This document shows positions 1 to 64,000 of a stretch of DNA of 64,000 nt, piece after piece. This DNA comes from Patescibacteria group bacterium (GTDB lineage Bacteria > Patescibacteriota > Patescibacteriia > PEXW01): the NCBI GenBank assembly GCA_041671325.1, contig JBAZBR010000002.1:137978-201977 (forward strand), given 5' to 3'. The notes under the pieces were generated by a model. It did not search any database. It was not told where the DNA came from and saw only the letters and a list, made by a program, of their open reading frames with translations. The first letter of the stretch is position 1. Every line of letters begins with the position of its first letter. A program made the position numbers and the translations under genes.

Positions 1-100
1 CTTCACAACAAACCAAGAAATTTTTCCTGATTTGAGAATGAAGGGAAACCTGGCCAACTTGATGCAAAACACAGAAGTTGAGTAGGTTTCCCAAAGGTAA

Positions 101-976
101 TCATATAAGATGGCGCTTGACCATCTCCACGACCGCGTCAGGCGAAAGGCTGGAGCCTATACCTTGAGGCGATCCAATTCTGGTGGAACTGCCGCCCCAA
201 TCAGGTTCATGGGCTTGCAGTTGCATAACCAATGTATCCATGCTTATGAACCCTTTGTGGTATTGGCAAATTGAAAATTTGCTTTTACCATTCGGGCCAA
301 TGGGATAGTGCACCACTACGACGGGTGCTAAATAATAAGCCAATGAAACCAGGCCTGGGTTGTCGCCAATAGCTGTGGCGATTTTGCCATTAGCCATGGT
401 TCTAAGCGGCAATTTTCCATCCCTAATGTCACGCAACATTATGTAGCTTGCCCAATAGACTTTATCACGGTAATCCGGCGGCTCTTCGGCAGTTTCAAGC
501 CAGGCTTGCATGTGTATTACCCGTTGATCAACCGAAAGGTGGTTATTATTGCAAACCGCTGACATAACCGTAAATGGGCTAGGTTCTGGATTGTTTTCAG
601 GCAATGACCGGGGACCCGGCCATTGTCCGACTTCAAACCTGTCCCTTTTGGCAACGTAAGTGACACGCGACAGGATCCCATTTTTCATTTTGGTTCCGGT
701 GGCGCGCATTTTCAACACAGCCATGGCGCCAAAAGCATCGCAGTCTGGTCGGATAGTAACCAGGATTGTGCCATCGGGCGGCAAAGGAAATTCCAGAGCG
801 GCTTCAATGGCCGCTAGGTCAATATTCTGGCCAGTGTGCTGGGGGTCGATATTCCCCAGGCCGCAGTGTCTAGCCAGCCAAGGGACTGTCACTTCAATAC
901 CCAAAGTCTTTAGACCCAGGAGGCCCTGGTTTCGATTTTCACCGGGCCGGGGATCAAGCAGGGCAAAACGATACAT
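101..976 (-). CDS. hypothetical protein, 291 aa, in the GC-richer 5' segment
   Basis: Long ORF with coding-like composition; no family recognised. Confidence 0.45.
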   Translation of the reverse strand: MYRFALLDPRPGENRNQGLLGLKTLGIEVTVPWLARHCGLGNIDPQHTGQNIDLAAIEAALEFPLPPDGTILVTIRPDCDAFGAMAVLKMRATGTKMKNGILSRVTYVAKRDRFEVGQWPGPRSLPENNPEPSPFTVMSAVCNNNHLSVDQRVIHMQAWLETAEEPPDYRDKVYWASYIMLRDIRDGKLPLRTMANGKIATAIGDNPGLVSLAYYLAPVVVVHYPIGPNGKSKFSICQYHKGFISMDTLVMQLQAHEPDWGGSSTRIGSPQGIGSSLSPDAVVEMVKRHLI

Positions 977-1102
977 TTATTCTCCTTTCCGGTGTGCCGG
1001 GGTTTTGGTTTTTATTTCACTTTTGAACCGGCAATAAAATTACAGGCTCGAAAGTGAAAGGGAAGCCAGCTTATTGATGCTGGCTTCCCTGTTCTGAAAT
1101 TG

Positions 1103-1828
1103 CTAAGCGGCGGCTGTTGCAGTCGCTTCGGTCGCCGGGGCTTGGTATGTTACATTCGCCGAAACCGTTTTTTCGTCGGCCCTGGATCGGTAAATGCCGT
1201 GGCCGCCGCGAGGCCACTCATCGGCAAAGCCGATGAATTTCACATTGTTGACGACGTGCCCTTTTTCTTCCAGGTACGGGCCCGTCACCGTAACCGTTCC
1301 GATCACTTCCACTTTGGGACGATCTTCCGACTTGCGATGGACGGTCTTGCGATACTGGTTGCCCAGTACCACGAAATCGAATTCAATCCCGCCGATCCGG
1401 AGTTTTCCTTTCTCGGCACAAACACCGTTTTTCAGTAGGTAGGACTCCACCATCTTCGTCCAGGTTGCCCTGGATTTCTTTTTGGCGGCTTCGGCTTCAG
1501 CCTTTTCCTTCCGGCAATACGACGGCCAGAATGGGGTGAATTCCTCGGAAAAGCCGAAGGGAAGACCATACCTCCCATTGCGGTTTCCCGGATGGGTCTT
1601 TTTCCACTGCTCCAACGCGCAGTAGATGCAGATGGCTTTGCCGTCGGAACCGGCCCAGAAGGCCGAGGTTTTTGTCACAACGCCAGATTCGTCGAAAACC
1701 GCCTGGGAGTTTTCAAATTCCCAATGGATTGCTCCATTGGCTTCGGAGGTGAAAGGCTTGCCTTTCTTCTCCGCCATGAAGCAGTGCTCCCCATTGGCAC
1801 AGATGATCTTGGTTCTTTCGGTGAACAT
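1103..1828 (-). CDS. hypothetical Cys-containing protein, 241 aa
   Basis: Start placed at MFTERTK, preceded by a strong SD (AAGGAGGAACTT-ATG); the 269-aa track ORF extends upstream without an RBS. Confidence 0.5.
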   Translation of the reverse strand: MFTERTKIICANGEHCFMAEKKGKPFTSEANGAIHWEFENSQAVFDESGVVTKTSAFWAGSDGKAICIYCALEQWKKTHPGNRNGRYGLPFGFSEEFTPFWPSYCRKEKAEAEAAKKKSRATWTKMVESYLLKNGVCAEKGKLRIGGIEFDFVVLGNQYRKTVHRKSEDRPKVEVIGTVTVTGPYLEEKGHVVNNVKFIGFADEWPRGGHGIYRSRADEKTVSANVTYQAPATEATATAAA

Positions 1829-1999
1829 AAGTTCCTCCTTGTTTTTGCCAAATTTTTTGGCATTTTGTGTTTGGTTTATTTCTGGTTTTCTGTTTTTTCT
1901 CTTTTTAACCAACCATTTTTTTTAATGCTTGGTTAAAAAAAGAAGAGGAGCAACGACTTGAACGTTTACTCCTTTCTTCAAGGTACGCTCACTCTGATT

Positions 2000-2353
2000 T
2001 TAGTCATTCACGATAGCCACGAAGATTATATCCTCGCGCCAGCCGTGTTCAGGTTCGGCGTTGGGGGTTTGCCATTCAGATCCTTTTTCATCCACAATCA
2101 GCGCATTGGCGTGAAGCACGCCAATTTCGACTGGCGATCCGAGGGCAACCACCACTCCGCTTGAAACGGTCTCCTTGAAAACTCCAAGTTGGCTCAGTTT
2201 AACCAACTCGGAAAATTTCATTGGCCGCATGTGCCTTTTCCACATATCCATTATCACCTCGGTAGTGGACATGTATTGATTATAGGTGATAAAGACGATC
2301 GACTGGGCAATTTCGCCCAGCATCACGTTTTCAAACATTTTCAACGTAATCAT
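2000..2353 (-). CDS. hypothetical protein, about 117 aa
   Basis: Start placed at MITLKMF with SD GGGAG; no recognisable family. Confidence 0.4.
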   Translation of the reverse strand: MITLKMFENVMLGEIAQSIVFITYNQYMSTTEVIMDMWKRHMRPMKFSELVKLSQLGVFKETVSSGVVVALGSPVEIGVLHANALIVDEKGSEWQTPNAEPEHGWREDIIFVAIVND

Positions 2354-2472
2354 CGCATCTCCCTTTTCTGTTTGTTGTTTTTTCTTCTTCCAAACCATAA
2401 TTTTCATTCTGAATTGGAAGAAGAAGAGGAGCGAATCAGGTGATCCGCTTCAATTCCTAAAGGTGCAGGCGA

Positions 2473-3054
2473 CTAGATATTCACATTGACGTTCAAACGA
2501 ACGTCATAACCCCGGTCGCCCAAATACCAACCGAGTTGGAATTTATCATATCCGATTCGGGCGCCAAACTGGGCGCTGGTCTTGCCGATCCGACAGGCTT
2601 CAACCTGCGGACCGAACCAGAAAGCCTTGTCTCCTTTGTCGGTATGAATGGTGTAGTTGATGTCCACACCCGACCAGAAATACTGCTCCGAGTGGGTGTT
2701 GAACATATTATCAACCTCCGTTGACCAGATACACCGACCGAAAGGCACGTCAGTCATGAAACCGACGAAAAAGGGATCTTTCCCTGCCCAGTTCATGGCA
2801 ATGCCACCGTCCAGAGTCAAAATCCCCTTATTGGCGCCGGCATAGCAGAACAGTTGGTTGAATCCTTTCATCGGAACACTGAAGACGCTTGCCTTCAATA
2901 AGCTGTTCCATCCACTGCCAAAGTCCAGTGGCTGGAGTTTGAAGTTGACCAGAAGCTGGCCACCTTGATTGGTGGACCAGCTCGGGGTCTGGGCGAAGGT
3001 GGTGCCGACAAAAGCCAGCACGACAACAACGGTAATCATCATTGACTTAAACAT
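2473..3054 (-). CDS. secreted beta-rich protein, possibly outer-membrane/porin-like
   Basis: N-terminal signal peptide (MFKSMMITVVVVLAFVGTTFA-QT). The body has alternating aromatic/Gly-rich strands typical of beta-barrels. Confidence 0.4.
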   Translation of the reverse strand: MFKSMMITVVVVLAFVGTTFAQTPSWSTNQGGQLLVNFKLQPLDFGSGWNSLLKASVFSVPMKGFNQLFCYAGANKGILTLDGGIAMNWAGKDPFFVGFMTDVPFGRCIWSTEVDNMFNTHSEQYFWSGVDINYTIHTDKGDKAFWFGPQVEACRIGKTSAQFGARIGYDKFQLGWYLGDRGYDVRLNVNVNI

Positions 3055-3197
3055 TTGGTTCTCCTTGCCACTTCTTGTGGCGGTTGGATTATGATTTAGT
3101 TTTTTATTTCTTTTTTCACTCTTAAGCCTGCGAAAGGTTCACAGATTTAAGAGTGAAGAGGAGCGGATCGAATTAAACGACCCGCTCCCGTGATACT

Positions 3198-3404
3198 TTA
3201 ACGCACGGCCATAACCCGGTATACCAAACGGCGGCAACCGATCGTGCCTTCGAGGGTAATGAGGGTTGCCGCACAAATGAACAGGACACCAGTAGCCAAC
3301 ATGCGCCAAGCGATCGTAGCCTCAGCCTGATTGCTTACTAAGACGAGTAGGCCACCGGTAATCGCCATGAGCGTCGCAGCAACTACATAAAACCATTGTT
3401 TCAT
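3198..3404 (-). CDS. small membrane protein, 68 aa, 2 predicted TM helices
   Basis: SD GGAGGA immediately upstream; hydrophobic helices. Confidence 0.45.
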   Translation of the reverse strand: MKQWFYVVAATLMAITGGLLVLVSNQAEATIAWRMLATGVLFICAATLITLEGTIGCRRLVYRVMAVR

Positions 3405-3559
3405 ATATCCTCCACAGTGTTTATTTTCTTCTTTCAGGCCACAATCTTGTTAATTTTGGACTAGGAGAAGTGCAGGAGGTTTTGGGGTAAGGTACTCCTG
3501 CGGAGGAACCTTCTGCTGTTTTTCAAGCACTGAGGTTTTTCTAAAAAACGTAATTTTGC

Positions 3560-3622
3560 TGTGCGGATGAGGGATCGAACCTCAACACCCCCTTTATTGG
3601 GGGGCAGCAACCATGCCCGCAC
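3560..3622 (-). pseudogene. tRNA-like 3' fragment (acceptor, anticodon arm and T arm; D arm truncated)
   Basis: Minus-strand sequence GTGCGGG...CCCCC-CAATAAA-GGGGG...TGAGG-TTCGATC-CCTCA-TCCGCAC-A. The acceptor stem pairs 7/7 and the T loop is TTCGATC. Only 11 nt lie between the acceptor and the anticodon stem, and A33 is non-canonical, so it is probably a non-functional remnant. Confidence 0.3.
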
Positions 3623-4008
3623 ATGCTTTTTGGTTTTATTCCCCTTCTTTAATCAACAAGGTTTAATGATTGTCGATTAAAGAAGAGCGGGGAGACAGGG
3701 TCTCCCCGAAAAAGAATTTAGTTCGTGGCTAGTGACTTAGTCACGTGGTTTGGCCAATTCATGCCAAACCGATGCCGAGCCACGCGTCTGGCATCGGGTT
3801 CTCTGTCGAATGGTTTTTCGACCCCATCGACTATCCACACGTTATGAGCAAAATTCGCGAGTTTCATATCATCCCCCAAGGGTTTATGGTTTATTTTAAT
3901 TTTCCACATTTCACAGGACAAATTGCTTTATCCAGTAAAATGTGGGGAAGGGCGAGTTTTGAAGTCGTCCTTCCAGAAAGCGCTTTTGCGAGGTTTTTCT
4001 AAAATAGG

Positions 4009-4203
4009 TCAGCCCCGCAGCCTGTTTATCTGGTTATTCAGGCCAAACCAGACGGGGGTAAGTACGTTTTCAAATATTGCACATGCTAACACGAAAACTA
4101 TGCCCCCGATCATGTAAATGCATGCGATACAAGCCACGAGAATAAATACATACATCGTGGCAAGCGAAATCATGTTCCATATGTTGATAATCATCGTTTC
4201 CAT
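4009..4203 (-). CDS. small hydrophobic membrane protein, 64 aa
   Basis: Start at METMIINIW with SD AGGGAG. It is preceded on its own strand by conserved structured leader copy 1. Confidence 0.45.
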   Translation of the reverse strand: METMIINIWNMISLATMYVFILVACIACIYMIGGIVFVLACAIFENVLTPVWFGLNNQINRLRG

Positions 4204-4265
4204 TTTTACTCCCTGCCTATTCACGCTTTTGCGGAATAGGACTTTGTTTTATTATTTTTCCCACT

Positions 4266-4342
4266 GATCTGGAGGTGAGAAGTTTTTTGCATGAAAGCTT
4301 TGGACCGAAGTCCGCTTTCAAATGGAAGTTAAGTAAATCTTC
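4266..4342 (-). promoter_or_regulatory. conserved structured 5' leader element, copy 1
   Basis: The minus-sense RNA has an outer stem GAAAGC/GCTTTC enclosing GGAC-UUCG-GUCC, then the conserved TCTCACCTCCAGAT (anti-SD). Stems co-vary with copy 2. Confidence 0.45.
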
Positions 4343-4526
4343 GATGAGTTCAACCCCGATACCAGAATCGCTTGCGCAATTCGGTACGGGGCAGGCCCAT
4401 CTTGATTCCTTATGACTTCCGCTTCTCCTTAAACCCTAGAGACGTTTTAAGATCTTTAGAATTTAGCCCCTCCATATCAGTAAGAAAATTCTCGTCTCGA
4501 ACGACGATCTCACTTATGTCATCGTT

Positions 4527-4584
4527 CGGGACGAAAGCAGAGTTTAAGAAAATGTGAAATTTTCAGGGTACTCTGCAAACCTTA
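4527..4584. repeat. 58-bp direct repeat just 3' of a small membrane-protein gene, copy 1
   Basis: CGGGACGAAAGCAGAGTTTAAGAAAATGTGAAATTTTCAGGGTACTCTGCAAACCTTA. A second copy lies at 4938-4995 with 2 mismatches. A GCAGAG/CTCTGC stem encloses the A/T-rich loop. Confidence 0.6.
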
Positions 4585-4596
4585 GCTTGTTTGGTG

Positions 4597-4872
4597 CTAA
4601 TGCGTCATCGGTTTGGCTAACCCCCAGCCAAACCCAAAGAAGATACTGAGAACAATGAAGTAGCCAACGATGTATTGCATGGCTAATGCCATCATTTTCT
4701 CAGCGGGTACTCCTGTAACCGCAATCAATGAGAACATCCCTGTGAAACCCAGTGAAAACCCACAAGCTTCTTTGAATCTGTTGAATTGGCGTATGCCTGA
4801 TATGCCCAGGACCACTCCAAAGATCATTTGGGCAAAGAAAACCACGGCTAAAGTGGTCATATAAAACGACAT
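4597..4872 (-). CDS. membrane protein, 91 aa
   Basis: Hydrophobic ORF followed by the 3' direct repeat. Confidence 0.45.
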   Translation of the reverse strand: MSFYMTTLAVVFFAQMIFGVVLGISGIRQFNRFKEACGFSLGFTGMFSLIAVTGVPAEKMMALAMQYIVGYFIVLSIFFGFGWGLAKPMTH

Positions 4873-4937
4873 GTTACACCCCTATACTTTAAAGTTATTT
4901 CTTTCTCATCTCGAGTAACCTTTTGATAAAGATTAAT

Positions 4938-4995
4938 CGGGACGAAAGCAGAGTTTAAGAAAATGTGAAATTTTCAGGTACTCTGCGAAACCTTA
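4938..4995. repeat. 58-bp direct repeat, copy 2
   Basis: Near-identical to 4527-4584. Confidence 0.6.
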
Positions 4996-5002
4996 TTGTC
5001 GT

Positions 5003-5206
5003 TTATCTGGCGTATGCACCGACTACCGCACTAATTACCAGAACCACGATGGATAGGCCAAGTCTTATCCATCTCTCTTTTTTATTGCCCTCAATCGCAA
5101 CCACGATTGAGATGCAGGCCATGAGGGAAGCCATGCTAAGGCCTTCCATGTAGTGGCCGACCAGAAAGCCACTAATAAACAAAGCCACCATTGATATGAT
5201 TTTCAT
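5003..5206 (-). CDS. small membrane protein, 67 aa, 2 TM helices
   Basis: SD GGAGGA; preceded by leader copy 2 and followed by 3' repeat copy 2. Confidence 0.45.
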   Translation of the reverse strand: MKIISMVALFISGFLVGHYMEGLSMASLMACISIVVAIEGNKKERWIRLGLSIVVLVISAVVGAYAR

Positions 5207-5238
5207 TTCAATCCTCCTTCAGTTTTTTCCTTTTATCA

Positions 5239-5322
5239 ATCTGGAGGTGAGACTTTTAAAGCGCTTTAGGCCGAAGCCCGCGCTTGAGCGAAAGTTAAGT
5301 ATCTTTGCAGGGAAGCTCCCTG
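5239..5322 (-). promoter_or_regulatory. conserved structured 5' leader element, copy 2
   Basis: Outer stem AGCGC/GCGCT enclosing GGC-UUCG-GCC, the conserved TCTCACCTCCAGAT, and a CAGGG-AGCTT-CCCTG hairpin. Covariation with copy 1 preserves the pairing. Confidence 0.45.
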
Positions 5323-5400
5323 CGCGATACCGCTCTTTCGGTATATTCGCCTCCAAGTTGATAAAAAGAATTGTCAAAGGTCTTATGCGTTTTGTATCCA

Positions 5401-5455
5401 CAGATTTGGAGAGTCTTTGGTGCTAAAGCTTATGGCCGAAGCCCTGCCTTAGCCA
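5401..5455 (-). promoter_or_regulatory. partial, degenerate third copy of the leader element
   Basis: Contains a GGCTTCGGCC hairpin and a degraded anti-SD-like segment. Confidence 0.25.
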
Positions 5456-6106
5456 GTTGGTCCAATTATCTTTGGCGAGTAAACCCGCCGCGATACTGTT
5501 GCCAACCTTATTGCCCTCCCCTCCAAATCACTAGATATAAATTCACCAAACCAATCTTGGAAAAAACAATTTATTCTCCGTAGCTTACTATCCTCCTTTC
5601 TTGCCTGGTCCCTAGCTTTACTAGCGGATTGCGTAGGAGAATAAAAAACGAGGTCCTCTGTTGAGAGAGCACCTTTATTGGATACCAAATAAATTGGCTT
5701 TTTCACTTGTCTGCTCTCTCTTTCAAACAAGTGACAAAACATGTAATTTATTAGTTTTTCAACCTAACAAAGCAGTATATATCAAGCAGGGAATACTGTC
5801 AAGACCAAGAATGGCTTAGATTAGCCAAAATGGCTAAGGTTAGCCAAAAAATACCCCCTCGGCCTTGGGCCACTCCCCCTTGGCAAGGGGGAGAAATCTT
5901 GCTTAAAATATGAAAGATTGCTTCGGTCGTTCCACTTCTGCGGGGCTCCCTCGCAAAGGCAGATAAAAAAAGTTTGGCCTTGTTAAATCCTACTTGAAAT
6001 AAAAATGGTCTTGAACTAAGTTAATCTTAGAAATCAAACCTTAAGTGTTCTTTTTACATTTTAAAGGTTGAGAAAACCACTAAAGCCATAATAACTGGAG
6101 GATGGT

Positions 6107-6955
6107 ATGAAATTCGTGAAGTGTTTAGCGTTTGTCGCGAGCCTTGCATTCTTAGGACTTGCTTGTTCCGAGAAAGTAATTGATCCACAGCCTATTGATT
6201 GCGATTTAGCCTGCCAGATTGCCAAGTCGCCTTTCCCAAACGCGGAGGCTGAAAACGTGGCAAGATATCTGGATGGGTGGTTGGTCGCTTCGGAAATAAC
6301 TTACAAAAAATGTTCAATGGCATTAACCCAGTGGCGGAGACAGTACACGCCAACCGATACTGCCTGGTGCGTCGATATCTCCGAAGGCGGCGGTAACCAT
6401 TATTATCTTAATCCAACCTCAGTGAAGTTTTTTGATCCAGGCACGCCAGGTAGGTTCGAATGGTATTTTTCCGCCGATTCATTCAATCTGGGTTTCCCCA
6501 ATGACACTGTCTTAACAGCCGGCCAAACGACTAATAATCCCGTTTGGGATTCGCTAAATAGTCTTTATCGACTAGATAGCCTGCGTATCAAACATTACCC
6601 GAAGATGAAAATAGTTTTCATCCGTAACTATTTTCACGGTCGGTTGGATTCCAAAATGCTATGCCAAGCATACGATGTTTTATCTGGGGTTGAAACGTGC
6701 ATATACCAGCCGGCAATTATCGGTGGCATAAGTAACCTTTACCCAGGTTTGGATTCGAATGGCCTGAAAATCTTAGTGATTATCGGCTGGGGAGATTGCC
6801 CGTCTGGATGCATGTACAATGCCTACGTCTATTTTAAACAAAAGTCTGATGGAACCTTTGATTTTCTGGGTAAGTGGATATCAAGTTCTAGCTTGCCTAA
6901 ACCCCCATGGTGGTCAGAAGCTTTTGCTTTAAGAGAGGCTTGGAGTAATTATTAA
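6107..6955 (+). CDS. secreted lipoprotein, 282 aa
   Basis: Signal peptide with lipobox LGLA-C; SD GGAGGA. Confidence 0.6.
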   Translation: MKFVKCLAFVASLAFLGLACSEKVIDPQPIDCDLACQIAKSPFPNAEAENVARYLDGWLVASEITYKKCSMALTQWRRQYTPTDTAWCVDISEGGGNHYYLNPTSVKFFDPGTPGRFEWYFSADSFNLGFPNDTVLTAGQTTNNPVWDSLNSLYRLDSLRIKHYPKMKIVFIRNYFHGRLDSKMLCQAYDVLSGVETCIYQPAIIGGISNLYPGLDSNGLKILVIIGWGDCPSGCMYNAYVYFKQKSDGTFDFLGKWISSSSLPKPPWWSEAFALREAWSNY

Positions 6956-7203
6956 GTTTTTCTATAAAACCGACTTCAAAAAAGGAGCCGGTTTTTTAAA
7001 TTTTAAAAAGGGATCGTGGCGGACCGATCCCTGGAAGCGTTTCTTGTTCATACCCTCTTTTTTGTCGCAAAGAAATATCAATTTTTCAGACAATCCTCCT
7101 TTGAAAGGATTTAGTTCATCACTGGTAGAGTGACAGCCTTTTTGTTTATCCGCCATGTTAAAAAGGCTATCTATGAGTAAGCATAGTCCAATCAAGGCAA
7201 AAA

Positions 7204-7761
7204 TTAAATAGCTTTATTTTTCCGGCTATTCTGCAGACTATAGATACAGCCGCAATAATCCTGCCGATAAAAGTCATTTTGCCGGCTGATAGCCATGGCC
7301 TTTTTAAAGCCGTCACGTTTTTTAAAATCCGCTTCCAGGTATTTTAAGCTATAAAGTTTTGCCAAATGCTTGCCAATTTCGTTAAGTTTCTTGGCATCTT
7401 TATGCGGACTGATGGAAAGGTCAGTGCCGAAAACCTCGAAGGAATGGTTTTTGGCATATTCTGCGGTCTTGGCCAGGCGCATTTCATAGCAAAGCCAACA
7501 GCGCTTGCCTCGTTCTGGTTCTTGTTCAAAACCTTTGATTTTTGCAAACCAAGCGTCTTGGTCAGGTTTTTCCTCTACAAATGGGATTTTATTAATTTGG
7601 CAATATTTCTGGATTTCTAAAAATCGTTTTTCATACTCTTCCAAAGGGTAAATATTTGGATTGTAATAATAGGCAGTCACTTCATAATTATTTTTTAACA
7701 AATCCAAAACATAGGCGCCGCAAGTGGCACAACAGACATGGAGAAGTAATTTGGGTTTCAT
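7204..7761 (-). CDS. queH: epoxyqueuosine reductase QueH (DUF208)
   Basis: Start at MKPKLLLHVCCATCG, the characteristic CCAxC motif near the N-terminus. Length about 185 aa; conserved C-terminal Cys residues. Confidence 0.75.
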   Translation of the reverse strand: MKPKLLLHVCCATCGAYVLDLLKNNYEVTAYYYNPNIYPLEEYEKRFLEIQKYCQINKIPFVEEKPDQDAWFAKIKGFEQEPERGKRCWLCYEMRLAKTAEYAKNHSFEVFGTDLSISPHKDAKKLNEIGKHLAKLYSLKYLEADFKKRDGFKKAMAISRQNDFYRQDYCGCIYSLQNSRKNKAI

Positions 7762-7992
7762 GTTTATTAATATAGTGGATATTAATAATAATGACAAAAA
7801 ATTTATATTGAAGTTTAACCACCTCTTGGGCAGGAGGTGGAAGCGGAGGAGACTCAAAAGGATTCTCCAATAATGTCGTCTTTGTCGTTATTCATTTCTT
7901 AATTCATATACCCTCAGGGGGAACAATTGACAGTGTACCTGTCCACAATTACCCTTAAGGTATACAAAAATGACCTTTGCAAAGGAGTAACT

Positions 7993-8256
7993 GTGAGTTG
8001 GAAGCGATTCTTCTTTGTTGCAAGCCTATTTTGGTCGGCATTCTTTTCTTTGGCCCTCATAGGTTCGCAATTAATCTTCGTCGTGTCACCTCTATCGTCT
8101 GGGACACCTCCTTGGTCCGTTGCGATCGGGGTCATGTGTTGGATGGCGCCCCTAAGCGGTGTCACGATTGGAGGAGTTATGACGATCCTCTTTTTCCTCT
8201 TCCCCTTTCTGGAAAAACGGTTAAACAAAACACCTCAGCTAGAGTTACCTCTTTGA
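7993..8256 (+). CDS. small membrane protein, GTG start
   Basis: AAAGGAG-N5-GTG; hydrophobic ORF followed by a hairpin terminator. Confidence 0.4.
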   Translation: MSWKRFFFVASLFWSAFFSLALIGSQLIFVVSPLSSGTPPWSVAIGVMCWMAPLSGVTIGGVMTILFFLFPFLEKRLNKTPQLELPL

Positions 8257-8263
8257 TCTTCTG

Positions 8264-8293
8264 AAAGCTCGCGAAAGATCGCGAGCTTTTGTT
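8264..8293 (+). terminator. intrinsic terminator
   Basis: AGCTCGCGA-AAGA-TCGCGAGCT (9-bp stem) followed by TTTT. Confidence 0.6.
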
Positions 8294-8525
8294 ATTGCGA
8301 GGGCCGTACTCGGCCAAAAGAAGTCATGTCTCCACCCCCCCCGCCTGCCTCCCGTCCAACCGCTTCGCGCTCGAAACGGGCGGGCCGCCTAATACTCGGT
8401 AATGGTGGGCAGGAGTATCGTTATGGTTGTAGGTTTTGGTTAAGAATTCCTCAAGGCCACGCCTCTTTACGATACAGAGATCTATGCCTAAACCTTATAG
8501 TCACAACCATTTTTTGAAGTGGGCA

Positions 8526-9323
8526 TTAGGTAGCAGTTGGAACAGCCGAGAGGGTTTTTGTTAAGTAGGCAAGGGGTGAAGCGAAGATTTCGGGTGAGGA
8601 AAATCTGACACAGAATTCACTCACGTATTCAGGAAGGTGTTGGGCTGTACTGTGATGATACATTCTACGGATGAAGGCGCGAAGATTACCGAACATGCCT
8701 TCAATTTCCGAGGTTAAGCCAAACTCAAATCGTTTGTGGATGTCCCGACGGTGCGTAACGGGCCACCAGTGTTGAATGCCTTGGTATATTGCACCCCCAT
8801 CGGTCTGTAAGCGGGAACGGGGTTGAATATTTTGGAATAGAAACTGGGCAGCATCCCGTCGATCCACCGAGGACTTAGGCAGGGTCTGGTGGACGATGTT
8901 CCGGCTGCCAACCTGCTTGGCCATGAGCAGCGACAAGGAACGAAAGTAGGCTTCGTCCATTTGCACCGTACCCTGCAGAATAGGCTGTATTTCCGGCACC
9001 TGGAGGCGGAATGCTTGGAACCATAGGCGGACGGTTTTCTCATTGACGTGACAGAGCTTCTGGGTCTGGAGAACCGGCACAGCCTGAGTCCAACACCACA
9101 GCAAGCACCACCAAGTACGAAGAGAAAGCTTCATGCCTTCGAGCCAAGTACCAGAGAACAGTGTGAAGGGAAGCCGACATTGGGCACAGCGGTATCGATC
9201 TTCGGAGACATACACCTTCCGGGAATGACACCTGGGACAGAACAGGTTTTTACCAAAGCGAAGACGACGAACAACCTTACGGATCTTGGCTTCCGAGGGA
9301 ATTTGATGCAGAAGAGAAATCAT
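8526..9323 (-). CDS. IS1595-family (ISXO2-like) DDE transposase
   Basis: CPRCHS...YRCAQC zinc ribbon plus a DEAYF motif. Confidence 0.75.
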   Translation of the reverse strand: MISLLHQIPSEAKIRKVVRRLRFGKNLFCPRCHSRKVYVSEDRYRCAQCRLPFTLFSGTWLEGMKLSLRTWWCLLWCWTQAVPVLQTQKLCHVNEKTVRLWFQAFRLQVPEIQPILQGTVQMDEAYFRSLSLLMAKQVGSRNIVHQTLPKSSVDRRDAAQFLFQNIQPRSRLQTDGGAIYQGIQHWWPVTHRRDIHKRFEFGLTSEIEGMFGNLRAFIRRMYHHSTAQHLPEYVSEFCVRFSSPEIFASPLAYLTKTLSAVPTAT

Positions 9324-9386
9324 ATGGTTACAGGTTAAGGGTGAGTGTTATTAACCCTAGTCCTGTTCCAACTGCTGGTGAATACC
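8526..9386. mobile_element. IS1595-family insertion sequence
   Basis: Single transposase ORF with an N-terminal zinc ribbon and a DDE region (QMDEAYF). Imperfect terminal inverted repeats GGTAGCAGTTGGAACAG (8529-8545) and CTGTTCCAACTGCTGGTGAATACC (9363-9386). GC-richer than the flanks. Confidence 0.7.
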
Positions 9387-9685
9387 CTTAGAAGTGGGGT
9401 TGACAAAGCCCAATAATCATGATATCTTTTAATGTTTTAAAACATCCGTGCACGAAGCATGGAGATTACAACCATCAAGGAGGTTTTATGTACATCCTCA
9501 CCGATCATGGCGAGGTCGTCCCCGTGAATGACGGGAGTGCCGAGACAATCACTGCTACAATGGTGTCATTGCGGGAGAAGTAATCTTTCAGAAGGGCGCT
9601 GATCAGGATGATCACAAAAAGCGCCCTTCTAATTTTCCTGGGTTTATAGATTAAATAATAATTAAGGAATATAATAATTAAATCA

Positions 9686-10486
9686 ATGAAAAATCCAAAA
9701 GCCATCACTATTATCGTTACAATTTTCGCCTGTCTGATGATCGGCACAGGAATCTTTGTGTTAAAAAAAGATGCGATACAAGCCAGGTTTTTTTCTGACC
9801 AGCCCACTGAATTGCCCCAAGCCATAGATGTTGCTCAATCACAGGCAGAAAATACATCAGACACTGGTCAAGTTTTAGGTGAGAAAGTGAATGTGGCCGC
9901 AACCAAACTTCCCAGCCAATTCAATTTAGCCGTGCCTTTTGTCTTGCAAGCCCCAACAGCTAATTGGGATGCAGTACACAATGAAACTTGCGAAGAAGCC
10001 GCGGCTTTGACCGTGCATTATTATTGGACCAAGGTTAAGAACCCGACTGCAAGCCAGATTGAAACCCAATTTACTAAATTAATAAAATACCAGAACAAGA
10101 AATTTGGCGATTACAAAGATACAACCGCGGCCCAAACCGCGCAATTCATTAAAGATGTTTGGGGTTATAAAAAAGTTGAAGTTTTGCCGATTAAATCCTG
10201 GAATGATATCAAAGTCCAGGTTAAAGCTGGCCGGCCGGTTATTTTACCCACGGCTGGCAAATTATTGAAAAATCCCAATTTCAAGAATGGTGGGCCAAAA
10301 TATCATAACCTAGTTGTCAGGGGCTGGTTGGCTGATGGCCGGATAATTACCAATGATCCAGGCACCCGAAAAGGCAATGGTTATGTTTATAAGCCCCAAA
10401 TTCTGTGGAATGCCATCCATGACTGGAATAGCGGCGATATTTTGAACGGCAAAAAAGTCATGATAGTGGTATATCCGAATAAATAA
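9686..10486 (+). CDS. membrane-anchored peptidase C39-like domain protein
   Basis: N-terminal TM helix; NETCEEAAALTVHYYW resembles the catalytic Cys region of Peptidase_C39_2. Confidence 0.55.
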   Translation: MKNPKAITIIVTIFACLMIGTGIFVLKKDAIQARFFSDQPTELPQAIDVAQSQAENTSDTGQVLGEKVNVAATKLPSQFNLAVPFVLQAPTANWDAVHNETCEEAAALTVHYYWTKVKNPTASQIETQFTKLIKYQNKKFGDYKDTTAAQTAQFIKDVWGYKKVEVLPIKSWNDIKVQVKAGRPVILPTAGKLLKNPNFKNGGPKYHNLVVRGWLADGRIITNDPGTRKGNGYVYKPQILWNAIHDWNSGDILNGKKVMIVVYPNK

Positions 10487-10516
10487 TTTTTATTATAGGT
10501 TAGTCTTTTTATTATT

Positions 10517-10690
10517 CCCTCTCCTGTTAGGAGAGGGTACGCGCCCGCCCGCCTTCGCAGACGAAGTACGGTGGGCAGGAAGCGAGGGCGAGGTTTCATT
10601 GCCTGTTACTGGGAAACTAATTTCTAAACTAAAAAATCCCTCACCCGGCCCCGCGGCCGCGGGGCCACCCTCTCCCAGAGGGAGAGGGGG
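10517..10690. repeat. GC-rich palindromic intergenic repeat (class 2)
   Basis: CCCTCTCC-TGTTA-GGAGAGGG, GGCCCCGCGGCCGCGGGGCC and CCCTCTCCC-AGA-GGGAGAGGG palindromes. Confidence 0.7.
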
Positions 10691-10755
10691 TTAGAAAAAT
10701 AATTAATTTCAAGCAAGTTTGATGCTCCTCCTTCGTTGCGACGAGGGATTTTGTT

Positions 10756-11481
10756 TTAGAATTTTCCAATTAGAGCGTACCAGATGGTCTTGAGTAAGCT
10801 CTTGTTTTGTTTTTGCAAACGTAAATGCAACCAATAAAGAATTCCCAAGATTGCGAAGGTTACGACTAAGGAAATTTCCCAATGGCTGACAATAAAACCT
10901 TTAAGCTCCAAGGGGTAATAACCAATGCCGAACCAAATGGCTGACCAGAGGATTTCCCCAGCCAATGCCAGCCAGAAAAAATTCCAAAATTTCATTTTTA
11001 ACATGCCTGCCGCATAATTCACAAAACCCAAGATCCCGGCAAACAAGAAGCGGGTCATAAAGACCAGTCTTTTGCCGCCGCCATGGGAAATGTAATTGTA
11101 GGCTTTTTGGTAATTCGGGTCGTGTTCGTCAATATTCAGCCATTTTAAAAAGTGGTGCCTGAACCGGCGGGTCAGGGCATAAGCAATAATATCACCTAAT
11201 AAAGAAGCAATGGTAATAATACTGATGGCTATAGTCGGGTTGTAATCGCCTTTGGCTGAAGCCATGCCAATGCCAATAGGCAAGAAGCTGGAAGGCAAGC
11301 CAGCAATGATATTAGCCAAGACAATCCAGAGGAAAACCACGGGGTAGCCAAAATGCTGGGTCCAAGCCAGAACGTGGACCTGGATAATGTCGCTAACCAA
11401 GAAACTGATTACCCAGATGACAAAGAAGACGGTTAAGACTTTAATGACGATAGGCCAATATCTGCCTTTTGGTGCTTGCAT
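10756..11481 (-). CDS. DedA/VTT-domain family membrane protein
   Basis: Multi-TM protein with DedA-like conserved Gly/Pro positions. Confidence 0.6.
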   Translation of the reverse strand: MQAPKGRYWPIVIKVLTVFFVIWVISFLVSDIIQVHVLAWTQHFGYPVVFLWIVLANIIAGLPSSFLPIGIGMASAKGDYNPTIAISIITIASLLGDIIAYALTRRFRHHFLKWLNIDEHDPNYQKAYNYISHGGGKRLVFMTRFLFAGILGFVNYAAGMLKMKFWNFFWLALAGEILWSAIWFGIGYYPLELKGFIVSHWEISLVVTFAILGILYWLHLRLQKQNKSLLKTIWYALIGKF

Positions 11482-11603
11482 TTTGTGCGGATTCCCTGGA
11501 TTAATTAATAATTTCGAATTTTCCGAAGGTTTGCCGACCTTCGGCCGGGCTTAATTTTCTGTTATAATAATTATAGAGTTTTTAAGGCTTTTTAGCTACA
11601 TTC

Positions 11604-12572
11604 ATGTTTATTAAGCGCAATTTTACCCTATCTGACGGGGAAACAATTACTTATGGCATTGCTCCGGCCGAAAATCAAAATCGGCCAGTTTTAATATTGC
11701 TGCCTGGGCAGAAAAAAATTGAACCAGGCCAGCTTTCCAAGGATTTCATCCCAGAACAATACGAATATTTGCAGGGGAAATTCCAGGTAATCATGTGGAA
11801 TTACCGTTTTAAAAATTACCCTGGCGAAAAAACCAACGTTTCCAGGATGGTTAAAGACTTGGAAGAGTTCGCTAAAGCTAAAAAAATTGAAAAACTGACA
11901 GTTTATGCCTATTCATACGGCGGTTTGATTGGTTTGGAATTTTGCCATATTAACCCAGAAAAAGTTAATGGTATTATCCTTTTAAGCACATTTGCCAGGT
12001 TCAGCTTTACCCATTTTGGTTTCAATAAGATGACCTGGAGATTTTTTTTGCATTTAATGGTCGTACCCAGTGCATCTTCTTCGCACATCCGGGAAAGCAT
12101 GTACTCAGACTTCAGGCAAAAACCCAGTGGTTATCATGGTCCGGCTGGAAAATTTTTGGATTGGATGTGGCACACTGGCTTGGACACGGTCTGGAACCAT
12201 TTTTGGAGCGAAAGGGTTTGGTCTGCGCTAAAAGCGGACTTACGGCCGATCCTGCCGGAAATTAAAACCCCAGCTTTAATTGTGGCCGGCCGGGCTGATG
12301 CATTGTGTCCAGTGGAATGGGCTGAAACTTTGCATAAAGGCTTGTCAAACAGTGAAATGGAAATCTTTGATGATGCGGGCCATTATGCGGTCCGAGTTTG
12401 GCCGGACAAATTCAACCAGAGGATCCGCAAATTTTTACAGGAAAGGTTGAGCGTGGTAGATTTTGACCAGGCTCAGGAGGTTAAATTTATACCAGAATTA
12501 TTGAAATTCTTGAGCATTACCAAAAAAATAACCATGTCATATTTTAATAAGTTCAGGAGCTTGTTCGCTTAA
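11604..12572 (+). CDS. alpha/beta hydrolase fold protein
   Basis: GxSxG-type nucleophile elbow (AYSYGG); typical length. Confidence 0.65.
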   Translation: MFIKRNFTLSDGETITYGIAPAENQNRPVLILLPGQKKIEPGQLSKDFIPEQYEYLQGKFQVIMWNYRFKNYPGEKTNVSRMVKDLEEFAKAKKIEKLTVYAYSYGGLIGLEFCHINPEKVNGIILLSTFARFSFTHFGFNKMTWRFFLHLMVVPSASSSHIRESMYSDFRQKPSGYHGPAGKFLDWMWHTGLDTVWNHFWSERVWSALKADLRPILPEIKTPALIVAGRADALCPVEWAETLHKGLSNSEMEIFDDAGHYAVRVWPDKFNQRIRKFLQERLSVVDFDQAQEVKFIPELLKFLSITKKITMSYFNKFRSLFA

Positions 12573-12576
12573 TTTT

Positions 12577-13785
12577 ATGAAAATTGGCATTGTCACTGAA
12601 TCATATTATCCCGCAGTCGGCGGCATTGCCGAACACGTCATAAATCTGGCTAAAGTTTTACGGGAGCGAGGCCATACTGTAAAAATTCTTACCTCCTCAT
12701 ACGGTGAGATGGCTGATGCGCCATTTAACAGCCCGGATGTAATTCGGCTTGGCAAAACTTTTAATTTTCAAAAGAATGGCACGCCCGGGCACATTGCTTA
12801 TGGCTGGCACTTATCCAAAAAAATCAGAAAGGTTTTAGCCGAAGAAAAGTTTGATCTTTTGCATTATCATGGGCCAGAACAGCCAACCTTACCCATGCTT
12901 GCCTTGTTGAATTCTACTACTGTTAATGTCGGGACTTTTCACGCTACCTATGACCGTTCCCTGCCGCTGGGCTTTTTAAGGCCAGTAGTTGCCAAAGCCT
13001 TAGCCAAACTTCACGCCAGGATTGTCGTCTCGCCGACTGCCAAAGAATCAATTTCAAAATATTTTTCAGAAGGTGAATACGAAATTGTTCATAACGGCAT
13101 TGAGGTTGAACGTTTTGCTTCGGGCAAAGCTTTGGAACAATACGCTGATCGGCCAAATATTGTTTTTGTAGGGAATTTTGTCTTGCGCAAGGGCTTTGTA
13201 AATTTAATGGAGGCTTTTACGCTTGTCCAAAAATCCATACCTAATGTTAGGTTGATTGCGGTTGGGGACGGGGTGTTGCGGGCTAGGTATGAAAAAAGTT
13301 TGGGTGAGGCCGTGGGCAAAGACGTTATTTTCACCGGCCGAGTTTCCACAGAAGAGCTATCGAATTATTATGCCAGTGCAGAAGTTTTCTGTTCGCCTGC
13401 AACAGGCAGGGAAAGTTTCGGGATTGTGCATTTGGAAGCCATGGCCGCCGGCCGGCCAGTGGTTGCCACCAATATTGCCGGATATAAATATGTTTTAGAA
13501 AACACGGGCGCAGCGCTTCTAGTCAATCCAAATGATATCAAAGGCTTAGCCCAGGCTTTGTTAAGGGTTTTAACTGATAAAAATTTAGCTAATCAAATGA
13601 GTGAAGCGGGCAAAAAAACCGTGGAAAAATTCCGCTGGGCAGATATTGGCTCCCAGGTTGAAGCGGTTTATGTAAAAGCCCTGGAAAGGTTTCCGCAAAC
13701 CTTGCCGGTTGTTCCGGGCTATAGGTGGCTGACTAAATTATTTAATTACAAACCCAAGGTAAAAAAAGCCTTAACCAATGAATGA
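12577..13785 (+). CDS. glycosyltransferase family 4
   Basis: N-terminal MKIGIVTESYYPAVGGIAEHV and C-terminal EAMAAGRPVVAT motifs of GT4/GT-B enzymes. Confidence 0.8.
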   Translation: MKIGIVTESYYPAVGGIAEHVINLAKVLRERGHTVKILTSSYGEMADAPFNSPDVIRLGKTFNFQKNGTPGHIAYGWHLSKKIRKVLAEEKFDLLHYHGPEQPTLPMLALLNSTTVNVGTFHATYDRSLPLGFLRPVVAKALAKLHARIVVSPTAKESISKYFSEGEYEIVHNGIEVERFASGKALEQYADRPNIVFVGNFVLRKGFVNLMEAFTLVQKSIPNVRLIAVGDGVLRARYEKSLGEAVGKDVIFTGRVSTEELSNYYASAEVFCSPATGRESFGIVHLEAMAAGRPVVATNIAGYKYVLENTGAALLVNPNDIKGLAQALLRVLTDKNLANQMSEAGKKTVEKFRWADIGSQVEAVYVKALERFPQTLPVVPGYRWLTKLFNYKPKVKKALTNE

Positions 13786-14410
13786 TGTTGCCGGCATATT
13801 TTTAGAAGCCTTTAGCCGTTTTGGCTTGTTTGGGCTTTGGTTTATGGTAGCCTTTGAGGCTTTTGAATTTGTGGCCTCAATCCCGATTGGCCCAATTATT
13901 ATTCTAGTTGGGAGTTTAGCTTCACAAGGCGTAGTTTCGATTGTTGCCTTATGGCTAACGGTTTATTCCGCTGTGGTGGCGGGAGATAATGTAGGTTTTT
14001 TAGTCGGCCGGAAATTTGGCCGGCCTATCCTGTATAAATTCGGAACAAAGATAATCAAACAACAGGCTATTGAAAAAGCTGATAAGGCTTTTGTCAAATA
14101 CGGCACAATTGCCATATTTTTCACCCGGTTTATTTTTGCCACCATAGCCGCGCCCTTGAACGTGATTGCCGGGGCTTCAGGCTTGGCCTGGAAAAAATAT
14201 TTGCCGGCAGAAATGTCCGGCCAATTGGTCTGGACCAGCATTTATACCTTGGCAGGGTATTTTTTCGGCCGGCAAGTGGAAAAGTTCATCAGGTTAATTG
14301 ACCAGGCTAATTTAATCGGCGCAGTCTTAGTTTTAACATTAACCCTGATAATTTTTGCATTTTTGGTTTATCGTCCAATTCGGCATCATTTAAGGAATAG
14401 CAAAAAATGA
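13778..14410 (+). CDS. DedA-family membrane protein
   Basis: Start overlaps the GT4 stop. VTT-domain pattern; paralogous to the next gene. Confidence 0.7.
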   Translation: MNDVAGIFLEAFSRFGLFGLWFMVAFEAFEFVASIPIGPIIILVGSLASQGVVSIVALWLTVYSAVVAGDNVGFLVGRKFGRPILYKFGTKIIKQQAIEKADKAFVKYGTIAIFFTRFIFATIAAPLNVIAGASGLAWKKYLPAEMSGQLVWTSIYTLAGYFFGRQVEKFIRLIDQANLIGAVLVLTLTLIIFAFLVYRPIRHHLRNSKK

Positions 14411-14411
14411 G

Positions 14412-15038
14412 ATGTTCATTCCTGAATCATCTTTTTTAAATTTCATCACTAGCTATGGTTATTTTGGCCTCTATGCCATAGTCGCCATTGAAACTTTTGA
14501 ATTCTTTTTTTCCATTCCGCTTGGCCCGATTTTGGCATTCTTGGGCGGATTAGCAAGACAAGGCGATTTCCATCCATTTTTACTTTGGTTAATTGCCTGG
14601 CTCGGCGCCATGACCGGGGATTTGGCCGGGTATTTTCTGGGCTTAAAAGCCGGTCGGCCGATTTTGCATAAATTATCCCGACGCTGGCTTAAACCCGAAA
14701 AGTTGGATAAGGCGGAAATGTATTTCAGCAAAAAAGGGGTTTGGGCGGTTTTCTTTGGCAGGTTCATTTTGGCTTCAATAGCGGCAGTGATTAATGTCTT
14801 GGCAGGCATTTCCAAAATGCCTTTTTGGAAATTTTGGCTGGCTGAAAGCATTGGCCAGGCCATCTGGGCTGCCAGTTATATTCTATTAGGTTATTATTTT
14901 GGTTCGCAATTTATGGACTTGATCCATAATCTTTCAGTAATCTGGTCATTCTGGATTGCGCCATTACTAATTTTAGCTCTGGTTCTAATAGTTTATTTGA
15001 TTGTCTTAAGGAAAAGGCGGAAAACCAGAAATCCTTAA
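14412..15038 (+). CDS. DedA-family membrane protein (paralog)
   Basis: Similar to 13778-14410; start follows the previous stop with a 1-nt gap. Confidence 0.7.
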   Translation: MFIPESSFLNFITSYGYFGLYAIVAIETFEFFFSIPLGPILAFLGGLARQGDFHPFLLWLIAWLGAMTGDLAGYFLGLKAGRPILHKLSRRWLKPEKLDKAEMYFSKKGVWAVFFGRFILASIAAVINVLAGISKMPFWKFWLAESIGQAIWAASYILLGYYFGSQFMDLIHNLSVIWSFWIAPLLILALVLIVYLIVLRKRRKTRNP

Positions 15039-15128
15039 TTTTTTAAAAGTTTCTGCTTAAAGAAAAGCAAGGCCCTTATTAGGAGCCTTGTTGATTAAAC
15101 TTGTCGAGAAGGAAGGGGCTAAATTAAC

Positions 15129-15317
15129 TCAAGTTGCGTCTTGCAGCATATTGGCAGAACCTGCCCGACTGATTGAAGAATTCGTTTTTGGCGTTTTGCG
15201 GCTTAACTTGTCGTAACCGCTTACGGCAAGCGCGGAACTCAGGGTGAGGCCCATGGCTATGGCCAAGATCAATGATGCGCTTATTTTTTTCAAATTCCTT
15301 GGATTTTTCTTTGGCAT
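15129..15317 (-). CDS. small secreted protein, about 62 aa
   Basis: Start at MPKKNPRNL; signal-peptide-like hydrophobic stretch; lies downstream of the sigma/anti-sigma pair. Confidence 0.3.
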   Translation of the reverse strand: MPKKNPRNLKKISASLILAIAMGLTLSSALAVSGYDKLSRKTPKTNSSISRAGSANMLQDAT

Positions 15318-15414
15318 AAATTGTAAAAAATTACTAAGGTAATTATTAATACAATAAGCCAAAGTAAATATTTCATACCCGTGGTTAAGCAGGATTTGCT
15401 TAGGTTTTTATTAT

Positions 15415-16149
15415 TTAATCGTTGATTTCAGCATGAACGTCCGCGCCAAATCCGCCTAATAAGGCCCGAATCCCTTCCGCTTCAATGTAATTAGCTTTTT
15501 GTTCGCCAATCATCATGATTTCCAAACCATTTTGCAGTTTTAAGTTGTTATTAAGTTTGGTTTCAGGCGTCAATATAACCCTGGTGGTTTGGTTTTGCCT
15601 ATTGGTCAGTAAAAAGCCGTTGCCATTCAGCTCCGAAACTTCGCCGATGTAAGTTTTCAGGGGTTCATTTTCCGGCAAATTTTTGAACATAGGACCAATT
15701 ATCGGGATCCTTGTTTCGGTATTTAATTTATGCAGGGAGGTTTGGATTGGCAGGATGACACAGAGCGCGCTAATAATCGCTATTAATAATATCGATGACA
15801 TTACGGTGTAAAAAAGCGGGAAGCGGTAAGCTTTAGTTTGTTTTTCAACCAAAATTCCCAATAAGATTGTCAATATGATACCGCTGAGCAGCCATAACCA
15901 TGGCAGGGAGAGTATTAACCTCCTTAAGCCCGAAACCCCAAAGTGGGTTAAGAATAAGCTGCCATTGTAATGCAGGGAATAAAACAAGAAACTAGTATGG
16001 AAAAGGATATACAGTGCAATAATGCTTAAAAGCAAAATAATTAACAAGCTTTTCAGGAAAAACTGCCATTTTGGTTTCATGCTTATGTGCTGAGATCGGA
16101 TTTCTCCCAGCACTTTGTCTTTCATGGATTGGGGTTTATCTTCGGTCAT
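15415..16149 (-). CDS. membrane protein, putative anti-sigma factor
   Basis: Its start overlaps the ECF sigma-factor stop by 4 nt (ATGA coupling); N-terminal cytoplasmic region followed by TM helices. Confidence 0.5.
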   Translation of the reverse strand: MTEDKPQSMKDKVLGEIRSQHISMKPKWQFFLKSLLIILLLSIIALYILFHTSFLFYSLHYNGSLFLTHFGVSGLRRLILSLPWLWLLSGIILTILLGILVEKQTKAYRFPLFYTVMSSILLIAIISALCVILPIQTSLHKLNTETRIPIIGPMFKNLPENEPLKTYIGEVSELNGNGFLLTNRQNQTTRVILTPETKLNNNLKLQNGLEIMMIGEQKANYIEAEGIRALLGGFGADVHAEIND

Positions 16150-16751
16150 AATTTATAGTCGGAGGGATTGGAATTTTTTTGGAGCATTTTCCGGCCGCGG
16201 CTGATGCGCACGCCAACAGTCGAAATGGGCAAATGCAGGATTTCCGCAATGTTTGCGTAATCCAGTTCCTGCAAGTAGAAAAGGATCAAGGGTTCTCGGT
16301 ATTTTGGCGGCAACATATTTAAAGATTTGTCTAATAGTTCCCGGACTTCTTTTTTTTCCAAATCCCGGTCCGGTCTTTCTGGGGTAATGGGGTGGGGGAA
16401 AAGCACGTCTGGATCAAAGAAAGGCAGGGGATCACGGGAACGTTTTTTTAAAGCATTGATATAGGCATTATGGGCAATCCGGTATATCCAAGGGGAAAAA
16501 CGCTTGTCTAAGTCAAAACTTTTCAAATTTTTATAGACGCTGATGAAAACTTCTTGGACAATGTCTTCAATGCCTTCAGGACTGGATAAAAACCTCCAGC
16601 CATAACGTTTAAGTTTTTCTTCATAGCGTTGGACCAGAATGCCAAAATCATCCAGCCTGCCGGCAAGGATCTCTTTAACCACCTGTTCGTCGGTTTTTTC
16701 AAGATTGCCTTCCATGACCAAAGCATACAATTTAATACATGGAATTTGCAA
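16146..16751 (-). CDS. ECF-type sigma-70 family RNA polymerase sigma factor
   Basis: Sigma-70 region 2 and region 4 signatures (DIVQEVFISVY...; ...YANIAEILHLPISTVGVRISRGRKML). The true start may be the internal MEGNLEKT. Confidence 0.75.
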   Translation of the reverse strand: MQIPCIKLYALVMEGNLEKTDEQVVKEILAGRLDDFGILVQRYEEKLKRYGWRFLSSPEGIEDIVQEVFISVYKNLKSFDLDKRFSPWIYRIAHNAYINALKKRSRDPLPFFDPDVLFPHPITPERPDRDLEKKEVRELLDKSLNMLPPKYREPLILFYLQELDYANIAEILHLPISTVGVRISRGRKMLQKNSNPSDYKL

Positions 16752-16860
16752 GCATTATTACATTATCGACTCTGTAAATGGCTTGACAAATTACAAAAGT
16801 TAATTTACAGTTGCTTATTGAAACATCGTTAATTCACAATCAAAAATAAGGAAGGTTGTA

Positions 16861-17376
16861 GTGCGATTGAAAACTGCTTTACGGAACTTGCCGGAATATA
16901 CCATCTCTTTTACTTTAATGGTTCTGGCCATAGTCGTTCTGGATTTTTTCATATCGAAATACACTTTCAGTGAGCAAATCTTGCCCATTTTTTGGCATCT
17001 GGCCATTGTAATTTTTGCGGTATCAAGCCTGATGTTTTTTGGTCTCTTTGCGGACTTCAGGTTAATCGACTTTTTTAGACCAAGGAAAAAGCTGGCCCAA
17101 AAGCTTCTCGCCTTAATCCCGATTATCTTGGGGATGATAATCGTAATCAAAATAAATTTAACGGGATTAATGCAGTTTATCCCCCCGCAGAGTGTTATGG
17201 ATTACGGCGAATTGATTTTTGCAATGGTCCAGTTTCTTGTCTTCATCCTAGTCCTTAAAATGATTGCAAACGCAATCAACCTCACCCTGCTTTTTGTGCT
17301 TTCTGCAATTCTTACACCGAATAATTTTATGGAGTACGCAAAAGAGGGCGTTGCAGGGCTAAAGCGGTATAACTGA
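16861..17376 (+). CDS. hypothetical multi-TM membrane protein, GTG start
   Basis: AAGGAAGG SD followed by GTG; highly hydrophobic. Confidence 0.45.
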   Translation: MRLKTALRNLPEYTISFTLMVLAIVVLDFFISKYTFSEQILPIFWHLAIVIFAVSSLMFFGLFADFRLIDFFRPRKKLAQKLLALIPIILGMIIVIKINLTGLMQFIPPQSVMDYGELIFAMVQFLVFILVLKMIANAINLTLLFVLSAILTPNNFMEYAKEGVAGLKRYN

Positions 17377-17391
17377 TCTTTTCAAGGTTAT

Positions 17392-17430
17392 AAACCGGAG
17401 CGTCATTAAGCGCCCCGGTTTTTCTTATTT
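17392..17430 (+). terminator. intrinsic terminator
   Basis: ACCGG(A)GCG...CGC(C)CCGGT hairpin followed by TTTTT. Confidence 0.5.
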
Positions 17431-17491
17431 TTATAAAAGAAAAACCGCCTCAACCTTTAAGGTATATTGGCGGTTATTCACCAAAAATGAA

Positions 17492-17731
17492 TCATTTTTT
17501 ACTTCGTTTTTTGGGGGCATCACTGAAAAGGACCGAATTGAAAGCTATTTCCGGGAACTCCTTAAGATAAACATTAGTGCGGGATTGATCCACATCAGTG
17601 ACTGAAACAGTGTAAGTCTTGCCGACCTCAAGGTGCTCTTTGGCAAGTTTTTGGTCTGACGGATAGCCTGCTTTTGGATTTGAAAAAACAACTTTTGCCC
17701 CAGGCTTTGCGTGAATGTTCATGCTATCCAT
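17492..17731 (-). CDS. hypothetical small protein, 79 aa
   Basis: Strong SD GGAGGA; a hairpin plus T-run terminator lies downstream on the minus strand (17440-17475). Confidence 0.5.
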   Translation of the reverse strand: MDSMNIHAKPGAKVVFSNPKAGYPSDQKLAKEHLEVGKTYTVSVTDVDQSRTNVYLKEFPEIAFNSVLFSDAPKKRSKK

Positions 17732-18010
17732 TGGTCAATCCTCCTTTTTATGTTTTTTTAGGAACTGTCTGACAATTTACAAGATTTCGAATTAGCTTAG
17801 TAAAAGGTTTTTTCTTTGTCAAGGTGAATTATTCAGCACCTCGGTTTTTCTTTACAAGCATAAATAAGTGTGGTTAGATTGGTGAAAGAAGTTCTTTGTC
17901 AACCAGTTTGCCTTGTAAAATCAGGGTAAATTTTGAATCAACCACCAACCCAATGCTGAATGCGTGTCCAAAGCTTACTAAGGGATGAATGCATGGCAGA
18001 AGGAGGAAAG

Positions 18011-18598
18011 ATGTCAAGGTTTTATAATCAACCAGCAGTATTTGTACCAGTAGAGTTTACTCCACACACAAAATTGTTTGATGAATCGTGTGATGTTTAT
18101 GTTAACCACCATACGATTATTCAGCCTAACGAAGGACGGCATAGTGAACTGCCAGTTTTTATACCCTCAAAATACCCCGCCACACTACGCATTGCCAAGT
18201 TAGATCAATTATCTTTAACTTGCTCAGTAGATGGGGTTTTGTTTGATAAAAACAAGATCAAGCGAGGCTTTTTCTGGAAAAAGCAGGAAATGATACACCA
18301 TGCTTTAAGCCTATGGATAATCAGCGGGTATTTTGGTGTTGATGACAAGACCGTCAATACCTATTTTACCAAATTCAGGCTAGACGGAAGCGAAGACATA
18401 ATAGAAGCAGCTTGTTTTCCACTTGGCATTGAATATGATGGTCATCCCGTGTTACTTGCATTAGTGTCAAAAATGCATCTTGAACAACACGTGATCATTG
18501 GCCTAAGAGACCTGTTAAATCAAACCTATAAAGTAACCCTCAATGCTTCCCGGGAGATTGCCTCTATCAAAGGTTTTCGCAACTTACTTGATTATTGA
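18011..18598 (+). CDS. hypothetical protein, about 195 aa
   Basis: Start at MSRFYNQ with SD GAAGGAGGA; followed by a terminator. Confidence 0.5.
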   Translation: MSRFYNQPAVFVPVEFTPHTKLFDESCDVYVNHHTIIQPNEGRHSELPVFIPSKYPATLRIAKLDQLSLTCSVDGVLFDKNKIKRGFFWKKQEMIHHALSLWIISGYFGVDDKTVNTYFTKFRLDGSEDIIEAACFPLGIEYDGHPVLLALVSKMHLEQHVIIGLRDLLNQTYKVTLNASREIASIKGFRNLLDY

Positions 18599-18604
18599 TC
18601 ATAC

Positions 18605-18638
18605 TGGCCTCTCCAAACCCTTGGAGAGGCCTTTTGTT
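18605..18638 (+). terminator. intrinsic terminator
   Basis: GGCCTCTCC-AAACCCTT-GGAGAGGCC followed by TTTT. Confidence 0.7.
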
Positions 18639-18668
18639 AATCGGGGATGGCAGGTTTGAAATATTTGA

Positions 18669-18770
18669 TCCCGCACCACTTTCCAAAAATAAACTTGAAA
18701 TTAATTGAGGATATTTTTTGTAATAAATATCTATATATTTAAATAATGTTTTTATGGAAAGCGGTGCGGG
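18669..18770. repeat. inverted-repeat-bounded AT-rich element, copy 1
   Basis: TCCCGCACCACTTTCC (18669-18684) and GGAAAGCGGTGCGGG (18756-18770) flank about 70 bp of AT-rich DNA. A second copy lies at 57486-57591. Confidence 0.55.
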
Positions 18771-18772
18771 AT

Positions 18773-19728
18773 GTACAGTTAACAGTCAAGGGTAACACTT
18801 TGGAGTAGTTTTTCCTGTGGGGTTAAACCATTAAGGGACAAATGGATTCTTTTAAAGTTGTAATAGTAAAGCCACTCATAAGGCGTCTGCCAAACTCGTT
18901 TAGGGTTTTGGTAGTAATCATCATCAATAGTCTTGTGAACCCTTTCCACATTGGCGTTCCACCAAGGTGATTTCTTGGGAATAAAGTAATGCGGGATATT
19001 GTTGGCAGTCAGCCAAAGGTGGAATTCACCCCTAAACTCGCCGCCATTGTCAGTCTGGACAGAGGCGATCTTAAAGCCAAAATACCTTTGGGCATATTTG
19101 AATGCTTCAATAGCGTTTCGGCTAGTTCTATTTGGAAAGACCGTAAAATGGTGCTTTTTGGTAAAAGGGTCAAAGACTGAGAATTGGAATTCCCTTTTGC
19201 CGTTTGGATAAACATACTTAACATCCATTTGCACGCCTTGGCCTGGTTTTTCAACCTTTAAAGCCTGCGTCATAGGCTCATACCAAGGCAACTTCTTTTG
19301 GGGTTTCCTAATCAATCTTTTCCTTTGGTAATAACGGTAAATGATAGTTGAGGAAATATCCAAACCTAAACTCTTCTTAACTAGAAGCTTCATTTTTAAA
19401 GGTCCGTAATTTGAAATTAGCTTGTGATGTTCGATAAAGACTTTAAGTTCATAGGTTAATTTCAAATTAGGCTGATTCTTAGCCGGGTAGTATCTGTTAC
19501 CCCTTTGGCCAAAATCCCTGGTCAGCCATTTGTAGTAGCACTTCCTGGAAATGCCAAATATCCTGCAGACTTCCTTAACGGATTTGCGGTATTTATTTAC
19601 CTGCAAATACCACTTAGCCCTTTGAGAATGGTCATATTTGGGGGTTTGCATATAGGTCATATGGTTAAGAGTTAACAGGTGTCACCCCAGAACCATACCA
19701 AGTGTCACCTCTAGGTGTTAACTGTAGA
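18773..19728. mobile_element. IS481-family insertion sequence
   Basis: One ORF with an HTH and an rve integrase core (TDNGGEF...E). Terminal inverted repeats TGTACAGTTAACAG (18773-18786) and GTGTTAACTGTAGA (19715-19728). Confidence 0.7.
18779..19660 (-). CDS. IS481-family transposase (integrase core domain)
   Basis: DDE motif with DNGGEF, typical of rve-domain IS3/IS481 transposases. Confidence 0.8.
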   Translation of the reverse strand: MTYMQTPKYDHSQRAKWYLQVNKYRKSVKEVCRIFGISRKCYYKWLTRDFGQRGNRYYPAKNQPNLKLTYELKVFIEHHKLISNYGPLKMKLLVKKSLGLDISSTIIYRYYQRKRLIRKPQKKLPWYEPMTQALKVEKPGQGVQMDVKYVYPNGKREFQFSVFDPFTKKHHFTVFPNRTSRNAIEAFKYAQRYFGFKIASVQTDNGGEFRGEFHLWLTANNIPHYFIPKKSPWWNANVERVHKTIDDDYYQNPKRVWQTPYEWLYYYNFKRIHLSLNGLTPQEKLLQSVTLDC

Positions 19729-19765
19729 CGGGATTGACAGTTTTTAGGGGTAATATTATTATGAA

Positions 19766-19792
19766 TTAGCACTCTTTAAGTTAGAGTGCTAA
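19766..19792 (+). promoter_or_regulatory. CIRCE operator (HrcA binding site)
   Basis: Perfect TTAGCACTC-N9-GAGTGCTAA, 15 bp upstream of hrcA. Confidence 0.9.
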
Positions 19793-19807
19793 ACAGTAAA
19801 ATACCCT

Positions 19808-20488
19808 ATGTTAAGCCGGAAAGAACAACTTTTCAAAACTATTGTCAGGCAACACATTGCCCTGGGTGAACCCGTAGGCAGTAAATTCTTGGTGGATAAG
19901 GCGCATTTTGACATATCCCCAGCCACTTGCCGCAATGACATGGCAGAACTGGAAAATGAAGGCTATTTGACCCACCCCCACACTTCAGCCGGCCGGGTGC
20001 CTACGGAAAAAGGCTGGCGCTGGTATTTGCAGACTTTTATGGAAGAAATGCCAATTGCTAAAAAAAACCAAGAAGCCATTACTAAAGCCATGGACTCTGA
20101 AGTTGGCGAACAGGGCATCAAGCAAGTCGCCAAAGTCTTGGCCGAGCTTTCCAAGCAAACCGCGATTGTCGGGTTTTCGGCTGATGATATGTATTACACA
20201 GGGCTCTCCAACCTTTTTGCCAAACCTGAATTCAATGAATTGGATTTGCTCCAACATCTTTCCGAAGTGGTTGACCATTTAGACCAAGTTATGCGCAAAT
20301 TTTTCAAATCCAGCCAAGCCGAAGTGGAAGTCTTGATCGGCAAGGACAATCCTATTGACGAACATTGTAGTCTCTTGGTCACCCGTTTGGAAAACAAAAC
20401 CGGAACCTTAGTGGCTTTGCTGGGGCCTATGCGCATGGATTATGACCGGTTATTGCCTTTAATAAAATTCACCCGCACGATAATTTAA
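19808..20488 (+). CDS. hrcA: heat-inducible transcription repressor HrcA (short form, 226 aa)
   Basis: N-terminal winged-helix pattern (RQHIALGEPVGSKFL); position between CIRCE and grpE. Confidence 0.75.
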   Translation: MLSRKEQLFKTIVRQHIALGEPVGSKFLVDKAHFDISPATCRNDMAELENEGYLTHPHTSAGRVPTEKGWRWYLQTFMEEMPIAKKNQEAITKAMDSEVGEQGIKQVAKVLAELSKQTAIVGFSADDMYYTGLSNLFAKPEFNELDLLQHLSEVVDHLDQVMRKFFKSSQAEVEVLIGKDNPIDEHCSLLVTRLENKTGTLVALLGPMRMDYDRLLPLIKFTRTII

Positions 20489-20493
20489 AAAAT

Positions 20494-20988
20494 ATGGCAG
20501 ATGAAAATACTAAGATTGAAGAATCCGCAGAAAAAGTTAAGGTCGATTTAGAAAGGCTGCAAAAGTTGAATGAAGAATATTTGGACGGCTGGAAACGGGC
20601 CAAAGCGGATTACATAAATTTCAAGCGTGAATCGGAAAAGGAAAAAATGCAGATTGTGCAATTTGCCAATGCCGGTTTGCTCCTGGAATTAATGCCTATT
20701 GTCGACAATATCAAAACCGCACTCAAGCATGTGCCAGAAGAAAACCAGAAAGCCGAATGGGTTAAAGGCTTTGAACACATTTTGAAACAATTTTTGAATG
20801 TTTTGAAGGAAATGGGCGTGGAACAAATTCCGGCTAGGGGCGAAAAGTTTGACCCGGAAAAGCATGACGCCGTCAGTAAAGAAAAAAAAGAGGGGACTGA
20901 ACCCGGAATCATTTTGGAGGAAATTGCTACGGGTTATACCTTGCAAGGCAAAGTCATCAAGCATTCCAAGGTTAAAGTCAGCGAATAA
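20494..20988 (+). CDS. grpE: nucleotide exchange factor GrpE
   Basis: GrpE fold signature and operon context. Confidence 0.85.
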   Translation: MADENTKIEESAEKVKVDLERLQKLNEEYLDGWKRAKADYINFKRESEKEKMQIVQFANAGLLLELMPIVDNIKTALKHVPEENQKAEWVKGFEHILKQFLNVLKEMGVEQIPARGEKFDPEKHDAVSKEKKEGTEPGIILEEIATGYTLQGKVIKHSKVKVSE

Positions 20989-20990
20989 TC

Positions 20991-21166
20991 CCCCTACATA
21001 CCGCCTCTCCTATATAGGAGAGGATGGCCCCGCGGCCGCGGGGCCAGGTGAGGTGGACGAATAAACAAATTCCTTATTTCCGAATTCCCTCCCGCCTGCC
21101 TTCGCCGGAGCGAAGTACGGCGGGCAGGCACCCCGACCCTCTCCTAGATGGAGAGGGGATAAAAAC
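20991..21166. repeat. GC-rich palindromic intergenic repeat (class 2)
   Basis: CCTCTCCTATATAGGAGAGG, GGCCCCGCGGCCGCGGGGCC, and CCTGCC...GGCGGGCAGG / CCCTCTCC-TAGAT-GGAGAGGG. Confidence 0.7.
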
Positions 21167-21203
21167 TTAATAATTAGTCATTAATTAAAAGGAGAATAAA
21201 TTT

Positions 21204-21623
21204 ATGCCAATTATAAAATGGACACCAGCTGGAAATATGTTCGATGATATGGACCATATGATGGAAGACGCTTGGTTACCAGTCATGCGCTCCCACTTTG
21301 CCCCGGCCGTGGATGTTTATGAAGAAAAAGATAATGTGGTGGCGGAAATGCCTTTGGCTGGCATGGATCCAGAAAAAGTGGAAATTACCGTGGAAGACAA
21401 TGTCTTGACCGTGGCAGGCAAAAATGAGCACAAGAGTGAAGTTGATGAAAAGAATTATTACCGCAAAGAAGTCCGCTATGGCGCTTTCAGCCGTTCCGTG
21501 GCCCTGCCCAAGGCAGTCAAAGGCGAACAAGCCGAAGCCACTTTTGATAAAGGTATTTTGAAAATCGTCATGCCCAAGGCCGAAGAGGCGAAGCCAAAGA
21601 CCATCAAGGTCAAGGCGAAATAA
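21204..21623 (+). CDS. Hsp20/alpha-crystallin family small heat-shock protein
   Basis: ACD-domain pattern (AVDVYEE...VEITVEDNVLTVAGK...GAFSRSVALP). Confidence 0.85.
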   Translation: MPIIKWTPAGNMFDDMDHMMEDAWLPVMRSHFAPAVDVYEEKDNVVAEMPLAGMDPEKVEITVEDNVLTVAGKNEHKSEVDEKNYYRKEVRYGAFSRSVALPKAVKGEQAEATFDKGILKIVMPKAEEAKPKTIKVKAK

Positions 21624-21630
21624 TCACATT

Positions 21631-21875
21631 ACCTCCTCTCCTATATAGGAGAGGATGCCCACAGGGCAGGTGAGGTGGGCGAATAAACTTATTCTTAATT
21701 TTCCAAGTAACCCTCACCCCCGCTTCGCGTACCCTCTCCCAGAGGGAGAGGGGGTAAAAATGCAAAGGATTACCACTTCTTTGCACTTCAGCCCACCCTC
21801 TGTCATTCCGACCGAAGCCCCGCTTGGCGGGGCGTAGTGGACCTGCCCGCCGAACTGGCAAGGCAGGTGGGGGAA
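21631..21875. repeat. GC-rich palindromic intergenic repeat cluster (class 2)
   Basis: CCTCTCCTATATAGGAGAGG, CCCTCTCCC-AGA-GGGAGAGGG and CCTGCCCGCC...GGCAGG. ORFs in this span are artefacts. Confidence 0.7.
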
Positions 21876-22014
21876 TCTCATATGATGCAGTCGAGATCCC
21901 TCGGCTAAGCTCGGGATGACAAAAGAAAGAAATTGACTTCGCGGAGTTTATCCCGCTTATCGGCGGGAGTCGCTCGCAATGACAGATAGTAACTAATCAA
22001 ACTCTAGAAACAAT

Positions 22015-22359
22015 ATGCCCCAATTCGCTTTACCAAATTTTTCACCAAACCAAAACGGCAAACCCGACAGCTTGCGCATGGATGGGCATTGCCCGAATTG
22101 CGGCAATCTCTTTGACTTCCGCAAGACCCAAGTCTTGGCTGAAGAATCAGGTTCCACCTTGCTGTATTTGAAATGCTCCAATTGCGGTATGGCCGCCGTG
22201 GCCACTATGACCATGTCACCCCAAGGCTTGCTCTTCCGCGGCATGATCACGGACCTTACCCCTCAGGATATTTTGAAATTCAAGGATGCCAATGATATAG
22301 ACAGCGAAGATATCATGACCCTCCACCAAAATTTAAATTCTAATTCTTTAACTAATTAA
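22015..22359 (+). CDS. small zinc-ribbon protein (two CxxCG pairs)
   Basis: CPNCG...CSNCG; immediately upstream of dnaK. Confidence 0.45.
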   Translation: MPQFALPNFSPNQNGKPDSLRMDGHCPNCGNLFDFRKTQVLAEESGSTLLYLKCSNCGMAAVATMTMSPQGLLFRGMITDLTPQDILKFKDANDIDSEDIMTLHQNLNSNSLTN

Positions 22360-22374
22360 TTTTTTAATAAACAT

Positions 22375-24291
22375 ATGCCAAAGATACTCGGAATCGATTT
22401 AGGGACAACCAACTCTTGCATGGCCGTCATTGAAGGCGGCGAACCCAAGGTGTTGGAAAATAAAGAAGGCAATCGTACTACGCCCTCTGTTGTTGCGGTT
22501 TCCAAAACCGGCGAAAGGTTAGTCGGCCAAGTGGCCAAGCGCCAAGCCGTGGTTAACCCGGAAAACACTTTGTATTCCATCAAACGCCTTATTGGCCGAA
22601 GATGGGATGATGAAGAAATCCAAAGGGATTTGAAAGTCCTACCCTTCAAAATGGTCCAAGCTGGCGTGGGCGTGAAAATCATCATGTCTGGCAAGGAATA
22701 TACCCCGCAAGAAGTTTCCGCCATGATTTTGCAGAAAATGAAAGAAGATGCGGAAACCAAATTGGGTGAAAAAATTGAAGAAGCCGTGATCACGGTCCCA
22801 GCATATTTTGACGATAGCCAAAGACAAGCCACCAAAGACGCGGGTGAAATCGCAGGGCTAAAAGTCCGCCGCATAATCAATGAACCCACAGCTGCGGCTT
22901 TAGCCTATGGTTTTAATAAGAAGAAGGATGAAAAAATCGCAGTCTATGATTTGGGCGGCGGCACTTTTGATATTTCCATCTTGGAAGTCAGCAATGACAC
23001 GGTGGAAGTGAAAGCCACTAATGGCGACACCCACTTAGGCGGTGATGATTTTGACCAAAGGATTATCCATTGGATAATTGATGAATTTAAAAAAGACCAA
23101 GGCATTGATCTTTCCAAAGACCAAATGGCTTTGCAGCGCCTGAAAGAATCCGCGGAAAAAGCCAAGCATGAACTTTCCACCACCACGGAAACGGAAATCA
23201 ACCAGCCTTTCATTACCACAGACGCTTCGGGTCCCAAACATTTGGTTTTGAAAATGTCCAGATCCAAATTGGAACAATTAGTCGGCGATTTAGTCGAGAA
23301 GACTTTAGAACCAACCAAAAAAGCTTTGGATGACGCGGGCTTGAAAACTTCAGACATCAACGAAGTGGTCATGGTTGGCGGTATGACCCGCATGCCTTTG
23401 GTCCAAGCCACAGTTGAAAAATTCTTTGGTAAAAAGCCTCACTTGGGTGTTAACCCGGATGAAGTGGTAGCCATTGGCGCGGCCGTCCAAGCCGGAGTTT
23501 TGCAAGGCGAAGTTAGGGATGTCTTATTGCTGGATGTCACGCCATTATCTTTGGGCTTGGAAACTTTAGGCAGTGTCATGACACCTTTGATCGAACGCAA
23601 CACCACTATTCCAACATCCAAATCCCAAGTCTTTTCCACGGCCGCTGATAACCAAACCAGCGTGGAAATCCACGTGCTCCAAGGCGAAAGGCCCATGGCC
23701 AATGACAACAAGTCTTTGGGCCGCTTTATCCTTTCTGGCATTCCGCCAGCGCCCCGCGGCGTGCCGCAAGTGGAAGTGACTTTTGACATTGATGCCAACG
23801 GCATTTTGAATGTCAAAGCCAAAGATAAAGCCACCAGCAAAGAGCAAAGCATTACCATTACCGCTTCCACGGGTCTTTCCAAAGACGAAGTGGAAAGGAT
23901 GAAGCAGGAAGCCCAGGCCAATGCCGAAGTGGACAAGAAGAAAAAGGAATTGATTGACACCCGCAACCTGGCCGAGAACTTGGTCTTTACCGCGGAAAAA
24001 TCCCTGAAAGACGCAGGCGACAAAGTCCCCAAGGACGTGAAAAAAGAAATTGAGGAAAAGATTGAAGCCGTGAAAAAGGTTAAGGACAGTGATGACAAAG
24101 ACGCCATTAAAAAAGCTTCTGATGACTTAGGTCAGACTATCCAGAAGATTGGGCAGGCGATGTATAAGGACCAACAACCACCTCAAGGAACCCCCTCGGC
24201 AAGCTCGGGGCCTGCGGCAGGAGCGAATGGCGAAGAGCCTAAAAATGATAAAGGTCCAGTGGATGCGGCTTATACTGAAGTTAAGAAGTAA
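22375..24291 (+). CDS. dnaK: molecular chaperone DnaK (Hsp70)
   Basis: Canonical Hsp70 motifs IDLGTTNS and DLGGGTFD; 638 aa. Confidence 0.97.
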
Positions 24292-24296
24292 CAAAA

Positions 24297-24625
24297 TGGC
24301 TAGAATTCCTTTTAATGCAGAACAACACCCCCATCCAAGTAGACTGGATGCAATTGACTCGATACGAATTCACCCGAGGAGCTATGGCGTATTGAATGCT
24401 GGTCAGCATTCTTTGAAGACCAAACCCAGCATTCAAGTACACATTCTTTCGGACCAAGTGGGTAATCGAGGGGTTGATTATAAGGAGGTTATGCTTGGGA
24501 GTCCGGAAAAGTTCACATTAACCTACAGAATTGAAAACAGGACTGACGCTATAGCTTTCGCATATATTACTAAGGAAAATGGTGACAGAGCGGCAGGTGC
24601 CAAGCATGAGGAGGTTAAGAAATAA
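24297..24625 (+). CDS. hypothetical protein, 109 aa
   Basis: ORF immediately after the dnaK stop; the track ORF extends back into dnaK. Confidence 0.35.
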
Positions 24626-24660
24626 TTAATTTTTGCCCTAGGGAAACCCAGGAAAAGCTT

Positions 24661-25302
24661 ATGGAAGAATTACCAAAAGACCAACCAAATGTGTCAATAT
24701 CCCCAAACGTTACAAATGGTACTGCTTATCCGAAACCTGTTGATCTAATTTTTGAAGAATCCGAGAAGCAATTTCTTTCAAGATTACGAAATCTTGGTGT
24801 AATTCCAGATGACTTAGTTGCATTGCAAGAAGTCCGACCCGAAGCATTGGATATTCATGAACGTGAACTTTTAAGCCAGTTAACTGATGTTGAGCAAGAA
24901 ATTTTTAAGCAGTCTTTACTGGCTTATGGTTGGTTGTCTTACACTTTGGCAACCATGGGCTTGATGAGGGTGCTCGAGAGTTGTGTAGAGCTATTATTTA
25001 ACAAAGAACAAATTGAGAATCCGAAGCGACCTAACCCACCTAATCAGGCAGACCCTGAAATTTGCAAAAAATGCGAAATTTGCCAAACGTATTTTTCAGG
25101 ACTAAAGGCAAAGATTGAAAAATTATCAGAACAAACAAAAAATGAACAAGTAAAAAATTACCTATTACCAGTTATCGAGTTTTTAAAACGACTTGGGCAA
25201 TCTAAAAAACATATAAATTCTGAACTAGCTGATAAAACTGTGGCCCGTCAATTAATAGCTTCAATAATCTCATTATTAAAAAGTATAAAAAATGAAACCT
25301 GA
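24661..25302 (+). CDS. hypothetical protein, 213 aa, with a CxxCxxC cluster
   Basis: Coding-like ORF; no family recognised. Confidence 0.45.
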   Translation: MEELPKDQPNVSISPNVTNGTAYPKPVDLIFEESEKQFLSRLRNLGVIPDDLVALQEVRPEALDIHERELLSQLTDVEQEIFKQSLLAYGWLSYTLATMGLMRVLESCVELLFNKEQIENPKRPNPPNQADPEICKKCEICQTYFSGLKAKIEKLSEQTKNEQVKNYLLPVIEFLKRLGQSKKHINSELADKTVARQLIASIISLLKSIKNET

Positions 25303-25579
25303 TCAAATTTCAATTAAGATTGATGATGCAACCATGAAAGGCGTTTATGCCAATATGATGAGCGTTTCCCATTCCAAAGAGGAATTTCTCTTGGATTTTT
25401 TGAATATCTACCCCTTACAACAAGCGGGGATTGCCACCTCTCGGGTAATTGTCTCGCCTGGGCATATGAAAAGGATAGTGAATGCCCTGCAGGACAATTT
25501 GAAAAAATACGAAGGCAGTTTTGGTAAAATTCAAGAAGCTGATGCGCCCACCAGCGGGGAAGTTGGTTTCCAGGGTTAA
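25292..25579 (+). CDS. DUF3467-like small conserved protein, copy A
   Basis: KGVYANMMSVSHSKEEFLLDF pattern. It is 88% nt identical to 33511-33801. The DUF assignment is from memory. Confidence 0.6.
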   Translation: MKPDQISIKIDDATMKGVYANMMSVSHSKEEFLLDFLNIYPLQQAGIATSRVIVSPGHMKRIVNALQDNLKKYEGSFGKIQEADAPTSGEVGFQG

Positions 25580-25600
25580 TAATAATTTAAAACATTTTAT

Positions 25601-25837
25601 ATGAAGAACAAATTAAATTCTCAACTAAAGAAGAAAATGTTGAGGTATATAAGGTACGACAGATTTTTACGCGAGTATCGAAATCAATTCATTTCCAGTT
25701 TTAAGAACGGTATAAAAACTCAAACCGCAAAAAAATTATTAACTAGCGATGAATTAACTAGAATTTCAGTCATGAATAAGCATTTAAAGAAATTAGAGCA
25801 ACAGTATATAATTTCTGTTCGTAAATTTATATTTTAA
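25601..25837 (+). CDS. hypothetical basic protein, 78 aa
   Basis: Short Lys/Arg-rich ORF. Confidence 0.35.
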   Translation: MKNKLNSQLKKKMLRYIRYDRFLREYRNQFISSFKNGIKTQTAKKLLTSDELTRISVMNKHLKKLEQQYIISVRKFIF

Positions 25838-25849
25838 TTATCTAATTTT

Positions 25850-26188
25850 ATGACTTGCCAAAACTGCGGGCATTTAAATCAAGAAGATGCAAAATTTTGT
25901 ATAAATTGCGGAAAAGTATTAGTAAAATCTATCGAACAAAAAGTAAATGCACAAACAGTGGTAACAGTTAATGATAGTAAGAACAAAAAAGTAAAAAAGA
26001 AACATTATGGTCAACTGGCGTTTATTTTTATTGTTTTTGCAACATTAATGCAGAATTCAACACCGGAACCGGACACCACAGGAAGGATTACTTTTTTTGT
26101 AATCCAAATATTATTAGCATTTTTTGGTATGTATTTCTTGGTACGTTGGATAATGTATTTATTTAAGAAAAAAGATTCAAAGAAATAG
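25850..26188 (+). CDS. zinc-ribbon domain membrane protein
   Basis: N-terminal CQNCG...CINCG and two C-terminal TM helices. Confidence 0.5.
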   Translation: MTCQNCGHLNQEDAKFCINCGKVLVKSIEQKVNAQTVVTVNDSKNKKVKKKHYGQLAFIFIVFATLMQNSTPEPDTTGRITFFVIQILLAFFGMYFLVRWIMYLFKKKDSKK

Positions 26189-26200
26189 AAAAGTTTTATT

Positions 26201-26290
26201 TCCTCCGCTTCCACCTTTACCTGCCGATGAGGCAGGTCCCGCCCGCCTCGCTCCGTGAAACGGAGCAGGTCGCCCACGGGGTGGGGTTTT
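26201..26290. repeat. array-module GC-rich repeat (class 1), left-most copy
   Basis: TCCTCCGCTTCCACC...CGGGGTGGGGTTTTT; shares its core with the other copies. Confidence 0.7.
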
Positions 26291-26295
26291 TAGCA

Positions 26296-26330
26296 AAAAG
26301 ATAAACCAGCACCTTGTGCTGGTTTGTAGA
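26296..26330 (-). terminator. terminator of cassette gene 1
   Basis: ACCAGCAC-AAGG-TGCTGGT hairpin, with a T-run on the minus strand. Confidence 0.55.
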
Positions 26331-26345
26331 TTTTGATAAGTCGAC

Positions 26346-26570
26346 TTAATGTGCCTGGCAGAGCGAAAGGCTTTGTTTTAGTTTTGCAACATCACCCTCA
26401 GTACCCCCGACAATTTCATAAATTACAGTACTGGTTGCTTGTTCTGTTTGTACAAGCCGTACGGGTAAAGGGGTAAGAGCATTTAATGACCCAACTGTTA
26501 GTTTAACTAACTTGTCCCATTCTTCGGGGGTTTCGACGTCACTTGAGTTCAATTGAGCGATCATTTTCAT
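26346..26570 (-). CDS. cassette gene 1: hypothetical protein, 74 aa
   Basis: GGAG SD; own promoter and terminator. Confidence 0.5.
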   Translation of the reverse strand: MKMIAQLNSSDVETPEEWDKLVKLTVGSLNALTPLPVRLVQTEQATSTVIYEIVGGTEGDVAKLKQSLSLCQAH

Positions 26571-26596
26571 TATCTCTTCTCCTGTGTTTTCGTTTT

Positions 26597-26640
26597 ATTT
26601 GACTTGATGTTAATTCGAAGTCTTTACCCTGTCAATCCTC
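26597..26640 (-). promoter_or_regulatory. sigma70-type promoter of cassette gene 1, fused to a class-1 repeat
   Basis: Minus-strand TTGACA-17-TAACAT. The -35 is the reverse complement of the repeat-initial TGTCAA. Confidence 0.55.
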
Positions 26641-26675
26641 CTCCGCTTCCACCTTAGGTAGGCGAGGGGTTTTTA
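26631..26675. repeat. class-1 repeat, short copy
   Basis: TGTCAATCCTCCTCCGCTTCCACC...GGGGTTTTT. Confidence 0.65.
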
Positions 26676-26678
26676 GAT

Positions 26679-26707
26679 TTGACATTTATAACTACCGATT
26701 GTAAAGT
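26679..26707 (+). promoter_or_regulatory. sigma70-type promoter of the GNAT gene
   Basis: TTGACA-17-TAAAGT. Confidence 0.5.
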
Positions 26708-26748
26708 ATTCCATTAAACATAAAAATAATTAGCTGTGGAGGTTTACA

Positions 26749-27165
26749 ATGCAATTTAGGTTTTACACTGAACAAGACTACGAAACCGTAGCGGGATTCT
26801 TCAAACAATCTGGCCAGTATGATCCAACTTGGGATACGGCCGAGAACCTTAAGGAAAAGATTACCCGGTTTCCGACCTCAATCATTGTTTGCATAGAGGG
26901 CGGCGAGGTAGTGGCAAGCGTCTTTACCATGGAAGACGGCTGGGGGACTTTCATTTATCGACTAGTTGTTCGGCCAGACATGCAAAAACAGGGCATAGGC
27001 AGGGCGCTGATGGCATTCGCGGAAATGACCTTGAAGCAAAAAGGCAAGAAAGAAGTCGCGATATTTGTCCATGACACCCGCCAAGACCTGCTCGAGTGGT
27101 ATGCGGACCAGGGTTATCTTTTTGATGACCCCAAGAGCTACCGCTCATTGTTCAAAAAACTTTAA
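26749..27165 (+). CDS. GNAT family N-acetyltransferase
   Basis: Acetyl-CoA binding motif (Q/RxxGxG/A: QKQGIGRALM). Confidence 0.8.
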   Translation: MQFRFYTEQDYETVAGFFKQSGQYDPTWDTAENLKEKITRFPTSIIVCIEGGEVVASVFTMEDGWGTFIYRLVVRPDMQKQGIGRALMAFAEMTLKQKGKKEVAIFVHDTRQDLLEWYADQGYLFDDPKSYRSLFKKL

Positions 27166-27189
27166 ATTGATTTGGGCGACCCTTATCCG

Positions 27190-27262
27190 GCCGCCCTTTT
27201 TTGTATTTCTTTTCCACTTTCACCTTCTCCTTGCCTCGTCCGCGGGGTATGGTTTTGAGAAT
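27190..27262. repeat. class-1 repeat, degenerate copy (TTGTAT replaces TTGTCA)
   Basis: TTGTATTTCTTTTCCACTTTCACC...CCGCGGGGTATGGTTTTG. Confidence 0.55.
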
Positions 27263-27278
27263 ATGGTAAAATAAAAAT

Positions 27279-27794
27279 ATGAAAGTTATTCTTTACATGG
27301 CAATTACCGCGAATGGCATGATCGCGAAACGCAATAATGACACGAGTTGGGTTTCCAAGGAGGAATGGAAAAGTTACAACGCAACCGTACTTCACGCGGG
27401 CTGTTTGGTCGTAGGCCGAAAAACCTATGACATCATGGTAAAGGAAGGTGAGTTTGCGAAGTTGAAAGAGGTCTTTGTCGTGGTTGTTAGCCATCAGGAA
27501 GTTGAAATGGTGGACCCGCTGCATCAGGTGGCTCATACACCACAAGAGGCATTGCAATTGCTTAAAGATTATCCAGAGGTTATTATTGGCGGTGGCGGGA
27601 ACATAAATAGTGAGTTTTTGAAAGAGAAGCTCGTTGACGAAATGTATTTAGATATTGAACCGAAACTTATTGGCAAAGGTATTCGATTATTTGAAAATCT
27701 TGATTTGGATTTTAATTTGGTTCTTCTTGATACAAAAGCCATTTCACCAAATGTGGTTCAGTTGCATTATAAAGTGATTAAGTCGGTTTCGTAA
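27279..27794 (+). CDS. dihydrofolate reductase-like protein (RibD C-terminal domain family)
   Basis: MKVILYMAITANGMIA N-terminus and VIIGGG motif, typical of the bacterial YwjB/DHFR-like family. Confidence 0.7.
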   Translation: MKVILYMAITANGMIAKRNNDTSWVSKEEWKSYNATVLHAGCLVVGRKTYDIMVKEGEFAKLKEVFVVVVSHQEVEMVDPLHQVAHTPQEALQLLKDYPEVIIGGGGNINSEFLKEKLVDEMYLDIEPKLIGKGIRLFENLDLDFNLVLLDTKAISPNVVQLHYKVIKSVS

Positions 27795-27836
27795 TTCTTC
27801 GCTTCCCCCTTCCTACGCCCGCGGGGTGGGATTTTG
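27795..27836. repeat. class-1 repeat, truncated copy
   Basis: CGCTTCCCCCTTCC...CCCGCGGGGTGGGATTTTGG. Confidence 0.55.
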
Positions 27837-27837
27837 G

Positions 27838-27975
27838 ATAAATGAATACATCCTCTCCTATATAGGAGAGGATGGCCGAAGGCCAGGTGAGGTTCACAAA
27901 AAACTAATTTCAAACTTTCCGAGTTCCCTCACTCGCCTACGGCACCCTCTCCCAGAGGGAGAGGGGATTTTTGGT
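27838..27975. repeat. class-2 palindromic repeat, copy A of a near-identical ~180-bp direct repeat (with terminator)
   Basis: CCTCTCCTATATAGGAGAGG...CCCTCTCCC-AGA-GGGAGAGGG; near-identical to 28549-28690. Confidence 0.75.
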
Positions 27976-27980
27976 AAAGC

Positions 27981-28012
27981 AAAAACCCCGAGGAAAATCC
28001 ACGGGGTTTTGC
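27981..28012 (-). terminator. conserved hairpin terminator of cassette gene 2
   Basis: CCCCGAGGAAAATCCACGGGG with a T-run on the minus strand; about 4 near-identical copies in the array. Confidence 0.65.
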
Positions 28013-28031
28013 AAAGAGTGTGTTCGGATAT

Positions 28032-28397
28032 TTATTCCGGTTGGTTACGCTTTACCATTTCGACCGGAACCCATTTTCCGCTGGCGAGTACCGCCTCTTC
28101 CAAACGTGCCGCTTCAGCCAGGCATTCGTCAAGTTTGGTGTAGGGCTTGTCGAGAGGATTGACCCTACAGCCAGAATAGGCCGAATGGGCCGTGCTGGGG
28201 TCAAGGTAATTGTAAAGGTGGAATACGGGATAAAGCGTCCCGTCTCCCAGTCCATCGCCTTTCCCATTGATATTGAGCCAGATCTCTTTCCGTATGAAAA
28301 TCGATGAGGCTTGAGTACCATCGGGTTTCCACAAAAAGCAACAACAGTGCTGATCGGCTACGAGCTGAGATGCAAAGTTTTCAGGAGGTTGGTACAT
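28032..28397 (-). CDS. cassette gene 2: hypothetical protein, 121 aa
   Basis: Own promoter and terminator. Confidence 0.5.
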   Translation of the reverse strand: MYQPPENFASQLVADQHCCCFLWKPDGTQASSIFIRKEIWLNINGKGDGLGDGTLYPVFHLYNYLDPSTAHSAYSGCRVNPLDKPYTKLDECLAEAARLEEAVLASGKWVPVEMVKRNQPE

Positions 28398-28453
28398 CTG
28401 TATTCTCCTTTTCTCCTAAAAATGTTTTTACTATTTGTAATTTGACTAAACAG

Positions 28454-28480
28454 ATTATCACAAAATAGTTTTATTGTCAA
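28454..28480 (-). promoter_or_regulatory. sigma70 promoter of cassette gene 2
   Basis: TTGACA-16-ATAATC with a TGTG extended -10. Confidence 0.6.
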
Positions 28481-28545
28481 CCCTATCCGCTTCCACCTCC
28501 TCGCCAAAAAGGCGGGCAAGCCCTCCGCCCGCGGGGTTGGGTGTT
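28474..28545. repeat. class-1 repeat
   Basis: TTGTCAACCCTATCCGCTTCCACCTCC...AAAAAGGCGGGCAAGCCCTCCGCCCGCGGGG. Confidence 0.7.
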
Positions 28546-28548
28546 GGA

Positions 28549-28690
28549 TAAATGAATACATCCTCTCCTATATAGGAGAGGATGGCCGAAGGCCAGGTGA
28601 GGTTCACAAAAAACTAATTTCAAACTTTCCGAGTTCCCTCACTCGCCTACGGCACCCTCTCCCAGAGGGAGAGGGGATTTTTGGTAAAGC
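28549..28690. repeat. class-2 palindromic repeat, copy B
   Basis: Near-identical to 27838-27975. Confidence 0.75.
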
Positions 28691-28725
28691 AAAAACCCCG
28701 AGGAAAATCCACGGGGTTTTTACAA
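28691..28725 (-). terminator. conserved hairpin terminator of cassette gene 3
   Basis: CCCCGAGGAAAATCCACGGGG plus a T-run. Confidence 0.65.
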
Positions 28726-28748
28726 AGAGAGTAGCTTAGTCGGAACAA

Positions 28749-29288
28749 TTATTCCGACCAGTAACGAGCGAAGCAGTCGCGGAAGTATTGGTTGTTACTG
28801 ATTTTGGCGATCCGCGTCGCTGCTTCAGAAGTCATCCACTGCATACGAACGGCCAGGGCGAGCATAAGGGCTTCGTCGGCCAGTTCGGGTAAGCCCGAAA
28901 AGGAGATTGCGAAGGGACCGTAATGATCGCAGACGATCATATTGCACAGTATGGCACCGGCGTACTTCTCGTTTTCGACGCGGGTCTGCCAGCTGCTCAC
29001 GGCCTCTTTCCCTCGCTTAACGAAATCAGCGATTAAGCGATCGGCTTTTTCGGTCGCAATGTTTGCGTACTTTAGCGTACCAATTGGCAGTTCGCCGATC
29101 GGTACTGTCAGAAGAGCCGGATTGTTGCTTATGTATTGCGGGCGATTGCTTGGGGTGAGCTTCATTACGAAGAATCCACCTCGCCGGTCTTTACGGTCGT
29201 AGGCTGCCGAGTTGCACATTTCAAGCAAGAGCTCTTCAACTGCTTCAACTACATTGTTGCGAAAGTTCTTGTCAACGATCTCGTTCAT
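28749..29288 (-). CDS. cassette gene 3: hypothetical protein, 179 aa, possibly GlcG/HbpS (DUF336)-like
   Basis: C-terminal GPFAISFSGLPELADEALMLALA resembles the GxxGVSGGxxxQDxxxAxAA motif; weak. Confidence 0.5.
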   Translation of the reverse strand: MNEIVDKNFRNNVVEAVEELLLEMCNSAAYDRKDRRGGFFVMKLTPSNRPQYISNNPALLTVPIGELPIGTLKYANIATEKADRLIADFVKRGKEAVSSWQTRVENEKYAGAILCNMIVCDHYGPFAISFSGLPELADEALMLALAVRMQWMTSEAATRIAKISNNQYFRDCFARYWSE

Positions 29289-29338
29289 GAAAAACCTCCA
29301 GTTTATCTTTCGTTTCTTGGTTTCTTTCTAAGTCACTT

Positions 29339-29367
29339 AATCTAGCAAAAAAGTTTATTGCTGTCAA
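29339..29367 (-). promoter_or_regulatory. sigma70 promoter of cassette gene 3
   Basis: TTGACA-17-TAGATT. Confidence 0.6.
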
Positions 29368-29437
29368 TCCTCCTCCGCTCTCCCTCCCCGCCCAAAAGGC
29401 GGGCAAGCCTTCCGCCCCTGCCCGCGGGGTAGAGAGG
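29362..29437. repeat. class-1 repeat
   Basis: TGTCAATCCTCCTCCGCTC...CCCAAAAGGCGGGCAAGCC...CCCGCGGGG. Confidence 0.7.
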
Positions 29438-29531
29438 TTAGGGTAAGGAATAACGTGTTTGACAGATTAGTAGCGCCATATTAAAGTTGTTCAACAAAGA
29501 AATCATTTGATCTTTATATCTTGGAGGTAGT

Positions 29532-29768
29532 ATGAAAGTGATTGTCAGTGAAAGAGAAGTAACCGGAGATAGGGGTTGCTATGCTAACCCACCGGTTGGC
29601 GCTTCAGTAATCGAAGGTGAGGAAATCCATTTTGCAAATGTTGACTTAACCGCGGATGGGGATAGTCTAAAAATCCGCATTGACAATGACCGGATGTGCT
29701 ATCTTTTTATTCAACGGGATGGAGATACCTTACGTATCAGCAATATCGGTTACGATGTTAAATCGTAA
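29532..29768 (+). CDS. plus-strand gene inside the array: hypothetical protein, 78 aa
   Basis: SD GGAGGTAGT; followed by its own terminator. Confidence 0.5.
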   Translation: MKVIVSEREVTGDRGCYANPPVGASVIEGEEIHFANVDLTADGDSLKIRIDNDRMCYLFIQRDGDTLRISNIGYDVKS

Positions 29769-29774
29769 ATTCAA

Positions 29775-29806
29775 GCGGGATTTCTCCTCCCGCTTTTTAT
29801 TAACGG
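29775..29806 (+). terminator. intrinsic terminator
   Basis: AGCGGGA-TTTCTCC-TCCCGCT followed by TTTT. Confidence 0.6.
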
Positions 29807-29823
29807 TCGGTAAATAATTCTAT

Positions 29824-29898
29824 GCTTCCACTTCCACGGCTTACGCCGTTCCCGCCCAAAGGGCGGGCAAGCCCTCCGCTAGCGGGGTGGGGTTTTTG
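29824..29898. repeat. class-1 repeat without an attached minus-strand promoter
   Basis: GCTTCCACTTCCACGG...CCCGCCC-AAA-GGGCGGG...GGGGTGGGGTTTTTGG. Confidence 0.65.
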
Positions 29899-29908
29899 GA
29901 TAATACAA

Positions 29909-29935
29909 AAACCGCTGGGCGAACCATACGGTTTT
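29909..29935 (-). terminator. terminator of cassette gene 4
   Basis: AACCG...CGGTT hairpin plus a T-run. Confidence 0.5.
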
Positions 29936-29957
29936 TAAAGATGTTGGCGTTGAAGGT

Positions 29958-30233
29958 CTATCGCGTTTCCACGAAGGTAAGCGTTCCTTCAAACACCCCG
30001 AACGAGCTGCTTTCCTGGAATAAGTAATTTTCGGGTTTTTCGTCCGCACGCATGGTACGGGTGAGAACCCACAGGTCGTCTTCTTTCCAGGTGGCGTTTA
30101 CCAGCTTCGTTCCTGCCGGTAATGCAATGGTTTCTTCGCCACCAAAATTGCGGACTCGCTGTTGCTTGGTACAACCACTGAAGCAACCGAAGATCAGCAA
30201 TACGGCCAGGGAAAGAATCAATGTCTTTTTCAA
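29958..30233 (-). CDS. cassette gene 4: small lipoprotein, 91 aa
   Basis: Signal peptide with lipobox FSG-C. Confidence 0.55.
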   Translation of the reverse strand: MKKTLILSLAVLLIFGCFSGCTKQQRVRNFGGEETIALPAGTKLVNATWKEDDLWVLTRTMRADEKPENYLFQESSSFGVFEGTLTFVETR

Positions 30234-30259
30234 AATACCTCCCGACTTTCTCGATGGTT

Positions 30260-30302
30260 TAATTTAATTTCGTGTAACCATAGATGATAGCATAAATAGA
30301 TA
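30260..30302 (-). promoter_or_regulatory. sigma70 promoter of cassette gene 4
   Basis: TTGACA-16/17-TATCAT. The -35 sits in one arm of a 19-bp inverted duplication. Confidence 0.5.
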
Positions 30303-30384
30303 TTTTGTCAACCCCGTTAGAGTTTAGTTTTAATGACTCTAATATATGGGGTAATTAATCATAATAACTCTAACGGGGTCAACC
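30297..30384. repeat. 19-bp perfect inverted repeat duplicating the repeat/-35 junction
   Basis: GTCAACCCCGTTAGAGTT (30297-30315) and AACTCTAACGGGGTCAACC (30366-30384). Confidence 0.6.
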
Positions 30385-30440
30385 CTCCTCCGCTTCCATC
30401 TCCCGCCCAAAGGGCGGGCAAGCCTCGCCCGCGGGGTGAG
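30378..30440. repeat. class-1 repeat
   Basis: CCTCCTCCGCTTCCATCTCCCGCCCAAAGGGCGGGCAAGCCTCGCCCGCGGGG. Confidence 0.7.
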
Positions 30441-30532
30441 GGAAAGATTGCTTCGCAAAACCTCGCAATGACGTAGAAAAAGAAAACCGACCCGCTCTAA
30501 GTGAGGGATCGGTAGAAATTAAACGGCGTCAG

Positions 30533-30850
30533 TTAGAATCTGGGTGGAAGTTCACCTTTGCGTAATCGGGAATATATTGCCGGTATCTGGGATGGCTTCG
30601 CATAGAATTCGATGCCATATGTCCCGACGTAGTCGCCGTCGTACTTGATAACCCACACATCTTCCATGGTGAGTTTGGCTTTTGGAAAGTCCTTTTTCGC
30701 CTCTTTAAAGAGGCGAAAGATATAGTCTAGGTAGCCATGCTGGAGGGAGGTCCTGATTATGACTAGCAGAGTTCCCTTTGGCCGGCCATTATATGGATAG
30801 CACTCTTTGATGAGCTCTACATCCTTCTGTTTCAACAAATCAGTTGCCAT
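30533..30850 (-). CDS. cassette gene 5: hypothetical protein, 105 aa
   Basis: SD AAGGAG; own promoter. Confidence 0.5.
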   Translation of the reverse strand: MATDLLKQKDVELIKECYPYNGRPKGTLLVIIRTSLQHGYLDYIFRLFKEAKKDFPKAKLTMEDVWVIKYDGDYVGTYGIEFYAKPSQIPAIYSRLRKGELPPRF

Positions 30851-30894
30851 ATCTAATTACTCCTTTTTGTTTTTGACAGTTTTGTTATAGAAGA

Positions 30895-30922
30895 ATCTAA
30901 CAAACCATCTGAAATGTGTCAA
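30895..30922 (-). promoter_or_regulatory. sigma70 promoter of cassette gene 5
   Basis: TTGACA-16-TAGATT. Confidence 0.6.
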
Positions 30923-31050
30923 TCCTTTCCGCTTCCACCTCCCCTCCTTCGCCCTTCGGCTTCCGCCTACGCCAAATGCTTCGGCGGACAAGTCGGAGGG
31001 CGGGTCGCCCAAAAGGCGGGCAAGCCCTCCGCCCGCGGGGTGTATTTTTT
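30917..31050. repeat. class-1 repeat, long form (about 134 bp)
   Basis: Adds CTTCGCCCTTCGGCTTCCGCCTACGCCAAATGCTTCGGCGGACAAGTCGGAGGGCGGGTCG before the common 3' half. Plus-strand UUCG tetraloop hairpins. Almost identical to 32400-32510. Confidence 0.75.
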
Positions 31051-31055
31051 AGCAA

Positions 31056-31092
31056 AACAAAAACCCCGGGAAGAATCCACGGGGTTTTGCAA
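31056..31092 (-). terminator. conserved hairpin terminator of cassette gene 6
   Basis: CCCCGGGAAGAATCCACGGGG plus a T-run. Confidence 0.65.
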
Positions 31093-31107
31093 AGGTCATC
31101 TTTTGAT

Positions 31108-31398
31108 TTAAAACTTCATGTAGAAACCCTGGAGGAGCATATACTCTACGTCGACATGTTCTGTGCCGACAGTGATTTTTTGGAGTATATCCAGGATTTC
31201 AGCATTGTAGTCGTTCGGCGTAGACACGAGCCTGATGTACGGTTGGCGTGCACCCCTGACGTCAATCACGTAACTTCCAGGGAATACCGTGATAACGTAT
31301 TCGACTTCGTAATCCTTGCCCCTGAAGGCATTTTGAATCTGAGACGTTAACTCCTCGATCTCGTTTTGTTCAAACCCGATAATTTCAATATTCGGCAT
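31108..31398 (-). CDS. cassette gene 6: hypothetical protein, 96 aa, possible tautomerase-superfamily member
   Basis: Start at MPNIEII with SD AAGGAGG; the N-terminal Met-Pro-x-I-x-I resembles 4-OT/MIF tautomerases. The longer track ORF runs through the promoter. Confidence 0.5.
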   Translation of the reverse strand: MPNIEIIGFEQNEIEELTSQIQNAFRGKDYEVEYVITVFPGSYVIDVRGARQPYIRLVSTPNDYNAEILDILQKITVGTEHVDVEYMLLQGFYMKF

Positions 31399-31444
31399 TT
31401 GAACCTCCTTTTCAAGTAAAATGTTCATGTTTGAATAACGAAAA

Positions 31445-31473
31445 AGTATAGCGTAAATTTTTATTTTTGTCAA
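31445..31473 (-). promoter_or_regulatory. sigma70 promoter of cassette gene 6
   Basis: TTGACA-17-TATACT. Confidence 0.6.
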
Positions 31474-31509
31474 TCCTTTTCCGCTTTTACTATTGATTTT
31501 TGGAATAAG

Positions 31510-31540
31510 AAAAACCCATCCATAGAGGACGGGTTTTCCA
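31510..31540 (-). terminator. terminator of cassette gene 7
   Basis: AACCCGTCC...GGATGGGTT hairpin plus a T-run. Confidence 0.5.
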
Positions 31541-31556
31541 ATGAGATATTTTGGTG

Positions 31557-31898
31557 TTAGGCGGTCACCGGATGATTTTTGAAGTAATCCGGATCGACGA
31601 GCAGCAGAATTTGCTCGCACGCACCAGCGAAGCTCTGCTCATCCACGATGCAACCCCATTTCCTCACGTACAGCCGGGAGAAATCCCAGGTGTTTATTTT
31701 GTTTTTCTCCAGGAGTTCTTCCAGGAGAAGGATGATCGCGTTATGGGTCGTGAACATTTCAGGGGCAGAGTAAACGTGCTCGGCTTTTTTCTGCTCGAGG
31801 CTCTGCTTTGTTCTTTCGAGCAGTTCCTGCAGGGCTCTGCGTAGCTCGTCGTTTTCAGGCAGAATAATATCAATTCCGCCCTTTGCCAGCTCTGTCAT
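31557..31898 (-). CDS. cassette gene 7: hypothetical protein, 113 aa
   Basis: Start at MTELAKGG with SD GAGGAGG, downstream of the promoter. Confidence 0.5.
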   Translation of the reverse strand: MTELAKGGIDIILPENDELRRALQELLERTKQSLEQKKAEHVYSAPEMFTTHNAIILLLEELLEKNKINTWDFSRLYVRKWGCIVDEQSFAGACEQILLLVDPDYFKNHPVTA

Positions 31899-31934
31899 GT
31901 GTACCTCCTCGTTTTTGTTTTCGTAATTTATAAC

Positions 31935-31968
31935 AGCAAAGTATTGCATAGTAAATAAATTTTGTCAA
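31935..31968 (-). promoter_or_regulatory. sigma70 promoter of cassette gene 7
   Basis: TTGACA-17-AATACT. Confidence 0.5.
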
Positions 31969-32027
31969 TCCTTTCCGCTTCCTCCTTTTGCCCTCTACGC
32001 TAGCGTGGTGTATTTTTTATCAAAGCA
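31963..32027. repeat. class-1 repeat, short variant
   Basis: TGTCAATCCTTTCCGCTTCCTCC...GCTAGCGTGGTGTATTTTTT. Confidence 0.65.
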
Positions 32028-32028
32028 A

Positions 32029-32058
32029 AAACCCCGGGAAGAATCCACGTGGTTTTTA
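32029..32058 (-). terminator. conserved hairpin terminator of cassette gene 8
   Basis: CCCCGGGAAGAATCCACGTGG plus a T-run. Confidence 0.6.
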
Positions 32059-32069
32059 GTAAAGAGGGT

Positions 32070-32330
32070 TTAGACAACATTGAGTGCTCGCTTGATGATG
32101 TCAACGGTAATTTCCAAGCTCATTATATTAATCCGAAGCAACAATTCAGTTTTCGGTAAGGCGTCTATGGCCGCGCACCATTCCGGATGCGTGTTCATTA
32201 GCGTTGCCCGCCCACCCTTATCCTTGTCAGCGGTTTTCCAAAAGAGATCTTTAATGTCTTGGATTTCTGCTGGCGTGCGTGCTTGTAAAAGTTTTGTTAT
32301 TTCATCAAGAGCTTTTTCAAAATCTGTCAT
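32070..32330 (-). CDS. cassette gene 8: hypothetical protein, 86 aa
   Basis: SD AAGGAAGG; own promoter. Confidence 0.5.
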   Translation of the reverse strand: MTDFEKALDEITKLLQARTPAEIQDIKDLFWKTADKDKGGRATLMNTHPEWCAAIDALPKTELLLRINIMSLEITVDIIKRALNVV

Positions 32331-32376
32331 TTATTGCCTTCCTTTGTTTTTGTAAATTTCACTTATTTAATAAGGG

Positions 32377-32405
32377 AACTTAACAAATAATAAAATTCTT
32401 GTCAA
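32377..32405 (-). promoter_or_regulatory. sigma70 promoter of cassette gene 8
   Basis: TTGACA-17-TAAGTT. Confidence 0.6.
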
Positions 32406-32510
32406 TCCTTTCCGCTTCCACCTCCCCTCCTTCGCCCTTCGGCTTCCGCCTACGCCAAATGCTTCGGCGGACAAGTCGGAGGGCGGGTCGTCCGCCCGCG
32501 GGATCCCGTG
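32400..32510. repeat. class-1 repeat, long form, second copy
   Basis: About 95% identical to 30917-31050 over the shared part. Confidence 0.75.
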
Positions 32511-32522
32511 GAATATTAAATC

Positions 32523-32553
32523 AGACCTCACAATTGTGAAGTCTGATCGAAAC
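32523..32553 (-). terminator. long perfect hairpin 3' of cassette gene 9
   Basis: ATCAGAC-CTCACAATTGTGAAG-GTCTGAT. The loop is itself palindromic; the T-tract is weak. Confidence 0.35.
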
Positions 32554-32574
32554 AGCAGTTTGTTTTGTTGATCC

Positions 32575-33072
32575 TCAGAATGAAACATGCTCCCGAATTA
32601 CCCGTACAATCTGTTTGGTCATCTCATCGAACCCAAACACGGGCGACCAACATGCCCAGATTTCATAGGGTTCAAGGTGAACACTCTTTATGCCTTGGAT
32701 TCCAAAGAGTGCTTTCACCAAACTGGTTTGCTTGTCCGGTTGGGCACCAGGATAGTGGAAAGAAAGGCGCTGTGCTTCAGTAATTGGCTCAGAAACATCG
32801 AAGTAGCAGTCGCTACGCCCTCCGTTCTTGCTCGTCAGAGCGATACGTAGATTTGGGTCCCAGTTCGTCCGTCGATTCATCGGAACCTCGCCGAGTTTAA
32901 GCATCCAGGTACCGGCCCTGACGAAAAATTTTCGTCCTGGGCAGCAAAGAAGCAGGTGCTTCAATAGGTTTGAAACGTACAACATAGTTACCCCATGCCT
33001 TGCGCTGTTGTTTGTTGGCTGTCTTTTGACGCAAGGCTGCGTATTGGGCAAGACAGATAATCCCAAACGCAT
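32575..33072 (-). CDS. cassette gene 9: hypothetical protein, 165 aa
   Basis: Start ambiguous: MRLGL at 33072 has a short leader and no SD; MLYVSN at 32985 has a weak SD. The track ORF runs upstream through the promoter. Confidence 0.4.
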   Translation of the reverse strand: MRLGLSVLPNTQPCVKRQPTNNSARHGVTMLYVSNLLKHLLLCCPGRKFFVRAGTWMLKLGEVPMNRRTNWDPNLRIALTSKNGGRSDCYFDVSEPITEAQRLSFHYPGAQPDKQTSLVKALFGIQGIKSVHLEPYEIWACWSPVFGFDEMTKQIVRVIREHVSF

Positions 33073-33088
33073 ATTTTTGTAACTGAGT

Positions 33089-33117
33089 ATAGTACCGTAC
33101 TTTTTGTTTTTTGTCAA
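33089..33117 (-). promoter_or_regulatory. sigma70 promoter of cassette gene 9
   Basis: TTGACA-17-TACTAT. Confidence 0.55.
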
Positions 33118-33150
33118 CCCTTTTCCACTTGAGCCCTTTACCCTAAAAAC
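33112..33150. repeat. class-1 repeat, degenerate right-most copy
   Basis: TGTCAACCCTTTTCCACTTGAGCCC. Confidence 0.5.
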
Positions 33151-33156
33151 AACGGG

Positions 33157-33190
33157 AAAAAATAGCCCCGAACCGGTGTTCGGGGCTTTC
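33157..33190 (-). terminator. intrinsic terminator on the minus strand
   Basis: GCCCCGAAC-ACCG-GTTCGGGGC plus a T-run. Confidence 0.6.
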
Positions 33191-33251
33191 AAGGAGGGAT
33201 ATAACTCACCAAGTGGTTATCCTTGGCGAAATCATTATAAGAAAAACGAAA

Positions 33252-33288
33252 TATTTGTCAAAAAAAAGGAGCCCCAAGGATGTCTTGG
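33252..33288 (-). terminator. intrinsic terminator on the minus strand
   Basis: GAGCCCCAAG-ACATCC-TTGGGGCTC followed by an 8-T run. Confidence 0.6.
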
Positions 33289-33510
33289 GGCTCACAAGGA
33301 AAGGAGGTCAGAATGAAAACACTGAAGTAGTACCGGAACTGCTAAGAAAGGAACCCGAGATCCGCGAACGAGAGAAGGAAGTATTTGTTTTAGCTATATA
33401 AAATATAATATAATCCTTTAAAGCCGTCAAATCACTTATAAAATCGTTAAGATTGTTAATAAGGCCCAATTAAACTAAAATGTATTTATCTCTTAATTAT
33501 TAAAAAACAT

Positions 33511-33801
33511 ATGAACCAACAACAGCAAATTCAAATTAAAATTGACGACACCATCATGAAAGGCGTTTATGCCAATATGATGAGCGTATCCCATTCCAAG
33601 GAGGAATTCCTTTTGGATTTTTTGAATATTTACCCGCTCCAGCAGGCTGGGATTGCCACCGCCAGGGTGATTGTCTCCCCAGGCCATATGAAAAGGATTG
33701 TGAATGCCCTGCAGGATAATCTGAAAAAATACGAGAGCAGTTTTGGCGCGATTAAGGAAGCTGATGCGCCCACCAGCGGGGAAGTGGGATTTAAGGGGTA
33801 A
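33511..33801 (+). CDS. DUF3467-like small conserved protein, copy B
   Basis: Paralog of 25292-25579. Differences are mostly synonymous. Confidence 0.6.
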   Translation: MNQQQQIQIKIDDTIMKGVYANMMSVSHSKEEFLLDFLNIYPLQQAGIATARVIVSPGHMKRIVNALQDNLKKYESSFGAIKEADAPTSGEVGFKG

Positions 33802-33915
33802 GTCTTATATCATCCTGAACCTGAGCTTGTCGAAGGTGAAGGATCTTCATAAAGTATGATATTTATTGAGATTCTTCACCCCGCGGTTGCGGGGTTCAGA
33901 ATGACAGAATAAAAC

Positions 33916-35097
33916 ATGCCAGAACCAAAACCTAATATTCCAAATTCAAAATTTACGCCAAAACACCATATCAAATGGAAGGTGATTTTTATTGCTTTGG
34001 TGACTTTTATTTTCGCCGGAGTTTTTTGGTGGACTTTGGATATGGCCTTAAGGGTTAAATTAGTGGGCTTGCCAGCCATAACCCAGCTTTGGCAATTATT
34101 GATTGCCATTGCTTTCTTTTGCCTATTCCTGGCTTTGTTCGGGGTATTTGCCATGACCCGTGGCCGGAAAAGTTTTTGGCAAACCGCTTTGGTGGCTTTA
34201 ACATCTGCAGCTGTCCTAATTCCTTTTTTCCCAACCCGTTATGCCACCCTTGGCGCAGCCGGGATTTTTTTAATCGGCCTGGTCTTGTGGGCTTATAACG
34301 TGGCAGGGGATGTGAATTCCAGGAAAAAATTCCAGCCGCATTACACCATTCATGCGGGCTTTGGCACGGGCTTGGTTTTACTTTTGATTGGCATATCTTT
34401 GTGTTATTACACTTCTTTAGGCGATTCCAAAAAAACCACGGAAGAAGTCAGGCAAAATATTGTGGTGGCTGCCAGGAACAGTATGAATTTAATTCTTAGC
34501 GCCCAAGTCAAGGATTATCGGGGCACCATGACTCTGGATGAATTCTTAAGTTTGATTGCAACTGATAAATTCGGGGAAATTGTGGTGCCGGAATTGACTA
34601 AGACTTTGGGTTCAGATGCGCAAAAAGAATCGGCTTACAAGGAAATCATCAGCCAGCTAAGGAAAGTCAACCCGGTTTTTGAAAATCAGAAAACCACCGA
34701 TGAAATCGAGCAAAAACTTGATGCCCAAATCCAGGCCGAGCAGGAAATTTTGCAAAAAGCGGCCTTAGCCCAGTTGTCAGCGGTCCAAAAGCAGCTTTTG
34801 GAAGAAGCCCGGCGGGAATTTTTGCTAACTTTCAAGATTGAAGCCACCGGTGCCGAACCCATGAATGAAATAATTGATAAAATCATCAATCGCCGCGTTA
34901 TCCAGTATGTGGATCCTTATGAAAAGACCATCCCGCCCATTTTGGCATTATCTTTCTTCTTTATCATTGAATTGATAAGTTTTGTCTACCGTTATGTGAT
35001 TTTTGCTTTGGCGCCGATCATTGCCTGGGTTTACAAAAAACTAGGATTGATTAAGATAAGCAAAGCCCAAGAAGAAGTTGAAAGGGTGGAATTATAA
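33916..35097 (+). CDS. hypothetical membrane protein with a C-terminal coiled-coil region, 393 aa
   Basis: Four or more N-terminal TM helices, then a charged helical region. Confidence 0.5.
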
Positions 35098-35102
35098 ACC
35101 AT

Positions 35103-36209
35103 ATGGCCAAAGATTATTATGATATTTTAGGCGTTAGCAAAAGCGCCAGCGAGGATGAAATCAAGAAAGCTTTCCGCAAAAAAGCCCATGAGCTGCATCC
35201 TGATAAAGCGCATGGTGACGAGGCAAAATTTAAGGAAGCTAATGAGGCTTACCAAGTTTTATCAAATAAAGAAAAACGCAACCAGTATGACCAATACGGC
35301 CAGACTTTTGACCAAGCCAGCAGGCAAGGCGGGGCGCCTGCTGGCGGCTTTGGCGGTTTCGATCCCAGCGGTTTTCAGCAAGGCAATGTGGATTTTGGCG
35401 ACCTAGGCGATATCTTTGGCGACATTTTTGGTTTTGGCGGCGGCCGTTCAAAAAGAAGCCGGGCAAAAGGTGGCAGAGATATTCAGGCAGATTTGAATTT
35501 AAGTTTTCGCGAAGCGGTTTTTGGCGCGGAAAAATCTTTTGAAATGTATAAAAGCGTAATTTGCGGCCATTGCAGTGGTACAGGCGCAGAACCAGGCTCG
35601 AAAATGCACACCTGCCAGACTTGTAAAGGCCAAGGTCAAGTCCAAAGAATAGTCAATTCTTTTTTTGGCCAGATTGCGCAAAATTCCATTTGCCCGACTT
35701 GCGAAGGCGCTGGCCAGATACCCAGCCAAAAATGCCGGCAATGCAATGGTAATGGCAGGATAAAAAAGAACCAGGTCATAAAAGTCTCAGTACCGGCTGG
35801 CATTGACGATGGTGAAACCTTGCGTTTGTCTAATCAGGGTGAAGCTGGCGAGAAAGGCGGCAGTGCTGGAGATTTGTATTTGCGCATCAGGGTCCAACCA
35901 GATTCTAGGTTTGTCCGTAAAAATGCGGATATCTTAAGCCAAGTGGATATTAATTTTCCTGCTGCAGCTTTGGGTACAAAATTAGAAATTGAAACAATAG
36001 ACGGAGCAATCTCAATGAAAATTCCTGCGGGCACCCAGTCGGGCAAAGTGTTCAGGTTGAAAGACAAAGGTATTCCTTATTTGCGCAAGCGCGGCCGGGG
36101 CGACCATTTAATTACTGTGAATGTGGTCACGCCCACCAGGCTGCATGGCAAAAAGAAAAAACTTTTGGAAGAATTGGCGGAAATGGAAGGGGATGAAATC
36201 TCAGAATAA
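35103..36209 (+). CDS. dnaJ: molecular chaperone DnaJ
   Basis: J-domain HPD motif, Gly-rich linker, and four CxxCxGxG zinc-finger repeats. Confidence 0.95.
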
Positions 36210-36270
36210 AGCAAAATAAAATCTCTCTCCCGCGCACTTGTGCGGTACCATGAATCGGGCTTGGCTTGGA

Positions 36271-36305
36271 TATAATCAAGTAGCCCGATTTTTATTTTTC
36301 CCCTC
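36271..36305 (+). terminator. intrinsic terminator after dnaJ
   Basis: ATCGGGCT...AGCCCGAT followed by TTTTTATTTTT. Confidence 0.65.
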
Positions 36306-36445
36306 ACCCCCTTCCCCTCTCCCTGCCTACCGGCAGGCAGGCCGCTAAGGGAAGAGGGAGGTAATAGTAACTCTGACTAATTACAAAATAACATTCCTTT
36401 CTTTTTCCTCCCCCCTCACGGGGGAGGAACTAAAGGAGAGGAGGA
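36300..36445. repeat. GC-rich palindromic intergenic repeat (class 2 variant)
   Basis: CCCTCACCCCC...CCCTCTCCC...GGGAAGAGGGAGG and CCTCCCCCCTCACGGGGGAGG. Confidence 0.6.
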
Positions 36446-36541
36446 ACAGTAATTAAGCTTTTGGTTTATTATTTTATTCTTGTATTTAATTAAAAAAAGT
36501 GGTATAATTCAGGCATAACAAAATAAATAACCCATAAATTA

Positions 36542-37105
36542 ATGGATATTAACGCCGCAACCACTTCGGTCCAAGGCTTATTCGCTGGCTTTAACTGGTC
36601 GCAACCCAGTTGGGATTTGTTTATTATCATGTTTTTTGTGATTGCGGCTTTTTTGTATGGCTTGTCTTTGGGCCGGGACCGGATAATTGTCATTATGGTT
36701 TCCATTTATATGGGATTGGCCATAGTTAACACGGCTCCGTTCTTATCCAGCACAGTCATTACCATCCAAACGCCCTTTATGGTTAAGGTCAGCGTATTCT
36801 TAGGCGTGTTTGTGGCTTTATTTTTTCTGCTTTCCCGTTCAGCGCTTTTGCGCACTATTGCCGCTTCTGATGCCCAAGGCAAGTGGTGGCAAGTTTTGAT
36901 TTACTCTATTTTACATGTGGGACTTTTAGTCAGCGTGACTTTGAATTATTTGAATCCCGAAGCCGTGGCCAAATTGGCGCCCTTAACCCAGAAAATATTT
37001 GCTACGCCTAATGCCAGGTTCATCTGGATCATCGCCCCGATCGTAGCCATGATTTTATTCGGCGGCGGCGCGGCTGAAAAGAAGAAATATAAGTACGAGA
37101 TTTAG
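36542..37105 (+). CDS. hypothetical membrane protein, 187 aa
   Basis: Five predicted TM helices. Confidence 0.5.
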   Translation: MDINAATTSVQGLFAGFNWSQPSWDLFIIMFFVIAAFLYGLSLGRDRIIVIMVSIYMGLAIVNTAPFLSSTVITIQTPFMVKVSVFLGVFVALFFLLSRSALLRTIAASDAQGKWWQVLIYSILHVGLLVSVTLNYLNPEAVAKLAPLTQKIFATPNARFIWIIAPIVAMILFGGGAAEKKKYKYEI

Positions 37106-37327
37106 GGTTTTAAATCAATTTTCACGTATTTGCAGTATCGTGCTTAACTTTTTTCTGGTTCTTATCTTCACTCACGAATAATTACCCTTTCTGGTTTCAG
37201 AAAGGGTAAAGCCCAAAGAAAATTGGGGATTTTTGATTCGCTCAAAACTAGCAATCCAAGTTGTTTTCGGGGAATGGCTCAGCAAAAATCCCCAAACCCC
37301 TAACGCTAACGATATTTTTACAATCTA

Positions 37328-37380
37328 ACCCCTCACCCCCAACCCCTCTCCCTAAAGGGAGAGGGGCGTCAGAAGGGGTT
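37328..37380. repeat. GC-rich palindromic repeat (class 2, short)
   Basis: CCCCTCACCCCCAACCCCTCTCCC-TAAA-GGGAGAGGGG. Confidence 0.6.
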
Positions 37381-37400
37381 AAATTTGATACAATTCAATT

Positions 37401-38771
37401 ATGTTAAAGTTATTCAATACCCTTTCTAGAAAAGTTGAAGAATTCCAGCCGCTTAACCCGCCTCAGGTGGGATTTTACGCTTGCGGACCCACGGTTTATG
37501 ACCAGGCGCATATTGGCAATTTGCGGTCTTATATTTTTGCTGACATTTTACACCGCACCTTAATCCATAATGGCTATAAGGTTAAATTTGTCATGAATAT
37601 TACTGATGTCGGGCATTTGACTTCTGATGCAGACGAAGGCGAGGATAAACTGGAAAAAGGCGCCAAGCGCGAGCATATCAGTGTTTGGGATGTGGCGGAA
37701 AAATATATAAGACTATTCAAGCGAGATTTGAAAGCTTTGAATATTACCGAACCAGATGTATGGATGAAGGCAACCGATAATATCCAAGAACAAATCGGGT
37801 TAATAAAAAAATTGGAAGCTAAAGGTTTTACTTACAAAACTTCAGACGGGATTTATTATGACACCAGCAAATTCCCAAGTTATGGTGATTTGGCTAAATT
37901 GAATTTACCAGGCCAGAAAGAAGGCGCCAGGGTTGAGGCAAATAAAGAAAAAAGAAATCCCACAGACTTTGCCTTGTGGAAGTTTTCGCCTAAAAACGAA
38001 AAAAGGCAAATGGAATGGGAAAGTCCTTGGGGCATAGGTTTTCCAGGTTGGCATATTGAATGTTCAGCCATGAGTATGAAAGCTTTGGGTGAAACTTTTG
38101 ACATCCACACTGGCGGCGTTGATCACATCCCCGTGCACCACACCAATGAAATTGCGCAAAGCGAAGGTGCCACCGGCAAGCCATTTGTGAAATATTGGTT
38201 GCACAATGAGTTTTTACAAGTTGATGGCGGTAAAATGGCCAAGTCAGCTGGAACTTTTTATACGCTTGATACTTTAAAAGAGAAAGGTTCCCCCCCGATG
38301 GCTTATCGTTATTTAGTTTTGGGTGCGCATTACCGCAGTAAATTAAATTTTACCTTTGAAGCATTAAAAGCCAGTCAAAATGCTTATGATGAATTAGTCA
38401 ATCGTTTAGCGAATATGGCTGATGGGCCTAAAATCGGATGTGCGGAATTTGAAAGTAAGTTTTTTGACGCCATTGACAATGATTTAAATACGCCCCAAGC
38501 TTTGGCGATTATGTGGGAGATGTTAAAGAGTAGTAACCCTGATTCTGCAAAAAAAGCCAGCTTGCTTAAGATAGATGAAATACTTGGTTTAGGTTTGTCT
38601 AAAATAAAAACCATTAAAGTTCCAAAAGAAATTAAAGAATTAGTTGAGCAAAGGGAATCAGCAAGAAAGGATAAGGATTTTAAATTGAGCGACGAGTTAA
38701 GATCGCAGATTAATAAATCAGGTTTTCAGGTTGAGGATACAGAAAGTGGGCCAATCATTAAAGCAAAATAA
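37401..38771 (+). CDS. cysS: cysteine--tRNA ligase
   Basis: HIGH-type (HIGN) and KMSKS-type (KMAKS) class I motifs; a CysRS zinc-binding Cys is present. Confidence 0.9.
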
Positions 38772-38774
38772 ATA

Positions 38775-39731
38775 ATGGATAATTTCTGGCAAAAACTAAA
38801 AAAGCCGATTTTGGCATTGGCGCCAATGGCCGGGGTAACAGATTCGGCTTTTCGGCTGATGTGTAAACTTGGCGGGGCAGACGTCTTATATACGGAATTT
38901 GTTTCCACCGATGCCATTGTTTATGAAAGCCAGAAGACTTTTAAGATGCTGAAATTTTCTAAAAAGGAAAAACCCTTGGTTGTGCAAATCTTTGGCAAAA
39001 ACCCAGAACATTATTTTAAGAGCGTAAAAGTTTTGAGTGAACTTGGCTATGATGGCATAGATATTAACTTTGGTTGTCCTGCAAATAAAGTGGTGAAAAG
39101 CGGCGGGGGAGTTAAATTAATGCATAATTTATCTTTAGTCAGGGAATTAGTCCAAGCCGCTTGCGAAGGCGGTCAAGTACCAATTTCCTTAAAAGTCAGG
39201 GCCAGTATTGAAGATAAAAAAACCAAGATTAAAGTTACGGCTTTGGACTTGGTGGAAAAGGTCAAAGACCTGCCAATAGCTGCAATAATGGTGCATGGCC
39301 GATCGTATGAACAGCCTTTTGATGGTGAACTTGATGTGTCAGCCATAACTCAGGTAAAAAGGGCTTTTCAGGGTATTGTCTTGGCAAACGGGGGCATTTA
39401 CCGGCCTGAAGACGCCAAAACGCTCCTAGAGCAAACTGGGGCTGATGGGGTGGGTATTGCCAGGGGTGCATGGGGGAAAACCTGGCTTTTTAGCCAAATT
39501 AAGGACTATTTAAAGACTGGGAAATATGAAGAATTTAGCTGGGAAAAGGTTAAAAAACAGATGCTGGAGCATGCTAAATATGCGCTAACAAACAAGGGCG
39601 AACATGGCTTGGTTGAATTAAGAAAGCAATTGGCTTGGTACGTGAAAGGCATGCCGAACGCGGCTAGCCTAAGGTCGCTCTTAGTCAAAACTAGTTCCAT
39701 TGAAGAAATTGAAGCAGTTTTAAAGAATTAA
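38775..39731 (+). CDS. tRNA-dihydrouridine synthase (Dus family)
   Basis: LAPMAGVTD N-terminal motif and TIM-barrel length. Confidence 0.85.
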   Translation: MDNFWQKLKKPILALAPMAGVTDSAFRLMCKLGGADVLYTEFVSTDAIVYESQKTFKMLKFSKKEKPLVVQIFGKNPEHYFKSVKVLSELGYDGIDINFGCPANKVVKSGGGVKLMHNLSLVRELVQAACEGGQVPISLKVRASIEDKKTKIKVTALDLVEKVKDLPIAAIMVHGRSYEQPFDGELDVSAITQVKRAFQGIVLANGGIYRPEDAKTLLEQTGADGVGIARGAWGKTWLFSQIKDYLKTGKYEEFSWEKVKKQMLEHAKYALTNKGEHGLVELRKQLAWYVKGMPNAASLRSLLVKTSSIEEIEAVLKN

Positions 39732-39824
39732 ATTATTTGTTCGAGCAATTTAAACAAAAAATACCAGCCAAATAATAAGCCGGTATTTTTAACAACGTGT
39801 TTTGGTTTATTCAATCAACTGGTT

Positions 39825-40085
39825 TCAACGGATTAATTCATCAGGATCAAAATCAGGATTGCACATTTGACTGTCCCACGTGCTTGGAAGTAATCGGGGA
39901 TAGGGCATGGATTGGTTCTTTTTCCGCCGCCGGTAATATAAACCAAAGACAGAAGCGTTAATTGGGATCAGCATCAGCGACCACCAGTCAGAAATTCCTA
40001 TCACAGGGAGTATAAGTAATGCAATAAAGATTAGACTTGCATTTGCGCTCGCTCCTAACAGCAGGAGTGTTTTAAACTTAAGCAT
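39825..40085 (-). CDS. small membrane protein, 86 aa
   Basis: Two TM helices. Confidence 0.4.
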   Translation of the reverse strand: MLKFKTLLLLGASANASLIFIALLILPVIGISDWWSLMLIPINASVFGLYYRRRKKNQSMPYPRLLPSTWDSQMCNPDFDPDELIR

Positions 40086-40207
40086 TTTTTACTCCTTGCT
40101 CTTGAGTCTGGTTTAATGAACAACGGTAATAATCTATATTAAACCCTGCAAAAAAGCAAGGTATAGCCAATAATCTAATAGAAATTTAAGAAATCTTAAA
40201 AAAACAA

Positions 40208-40735
40208 TCAGCCATTTTTTTGTCCGAAGATATATTTATAGATAGGAATGGATTTTTCCGTGGGTTTGTCTTTGGCTTCTAATTTCCAATCGGGGATAGA
40301 AAAAGTGTAAGAAACAATTCGGGTGCCTGGCTGGCACTCTTTTTCAAATTTTATTTTAAGTTTTTTCATGGCTGGAGCTGTGAGAAAACAAAAAATAACA
40401 TTGGCTTGGGAAAAGTCGGCTTTATAAAAATCCTTAAACTTAAATTTCACCCTGGGTTTAAGTTTTCTAACCCTAAACCAACCAAAAATATAAGGCAGGA
40501 CAGAAATTTCAAAACCAATAATGCTTTTGGCTTTGGTCTTGGCAAATTCGGGTAAGAGCCTGGCATCACCTGCGCCCAGTTCAAAGATGGTTTCATCCTC
40601 CTTTAAATCAACAAAGTCCAAAATTCGTTGGTAATCATATTGCCATGTGGGAACCCAAGGTGCACCCTTGAATACTGCCCAAGCCGCACTGCCAACGATA
40701 ATTATGAAAATAACAATAAATAGGTAAAGCAGCAT
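40208..40735 (-). CDS. class I SAM-dependent methyltransferase, membrane-anchored
   Basis: N-terminal TM helix and motif I ELGAGDA. Confidence 0.65.
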   Translation of the reverse strand: MLLYLFIVIFIIIVGSAAWAVFKGAPWVPTWQYDYQRILDFVDLKEDETIFELGAGDARLLPEFAKTKAKSIIGFEISVLPYIFGWFRVRKLKPRVKFKFKDFYKADFSQANVIFCFLTAPAMKKLKIKFEKECQPGTRIVSYTFSIPDWKLEAKDKPTEKSIPIYKYIFGQKNG

Positions 40736-40757
40736 GTGAGAATTTTAGCATATATTT

Positions 40758-40996
40758 TCCCCTCACCCTCCAACCCCTCTCCGACAAAGGTGAGAGGGAG
40801 GTAAGTAGTTTTTTCTGTCATTGCGAAGGAGTGCCTGCCCGCCATCGTTTGTCTCAGGCGTTGCAGGCGGGAAACGATCGACCTGTCCGCCGTACTCGCT
40901 TGTCGAGGCAGGCGGGAGCAATCTGGTCTTCAATAAAACGAAAGATTGCCACGTCGTCCCGCCCCCGCGGCCGCGGGGGCGGGACTCCTCGCACTG
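40758..40996. repeat. GC-rich palindromic repeat cluster (class 2)
   Basis: CCCCTCACCCTCCAACCCCTCTCC...GGTGAGAGGGAGG, CCTGCCCGCC...GGCGGG, and CCCGCCCCCGCGGCCGCGGGGGCGGG. ORFs here are artefacts. Confidence 0.7.
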
Positions 40997-41183
40997 ACAA
41001 ATGTGAAAATTTACATTGTGCGGAAAAAAAGGGAACCATCCAAGGTTCCTTTAATAAAAAACCATCACAAGGAAGCTCGAACATCAAGCTTGGCTTGTGT
41101 GAGAGCTGACGAAGTGAGTCTTTGATGGGAAAGGGGGAGTACGGGAGGGGGAAACCGAAGGTGTCCCACCCCGAGATAATCAA

Positions 41184-41218
41184 AAACTTGACTCCCTATT
41201 TGAAGTCAAGTTTTTGGG
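41184..41218. terminator. bidirectional intrinsic terminator
   Basis: AAAAACTTGACT...AGTCAAGTTTTT, with A/T runs on both sides. Confidence 0.6.
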
Positions 41219-41268
41219 TTAACCTCTTAATTAAGTTATTAGCTTTTAAAAGCTTTTGAGGTTTGTTT

Positions 41269-41721
41269 TTATTTTACTAACGCATTAGCGACGCCTTCGA
41301 CGCTAAAGTCTCCTGAACCAGCTGTTTTGGTGATATTAACATATATCGCTCCGCCCCAGCTTGCTGGAATGCTCTTGCCAGCGCAAGTTGAAACCTTGCT
41401 GTTCAAGTCCTGTAATTTTGTGGCATCATATTTAGCTACAATGTCAGTGACTTTTTGAGTAGCAGTCTTTTTAGCATCGGCTAAAACGCTGATGTTATCA
41501 GATTGGACAAAAGCGGTTAAGCAGCCATTGCTTGCAGCCCAGGCGCCATTGGTATAAATGGAAGCGGTCATCTCCTTGTCTTTTTTAGTAAAAGAGGCAA
41601 GATTTTGGCCATAACCATCCGTAGCATTGCCTATTGTCCAGACAAAAAAGATGCCAAGGAAAAATACAAAGATAAAGGTCAAAACTAAGGCAACCGGCGT
41701 TCCATATTGCATTTTTTCCAT
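41269..41721 (-). CDS. membrane-anchored secreted protein, about 150 aa
   Basis: Start at MEKMQYG with SD AGGAGGTG; N-terminal TM helix. Confidence 0.5.
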   Translation of the reverse strand: MEKMQYGTPVALVLTFIFVFFLGIFFVWTIGNATDGYGQNLASFTKKDKEMTASIYTNGAWAASNGCLTAFVQSDNISVLADAKKTATQKVTDIVAKYDATKLQDLNSKVSTCAGKSIPASWGGAIYVNITKTAGSGDFSVEGVANALVK

Positions 41722-41759
41722 AATTCTCACCTCCTTTCTTAGATTAAAACAAATAGTTA

Positions 41760-42731
41760 TTATTTTTGCTTTTGTTTGGCTTCTTGTTCAGGAAGCTCAA
41801 CTAGATTATCGACAATTATCCGTAAATCTTCAAGCATGACTTCAGACACGCTATCATCGCCTTTGCCGGCCTCTACTTGCGTCAGGTGGACCCGCGAACC
41901 AGCTTCATCCATGATATCAATTGCCTTATCGGGGAAAACCCTTTCTCTTAGGTGTTTGTGGGCCAGCAAGACAATTGCTTCGAGAATTTCATCGGAATAT
42001 TTTACGTGATGATAGCTTTCGTATTTGGGCCTTAAGCCCTTCAAAATTTCTAAAGTCTGGTTGGTGTCCGGTTCTTCAATAATTACCGGTTGAAAACGCC
42101 TTTCCAAGGTTTGATCTTTTTCAACATACTTTTGGTATTCTTCCATGGTCGTGGCGCCAACGACCTGGAGTTCGCCGCGGGCTAAAGCTGGCTTTAAAAT
42201 ATCAGCGGCATCAATTGCGCCGGTGGCTTCGCCGGCTTCGGCTAAAGTGTGGATCTCATCAATAAAGAGGATGATATGCCTTTGGGCGGCAATGATTTCA
42301 TCAACTAAAGCTTTCAGCCTTTTTTCAAATTCCCCGCGATATTTCGTGCCAGCCACCAAGCCAGATAGATCCAAAGCTAAAACCCTTTTATTCTTTAAAT
42401 TTTCCGGGACGTTACTATTGGCTAATTCATTAGCCAGTTCTTCCACTATTGCAGTTTTGCCGACTCCCGATTTGCCAATCAGGACAGGATTGTTTTTTGT
42501 CCGGCGAGATAAAATTTCAATGACTCGGTAGATTTCATGCTTACGGCCAATGACAGGATCCAGTTTTCCGCTTTTTGCCAAGGCTGTTAAATCTTTGGAA
42601 TAAAGCTCCAGGATTTTTCCAGAGCTAATCATACTGCCTTCATTTTGTTTTTTTAGCAGAACTATTGTCACCGCGATGACTGCGGCAACAATAACGCCGA
42701 TGATCGTGGTATTCATGTTTTTATTTTCCAA
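41760..42731 (-). CDS. membrane-anchored AAA+ ATPase resembling the Clp D1 module only
   Basis: N-terminal TM helix, then [39 protein letters not shown], Walker B ILFIDEIH, and RGEFEKRLK, as in ClpA/B/C NBD1. No second AAA domain. Confidence 0.6.
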
Positions 42732-42868
42732 ACCATGGAAAAAACCGTGAAAGCCAATACACCGCTGCTCATAATAACTATAACGGCAATTTTATAACCA
42801 GTTGCCAGTCTTAGCTCGTAATCAGTCCTAGTTTTTACTTTGGTTTTAAACTTTGACATATATTAATA

Positions 42869-43804
42869 TTATATCCAACGCATTTTTTTAAAGATAGCCA
42901 CTGCGCCAGCGCCAATTATGGCCAGGACAGCAAGTAAAGCGTAGAAACCATATGGGGTTTCAACTAAAGGCGTATGCGGTAGGCGGGCGGTAAAAATGCC
43001 TACCGCCAAAGTCAGAGTGAAAATTATGACAGAAATAGTGGTGTAGGTTTTCATAATGTCGTTCAAGCGGAAAGAGATCAGTGATTCATTAGTGGCTTGC
43101 AAAGCTTCTATGGCCTCCCGAAAAGCTTCCAAGTTGTCCCAAATTTCCTTGGACTTTTCTACGGCATTGTTAATCACTTCATCGCTTTGCGGATCTTGAC
43201 TGATTTTTAATAAGCGGTTGGCAACATTTAGCTTTTTAATGCTGTTTTTGTGGGCTTGCATGGTTTTCCGGAAATCCACAATATTCCTGCGGGTTATCAG
43301 AATTTCCTGGACCATTTCCTTTTCCCGACCGCGGAAAATCAGCTTTTCAATGGAATGCAAATCCATGGAAACATGGTCTAACATTGGCATGCAGGCATTC
43401 AATTGCTGGGTAATTACTTCGATGAGCATGCTTAAGATGTTGCATTTGCCGTTTGAGCCTGAGTGATTGTGGGCTTTAAAATCATTGAAAATTTTATCGA
43501 CAATCGGCAGGCGGTTATCATGGACGGTAATTAAATAATCCTGGCTGATGAAAAAATCAATTTCCGAAGATTCAATTTCCCTGGTTTTGCGGTTGTAGAT
43601 TGGGAAAAGCAAAACCAAAAAAGCATAGCGATCATAAATCTCGAGCTTGGGTCTTTGGCCAGTATTAATGCACTCCTTGATATCCAAAGCGTGGAAGTAC
43701 GGAAAATTTTCCCTTAAGAATTTTACCTCTTGGGTATCTTCAGCGGTTGCACCAGTAATATTGAGCCATCGGCAAGATGGAGTCTTAGCTTCAGTTATGG
43801 GCAT
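42869..43804 (-). CDS. CorA-like divalent cation transporter family protein (divergent)
   Basis: Large cytoplasmic N-domain plus two C-terminal TM helices; the GMN motif is not conserved. Confidence 0.4.
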   Translation of the reverse strand: MPITEAKTPSCRWLNITGATAEDTQEVKFLRENFPYFHALDIKECINTGQRPKLEIYDRYAFLVLLFPIYNRKTREIESSEIDFFISQDYLITVHDNRLPIVDKIFNDFKAHNHSGSNGKCNILSMLIEVITQQLNACMPMLDHVSMDLHSIEKLIFRGREKEMVQEILITRRNIVDFRKTMQAHKNSIKKLNVANRLLKISQDPQSDEVINNAVEKSKEIWDNLEAFREAIEALQATNESLISFRLNDIMKTYTTISVIIFTLTLAVGIFTARLPHTPLVETPYGFYALLAVLAIIGAGAVAIFKKMRWI

Positions 43805-44090
43805 ATTGGATAGTTTTTATTTTCTTTGATTTTTGCTTATTTGATTATATTCTAGCACGATTTGGGATTTTATGCAAGTTTTTGTCTTAATAAAGTATTT
43901 CCCAAGGACAAGCCTTGAAAATATCAGTTTACGCCGAGATATTTATTAGAAGGCAAGGCAATGTGCGTTAACTTTTGTTGCCTGTGTCGCTCTAATTCTA
44001 AACAACGAAACGAGATTCGAATTCTTGCTATCCTCGGCAATAAAAAACTCCGGCGCTTTCGCAACCGGAGTTTCAAAGAAATAGGGATTT

Positions 44091-44600
44091 TCAGGAATTT
44101 AACCAGGAATCCCCCCATAGATTTAGCAAAGGATTAAACCAGGAATCCAGTAGGTTATTAAACCAGGAATCCCGGTAGGTTCTGACAATCACCTTGATAG
44201 TATCAGCTCCAGCGAATTGATTATCACCGGTCCAGGCCCAGCTTGTGATGCATGAAATTTCATAAGTTCCGTTCGCTGGGTTTCCGAAGTTAAAAATATA
44301 CATGGACCCGTCGTAAGATATTGGTTTACCATCAACCAACCAAGATACGCTTGCTACACGGGTGTCGTATCGCCGCGGTGAATCGTATCGCAGGGTCAGA
44401 CCGCCTCCTGAGCTAGGCAGATTAATGACGTCATTATTATCAAGAGCCTGAACCGTCCCGTTGGTTAAGACTCGATACAGTCCACCACTAGTCGGCTGGT
44501 TGCTATTTTCCCAGACATTACTGCTGTGGAAATGAAAGCTACCACAGCCGGCAAAAGCCATCAGGCAGATTGCCGCCAAGAGTATGCTTAACGTTTTCAT
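44091..44600 (-). CDS. lipoprotein with C-terminal DSWFNxLL repeats
   Basis: Start at MKTLSILL with SD GGAGG and lipobox FAG-C. The C-terminus is encoded by 3 tandem ~27-bp repeats. Confidence 0.5.
   Translation of the reverse strand: MKTLSILLAAICLMAFAGCGSFHFHSSNVWENSNQPTSGGLYRVLTNGTVQALDNNDVINLPSSGGGLTLRYDSPRRYDTRVASVSWLVDGKPISYDGSMYIFNFGNPANGTYEISCITSWAWTGDNQFAGADTIKVIVRTYRDSWFNNLLDSWFNPLLNLWGDSWLNS
44098..44180. repeat. tandem ~27-bp repeat x3 (coding)
   Basis: TTAAACCAGGAATCC... x3. Confidence 0.6.
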
Positions 44601-44601
44601 T

Positions 44602-45012
44602 TCAACAACCTCCTGAAATATCCACCACAATCGTGGTATCATTTTTTCCAACCAGATATGGCCCAAAAGAAAACGGGCCATAAGCGATTAAGATATCAAC
44701 AGTTTCAACCCGATCTGGCACCCTGAGCAAGAGGGCGCTGTTGACTATATCTTGTGGGTACGAAGCCGGCTGTCCCACCGAAGAATTAGCATGAATAGTA
44801 GCTATTCCACCGCACAGATTCTTACCAGATTTGGTTTCAAAGGTGACTGTAAACCAGGTATAGGTTGTTTCACCCACGCCCTTGCCGCGGATATCGATAT
44901 CCGCACTGACTCGGCTGATGATATTTTCTGGTTGCTTAAGATAGCCGTTTCCACAGCTATTCAAAAAGCCCAGGGCAAAAACGCCTATCAAAATGACAAA
45001 GATCGCTTTCAT
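44602..45012 (-). CDS. lipoprotein, 136 aa
   Basis: Lipobox LNS-C. Confidence 0.5.
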   Translation of the reverse strand: MKAIFVILIGVFALGFLNSCGNGYLKQPENIISRVSADIDIRGKGVGETTYTWFTVTFETKSGKNLCGGIATIHANSSVGQPASYPQDIVNSALLLRVPDRVETVDILIAYGPFSFGPYLVGKNDTTIVVDISGGC

Positions 45013-45158
45013 GTTTTATATCCTTTGTTTTTGGTTTTGTTCTTGTTTAACAGCGTTGAAACTTAACAAAAGCCAGTCTTTTTGTCAACCCCCGCTTGAC
45101 CTATTTTTGTTGAAATGTTAATTTAAACCCATCAAACAAACCGTTTAATTAAACAAAT

Positions 45159-45833
45159 ATGACAGACCAAAACACAGACCCAATTTTGCAAGTTAGACAA
45201 TTGCTGGCCGAGGCCAAAGCCTCAATCCAATCCGCCGAGCAGATTTTAGGCGAGAATTCGGAATTGCCAGGCAAAAAAATTAACCTTAATGCCCAGGCCC
45301 GGAAAGAAGGCTCGGTTTCGGTTGACGGCGAGAACCGGGTGATTGAAGGAATTTTTGACGGCCAACACATGGTTGGGCCAGATGGCAAGCAATATTCTGT
45401 GCCGGCCAATTACGCTTCCAAATCAAAACTTATTGAAGGCGATAAATTAAAACTCACCATTACTCCGGATGGCGCCTTTATCTATAAACAAATCGGCCCA
45501 ATTGACAGGGTCAGGGTGGTTGGCAAATTAGTCAGGGATGATCAAACTGATGAATTCCAGGTTGTTGCCAATGGTGTGCCTTACCGGGTGCTGTTAGCCA
45601 GCATAACTTATTTCAAGGGCGAAGCTGGTGATGACGTGGTCATAATGCTGCCGAAAGACAGCCAAGCGAAATTTGCGGCAGTTGAAAACATAATCAAAAA
45701 AGTCCCAGGCCAAGAACCGGTTGAGGCAGTCCAAACTGAAATCGTTGAAGGCGAGACGGGTGATATTTTGCCAAATATTAATGCTGATCAGGTTGAAACG
45801 CCCGAAGTCCAGGATAAAATTGACGAAATTTAA
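45159..45833 (+). CDS. hypothetical protein, 224 aa
   Basis: Coding-like ORF. Confidence 0.5.
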   Translation: MTDQNTDPILQVRQLLAEAKASIQSAEQILGENSELPGKKINLNAQARKEGSVSVDGENRVIEGIFDGQHMVGPDGKQYSVPANYASKSKLIEGDKLKLTITPDGAFIYKQIGPIDRVRVVGKLVRDDQTDEFQVVANGVPYRVLLASITYFKGEAGDDVVIMLPKDSQAKFAAVENIIKKVPGQEPVEAVQTEIVEGETGDILPNINADQVETPEVQDKIDEI

Positions 45834-45836
45834 CGC

Positions 45837-46223
45837 TTATTGTTTTTTTTTCCGGCGGCTTTTCACCCGTTCGGTAATTAGCCAGAAAATTAAAACTGTG
45901 CCGCTGATAATCGGTAAGTCTTGTGGTATATGATAGCCATGGCCATTTCCCCAAAAAGAAGCTACACAGGTTATAATTATTAAAGTCAAAAGCCATAATA
46001 AGACAAACAATTCACCCCGTTGATTGCGGCTGGTGTATTTTTGGTTAAGCCGTAAAATTTCCTTGTCGCCCACATATGCGCCGACTAGGGTTATATAAAG
46101 AGTGGATGCTAAAACTGAAACCTTGAATTGGCCTTTAGAAAAGAATTCAGCCGCCATCCATACCCAAACAAAAAAGGTGTAGATGTCTAAAAGTAGGATA
46201 AAGGCTTTAACTCGGTGTAACAT
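45837..46223 (-). CDS. hypothetical membrane protein, 128 aa
   Basis: Four TM helices. Confidence 0.45.
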   Translation of the reverse strand: MLHRVKAFILLLDIYTFFVWVWMAAEFFSKGQFKVSVLASTLYITLVGAYVGDKEILRLNQKYTSRNQRGELFVLLWLLTLIIITCVASFWGNGHGYHIPQDLPIISGTVLIFWLITERVKSRRKKKQ

Positions 46224-46356
46224 AGTGAGTGTTTAAGGTTATTTAAATTATAGCAGATTTGTATGAGAATCTAATAAACTAATACCAATTTGACATGAGT
46301 TTGTAAGATATTTATAATAGTTTTGTATTAATATTAAAGCTTTAATCATTAAACAT

Positions 46357-46971
46357 ATGCCAAAAACCTTTATTACCCCGCCACTTCCTTATGACTATAA
46401 TGCCTTAGAGCCTTATATTGATGAAGAAACCATGCATTTTCACCATGATAAGCACCATGTGGCTTATACCACAAAATTCAATCTGGCTCTGGAAAAACAC
46501 CCAGATTGGTTGAAAAAAGATGCTGAGGATATTTTAAAGAAACTTGATGAAGTTCCAGAAAGCATCAGGCCGCAAGTCCGGAATTTTGGCGGCGGGCACG
46601 TAAACCATTCCATGTTTTGGGAAATCATTGGTCCAAATGCGGGCGGCAAACCAGAAGCAGAACTTTTAGAAGTGATCGAAAAAAGCTTTGGGAGCTTTGA
46701 AAAATTCCAGGCAGAGTTTGAAAATGCGGCTAATACCCAATTTGGCTCGGGCTGGGCCTGGTTAAGTTATTTCAATGGCAAATTAATCGTTGAAAAAACC
46801 GCAAATCAAGACTCGCCCTTATCAATGGGCCATACACCCTTATTATTACTGGATGTTTGGGAACATGCTTATTATTTGAAGTACAAGAATATGCGCCAAG
46901 ATTACGTCCACAATTTCTGGCAAGTGGTGAACTGGAAAAAGGTTGAAGAAAAATTCTTAAAAATTAGCTAA
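46357..46971 (+). CDS. sodA: Fe/Mn superoxide dismutase
   Basis: HHDKHH and DVWEHAYY metal-ligand motifs. Confidence 0.92.
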   Translation: MPKTFITPPLPYDYNALEPYIDEETMHFHHDKHHVAYTTKFNLALEKHPDWLKKDAEDILKKLDEVPESIRPQVRNFGGGHVNHSMFWEIIGPNAGGKPEAELLEVIEKSFGSFEKFQAEFENAANTQFGSGWAWLSYFNGKLIVEKTANQDSPLSMGHTPLLLLDVWEHAYYLKYKNMRQDYVHNFWQVVNWKKVEEKFLKIS

Positions 46972-46996
46972 TTCGCTCTTTTCAGAAAAAAGCAAA

Positions 46997-47030
46997 AGGC
47001 CTCGTAGTACAACGGGGCTTTTTGCCTCTA
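46997..47030 (+). terminator. intrinsic terminator after sodA
   Basis: GCCTCG...CGGGGC followed by TTTTT. Confidence 0.5.
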
Positions 47031-47055
47031 TTTAAAGTTATCCACAAATTCATTA

Positions 47056-47337
47056 TTGACAGCATTATTAAACTTGATAATATATTTTCATTCTCTTTAC
47101 AAAGTTGCTGAATATCTCCGGAGAAATAGGGGGAGGCCATAAAGGTTGGATTCGGCGGGAAACGACGGTAATTAGCTAGCGGCAGGGGCAACATATGGCC
47201 TCTTTGCGCAAACCGTTGGTTGAAAGGCCGTATACTCCATTGCATTGGGGGAATGTGCCGATTCATGCGAACCTGGCGACGCCTATTTTTTCAGCAACAA
47301 CATTGGCCGATTGGATTAAATCCTTTCGGCCTTTTTT
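47056..47337 (+). ncRNA. candidate unclassified small RNA: promoter, about 240-nt structured GC-richer transcript, terminator
   Basis: TTGACA-16-TAATAT at 47056-47083, a long-range stem GAGGCCATA...TATGGCCTC, and a terminator GGCCGATTGGATTAAATCCTTTCGGCC plus T7 at 47304-47337. No convincing ORF. Confidence 0.35.
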
Positions 47338-47849
47338 TAATTAGAAAATAATTTGATGGTCTTAAGAATTTCTTCCGGAATACCCTTGATGCATTTATGG
47401 TTTTTCAGTTCCTCGGCGTTGACCCAGGCAAAATCCGTAAATGAGCCAGGTTCGGGCTTAACTTCACCAGATTTATATTTAGCGGCAAACTTAATAAAAG
47501 CCACGGGGATTTCATCAGGCCTGATAAAAACCATGCTGTTGATGTATCGCAAGCCACCCTGAATTTCAATGCCGGCCTCCTCTTTAACTTCACGTTGCAA
47601 TAAATTTTCTATGGCATTTTCAAAATCTAAGACTTCGCCGTTTAATCTGGTTGGCTTGGCTAAGTCAAAATCAGCCCATTCCAATTTTCCGCCTGGCACG
47701 GCATAAACGCCGGGGTGGACTTTTTCCCTTTCATCCCTTTTTAAAATCAGACAGCGCTTATCCGATTCCCGGAATATGACCACATTGGCCACGAAATAAA
47801 ACAGCTTTTCAATTTTTGCGTTTTCAATACTGATTTTTTTAGCAGGCAT
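47337..47849 (-). CDS. NUDIX hydrolase
   Basis: Nudix box GGKLEW...REVKEEAGIE. Confidence 0.8.
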   Translation of the reverse strand: MPAKKISIENAKIEKLFYFVANVVIFRESDKRCLILKRDEREKVHPGVYAVPGGKLEWADFDLAKPTRLNGEVLDFENAIENLLQREVKEEAGIEIQGGLRYINSMVFIRPDEIPVAFIKFAAKYKSGEVKPEPGSFTDFAWVNAEELKNHKCIKGIPEEILKTIKLFSN

Positions 47850-47861
47850 ATAATTATTTAA

Positions 47862-48587
47862 TTATTTATGAAAAATTGAAATTAAGTTATAACCTTTTAT
47901 CCAGCTAGTTTGTTTGCCTTTGATATTTGTGAACTGTTTTATGGTTTGTAAACCACAAAAATCGCCTAGTTTTTTTAATTCAGGATAAGTAAAAGCATGA
48001 AGAAACCTTTTTCCCATAACTTCTTCTTTGCTATTGCGCCAAGGTCGGAAAATATCCCTGTAATCTATTGGCAAACCCACAAAGATTTTTTTCAAAGCAA
48101 TTTTAATATGTAGCCTCCACCAGGAGTATTGCCACAGGTTCCAATTTAACATTAACAAATAACCATTGGGTTTTAAAACCCTGGACATTTCTTGCATAGC
48201 CTTTAATCGAAATTCCTTGGAGGGAATGTGGTGCAAGGTAGCAATGCAAACCACAACTTCAAAAGTCTGGTCAGGATAGGGTAAATCCAAAATTGTTCCA
48301 ACCTGGAAATTCTGGCCAGGATTTTTTTGCTTGGCGATTTTGATTAGTTCTTCACTGAAGTCTATGCCTTGATATTGAATATTTTTATTAGGCAGTGCTT
48401 CATAAAATCGGCCATTACCGCAGCCCGCATCTAAGACCTGATCATATTCTTTGATATATTTCAAAAAAACTTCAACATCCAGCCAATTAAATTTTCGGGT
48501 TTCGGAAAATTGTTGGGCAATAAGGTTGTAGACCTGATGATTTGATGCTATGGTTTTTTCAGCGAAATTTTTATCCATGAATACCAA
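47862..48587 (-). CDS. class I SAM-dependent methyltransferase
   Basis: Motif I VLDAGCGNGRF. Confidence 0.8.
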   Translation of the reverse strand: MVFMDKNFAEKTIASNHQVYNLIAQQFSETRKFNWLDVEVFLKYIKEYDQVLDAGCGNGRFYEALPNKNIQYQGIDFSEELIKIAKQKNPGQNFQVGTILDLPYPDQTFEVVVCIATLHHIPSKEFRLKAMQEMSRVLKPNGYLLMLNWNLWQYSWWRLHIKIALKKIFVGLPIDYRDIFRPWRNSKEEVMGKRFLHAFTYPELKKLGDFCGLQTIKQFTNIKGKQTSWIKGYNLISIFHK

Positions 48588-50202
48588 ACAAAATAATAAA
48601 ATAATTAAACGGCTTTTAAAACTGGCTCCAGTTGATGAAGCTGGTCTTCACCAGTTTAAGCGGGCAATTGCATCGGATTTCAAATTAACGCTTACTCCGA
48701 ATGCTGACTTGCTTAAAGTCTATCGGCAATATGTAAAACAGACAAATACCAAGCCTGATTTGGCTTTGCTTAAACTGTTAAAACGCCGGGCCATCCGAAC
48801 TTTGTCTGGCGTCGCGCCGATTACGGTTTTGACCAAGGCTTATCCTTGCCCAGGGCGGTGTATTTATTGTCCAAGCGAAATCCGCATGCCTAAAAGTTAC
48901 TTATCATCTGAGCCGGCAGCCCAAAGGGCAGTGGTTAATAGATTTGATCCTTTTAAACAAGTTAAAAGTCGGATTACACAATTGGAAAAAAATGGTCACT
49001 CGGCTGATAAGATCGAATTGATTGTATTGGGTGGCACTTGGTCATTCTATCCGGAAACTTACCAGACTTGGTTTATTAAAAGATGTTTTGAAGCGGCTAA
49101 TGGCCGAGCCAGCAAGACTTTGGCTGTAGCCCAAAAAATCAATGAAAAGGTCAAGCACCGCATCATCGGTTTGACTTTGGAAACCCGGCCAGATTATGTG
49201 ACCGCTAAAGAATGTTGGCGCATGCGGGAATTGGGCTGCACCCATGTGCAAATTGGCGTGCAAACTTTGGACCAAAAGGTTTTGGATTTGAACCAACGGG
49301 ATGATTCCATAGAAAATATTGCAAGGGCGACAAACCTCTTGAGGAATTTTGGTTTTAAAATCACTTACCATATCATGCCTGGTTTACCCGGAGCAAACCC
49401 GAAATCAGATTTACAGACTTTCAAACTACTTTTTCATGATCAGCGTTTCCAACCAGATATGCTGAAGATTTACCCGACCGTAGTTTTAAAAAATTCATTA
49501 CTATATCATCATTGGAAAGCTGGCAAGTACAAGTCTTATTCTGATAAAGTTTTATATAATCTTTTAGTGAAAATTAAGAAAACTATTCCGCCTTATGTCC
49601 GCATTAACCGTTTGATCCGGGATATTCCAGGGCCAGATATTATCGATGGCAACCTAATCACTAACTTGCGCCAAAAAATGCAGCAAGAGGGAGTAATTTG
49701 CCAGTGCATTAGGTGTAGGGAAGTCAGGGACGAAAAATTTTCTGAAAAAGATTTGCGCCTGGTTAAAAGGGTTTATCCGGCAGGAACTGGGCAAGAAGTC
49801 TTTTTGAGTTTTGAAAGCCGGGACAAGAAGAAACTTTTTGCTTTTATTAGGTTGCGTTTACCCAGTAAAGTCCAAGTCAAAACCGAACCAGTCAAATTGA
49901 CCAGGTTTTTTGATAAAAAAGAAATTACAGCCGAAACTAATGCTTGGGCTTTTGATAATTCCACAGCTTTAATCCGGGAATTGCATACTTACGGCGAATT
50001 AATCCCAGTTGGTTCTAAAAGCGAAGCCGTCCAGCATATTGGTTTAGGCAAGCGCTTAATGGCTGAAGCGGAAAAAATTGCCAAAGCTAAGGGTTATAAA
50101 AAAATCGCGGTAATAGCCGGAATTGGGGTCAGGGAGTATTACAGGAAACTTGGGTATAAGGACGAAATGACTTATTTAATAAAAAGTTCAAAAATAAAAT
50201 AA
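48577..50202 (+). CDS. Elp3-like radical SAM protein with a C-terminal GNAT domain
   Basis: CPGRCIYCP radical-SAM Cys triad and a C-terminal acetyltransferase-like region. Start at MNTKQNN assumed. Confidence 0.8.
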   Translation: MNTKQNNKIIKRLLKLAPVDEAGLHQFKRAIASDFKLTLTPNADLLKVYRQYVKQTNTKPDLALLKLLKRRAIRTLSGVAPITVLTKAYPCPGRCIYCPSEIRMPKSYLSSEPAAQRAVVNRFDPFKQVKSRITQLEKNGHSADKIELIVLGGTWSFYPETYQTWFIKRCFEAANGRASKTLAVAQKINEKVKHRIIGLTLETRPDYVTAKECWRMRELGCTHVQIGVQTLDQKVLDLNQRDDSIENIARATNLLRNFGFKITYHIMPGLPGANPKSDLQTFKLLFHDQRFQPDMLKIYPTVVLKNSLLYHHWKAGKYKSYSDKVLYNLLVKIKKTIPPYVRINRLIRDIPGPDIIDGNLITNLRQKMQQEGVICQCIRCREVRDEKFSEKDLRLVKRVYPAGTGQEVFLSFESRDKKKLFAFIRLRLPSKVQVKTEPVKLTRFFDKKEITAETNAWAFDNSTALIRELHTYGELIPVGSKSEAVQHIGLGKRLMAEAEKIAKAKGYKKIAVIAGIGVREYYRKLGYKDEMTYLIKSSKIK

Positions 50203-50270
50203 TCGGGAAAAACGATTTAATATTTGGAGAATTTTGTTTTTAAATGCCTTGATAGTATAATGAAAATAAT

Positions 50271-51437
50271 ATGCAATTTAAAAACGTTTCTCGTGATGTG
50301 CGCTGGTTAAGCCTCGGGTTCTTGCTGCTATTCTTCGGTTTTAATGGCGTACAGCAATATATTACTATCTATTTTAAAAACATTGGCCACTCGCAAGTTG
50401 GTTTTGTTTCGTTAATTTTAGTTTATGCCGCTTTTATGGGGGCAAATATACTTAGTCCGGTAATTATTAGTCATATCGGCGCAAGGAAAACCATATTAGC
50501 CGTATATGGGGTATATGCTTTATATTGTTTGGCTTTACTCTCAGGCTCAATAATTCTTATTTATATTTTGTCATTAATACTTGGATGTGCAGCGGCATTA
50601 TTATGGACAGGGCAAAATTCCTATCTTATCCGCGCAAGCGCAAAAACGGTTTATGGTGAAAATGCTGGTTTTTTTGGAACCTTATTTGCTATCGGTTCAG
50701 CATTTGGTATTTTACTGATGGGATTTATATTACCAAAGCTTGGTTATAATATGGCTTTTATTTTATTCGTTGCGGTTATCGTTACGTCATTAATTTGTTT
50801 TTTAAAGATGTCTGATATACGTAGCGATCAACAACCCAAAGGCTTGACTTGGGAAGCTTTTCGTAGCAGCACGGCAATCCGCTTCAGTATGCTGTGGCTA
50901 GCGTTTAATTTCATTCAGGGCTTAGTCCTTGGTACAGTACCTTTAAAGATTCAAAGCGTTATTAGCATTTCCGCAGTAGGCCCTCTTATCGCGATTTTTT
51001 ACATTATGCCGATGTTATTTTCTTACTTAACCGGTAAAAAATCTGATATGACAGGGCGGCGAATTTGGATTTACCTTATGTTGATATTAAGTGTTATTGG
51101 GCTGTTTCTTATCATGTTTGGGACTAAACCATTAATTTTAATAATTGGGGTTGTTGTCCTGGCGTGTAATTTTGGAATTTCCAGGACAATTGCCTTTGCT
51201 CTGGTCGGCGATGTAACCGACGAAAAAAACACGGAAGCTTTTTCAGCATTGGTTTGGGCTATACAAGCCGGCTCCACGTTACTTGCATTAGTACTTTCCA
51301 CATTACTTCGGGATAATAATCTTTACATTGTCGGAATAATAATAGTCGTTATAACGATTCTGCCTGTCCTTCCGTTACTTCGATTACCCCTTGAAGTTAT
51401 TCGAAATCGAATAACCAAAGAAACAATCAAATCCTAA
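50271..51437 (+). CDS. MFS transporter
   Basis: About 12 TM helices with 6+6 architecture. Confidence 0.7.
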   Translation: MQFKNVSRDVRWLSLGFLLLFFGFNGVQQYITIYFKNIGHSQVGFVSLILVYAAFMGANILSPVIISHIGARKTILAVYGVYALYCLALLSGSIILIYILSLILGCAAALLWTGQNSYLIRASAKTVYGENAGFFGTLFAIGSAFGILLMGFILPKLGYNMAFILFVAVIVTSLICFLKMSDIRSDQQPKGLTWEAFRSSTAIRFSMLWLAFNFIQGLVLGTVPLKIQSVISISAVGPLIAIFYIMPMLFSYLTGKKSDMTGRRIWIYLMLILSVIGLFLIMFGTKPLILIIGVVVLACNFGISRTIAFALVGDVTDEKNTEAFSALVWAIQAGSTLLALVLSTLLRDNNLYIVGIIIVVITILPVLPLLRLPLEVIRNRITKETIKS

Positions 51438-51532
51438 AAGGGTGCTTTGGTAGCTTTGACAGGCGGCGAAAGATTTGATAAGCTGGCCTGTTTCTTAATG
51501 TTCGTTTAAATCACAAAAGGAGGCCTAAAAGC

Positions 51533-52000
51533 GTGGTTACTAAAGACCATTTACGGCAGTTTCTTGCCTTAATTGACAGACATAATAATCCAATAAGCTT
51601 CTTGTTTGAAGTGATATTAGGTGAGCCGAACGCCGATACTGTCTTCGGCGAAAAGGCAATCTTGATGATGGTTCGAAACCGTAAGCCAGAGCAACTTAAA
51701 GGTGCCTTAAAGATTGAATTTCTTTTTCAGGTTAAGGTAATTCTCTGGATCTTGGGGCCTGTCTGGCTGGCAAATGATCGCCGCTTGCCTAGGGTTACCG
51801 GTTTCGAGTGGGCGCAAGCCATGTCAAACGAGCCGCGTATAGACTGGGACGGGTATTTTCGACAGTTTGGTCGGGCTGAAGAAATCTGGCAGAAAATAAT
51901 TGACGATTGCCTAACAGACCTTAAAAATCCATGCTCCCGATTAATTATCGGCAGGATTACCAGGATGTTTCTGGTAAAACTGCCAGGGTTTAAAGCTTAA
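51533..52000 (+). CDS. hypothetical protein, GTG start
   Basis: AAGGAGG SD followed by GTG; followed by a terminator. Confidence 0.45.
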   Translation: MVTKDHLRQFLALIDRHNNPISFLFEVILGEPNADTVFGEKAILMMVRNRKPEQLKGALKIEFLFQVKVILWILGPVWLANDRRLPRVTGFEWAQAMSNEPRIDWDGYFRQFGRAEEIWQKIIDDCLTDLKNPCSRLIIGRITRMFLVKLPGFKA

Positions 52001-52007
52001 GCTTTTT

Positions 52008-52040
52008 ATCAGAAGCATGCGCCCCGCGATTCAGTGGGGC
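52008..52040 (+). terminator. intrinsic terminator
   Basis: GCGCCCC...GGGGCGC followed by TTTTT. Confidence 0.65.
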
Positions 52041-52211
52041 GCTTTTTCTATTCCAAAGAATTCCAGATTCTACTAAACAAAACCTAGGAAGTAGGTTATC
52101 GTATGATTTATATTTCATTTTGACAAATGCATCTTAAAGTTTTAAATTTAAATTAATAGCGGTCTTTTACAAAACAAAAGAAATCTAACCAACCATAATA
52201 GGAGGTGGCAT

Positions 52212-52949
52212 ATGAGCAGTCAAAGTGTAGTACTGCCATATGGCGCGTTTGAATTGAAGCGCTATTATCAAAGAAACATGATTCGGGGGATTGGATTTGC
52301 GGCAGCCTTGACCGTTTTTTGCATCCTGTCGATATGGCTCTATCAAGTCATTACCTTTGACGAAGCGGGTGAGTCCAGTAATTTCATCCGCATCAAGACC
52401 ATTGCCGATTTGGGTCAGCCGCCGGGCATTGCCCAAAAACCGCCACAAATCGACATTGCCAAGCCGGAAATGGCTATGCCCAAAGTAGGCATCCCAACTC
52501 CAGTGGCCGACGAAGAAGTGTCTGATGAAGATGTTGTTATGGCTACGAGGGATGAGCTGAAGGAAATTACTGCTCCAGCAGTTGTCCCAACCGAAGCTTC
52601 TGGCAGTCAATTAGTGATTGATATACCAGAAGAAGATTACATGCCCCCGCCTGATGCATTTGTTGCGGTTGAAGTGGATCCGGTGCAGGTCTATGAAGAA
52701 ACGCCGGAGTATCCGCGGTTAGCCCGAGACGGTGGTTTCACCGGTTATGTCATTGTTCAGGCTTTCGTGGATAAGAATGGCTTTGTCAAAAAAGCCCAAG
52801 CGGTTAAATGCACTCGCCCGGGGATGGGGTTCGAGGAAGCCGCAGTAAAAGCGGCCTACAAGTGCCAGTGGAAACCAGCAATCCAAAATGGCAACCCAAT
52901 CGGTGTTTGGGTGGCTTATAAGGTGGATTTCGTTTTTGAGAATCAGTAG
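52212..52949 (+). CDS. TonB-family energy transducer
   Basis: N-terminal TM anchor, Pro/Glu-rich spacer, and a TonB C-terminal domain (PEYPRLARDGGFTGYVIV...). Confidence 0.7.
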   Translation: MSSQSVVLPYGAFELKRYYQRNMIRGIGFAAALTVFCILSIWLYQVITFDEAGESSNFIRIKTIADLGQPPGIAQKPPQIDIAKPEMAMPKVGIPTPVADEEVSDEDVVMATRDELKEITAPAVVPTEASGSQLVIDIPEEDYMPPPDAFVAVEVDPVQVYEETPEYPRLARDGGFTGYVIVQAFVDKNGFVKKAQAVKCTRPGMGFEEAAVKAAYKCQWKPAIQNGNPIGVWVAYKVDFVFENQ

Positions 52950-53056
52950 TATTTCCCGGGGAAGAGAGATTTAATTCTTTTCTCCGGGTTTTTTAAATTC
53001 TTTAATAATTCAAAAACTGTCTGCCTTCGGCAGACAGTTTTTGAATACTAGTTATT

Positions 53057-53809
53057 TTAAAATGATTTTGCACCAGAAATATCACCAGTACCCAAGGAAT
53101 CCTTTTTTAATTCTCTCATCGTGCCATAGCCATACATGGTCAGGTCACGGTCCGTGCTGGAATAAAGGTCATTCAAGCCAACTTGGTGACCGAATTCATG
53201 GGTGGCTATATTTTGGACGTCATAGGTGTTTGCTGCGCCGCCACAATCGCCAGCTGATGGGCTGGTGATTGACCAGGCTAAACTGGAAGAGAAAATCATG
53301 TCTGATTCAGCAACTTCACCAGTGCCAGTCCAATACCAAGTTCGGGTCACGGCAATCCCGCCCGAAGCACTGCCAAAGGCAACCAAGTTTACGCCATCTT
53401 TGGCAGACCTTTTAATATTCGTGGTTCCACCATAAGTCCATTGGGAGCTTGAATTAGCTTCCCAGGTTGAGGTAGAGTTAGCTATTGCGTTTCGAAAATC
53501 TACGAGGCTGATATTTGAAGGTAAAGTTGAGGTGCTGATTTTGTAAGTCAAACCAGAAGCAGGCATGTACCAACCGGTTAGTCCAAAATCGTTTACATTT
53601 TCATTGGTAGATTGTGTGCATTGGGCAACTGGCTTGCCTTTTTTTTGAAAATCAGGCAGGTCATCATAACGGTAATATATTTTTACCACTTCTTTTAATT
53701 GGCCTTTATCTTTGGCTTGGCTGGCAAAAGGAGTAACAGAAATCAGCGTCAAAAGAGCGAATATCATCAGTGAATATGTGGATTTTTGCCAAATTTTCAT
53801 GCTTTTCAC
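53057..53809 (-). CDS. secreted zinc metalloprotease (metzincin-like HExxHxxGxxD)
   Basis: Signal peptide; HEFGHQVGLND followed by a Met-turn candidate. Confidence 0.7.
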   Translation of the reverse strand: MKSMKIWQKSTYSLMIFALLTLISVTPFASQAKDKGQLKEVVKIYYRYDDLPDFQKKGKPVAQCTQSTNENVNDFGLTGWYMPASGLTYKISTSTLPSNISLVDFRNAIANSTSTWEANSSSQWTYGGTTNIKRSAKDGVNLVAFGSASGGIAVTRTWYWTGTGEVAESDMIFSSSLAWSITSPSAGDCGGAANTYDVQNIATHEFGHQVGLNDLYSSTDRDLTMYGYGTMRELKKDSLGTGDISGAKSF

Positions 53810-53958
53810 CCCCTTTCAAATTTAAGTTTGATATAAACAGGATACACCTATTTATTTTTATTAGGCAAATCACAAATTTTCATAAAATATTGGCGGTTGT
53901 GGTTATTCTTAGTTTTTCGTATACTAAATACAACATTTAACATTAACAGAAAACGCTT

Positions 53959-55668
53959 ATGCGAAAATTTCTAATCCTACTCGCGGTTTGCGGGTTTTTT
54001 GGCATAGCCAAAGTGGCTTTTGCTGCTGATGGTACAATCAGCGGAACCGTAACCCATGCAGCTGATGGTACGGCAATAGCCAGCCTGACAGTCTTTGTCC
54101 AAAACGTTGATACTAAGGCCTTCTCTTACCCTTACACAGATGCAGCTGGGGCATATAGCGTTAGCCTGGCGCCAGGGACTTATGATGTTTCACCATACAC
54201 TTCCACTTCAGCTGAAGCGAACGTAACATTCATTAAAAAAACATCAACTATCACTATCGCTAGTGGTGAAACTAAATCCGGACAAAATTTTGTCTTAACC
54301 CGCCGCGGTTCTTTTACTGGCCATGTTTATGCAGCTGATGGCGTGACTCCGATTAACAGTGTGAGCCTTTCATTTGTTAATGCAAGCGGCAGTACGTATG
54401 GCTTTTCTTATCCAACGACAGTTTCAAATGGGAGCTATACGAGCAGTCCAAGTCCTTCTGATACTACCCAATCCGCTGTGGGCACCTATACCCTTACGAT
54501 ATCTAAGTTCGGTTATTTTTCTGCACAGATAACCGGAGTGGTCTTGACTGGAGACGAAACTTCAATAACCCAAAATGTAACATTAACACCGGCAAGCACC
54601 ATAACTGGTACGATTGTTGATCAAAATGGAGCTGCATTGGCTGGTGCAACCGTAACCATAGCCAAGAGTTCGGGGGCTAGCTTATATTCCGGAACTTATA
54701 CGGCCACCACTAACGCCGCAGGCGCCTACACAGTAAGCATATTTGATATCAGCACGTATAATGGCTCTGCCGTTTCGGATTACAATGTGACAGTCAGCAA
54801 GAGCGGGTATATTTCAAAAACCTCGACACTTTCAATTACCGCTGATGGCACTGCGCTTACTGGAAAAAATTATACTTTGACTCTGGGTAAAACCTACAGT
54901 GGTACAGTTGTGGCAAAAAGTGGAAATACGCCCCTATCAACCGCTTATGTTTATCTATACAAACGAAATAAAGTCCGCAGCGAGATTCCTGACTATACGG
55001 CAACTACCAATAGTAGCGGAGTTTTTTCTATAACAGGAATCCAGACGGGTAAATACCGGGTCAAAGTTGTGAAGAATACCTACGTCAATATTGTCATTGA
55101 TTCACTGAACATCAAGGCGGATATTAGCGGCGCTACGCACAAGCTTGAATTAGGCGGGACAATTAGTGGGTCAGTGTATACTGGAAACCATGTCGGCATT
55201 GATGGCGCAAGTATTGCAATTTATGCTTTAAAAAACGGTAAGCAAGTTTCATACACTTCAACTATTGCAGATGAAGATGGTAACTATACGGTATCAGGAT
55301 TAAAAGCTGGTACTTACCGTTTAAAAATAACTACCACGGATTACGTTACCCAGTTAGCTAATGTTACGGTAAAAACTGGCCTAACAGCCACAAAAAATCT
55401 AAAATTAACAGCTGCTGGAACGATTGAGGGTTATATTACAGATAAGGATACTGGTTTGCCAGTAAGTGCAACTATCAGGGTTGTGGGCACTTCTATTGTT
55501 ACTTCCTCTGATGCCAATGGTTACTATATTCTTGATGGTATTGCGCCTGGCAAACGTAAAATTAGCGTAATTAGTTATATGTATGATGTTGCTGGCCGGA
55601 ATAATATAACCGTAAAATCAGGGAAGATTGCTTCGGGAATAAACTTTACGTTAAAACCCAAACAATAA
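53959..55668 (+). CDS. secreted protein with repeated carboxypeptidase-regulatory-like (Ig-like) domains
   Basis: Signal peptide and about 6 repeats of the G(T/S)(I/V)xGxV...G motif. Confidence 0.6.
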   Translation: MRKFLILLAVCGFFGIAKVAFAADGTISGTVTHAADGTAIASLTVFVQNVDTKAFSYPYTDAAGAYSVSLAPGTYDVSPYTSTSAEANVTFIKKTSTITIASGETKSGQNFVLTRRGSFTGHVYAADGVTPINSVSLSFVNASGSTYGFSYPTTVSNGSYTSSPSPSDTTQSAVGTYTLTISKFGYFSAQITGVVLTGDETSITQNVTLTPASTITGTIVDQNGAALAGATVTIAKSSGASLYSGTYTATTNAAGAYTVSIFDISTYNGSAVSDYNVTVSKSGYISKTSTLSITADGTALTGKNYTLTLGKTYSGTVVAKSGNTPLSTAYVYLYKRNKVRSEIPDYTATTNSSGVFSITGIQTGKYRVKVVKNTYVNIVIDSLNIKADISGATHKLELGGTISGSVYTGNHVGIDGASIAIYALKNGKQVSYTSTIADEDGNYTVSGLKAGTYRLKITTTDYVTQLANVTVKTGLTATKNLKLTAAGTIEGYITDKDTGLPVSATIRVVGTSIVTSSDANGYYILDGIAPGKRKISVISYMYDVAGRNNITVKSGKIASGINFTLKPKQ

Positions 55669-55688
55669 ATTGGCTTAAGCATAATATC

Positions 55689-55722
55689 CAAAACACCCGT
55701 CGTATTAAAGGCGGGTGTTTTG
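55689..55722 (+). terminator. intrinsic terminator
   Basis: ACACCCG...CGGGTGT followed by TTTTGTTTT. Confidence 0.65.
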
Positions 55723-55839
55723 TTTTATCTAGGGGTCCCCACGCGGCGGAACTGGCGCGTGGGGAAAGGGGCACACGAACGGAATCCGAAGCAAGCTCGC
55801 GAAAGCGAGTGTGCGGAGGGTGGAGTTCGTGATGACCCG

Positions 55840-55913
55840 TGGCTCCGAGACTTGGACTCGAACCAAGATACCTGCCTCCAGAGGGCAGTGTCCTACCATT
55901 AGACGATCTCGGA
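55840..55913 (-). tRNA. tRNA-Gln (anticodon CUG), CCA encoded
   Basis: Manual fold: acceptor TCCGAGA/TCTCGGA (7/7), anticodon stem CTGCC/GGCAG with loop CTCTGGA, T-arm CTTGG-TTCGAGT-CCAAG, discriminator G, CCA. Confidence 0.85.
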
Positions 55914-55917
55914 ATAA

Positions 55918-57447
55918 TTATCCCTCAAAAGCATTTACAATCTGGTCCCATAGCTGGTCACCGGATGCTAGCTTTTTAGATTTTTCAGAAAGCAATTTAT
56001 CAGCCGGATTGGTATTTTCGATTTTCTGTTCGGCTTTGTCAAGCTTTAAATTAGGGTCTAATTCAACTTTGTATGTAACTTTTTTACCCATAACTCTCTT
56101 GATCACGGAATCTAGAACTTCCCTAGCTTTAGGCGTCGAAAGCCTTTCGACATGTAAAGTAAATGGGCAAGTGATAGTTAAAACATCATCTATCACTCCA
56201 GAAGACCTAACCATTTTTAGTGACATGGCCAGCATTGGAGCTTCATTATTCACTTCTTCAACTATTTTCAACCATGGATCTGGAAAGCCAGCATTAGATT
56301 TTTTTTGTAATGGCTCTTCTGCTTTTTTTTCAATTACTGTAGTGCTTGGGTTTGTTTGCTGAATTGCCGGTTCAAACTGATCAGAGGTTGATTCAATAAT
56401 TGCAATTTCCAAAGGTACTTGTGGCAAGGGGCTAATGGAAATATATTGCTGGATCATTAAAAAGTTTTCAAGAATTTTTACAATCCGGCCGGCAGTAAAA
56501 GCCGCGAGTTTTTCTTGCAAGACATTTTGGATTTGTGGACGGATATTTGGCGCAACCACCCGAAAAAGCAAGCAATCCCGCAAACTCCGGATAATATCAT
56601 TTCGATAAGCTTCCAAATCAATACCATTTTCAATTTGATCGTCAATATTTTGAATGGCTTCAGCGCGATTGTTATTTAAAATAGCTAAAATCAATTGGAC
56701 TACGGCGGCTTGATTTGAGCGGGGCAAGACCAAGTCCGCTTGTTCCAAAGTAATCTTTTTTTCACCCAAGGAAAAAACTTGGCCCAGGATGCTTTCGGCA
56801 TCTCGGCTGGAACCATCAGCCAACCTGACGATTTCTTCAATCACATTTTCGTCAACTGACATGTCTTCTTGTTTGGCAATCCACCTTAGTTTTTTGCCTA
56901 TTACCTCTGGATTAATCCGGTGGAAGTCAAATTTTTGGCAACGGGACTGGATGGTTTCAGGGACCTTATGGATTTCCGTAGTGGCCAGGATGAACATGGC
57001 ATGGGCTGGCGGTTCTTCCAAAGTTTTTAAAAGCGCATTAAAAGCTGCGGTTGAGAGCATGTGGACTTCGTCAACTATAAAAACTTTAAATTTCAAGCTT
57101 GAAGGCGTAAAGCGGCTATGTTCAATAACTTCCCTAATATTATCAACGCCGGTATATGAAGCCGCGTCAATTTCAATGACGTCCAAAGCCCGTGCTTCAG
57201 TTATGCTTCTGCAAGCCTCGCAGATATTATCCGGTTCTCCATTTTTTGGGTTTTGGCAGTTTACCGCTTTGGCTAAAAGTCTGGCGGTGGTGGTTTTACC
57301 GATACCCCGGGGGCCGGAAAAAAGATAGGCATGGGCTACTTGGCTTTTTTGCAGTTCATTCAAAAGCGTGTGGGCAACGTGTTCTTGGCCAATAAGGTCG
57401 GCAAAAGTTTGCGGACGGTATTTCCGGTATAAGGTTTGGGAGCTCAT
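55918..57447 (-). CDS. dnaX: DNA polymerase III subunit gamma/tau
   Basis: Walker A GPRGIGKTT, clamp-loader Zn motif C..C...C, SRC motif. Confidence 0.9.
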   Translation of the reverse strand: MSSQTLYRKYRPQTFADLIGQEHVAHTLLNELQKSQVAHAYLFSGPRGIGKTTTARLLAKAVNCQNPKNGEPDNICEACRSITEARALDVIEIDAASYTGVDNIREVIEHSRFTPSSLKFKVFIVDEVHMLSTAAFNALLKTLEEPPAHAMFILATTEIHKVPETIQSRCQKFDFHRINPEVIGKKLRWIAKQEDMSVDENVIEEIVRLADGSSRDAESILGQVFSLGEKKITLEQADLVLPRSNQAAVVQLILAILNNNRAEAIQNIDDQIENGIDLEAYRNDIIRSLRDCLLFRVVAPNIRPQIQNVLQEKLAAFTAGRIVKILENFLMIQQYISISPLPQVPLEIAIIESTSDQFEPAIQQTNPSTTVIEKKAEEPLQKKSNAGFPDPWLKIVEEVNNEAPMLAMSLKMVRSSGVIDDVLTITCPFTLHVERLSTPKAREVLDSVIKRVMGKKVTYKVELDPNLKLDKAEQKIENTNPADKLLSEKSKKLASGDQLWDQIVNAFEG

Positions 57448-57485
57448 AGTAGGCTTATTTTACCCCACCTATGACCGATAGTAAA

Positions 57486-57591
57486 CCCCGCACCACTTTC
57501 CAAAAAAAATTCTAAATTTGCTTTAATAGAAATTTTTTTGAGAATGATATTATAGGTTTAAGTAGGGTTTTGATGGGAAAGTGGTGCGGGG
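57486..57591. repeat. inverted-repeat-bounded AT-rich element, copy 2
   Basis: CCCCGCACCACTTTCC (57486-57501) and GGAAAGTGGTGCGGGG (57576-57591). Confidence 0.55.
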
Positions 57592-57642
57592 TGATTCCCG
57601 GTTTTTGGCGGATTTTTTCAAGTATGTTAGCCTAAGAAAGCT

Positions 57643-58644
57643 ATGGAAATAATATTAGCCAAACCTAGGGGTTTTTGCGCTGGTGTTGACCGGGCGGTTG
57701 ATACCGTCGAACTTGCGCTTCGGGTTTTTGGCAGGCCTATTTATGTTAAACATGAGATTGTCCATAATACGCATGTGGTAGAAAAACTGAAAAACCAAGG
57801 CGCAATCTTTGTAGAGGATATAATGGTAATCCCCCAAAATGCCAGGGTAATTTTTAGCGCTCATGGAGTTTCGCCGCAAGTTTGGACTGATGCGAAAGCA
57901 AAAAGTTTGAAGATAATTGACGCTACTTGCCCTTTAGTCAATCGAGTGCATTTTGAAGTGAAAAATTTTGCCAAAAATGGTTATGAAATATTGTTAATTG
58001 GCCATCGTGGGCATATTGAAGTGGAAGGCACTCTGGGTGAGGCGCCGGACAAAGTGATTCTTGTCACTGACTTGGAAGAAGCTAAAAATGTAAAGGTTAT
58101 GAATCCAGAAAAAGTGGCAGTAGTTTCACAGACCACTTTGAGTTTGGATGATACATCAAATATCATGAAAATTTTGAAAAAACGTTTTCCAAAATTGGCC
58201 ACTCCGCCTAAAAGTGATATTTGTTATGCCACTACGAACCGGCAAAGTGCAGTCAAACAACTGGCAAAATTAGTTGAATTGATAATAGTTGTTGGTTCAA
58301 TCCAAAGCTCCAATGCCAATCGCTTGCGGGAAGTATCAGAAGCTTATGGAGCAAAAGCGTATTTAGTTGACAGTTCGGAAGAAATTAATGAAAAATGGTT
58401 TAATGGCATAACAAATATTGGCATAACTTCCGGAGCCTCTACGCCTGAAAATATATTTAATCAAATAGTTAAGTTCATCCAATCAATTACAGGAGCAGAT
58501 GTAAAAGAACTAGATAATATTTCCGAAGAAGTTTGGTTTGCCTTGCCTGAGGAGATTGTAAAAGAGGCGAAATCAAATCCCCAAGGCCAAGAACTCCTGC
58601 AAAAACATAATATTTCCAAAGACGTAAAAATGTCCATCAACTAG
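57643..58644 (+). CDS. ispH: 4-hydroxy-3-methylbut-2-enyl diphosphate reductase
   Basis: GFCAGVDRAV N-terminal motif and three conserved Cys. Confidence 0.9.
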   Translation: MEIILAKPRGFCAGVDRAVDTVELALRVFGRPIYVKHEIVHNTHVVEKLKNQGAIFVEDIMVIPQNARVIFSAHGVSPQVWTDAKAKSLKIIDATCPLVNRVHFEVKNFAKNGYEILLIGHRGHIEVEGTLGEAPDKVILVTDLEEAKNVKVMNPEKVAVVSQTTLSLDDTSNIMKILKKRFPKLATPPKSDICYATTNRQSAVKQLAKLVELIIVVGSIQSSNANRLREVSEAYGAKAYLVDSSEEINEKWFNGITNIGITSGASTPENIFNQIVKFIQSITGADVKELDNISEEVWFALPEEIVKEAKSNPQGQELLQKHNISKDVKMSIN

Positions 58645-58645
58645 C

Positions 58646-58945
58646 ATGCTCAGCAAGGCAGAAGTCATTAAAGTCTTAAAAACCTGCGATGATCCAGAAC
58701 TAGGGATTAACATTGTTGATTTAGGCTTGATTTACGATATAAATATTTCCAAAGATAAAATAGTCAAAGTCAAAATGACCTTGACTACGCCCGGCTGCCC
58801 GCTTTTGGATTATTTTGTGGATATGACGTCCAGCAAAATCAGGGGATTAAAAGAAGTAAAAGATGCCCTGGTTGAGATTACCTTTGACCCGCCTTGGGAC
58901 AAGAGTAAAATGAGCGAAGCAGCCAGGAACCAATTGAATATATAA
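58646..58945 (+). CDS. DUF59/MIP18-family Fe-S cluster assembly protein
   Basis: DPELGINIVDLGLIY motif. Confidence 0.8.
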   Translation: MLSKAEVIKVLKTCDDPELGINIVDLGLIYDINISKDKIVKVKMTLTTPGCPLLDYFVDMTSSKIRGLKEVKDALVEITFDPPWDKSKMSEAARNQLNI

Positions 58946-58951
58946 AAAAAT

Positions 58952-58985
58952 GCCCGCTCAAAGATTTTAAGCGGGCATCTAGGAT
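58952..58985 (+). terminator. intrinsic terminator
   Basis: ATGCCCGCT...AGCGGGCAT with flanking T-run. Confidence 0.6.
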
Positions 58986-58996
58986 ATTTTTATTTT

Positions 58997-59200
58997 CTAA
59001 GAATCTACCGGAGTAGGGAAGAAATAACTCATAGACACAGTGGACGTGGCCGATCCTGTTGAATAAGCATCGGAAGTATTTTCCGTTTGATTTTCAGGAG
59101 ATTGCCCCAGCTTTTCGGTTTTGACCCGTATTGGTCGTTGATCTCCCCGGCGTATTTGCCTGCGTCTTTCATTGTCTTTTGCATTGCCAGATAATGCCAT
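58997..59200 (-). CDS. hypothetical small protein, 67 aa
   Basis: GC-richer ORF with a weak SD. Confidence 0.3.
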   Translation of the reverse strand: MALSGNAKDNERRRQIRRGDQRPIRVKTEKLGQSPENQTENTSDAYSTGSATSTVSMSYFFPTPVDS

Positions 59201-59228
59201 TCTTTACCCCATGTTGAAGGTTGAAAGT

Positions 59229-59489
59229 TCAGCTATCTAACTTAAACTTGATTAATTGAGCAGGTTGGACTTTTCCAGAATTATCAAAAGCCCTTCGTGT
59301 CCGATTCGCGGCTTCGCCATCCCATATCGTGGTTGGGTTGATAATTGTTTTATCAGTTTTCGGGCTTGATTGCTGAGGGGGGAGCTGAGACGCACAGGCA
59401 AGCGTATAAGCGTCGTTATGCCCGACAGAATCAGGCTCAAAAACTGAAACAGGTTTGGCTCGGTGTCTCCATAGCCACCAAAAATCCAT
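59229..59489 (-). CDS. hypothetical small protein, 86 aa
   Basis: Strong SD AAGGAGGATAAC. Confidence 0.45.
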   Translation of the reverse strand: MDFWWLWRHRAKPVSVFEPDSVGHNDAYTLACASQLPPQQSSPKTDKTIINPTTIWDGEAANRTRRAFDNSGKVQPAQLIKFKLDS

Positions 59490-59623
59490 GTTATCCTCCT
59501 TGAAATAATGTCAAAAAAGCGTTAAACGTTTTATTTTATCTAAATTCAGGATATAACAATCTAAACCTTTAAAAAACATATGTCAAGGGTAAGTTCACCG
59601 AATATCCATGCTATAATTATCGT

Positions 59624-60373
59624 ATGAACAAAGCTTGGATTTTTTCCATCATCAGTGTTTTAGCAGTTAGTCTGGTTTCATTGATCGGGGTTTTTACCTT
59701 AAGCATGCAGGGGAATAAACTGAAGAAGTGGATTTTATATATGGTAAGTTTTGCCGCTGGCGCCATGTTAGGCGATGCTTTTATCCATTTATTGCCCGAA
59801 AGCGTTAAGGAAAATTCCTCAATTGAAACCGTGGCTTTTTCCATCTTAACCGGCATTGTTATTTTTTTCGTACTGGAAAAGATAATTTTCTGGCGCCACT
59901 GCCACCAGCCAACCAGTAAAAATCATATTCACGCCGTTGGCCCCATCAATTTAATTGGCGATGGCTTCCATAATTTTATTGATGGCATCATCATTGGCGC
60001 CAGCTATTTAGTCAGTATTCCCTTGGGCATCGCGACTACTGTGGCGGTTCTAATCCATGAGATCCCCCAGGAAATTGGTGATTTTGGCGTTTTGCTTCAC
60101 GCGGGTTATACCAGGAAACAAGCAATTGGTTTTAATTTCCTTTCGGCTTCAGCGGCTATGCTTGGCACGATATTAACTTTAATCATCGGACAGAGGGCGG
60201 AGGGTTTGGTGCATTTTTTACTGCCCTTTACCATCGGCGGATTTATTTATATTTCCGCAGCTGACTTGATGCCGGAATTGCACGGCGAAAAACATACTAA
60301 AGAATCTTTCCTCCAGCTGTTCTATTTTTTACTGGGAATTGGCCTAATGGCGCTAATGCTGTTGTTGGACTAA
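59624..60373 (+). CDS. ZIP family metal (zinc) transporter
   Basis: HEIPQEIGDFGVLL motif and 8 TM helices. Confidence 0.85.
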   Translation: MNKAWIFSIISVLAVSLVSLIGVFTLSMQGNKLKKWILYMVSFAAGAMLGDAFIHLLPESVKENSSIETVAFSILTGIVIFFVLEKIIFWRHCHQPTSKNHIHAVGPINLIGDGFHNFIDGIIIGASYLVSIPLGIATTVAVLIHEIPQEIGDFGVLLHAGYTRKQAIGFNFLSASAAMLGTILTLIIGQRAEGLVHFLLPFTIGGFIYISAADLMPELHGEKHTKESFLQLFYFLLGIGLMALMLLLD

Positions 60374-60389
60374 AATTTCCAGAAAATAA

Positions 60390-61736
60390 TTATTTGGCCA
60401 CACCTTGAATAAAGCCAACGACTTTTTTGTGTTGAGCCAGCATGATTTCTTTAGTATCGCCTTCAACGGTAATCCTAAGCAGCGGTTCAGTGTTGGAAGC
60501 CCGGACATTGACCCACCAATCTTTGTATTCAATGGTTACCCCATCAAGTTCATCTTGCTTAGCATCGGCAAAGTGGTTTTTAACCGCCTGGATGACTTCT
60601 GGGATATTATTTACCGTAATATTCGTTTCATCAGCTCTTGAATAAGGGTTTAAGCCCTCAACCGCTTCTGAAAGTTTCTGATTTTTTTCGGAAATAAGCA
60701 TTAATAAAATTAAAACCGCAATGAAGCCTGAATCGCCAAAGTAATTTTTTCGGAAGCAATAATGGGCGGAAACCTCGCCACCCATGACGCCATTGTTATC
60801 CCGGATGGCTTTGGAAACATTTACAAAACCAACTGGGGTACGGATTGGCTTGCCGCCCCATTCTGTGATCCTTTGGGGGACGGCTTTGCTGCAAATGGCA
60901 TTATAAGAGATGACTGCCCCAGGTTCCCGTTCTAAAAAATATTTAGCTAAAAGTAAAAGGGTTGTGTCGGCCCGGACAAAATCGCCATTTTCCGTGACAA
61001 AAAACAGGCGGTCGGTATCACCATCCATAATAATCCCGAAATCCGCTTTTTCCTCAACTACCATTTTTTTGATTTGAACCTGGGATTCTGGAAGCAGTGG
61101 ATTGGAAGGGTGGGCTGGAAAGTTTCCGTCAAGTTTAAAGTTTAATGGGATTAATTGGCACGGGAGTTTTTCAAAAATCATAGGCATGACTTTACCGGCC
61201 ATGCCATTGCCGGCGTCAACTACAATTTTAAATGGTTTGATTTTGTCCTTATCGATAAAGGAAAAAATATGCTCAATGTACTCTTTCCAAATATTTTTTT
61301 CAGCTAATATGCCAGGTTTTTTTGTTGGAGTAAAGGTTTTGCCTTTAATGAATTCATAAACTTCTTGGCCTCTGACCATTCTAATGCCATTATCTAGTAC
61401 TGTCATTTTAAAGCCATTATATTCCTTAGGGTTATGAGAAGCGGTAGTCATTACGCCCCCGCCATATTTAAAGTGACCAGTCGAAAAATAAACCGCGTCA
61501 ATTGGGACTAAGCCAATATCATCAACATCCACGCCCTGGCTAAGGACGCCAGCAATAAACTGTTTTGTTAATTCTGGCGAGCCAAGCCGCATATCCCTGC
61601 CTACAAAGATTTTTTTAACCTTGGTCATTTGGGCATAGGCTTGGCCAACTACATAAGCGGTTTCTTCATTAAGTTCAGTTGGGTAAATGCCCCGGATGTC
61701 ATAAGCTTTGAAAACTTTTGGATTTAGATTATTCAT
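60390..61736 (-). CDS. phosphoglucomutase/phosphomannomutase family protein
   Basis: Active-site TASHNP plus sugar-binding loops. Confidence 0.9.
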   Translation of the reverse strand: MNNLNPKVFKAYDIRGIYPTELNEETAYVVGQAYAQMTKVKKIFVGRDMRLGSPELTKQFIAGVLSQGVDVDDIGLVPIDAVYFSTGHFKYGGGVMTTASHNPKEYNGFKMTVLDNGIRMVRGQEVYEFIKGKTFTPTKKPGILAEKNIWKEYIEHIFSFIDKDKIKPFKIVVDAGNGMAGKVMPMIFEKLPCQLIPLNFKLDGNFPAHPSNPLLPESQVQIKKMVVEEKADFGIIMDGDTDRLFFVTENGDFVRADTTLLLLAKYFLEREPGAVISYNAICSKAVPQRITEWGGKPIRTPVGFVNVSKAIRDNNGVMGGEVSAHYCFRKNYFGDSGFIAVLILLMLISEKNQKLSEAVEGLNPYSRADETNITVNNIPEVIQAVKNHFADAKQDELDGVTIEYKDWWVNVRASNTEPLLRITVEGDTKEIMLAQHKKVVGFIQGVAK

Positions 61737-61980
61737 AAAATAAGTTTAAATAGCAATGGGATTATTGTAACACTAGAAAAAATATTGCGGAAGTAATTTG
61801 CCAAGCGTTTAAATCATTGATTGAAAATACCATTAAAATCGCGCATTATTTGAAAGAAATCCAAAAACCTTATGTAGTAATAATGTATTTTAAGAGTCAA
61901 TTTATCCAACCTGTTTTAGTGGCTTTAGGTATTGCGGGTTTTTATTTACTGCTTTTATATTATCAACCTCGCTTTATACC

Positions 61981-62211
61981 ATGACTAAACACCCGCGATT
62001 TTGGCGGATTGTCCATTACTTGGGTTTTCCTATGTTTGTTTTATTATTTTTACACGGAATACTTTTAGGTACGGATACCAAACAAATTTGGATGCAAATA
62101 ATCTATTGGGCGACTGGTAGTGCCGTGGGGCTAGCTGTAATTTATCGCATCCTTTGGCGATATTATCATCGGCAAATACCAGTTTTGAATATACCAGAAA
62201 GCAAGGTTTGA
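61981..62211 (+). CDS. small membrane protein, 76 aa
   Basis: Two TM helices. Confidence 0.4.
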   Translation: MTKHPRFWRIVHYLGFPMFVLLFLHGILLGTDTKQIWMQIIYWATGSAVGLAVIYRILWRYYHRQIPVLNIPESKV

Positions 62212-62280
62212 GGTTTTATTGCCAAAATTAGACTTATGTCATAAACTAAGTAAGCTTTATTTTGAAAGGAGAGGCGAAGT

Positions 62281-62406
62281 ATGCACTTTCATTTTTCTGA
62301 TGCCACAAAAGGCGTCCTATGGGAAACCGCTAGATGGGGTGCCCAACGATTAGGAGTCATTCTCGGCATCCTATTCGTTGGGGGTATTCTCGCTCTTTTC
62401 GATTGA
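62281..62406 (+). CDS. unannotated small membrane protein, 41 aa
   Basis: GAAAGGAGAGG SD 6 nt before the ATG. MHFHFSDATKGVLWETARWGAQRLGVILGILFVGGILALFD, followed by a hairpin terminator. Confidence 0.35.
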   Translation: MHFHFSDATKGVLWETARWGAQRLGVILGILFVGGILALFD

Positions 62407-62479
62407 CACGATTAACTACTTTAACAGACTCCTCGCACCAGCGGGGAGTTTTTAAATTAAAATACCCAATTACTAATTT

Positions 62480-62760
62480 TGATTCTTGTATCAAAAGGGG
62501 GTCCCCAAATTTTCCATCAGAAAATTTGGGGAGAGAGGCAAAAAAATTCAAATTCGACAAGCTAGTGCAAACGTGGAGCGCATCCCGAGCTTGTCGAGGG
62601 AGAGCACGCGTTTGCACTAAAAAGCGAGGCTTCGCACAGAGGCCGAAGCGGGGCGTGTCAAAGAAACGCCACGCGCAGGTCGACGTGCGAAACGAGCTGG
62701 TCGGGGATCCGGGACTTGCCCGGCATAGCCGGGTCCGGCTCTGCCGGAAACCCAAATAGT
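62480..62760. other. GC-rich highly structured non-coding segment adjacent to tRNA-Pro (candidate ncRNA, unclassified)
   Basis: Nested perfect stems: CCCCAAATTTT/AAAATTTGGGG, GACAAGCT/AGCTTGTC, GTGCAAACG/CGTTTGCAC, GCTTCG/CGAAGC, CCCGGC-ATA-GCCGGG. Overlapping ORFs on both strands are artefacts. Confidence 0.3.
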
Positions 62761-62784
62761 TAAGAAATTTTGATTAAATAAATT

Positions 62785-62860
62785 TGGTCGGGGTGGTGGG
62801 ACTTGAACCCACGGCCTCAGCGACCCGAACGCTGCGCGCTACCAACTGCGCTACACCCCG
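62785..62860 (-). tRNA. tRNA-Pro (anticodon CGG), CCA encoded
   Basis: Acceptor CGGGGTG/CACCCCG (7/7), anticodon stem CAGCG/CGCTG with loop TTCGGGT, T-arm GTGGG-TTCAAGT-CCCAC. Confidence 0.85.
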
Positions 62861-62922
62861 AAAACTTATTCGAGATTACCTGGATATTGACGAAATGTCA
62901 AAGAAAAGGTAATTTAAGACTT

Positions 62923-63624
62923 ATGTCAGATAATCAATCAATGGCCATCCCTAATCATATTGGTTTTATTATGGATGGGAATCGTCGGTGGGCCAAAGAA
63001 CATGGCCTTTCAACCTTTGAAGGTCATCAAAATGGGTATAAAAAAATTCGATCAGTTCTTGACTGGTGTATAAATCGTGGAATTTATGTTGTAACGGTTT
63101 TTGCTTTTTCAACCGAGAATTGGAATCGTGCAAAAGACGAAGTGTCTTATTTGATGGAGTTGATGCACTGGGCTATTAAGAATGAATTGCAGGAATTGCA
63201 AAAACAGAAAGTGAAAGTTAATTTCCTCGGCAGGCTTGATGGACTACCTATTAAACTGCAAAAAGCAATGACTGATCTTGTTGAAAAGACTAAGAATAAT
63301 TCCAGGGCAGTATTGAATTTAGCAGTTAATTACGGTGGCAGGGCGGAGATAATTGATGCGGTAAAAAAAATTGCTATAGATAATCCTAAACTAACAGATG
63401 TTCAAGAGCGTGATATTAATAAGTTTTTATACGCGAGCTCTGTCCCTGATCCAGATTTAATAATAAGAACCTCAGGTGAAAAAAGACTTTCTGGTTTTTT
63501 ATTGTGGGAGGCGGCATATGCAGAGCTATTTTTCACAAAAAAGAAATGGCCAGAGTTTTCTGAATTGGATTTAGACGAAGCCGTAAAAGACTTTGGCAAG
63601 CGAAAAAGGAATTTCGGCGTTTAA
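62923..63624 (+). CDS. uppS: isoprenyl transferase (undecaprenyl diphosphate synthase)
   Basis: IMDGNRRWA motif. The track ORF extends upstream over the tRNA; start set at MSDNQSM. Confidence 0.85.
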   Translation: MSDNQSMAIPNHIGFIMDGNRRWAKEHGLSTFEGHQNGYKKIRSVLDWCINRGIYVVTVFAFSTENWNRAKDEVSYLMELMHWAIKNELQELQKQKVKVNFLGRLDGLPIKLQKAMTDLVEKTKNNSRAVLNLAVNYGGRAEIIDAVKKIAIDNPKLTDVQERDINKFLYASSVPDPDLIIRTSGEKRLSGFLLWEAAYAELFFTKKKWPEFSELDLDEAVKDFGKRKRNFGV

Positions 63625-63693
63625 AATTAGCTTAAACTAATAATCCAAGTTTGGACAAAACCAGGCTTTTGTTATAATTTTAAGTCATCACTT

Positions 63694-64000
63694 ATGATTT
63701 TCCACCCATTATTACAGCCTAAAAAAACTAATTTGGAGACAAAGATAAGCAACTTTGCCAATGACATGGCTACCCGTGAACCCGAGGAGCTTAATAAGCC
63801 AATTAGTGTTTATAACAAGGGCTGGGTGATGGTAATGACGATTTACGCACTATTGGCGGTTTTGGCTTTTATGCTGGTCCCGGTAATAACTTTGACTTTT
63901 GGCGAATCAACCACGAATTTTTTAGAAAACGTCAAGGATTTGGTAAATTTTGGCGCGCCAACGCTTTTAATTGTCGCTATTCTTGTTGGCATAACTGGTT
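63694..64000 (+). CDS. cdsA: phosphatidate cytidylyltransferase, N-terminal part (runs off the window)
   Basis: Hydrophobic N-terminus; typical uppS-cdsA arrangement. Confidence 0.5.
   Translation, partial: MIFHPLLQPKKTNLETKISNFANDMATREPEELNKPISVYNKGWVMVMTIYALLAVLAFMLVPVITLTFGESTTNFLENVKDLVNFGAPTLLIVAILVGITG

Follow-up and report, generated by a model that had tools for sequence, protein, structure and literature searches.

A GC-rich repeat (class 1) marks the junctions of a variable gene island in the 64,000-nt stretch of Patescibacteria DNA analysed here (hereafter, the window). We conclude, with modest confidence, that this repeat is a BIME/REP-like mosaic of DNA hairpins that acts as a cassette-junction element and recombination breakpoint, and is neither an RNA gene nor a canonical integron attC site. 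This reading draws on direct observations of the anatomy, placement, orientation and conservation of the element in the window and its relatives, of one module that matches REPs, and of cassette homology breakpoints that coincide with the right arm of the element.

The window comes from a Kerfeldbacteria-like genome of the Patescibacteria (CPR). Its heat-shock genes lie on the plus strand in the order CIRCE operator, hrcA, grpE, hsp20, dnaK ... DUF3467, a gene for a 393-aa protein, and dnaJ; the 393-aa protein has a 100% identical counterpart in a metagenome-assembled genome named 'Patescibacteria group bacterium' and shares 77% identity with one from Candidatus Kerfeldbacteria. An island of ~8 kb (25.6-33.5 kb) splits this dnaK-DUF3467-dnaJ cluster and is bracketed by two copies of the DUF3467 gene (25304-25579 and 33526-33801) with 85% DNA identity. 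Relatives have a single DUF3467 copy, at the dnaJ-side end, and the duplication in the window might be a trace of an island acquired together with the DUF3467 copy of its donor. ORF and Pfam analysis revealed ~15 small island genes, including a GNAT, a RibD_C/DHFR-like gene, a zinc-ribbon protein, a lipoprotein and several genes without an assigned function. Most lie on the minus strand, where each has its own TTGACA-17-TAnnnT promoter (scoring 10-11 of 12 in a promoter scan, with 17-nt spacers) and most have a hairpin terminator. At least three plus-strand genes (GNAT, the 78-aa gene and the DHFR-like gene) also have promoters of their own, as judged from the promoter scan and our own reading. 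Island DNA had no match in plasmid and phage collections, and a PADLOC search with the island proteins of no assigned function returned no matches.

Individual cassettes showed further features. The 91-aa lipoprotein cassette (29958-30233) matches the phage family phrog_12728 (E=1.8e-26), to which no function is assigned. In the DHFR-like cassette (27264-27281) the extended -10 box TGGTAAAAT ends 6 nt before the ATG, so the mRNA is predicted to be leaderless; the same leaderless-type layout is found in the relatives L130 (3870-3892, TGCTAGAAT-6 nt-ATG) and L138 (4430-4454, TGTATACT-6 nt-ATG). Finally, a perfect sigma-70 promoter (TTGACA-16-TATAAT, minus strand, 33261-33234) is followed ~40 nt on by a strong terminator (33187-33164), and the segment 33155-33261 (minus strand) may encode a small RNA of ~75 nt, which would contain CCCUCCUU. 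A further promoter-terminator unit lies just upstream of this candidate (33260-33430, minus strand).

The class-1 repeat is present in 13 island copies (c1-c13; Table 1), one at each of the 13 cassette junctions. All 13, including the degenerate c10 and c13, lie on the plus strand regardless of gene orientation, for which the chance expectation is ~2^-12. The other 56 kb of the window hold two copies only, both on the minus strand at 7.8-8.4 kb beside an IS1595 transposase gene. All 15 copies are intergenic, so the family is extragenic and multi-copy, as REPs and BIMEs are. Matches to the family greatly exceed chance: allowing up to two mismatches, CCGCTTCCACC was found 31 times in the window (12 expected), and CGCCCGCGGGGTG, allowing up to three, 23 times (9 expected); the good arm matches all cluster on the plus strand at 26.2-32.5 kb.

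In each copy, a C-rich left arm, CCGCTTCCACC (fuller form (CC)TCCGCTTCCACCT), and a G-rich right arm, GCGGGGTGGGG (fuller form CGCCCGCGGGGTGGGG), enclose up to three GC hairpin modules or none. T4-6 follows the right arm in 8 of 12 copies; c6, c8 and c12 have no T-run. The GC content of the copies is 0.5-0.75 (0.65-0.69 for c9 and c12) vs 0.43 for the window, and base composition is skewed along the element: C exceeds G in the left half of every copy, and G exceeds C in the right half of 11 of the 12 measured (the exception is c6, with C-G = +1). Length ranges from 36 to 128 nt and changes by whole modules (e.g., c9 corresponds to c5 with a 63-nt hairpin insert). The first-pass annotation had described the two long forms, c9 and c12, as about 95% identical. 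The repeat pair is real, and the figure is valid only for the shared part because the copies diverge after 91 nt of 100% identity (30917-31007 = 32400-32490, -35 box included), beyond which c9 has an additional 20-nt module and a different tail, while c12 has neither that module nor a T-run.

Among minus-strand cassettes, a copy usually sits in the spacer between the terminator of one cassette and the promoter of the next. The element does adjoin the -35 hexamer of these minus-strand promoters, as first proposed. The TGTCAA beside the left arm, which had been assigned to the repeat, is in fact the -35 of the adjacent minus-strand gene and is missing at c1, c3, c4 and c7, where the left neighbour is on the plus strand.

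Table 1 Class-1 repeat copies and associated features of the window and its relatives.
Feature	Position	Strand	Description
Variable island	25580..33510	.	Defined from ORFs, Pfam, promoters and terminators; syntenic variable islands in relatives
c1	26202..26291	+	Left arm CCTCCGCTTCCACC, two perfect GC hairpins, right arm CCCACGGGGTGGGG + T5; after Zn-ribbon gene (+)
c2	26636..26674	+	Short form; between divergent -35s at 26630-26635 (-) and 26679-26684 (+)
c3	27209..27256	+	Degenerate short form, between GNAT and DHFR-like genes
c4	27795..27835	+	Short form, 0 nt from DHFR-like stop codon
c5	28481..28545	+	Arms + REP-like module GGCGGGCAAGCCCTCCGCC
c6	29368..29439	+	Variant arms (CTCTCCCTCCCC / GGGGTAGAGAGG) + REP-like module
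c7	29818..29897	+	Arms, ACGGC-TTAC-GCCGT hairpin, CCCGCCC-AAA-GGGCGGG, REP-like module, T5
c8	30383..30442	+	Arms + CCCGCCC-AAA-GGGCGGG; no T-run
TTGACA -35 box, 105-aa gene promoter	30917..30922	-	-10 TAGATT at 30894-30899
c9	30923..31050	+	Long form: left arm, 63-nt M1 hairpin, 20-nt M2 (REP-like), right arm, T6
c10	31474..31509	+	Degenerate; left arm CCTTTTCCGCTT and tail TTTTTGGAATAAG only
c11	31969..32018	+	Short form with T6
c12	32406..32511	+	Other long form; first 85 nt = c9; no M2, no T-run
c13	33118..33144	+	Left-arm remnant (CCCTTTTCCACTT...), adjoins -35 at 33112-33117
s1	7819..7851	-	Perfect CCACCTC/GAGGTGG hairpin; upstream of queH promoter
s2	8330..8415	-	Relative-type right arm (GGCAGGCGGGGGGGGTGG); downstream of IS1595 transposase gene
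RAYT-like Y1 transposase gene	L125/L127 710-1264; L137 1747-2205; L144 3001-3411		

Other repeats share the window with class 1. A second, composite hairpin family (CATCCTCTCCTATATAGGAGAGGATG; CCCTCTCCCAGAGGGAGAGGG) occurs at 27812-28010, 28522-28720, 20999-21165, 21630-21760, 10667-10696, 37336-37366 and 40767-40797. Two of its members form a 199-nt block (27812-28010 vs 28522-28720, 98% identical) downstream of two unrelated cassette genes, and related copies flank hsp20 in the heat-shock operon. A 67-nt insertion (30312-30378) separates the promoter -35 from c8; it has 13-bp terminal inverted repeats (CCCCGTTAGAGTT ... AACTCTAACGGGG) with GTCAACCC on both sides, and looks like a MITE with its target-site duplication. 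A third family ('...CTCGCAATGAC' / 'GTCATTCTGA...') is found at 30446-30472, 33812-33846 and 33871-33906 and in the islands of the relatives L128 and L132; in relatives it adjoins small GIY-YIG nuclease genes within the same island. Outside the island, an exact 42-nt direct repeat (4526-4567 and 4937-4978, 411 nt apart) lies among small membrane-protein ORFs.

The syntenic loci of relatives were obtained via homologues of the 393-aa protein and contig look-ups. A scan of genome contigs with GGCGGGCAAGCCN{4,16}GCGGGGTR returned only random single matches in GC-rich genomes, none with the left-arm motif, and a metagenome scan with TGTCAAYCCTN{2,4}CCGCTTCCACC returned two unrelated contigs and no relatives. 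The dnaK-DUF3467 interval held a different set of small genes in every relative examined, with cargo that includes APH, DHFR-like, MazE-Fic, NUDIX, methyltransferase and GIY-YIG genes as well as genes without an assigned function. Elements of like build are present in the same-locus islands of L130, L132, L133, L138 and L139, and all of them point from dnaK towards dnaJ. They carry GCTTCCCCC(T)GCGG as the left arm and GGCGGGGG(T)GG as the right, the latter followed by GGATAAG or GGAATAAGAAAAC and never by a T-run in these five genomes; outside the islands, the arm motifs are almost absent. Relatives' contigs often end within the interval, and in public assemblies of the window's organism contigs end exactly inside repeats at 27974, 28580 and 30946 (ENA ERZ27249449; Logan SRR6484324 and SRR18595301); the repeats account for the breaks of this clade's assemblies at the locus.

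Comparison of cassettes between genomes revealed where their boundaries lie. Three cassettes are each common to two genomes with different neighbours: MazE-Fic (L130/L132; 89% identity vs ~81% for core genes), DUF5678-protease (L132/L139) and NUDIX (L132/L138). In all three, homology starts directly 3' of the G-rich arm. The DHFR-like gene common to the window, L130 and L138 gave a match of ORF length, and the element that follows it by 0-3 nt in the window (c4) and L130 carries the unusual CTTCCCC and CCTACGC in both. Promoters and terminators are also common to unrelated genes: a promoter of the window is 87% identical to one in L130, and a terminator block of 47 nt is 100% identical between L130 and L139. 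This block, GGAATAAGAAAAGACCCATCTGGTGAGAGATGGGCTTTTCAAAGA, was located at L130 6439-6485, L139 1768-1814 and L132 1374-1417 (98-100% identical, with core genes at ~80%), downstream of non-homologous genes. The junctions thus form conserved frames within which the ORFs change. The suggestion of a recombination site, the last alternative of the first-pass annotation, is supported by these comparisons and is the one that fits them best. Breakpoints at the elements could also simply reflect fast decay of the element beside conserved cassettes. Furthermore, gene and element do not always move together, because a homologue of the 179-aa cassette gene (68% identity) in another bacterium stands alone between unrelated genes with no element adjoining it.

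A link to REP sequences emerged from the same locus. REPs are defined by a GT[A/G]G tetranucleotide 5' of a palindrome (PMC3686654), and REPs, REPINs (PMC3116915) and BIMEs have RAYT (Y1, HUH) transposases as their partners. In the two closest relatives, L125/127 and L137, a Y1_Tnp gene lies between DUF3467 and the 393-aa gene, and a further lineage, L144, has a homologue (57% identity) within the same interval, dnaK-DUF3467. Against NCBIfam REP_Tyr_transpos, the L127 and L137 proteins reach 68-74 bits (below the cut-off of 80) vs 34-37 bits against IS200, and many of their homologues, among the matches listed, carry the JGI name RayT. The RAYT-like gene is flanked by inverted hairpins, GTAG(G/C)N-G[GC][CA]GAGC-TTG-CTC[GT][CG]C, that fit the REP definition and are close to Pseudomonas REPs listed in PMC3686654; in L144, canonical inverted REP doublets lie on both sides of the gene.

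The 22-nt REP consensus of this clade (GTAG-SY-GSMGRGC-TTG-CYCKSC, up to three mismatches) matches the window three times, with 0.01 expected, and the matches fall in c5, c7 and c9 only, all on the minus strand; its 16-nt hairpin part matches c6 as well. Other REP-like matches, at 5474-5585, fall within an ORF, and we regard them as chance. The window module (GGAGGGC-TTG-CCCGCC, minus strand) shares the CTTG loop and core of the Pseudomonas REPs (PMC3686654, e.g. GCGGGCTTGCCCGC), and the elements resemble REPs and BIMEs as short extragenic GC palindromes built into higher-order mosaics. They differ in several respects. The tetranucleotide beside the matching hairpin in c5, c7 and c9 is GCGG or CTAG, and GT[A/G]G seems not to be conserved in the window copies. 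By our own reading of the minus strand, made without a tool, GTGG occurs in c1, and GTAG with palindromes directly after it in the L130 copies. The REP-like units occur one per element and on one strand, with no inverted or tandem doublets; the copies are grouped at cassette junctions and not scattered; and they have extra conserved C-rich and G-rich arms as a frame. Searches of the 64-kb window by tblastn and Pfam found no RAYT or Y1_Tnp gene, and no tyrosine recombinase or other candidate recombinase gene for the element was found there. No match named from the window genome was among the best 120 of 404 in a search with the RAYT-like protein. The short island stretches available for L125/127, L137 and L144 (i.e., where RAYT and REPs are visible) hold no class-1 arrays. 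A RAYT gene flanked by a GGAGGGCTTGCCCGCC hairpin in this genome would favour the BIME/REP reading.

The first-pass annotation had instead put forward readings at the level of RNA and transcription. That each repeat is a plus-strand antisense small RNA, driven by TTGACT/TTGACA and ended by the T-run, is extremely improbable. The -35-like hexamers near three copies do exist, at the corrected positions 26599-26604, 28442-28447 and 30873-30878, but they do not make credible promoters: a -10 partner was found for the 28442 hexamer only, with a score of 9 of 12. Plus-strand folds compared with shuffles reached z-scores of -2.7, yet the range (-0.02 to -2.7, mean ~-1.6) is modest; minus-strand folds had a mean z of ~-0.6. 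RNAalifold found zero consensus pairs among eleven short forms from five genomes, and the arms of a copy pair with each other no better than with foreign arms (-13.2 vs -13.1 kcal/mol, permutation p=0.39; p=0.37 for window copies alone), so the check for covariation that had been proposed came out negative. Arm complementarity is generic pairing of C-rich and G-rich tracts that slips between registers. An Rfam scan at gathering and E-value thresholds returned nothing relevant for the repeat, and variation in length by insertion and deletion of whole modules is also at odds with an RNA gene. Two structural details had been assigned differently. The supposed C(UUCG)G tetraloops of the long form are CUUCGG motifs (30954-30959 and 30979-30984) that lie inside a 17-bp helix or beside the apical loop in the minimum-energy fold, and the CCCGCCC-AAA-GGGCGGG stem-loop belongs to c7 and c8, c9 having CGCC-CAAAA-GGCG in its stead. 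Thus, a promoter of its own, a covarying structure and a known family were each sought for the repeat and not found, and on the results for folding, covariation, arm pairing, Rfam, promoters and placement we reject the small RNA at the level of sequence. Termination fares better and is still unlikely as the function of the element, i.e., as a plus-strand terminator or insulator against antisense read-through from the dnaK operon or plus-strand cassettes. The island does sit within a plus-strand heat-shock cluster, folding is better on the plus than on the minus strand, and most window copies have, like rho-independent terminators, a GC-rich stem-loop followed by a U-tract; a terminator scan made weak calls at the right ends of six (c1, c3, c4, c7, c9 and c11), and some plus-strand termination in the window copies is plausible. 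However, the T-run is not conserved in relatives, the terminal hairpins are weak (5-7 pairs), and strong bidirectional terminators are already present 10-20 nt further on. A plus-strand gene precedes just 4 of 12 copies (c1, c3, c4 and c7), and two of these four genes, GNAT and the 78-aa gene, already have terminators of their own; placement downstream of a same-strand gene combined with conservation in orthologous elements was not observed. The conserved sequence of the left arm, the multi-branched body and the module mosaic are also left unexplained, and insulation would at best be a local side effect. Very improbable, finally, is a left arm that serves as an operator or activator site for a regulator common to all cassette promoters. 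The conserved CCGCTTCC is indeed found 6-9 nt away from the -35 in eight minus-strand promoters, but the same arm follows plus-strand genes with no adjacent promoter (c1, c3, c4 and c7), it has no dyad symmetry, and its spacing from the -35 ranges between 2 and 14 nt among copies and relatives, which makes an operator at a fixed position unlikely. HrcA, the regulator that had been named, is not a candidate because the only CIRCE operator of the window lies at 19766-19792, and none is found at the repeats.

A reading nearer to recombination, which we regard as rather unlikely, is that the elements are attC-like sites of an integron-type array, with a recombinase elsewhere (tyrosine or another site-specific type) and crossover at the 3' end of the G-rich arm; under it the array would be labelled a CALIN, because the integrase is not nearby. 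The likeness is considerable. As in a CALIN, the island has an array of at least two sites in a single orientation, and a single directional, hairpin-prone site goes with each cassette. Conserved ends enclose a variable middle, shared cassettes begin directly beyond the right arm, and the cargo is small accessory genes with functions typical of integrons (GNAT, DHFR-like, APH, NUDIX, and MazE-Fic or toxin-antitoxin). Right ends that resemble GTTRRRY are also found (GTTGGAT in c5, GTTAGGG in c6 and GTTAGAT in L130), but they are limited to c5, c6 and a few copies in relatives, and the RYYYAAC partner box is missing, with an AAC...GTT pair in c5 only. The apparent 'GTCAAY' box is the -35 of a real promoter, and copies after plus-strand genes have no AAC box. 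Reading all copies for R'' (RYYYAAC) and R' (GTTRRRY) core boxes and for L''/L' pairing revealed neither R''/R' nor L''/L' symmetry. A Phage_integrase domain was found neither in the island genes, nor in ORFs of at least 120 aa outside the island, nor within 10 kb of relatives' islands, and no IntI gene adjoins the array. Because the R''/R' boxes and an integrase are both lacking, we rejected a canonical attC and did not file the array as one. The island differs further in that almost all cassettes come with a promoter and a terminator of their own and most genes run antiparallel to the sites, and a single fixed crossover does not explain why promoters and terminators (e.g., the identical L130/L139 terminator block) are shared between unrelated genes.

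Modular intergenic repeats of similar architecture exist in other bacteria. Pneumococcal BOX (boxA-boxBn-boxC) and Neisseria Correia elements likewise have fixed terminal modules around variable internal ones, and are intergenic, foldable, and near promoters or terminators; they are spread over the whole genome, with no tie to cassette junctions. We know of no sequence relation between either and the class-1 repeat.

Returning to the BIME/REP-like mosaic, we propose that a RAYT-type Y1 (HUH) transposase with single-stranded DNA as its substrate would have seeded the hairpin modules, which it may still move or may have moved in the past, and that insertions and deletions may have reshaped them further. 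The arms, promoters and terminators that cassettes have in common could then offer portable homology or break sites for cassette gain, loss and exchange, and such exchange at the junctions may be homologous, site-specific or HUH-mediated. In the window genome, the T-run would turn the right arm into a weak plus-strand terminator as a side effect. A bolder version, to which we give a low probability, is that the island is an integron-like gene-capture platform, in which directional hairpin elements are cut and joined as single-stranded DNA by a RAYT-type HUH (Y1) enzyme, the gene for which lies at the edge of the dnaK-DUF3467-dnaJ interval in three related lineages; if so, a 'domesticated' REP transposase would be the cassette recombinase.

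Patescibacteria (CPR) have tiny genomes, and to our knowledge the ways in which they acquire accessory genes are poorly understood. The locus described here is a hot-spot conserved inside a heat-shock cluster, which holds different self-promoted small genes in every relative examined, whose junctions are occupied by directional REP/BIME-like mosaics, and at which a RAYT-like gene recurs. If the elements mediate cassette exchange, they would represent a compact, integrase-independent route of gene flux in CPR, and would give a function to REP-RAYT systems, the biology of which remains a matter of debate.
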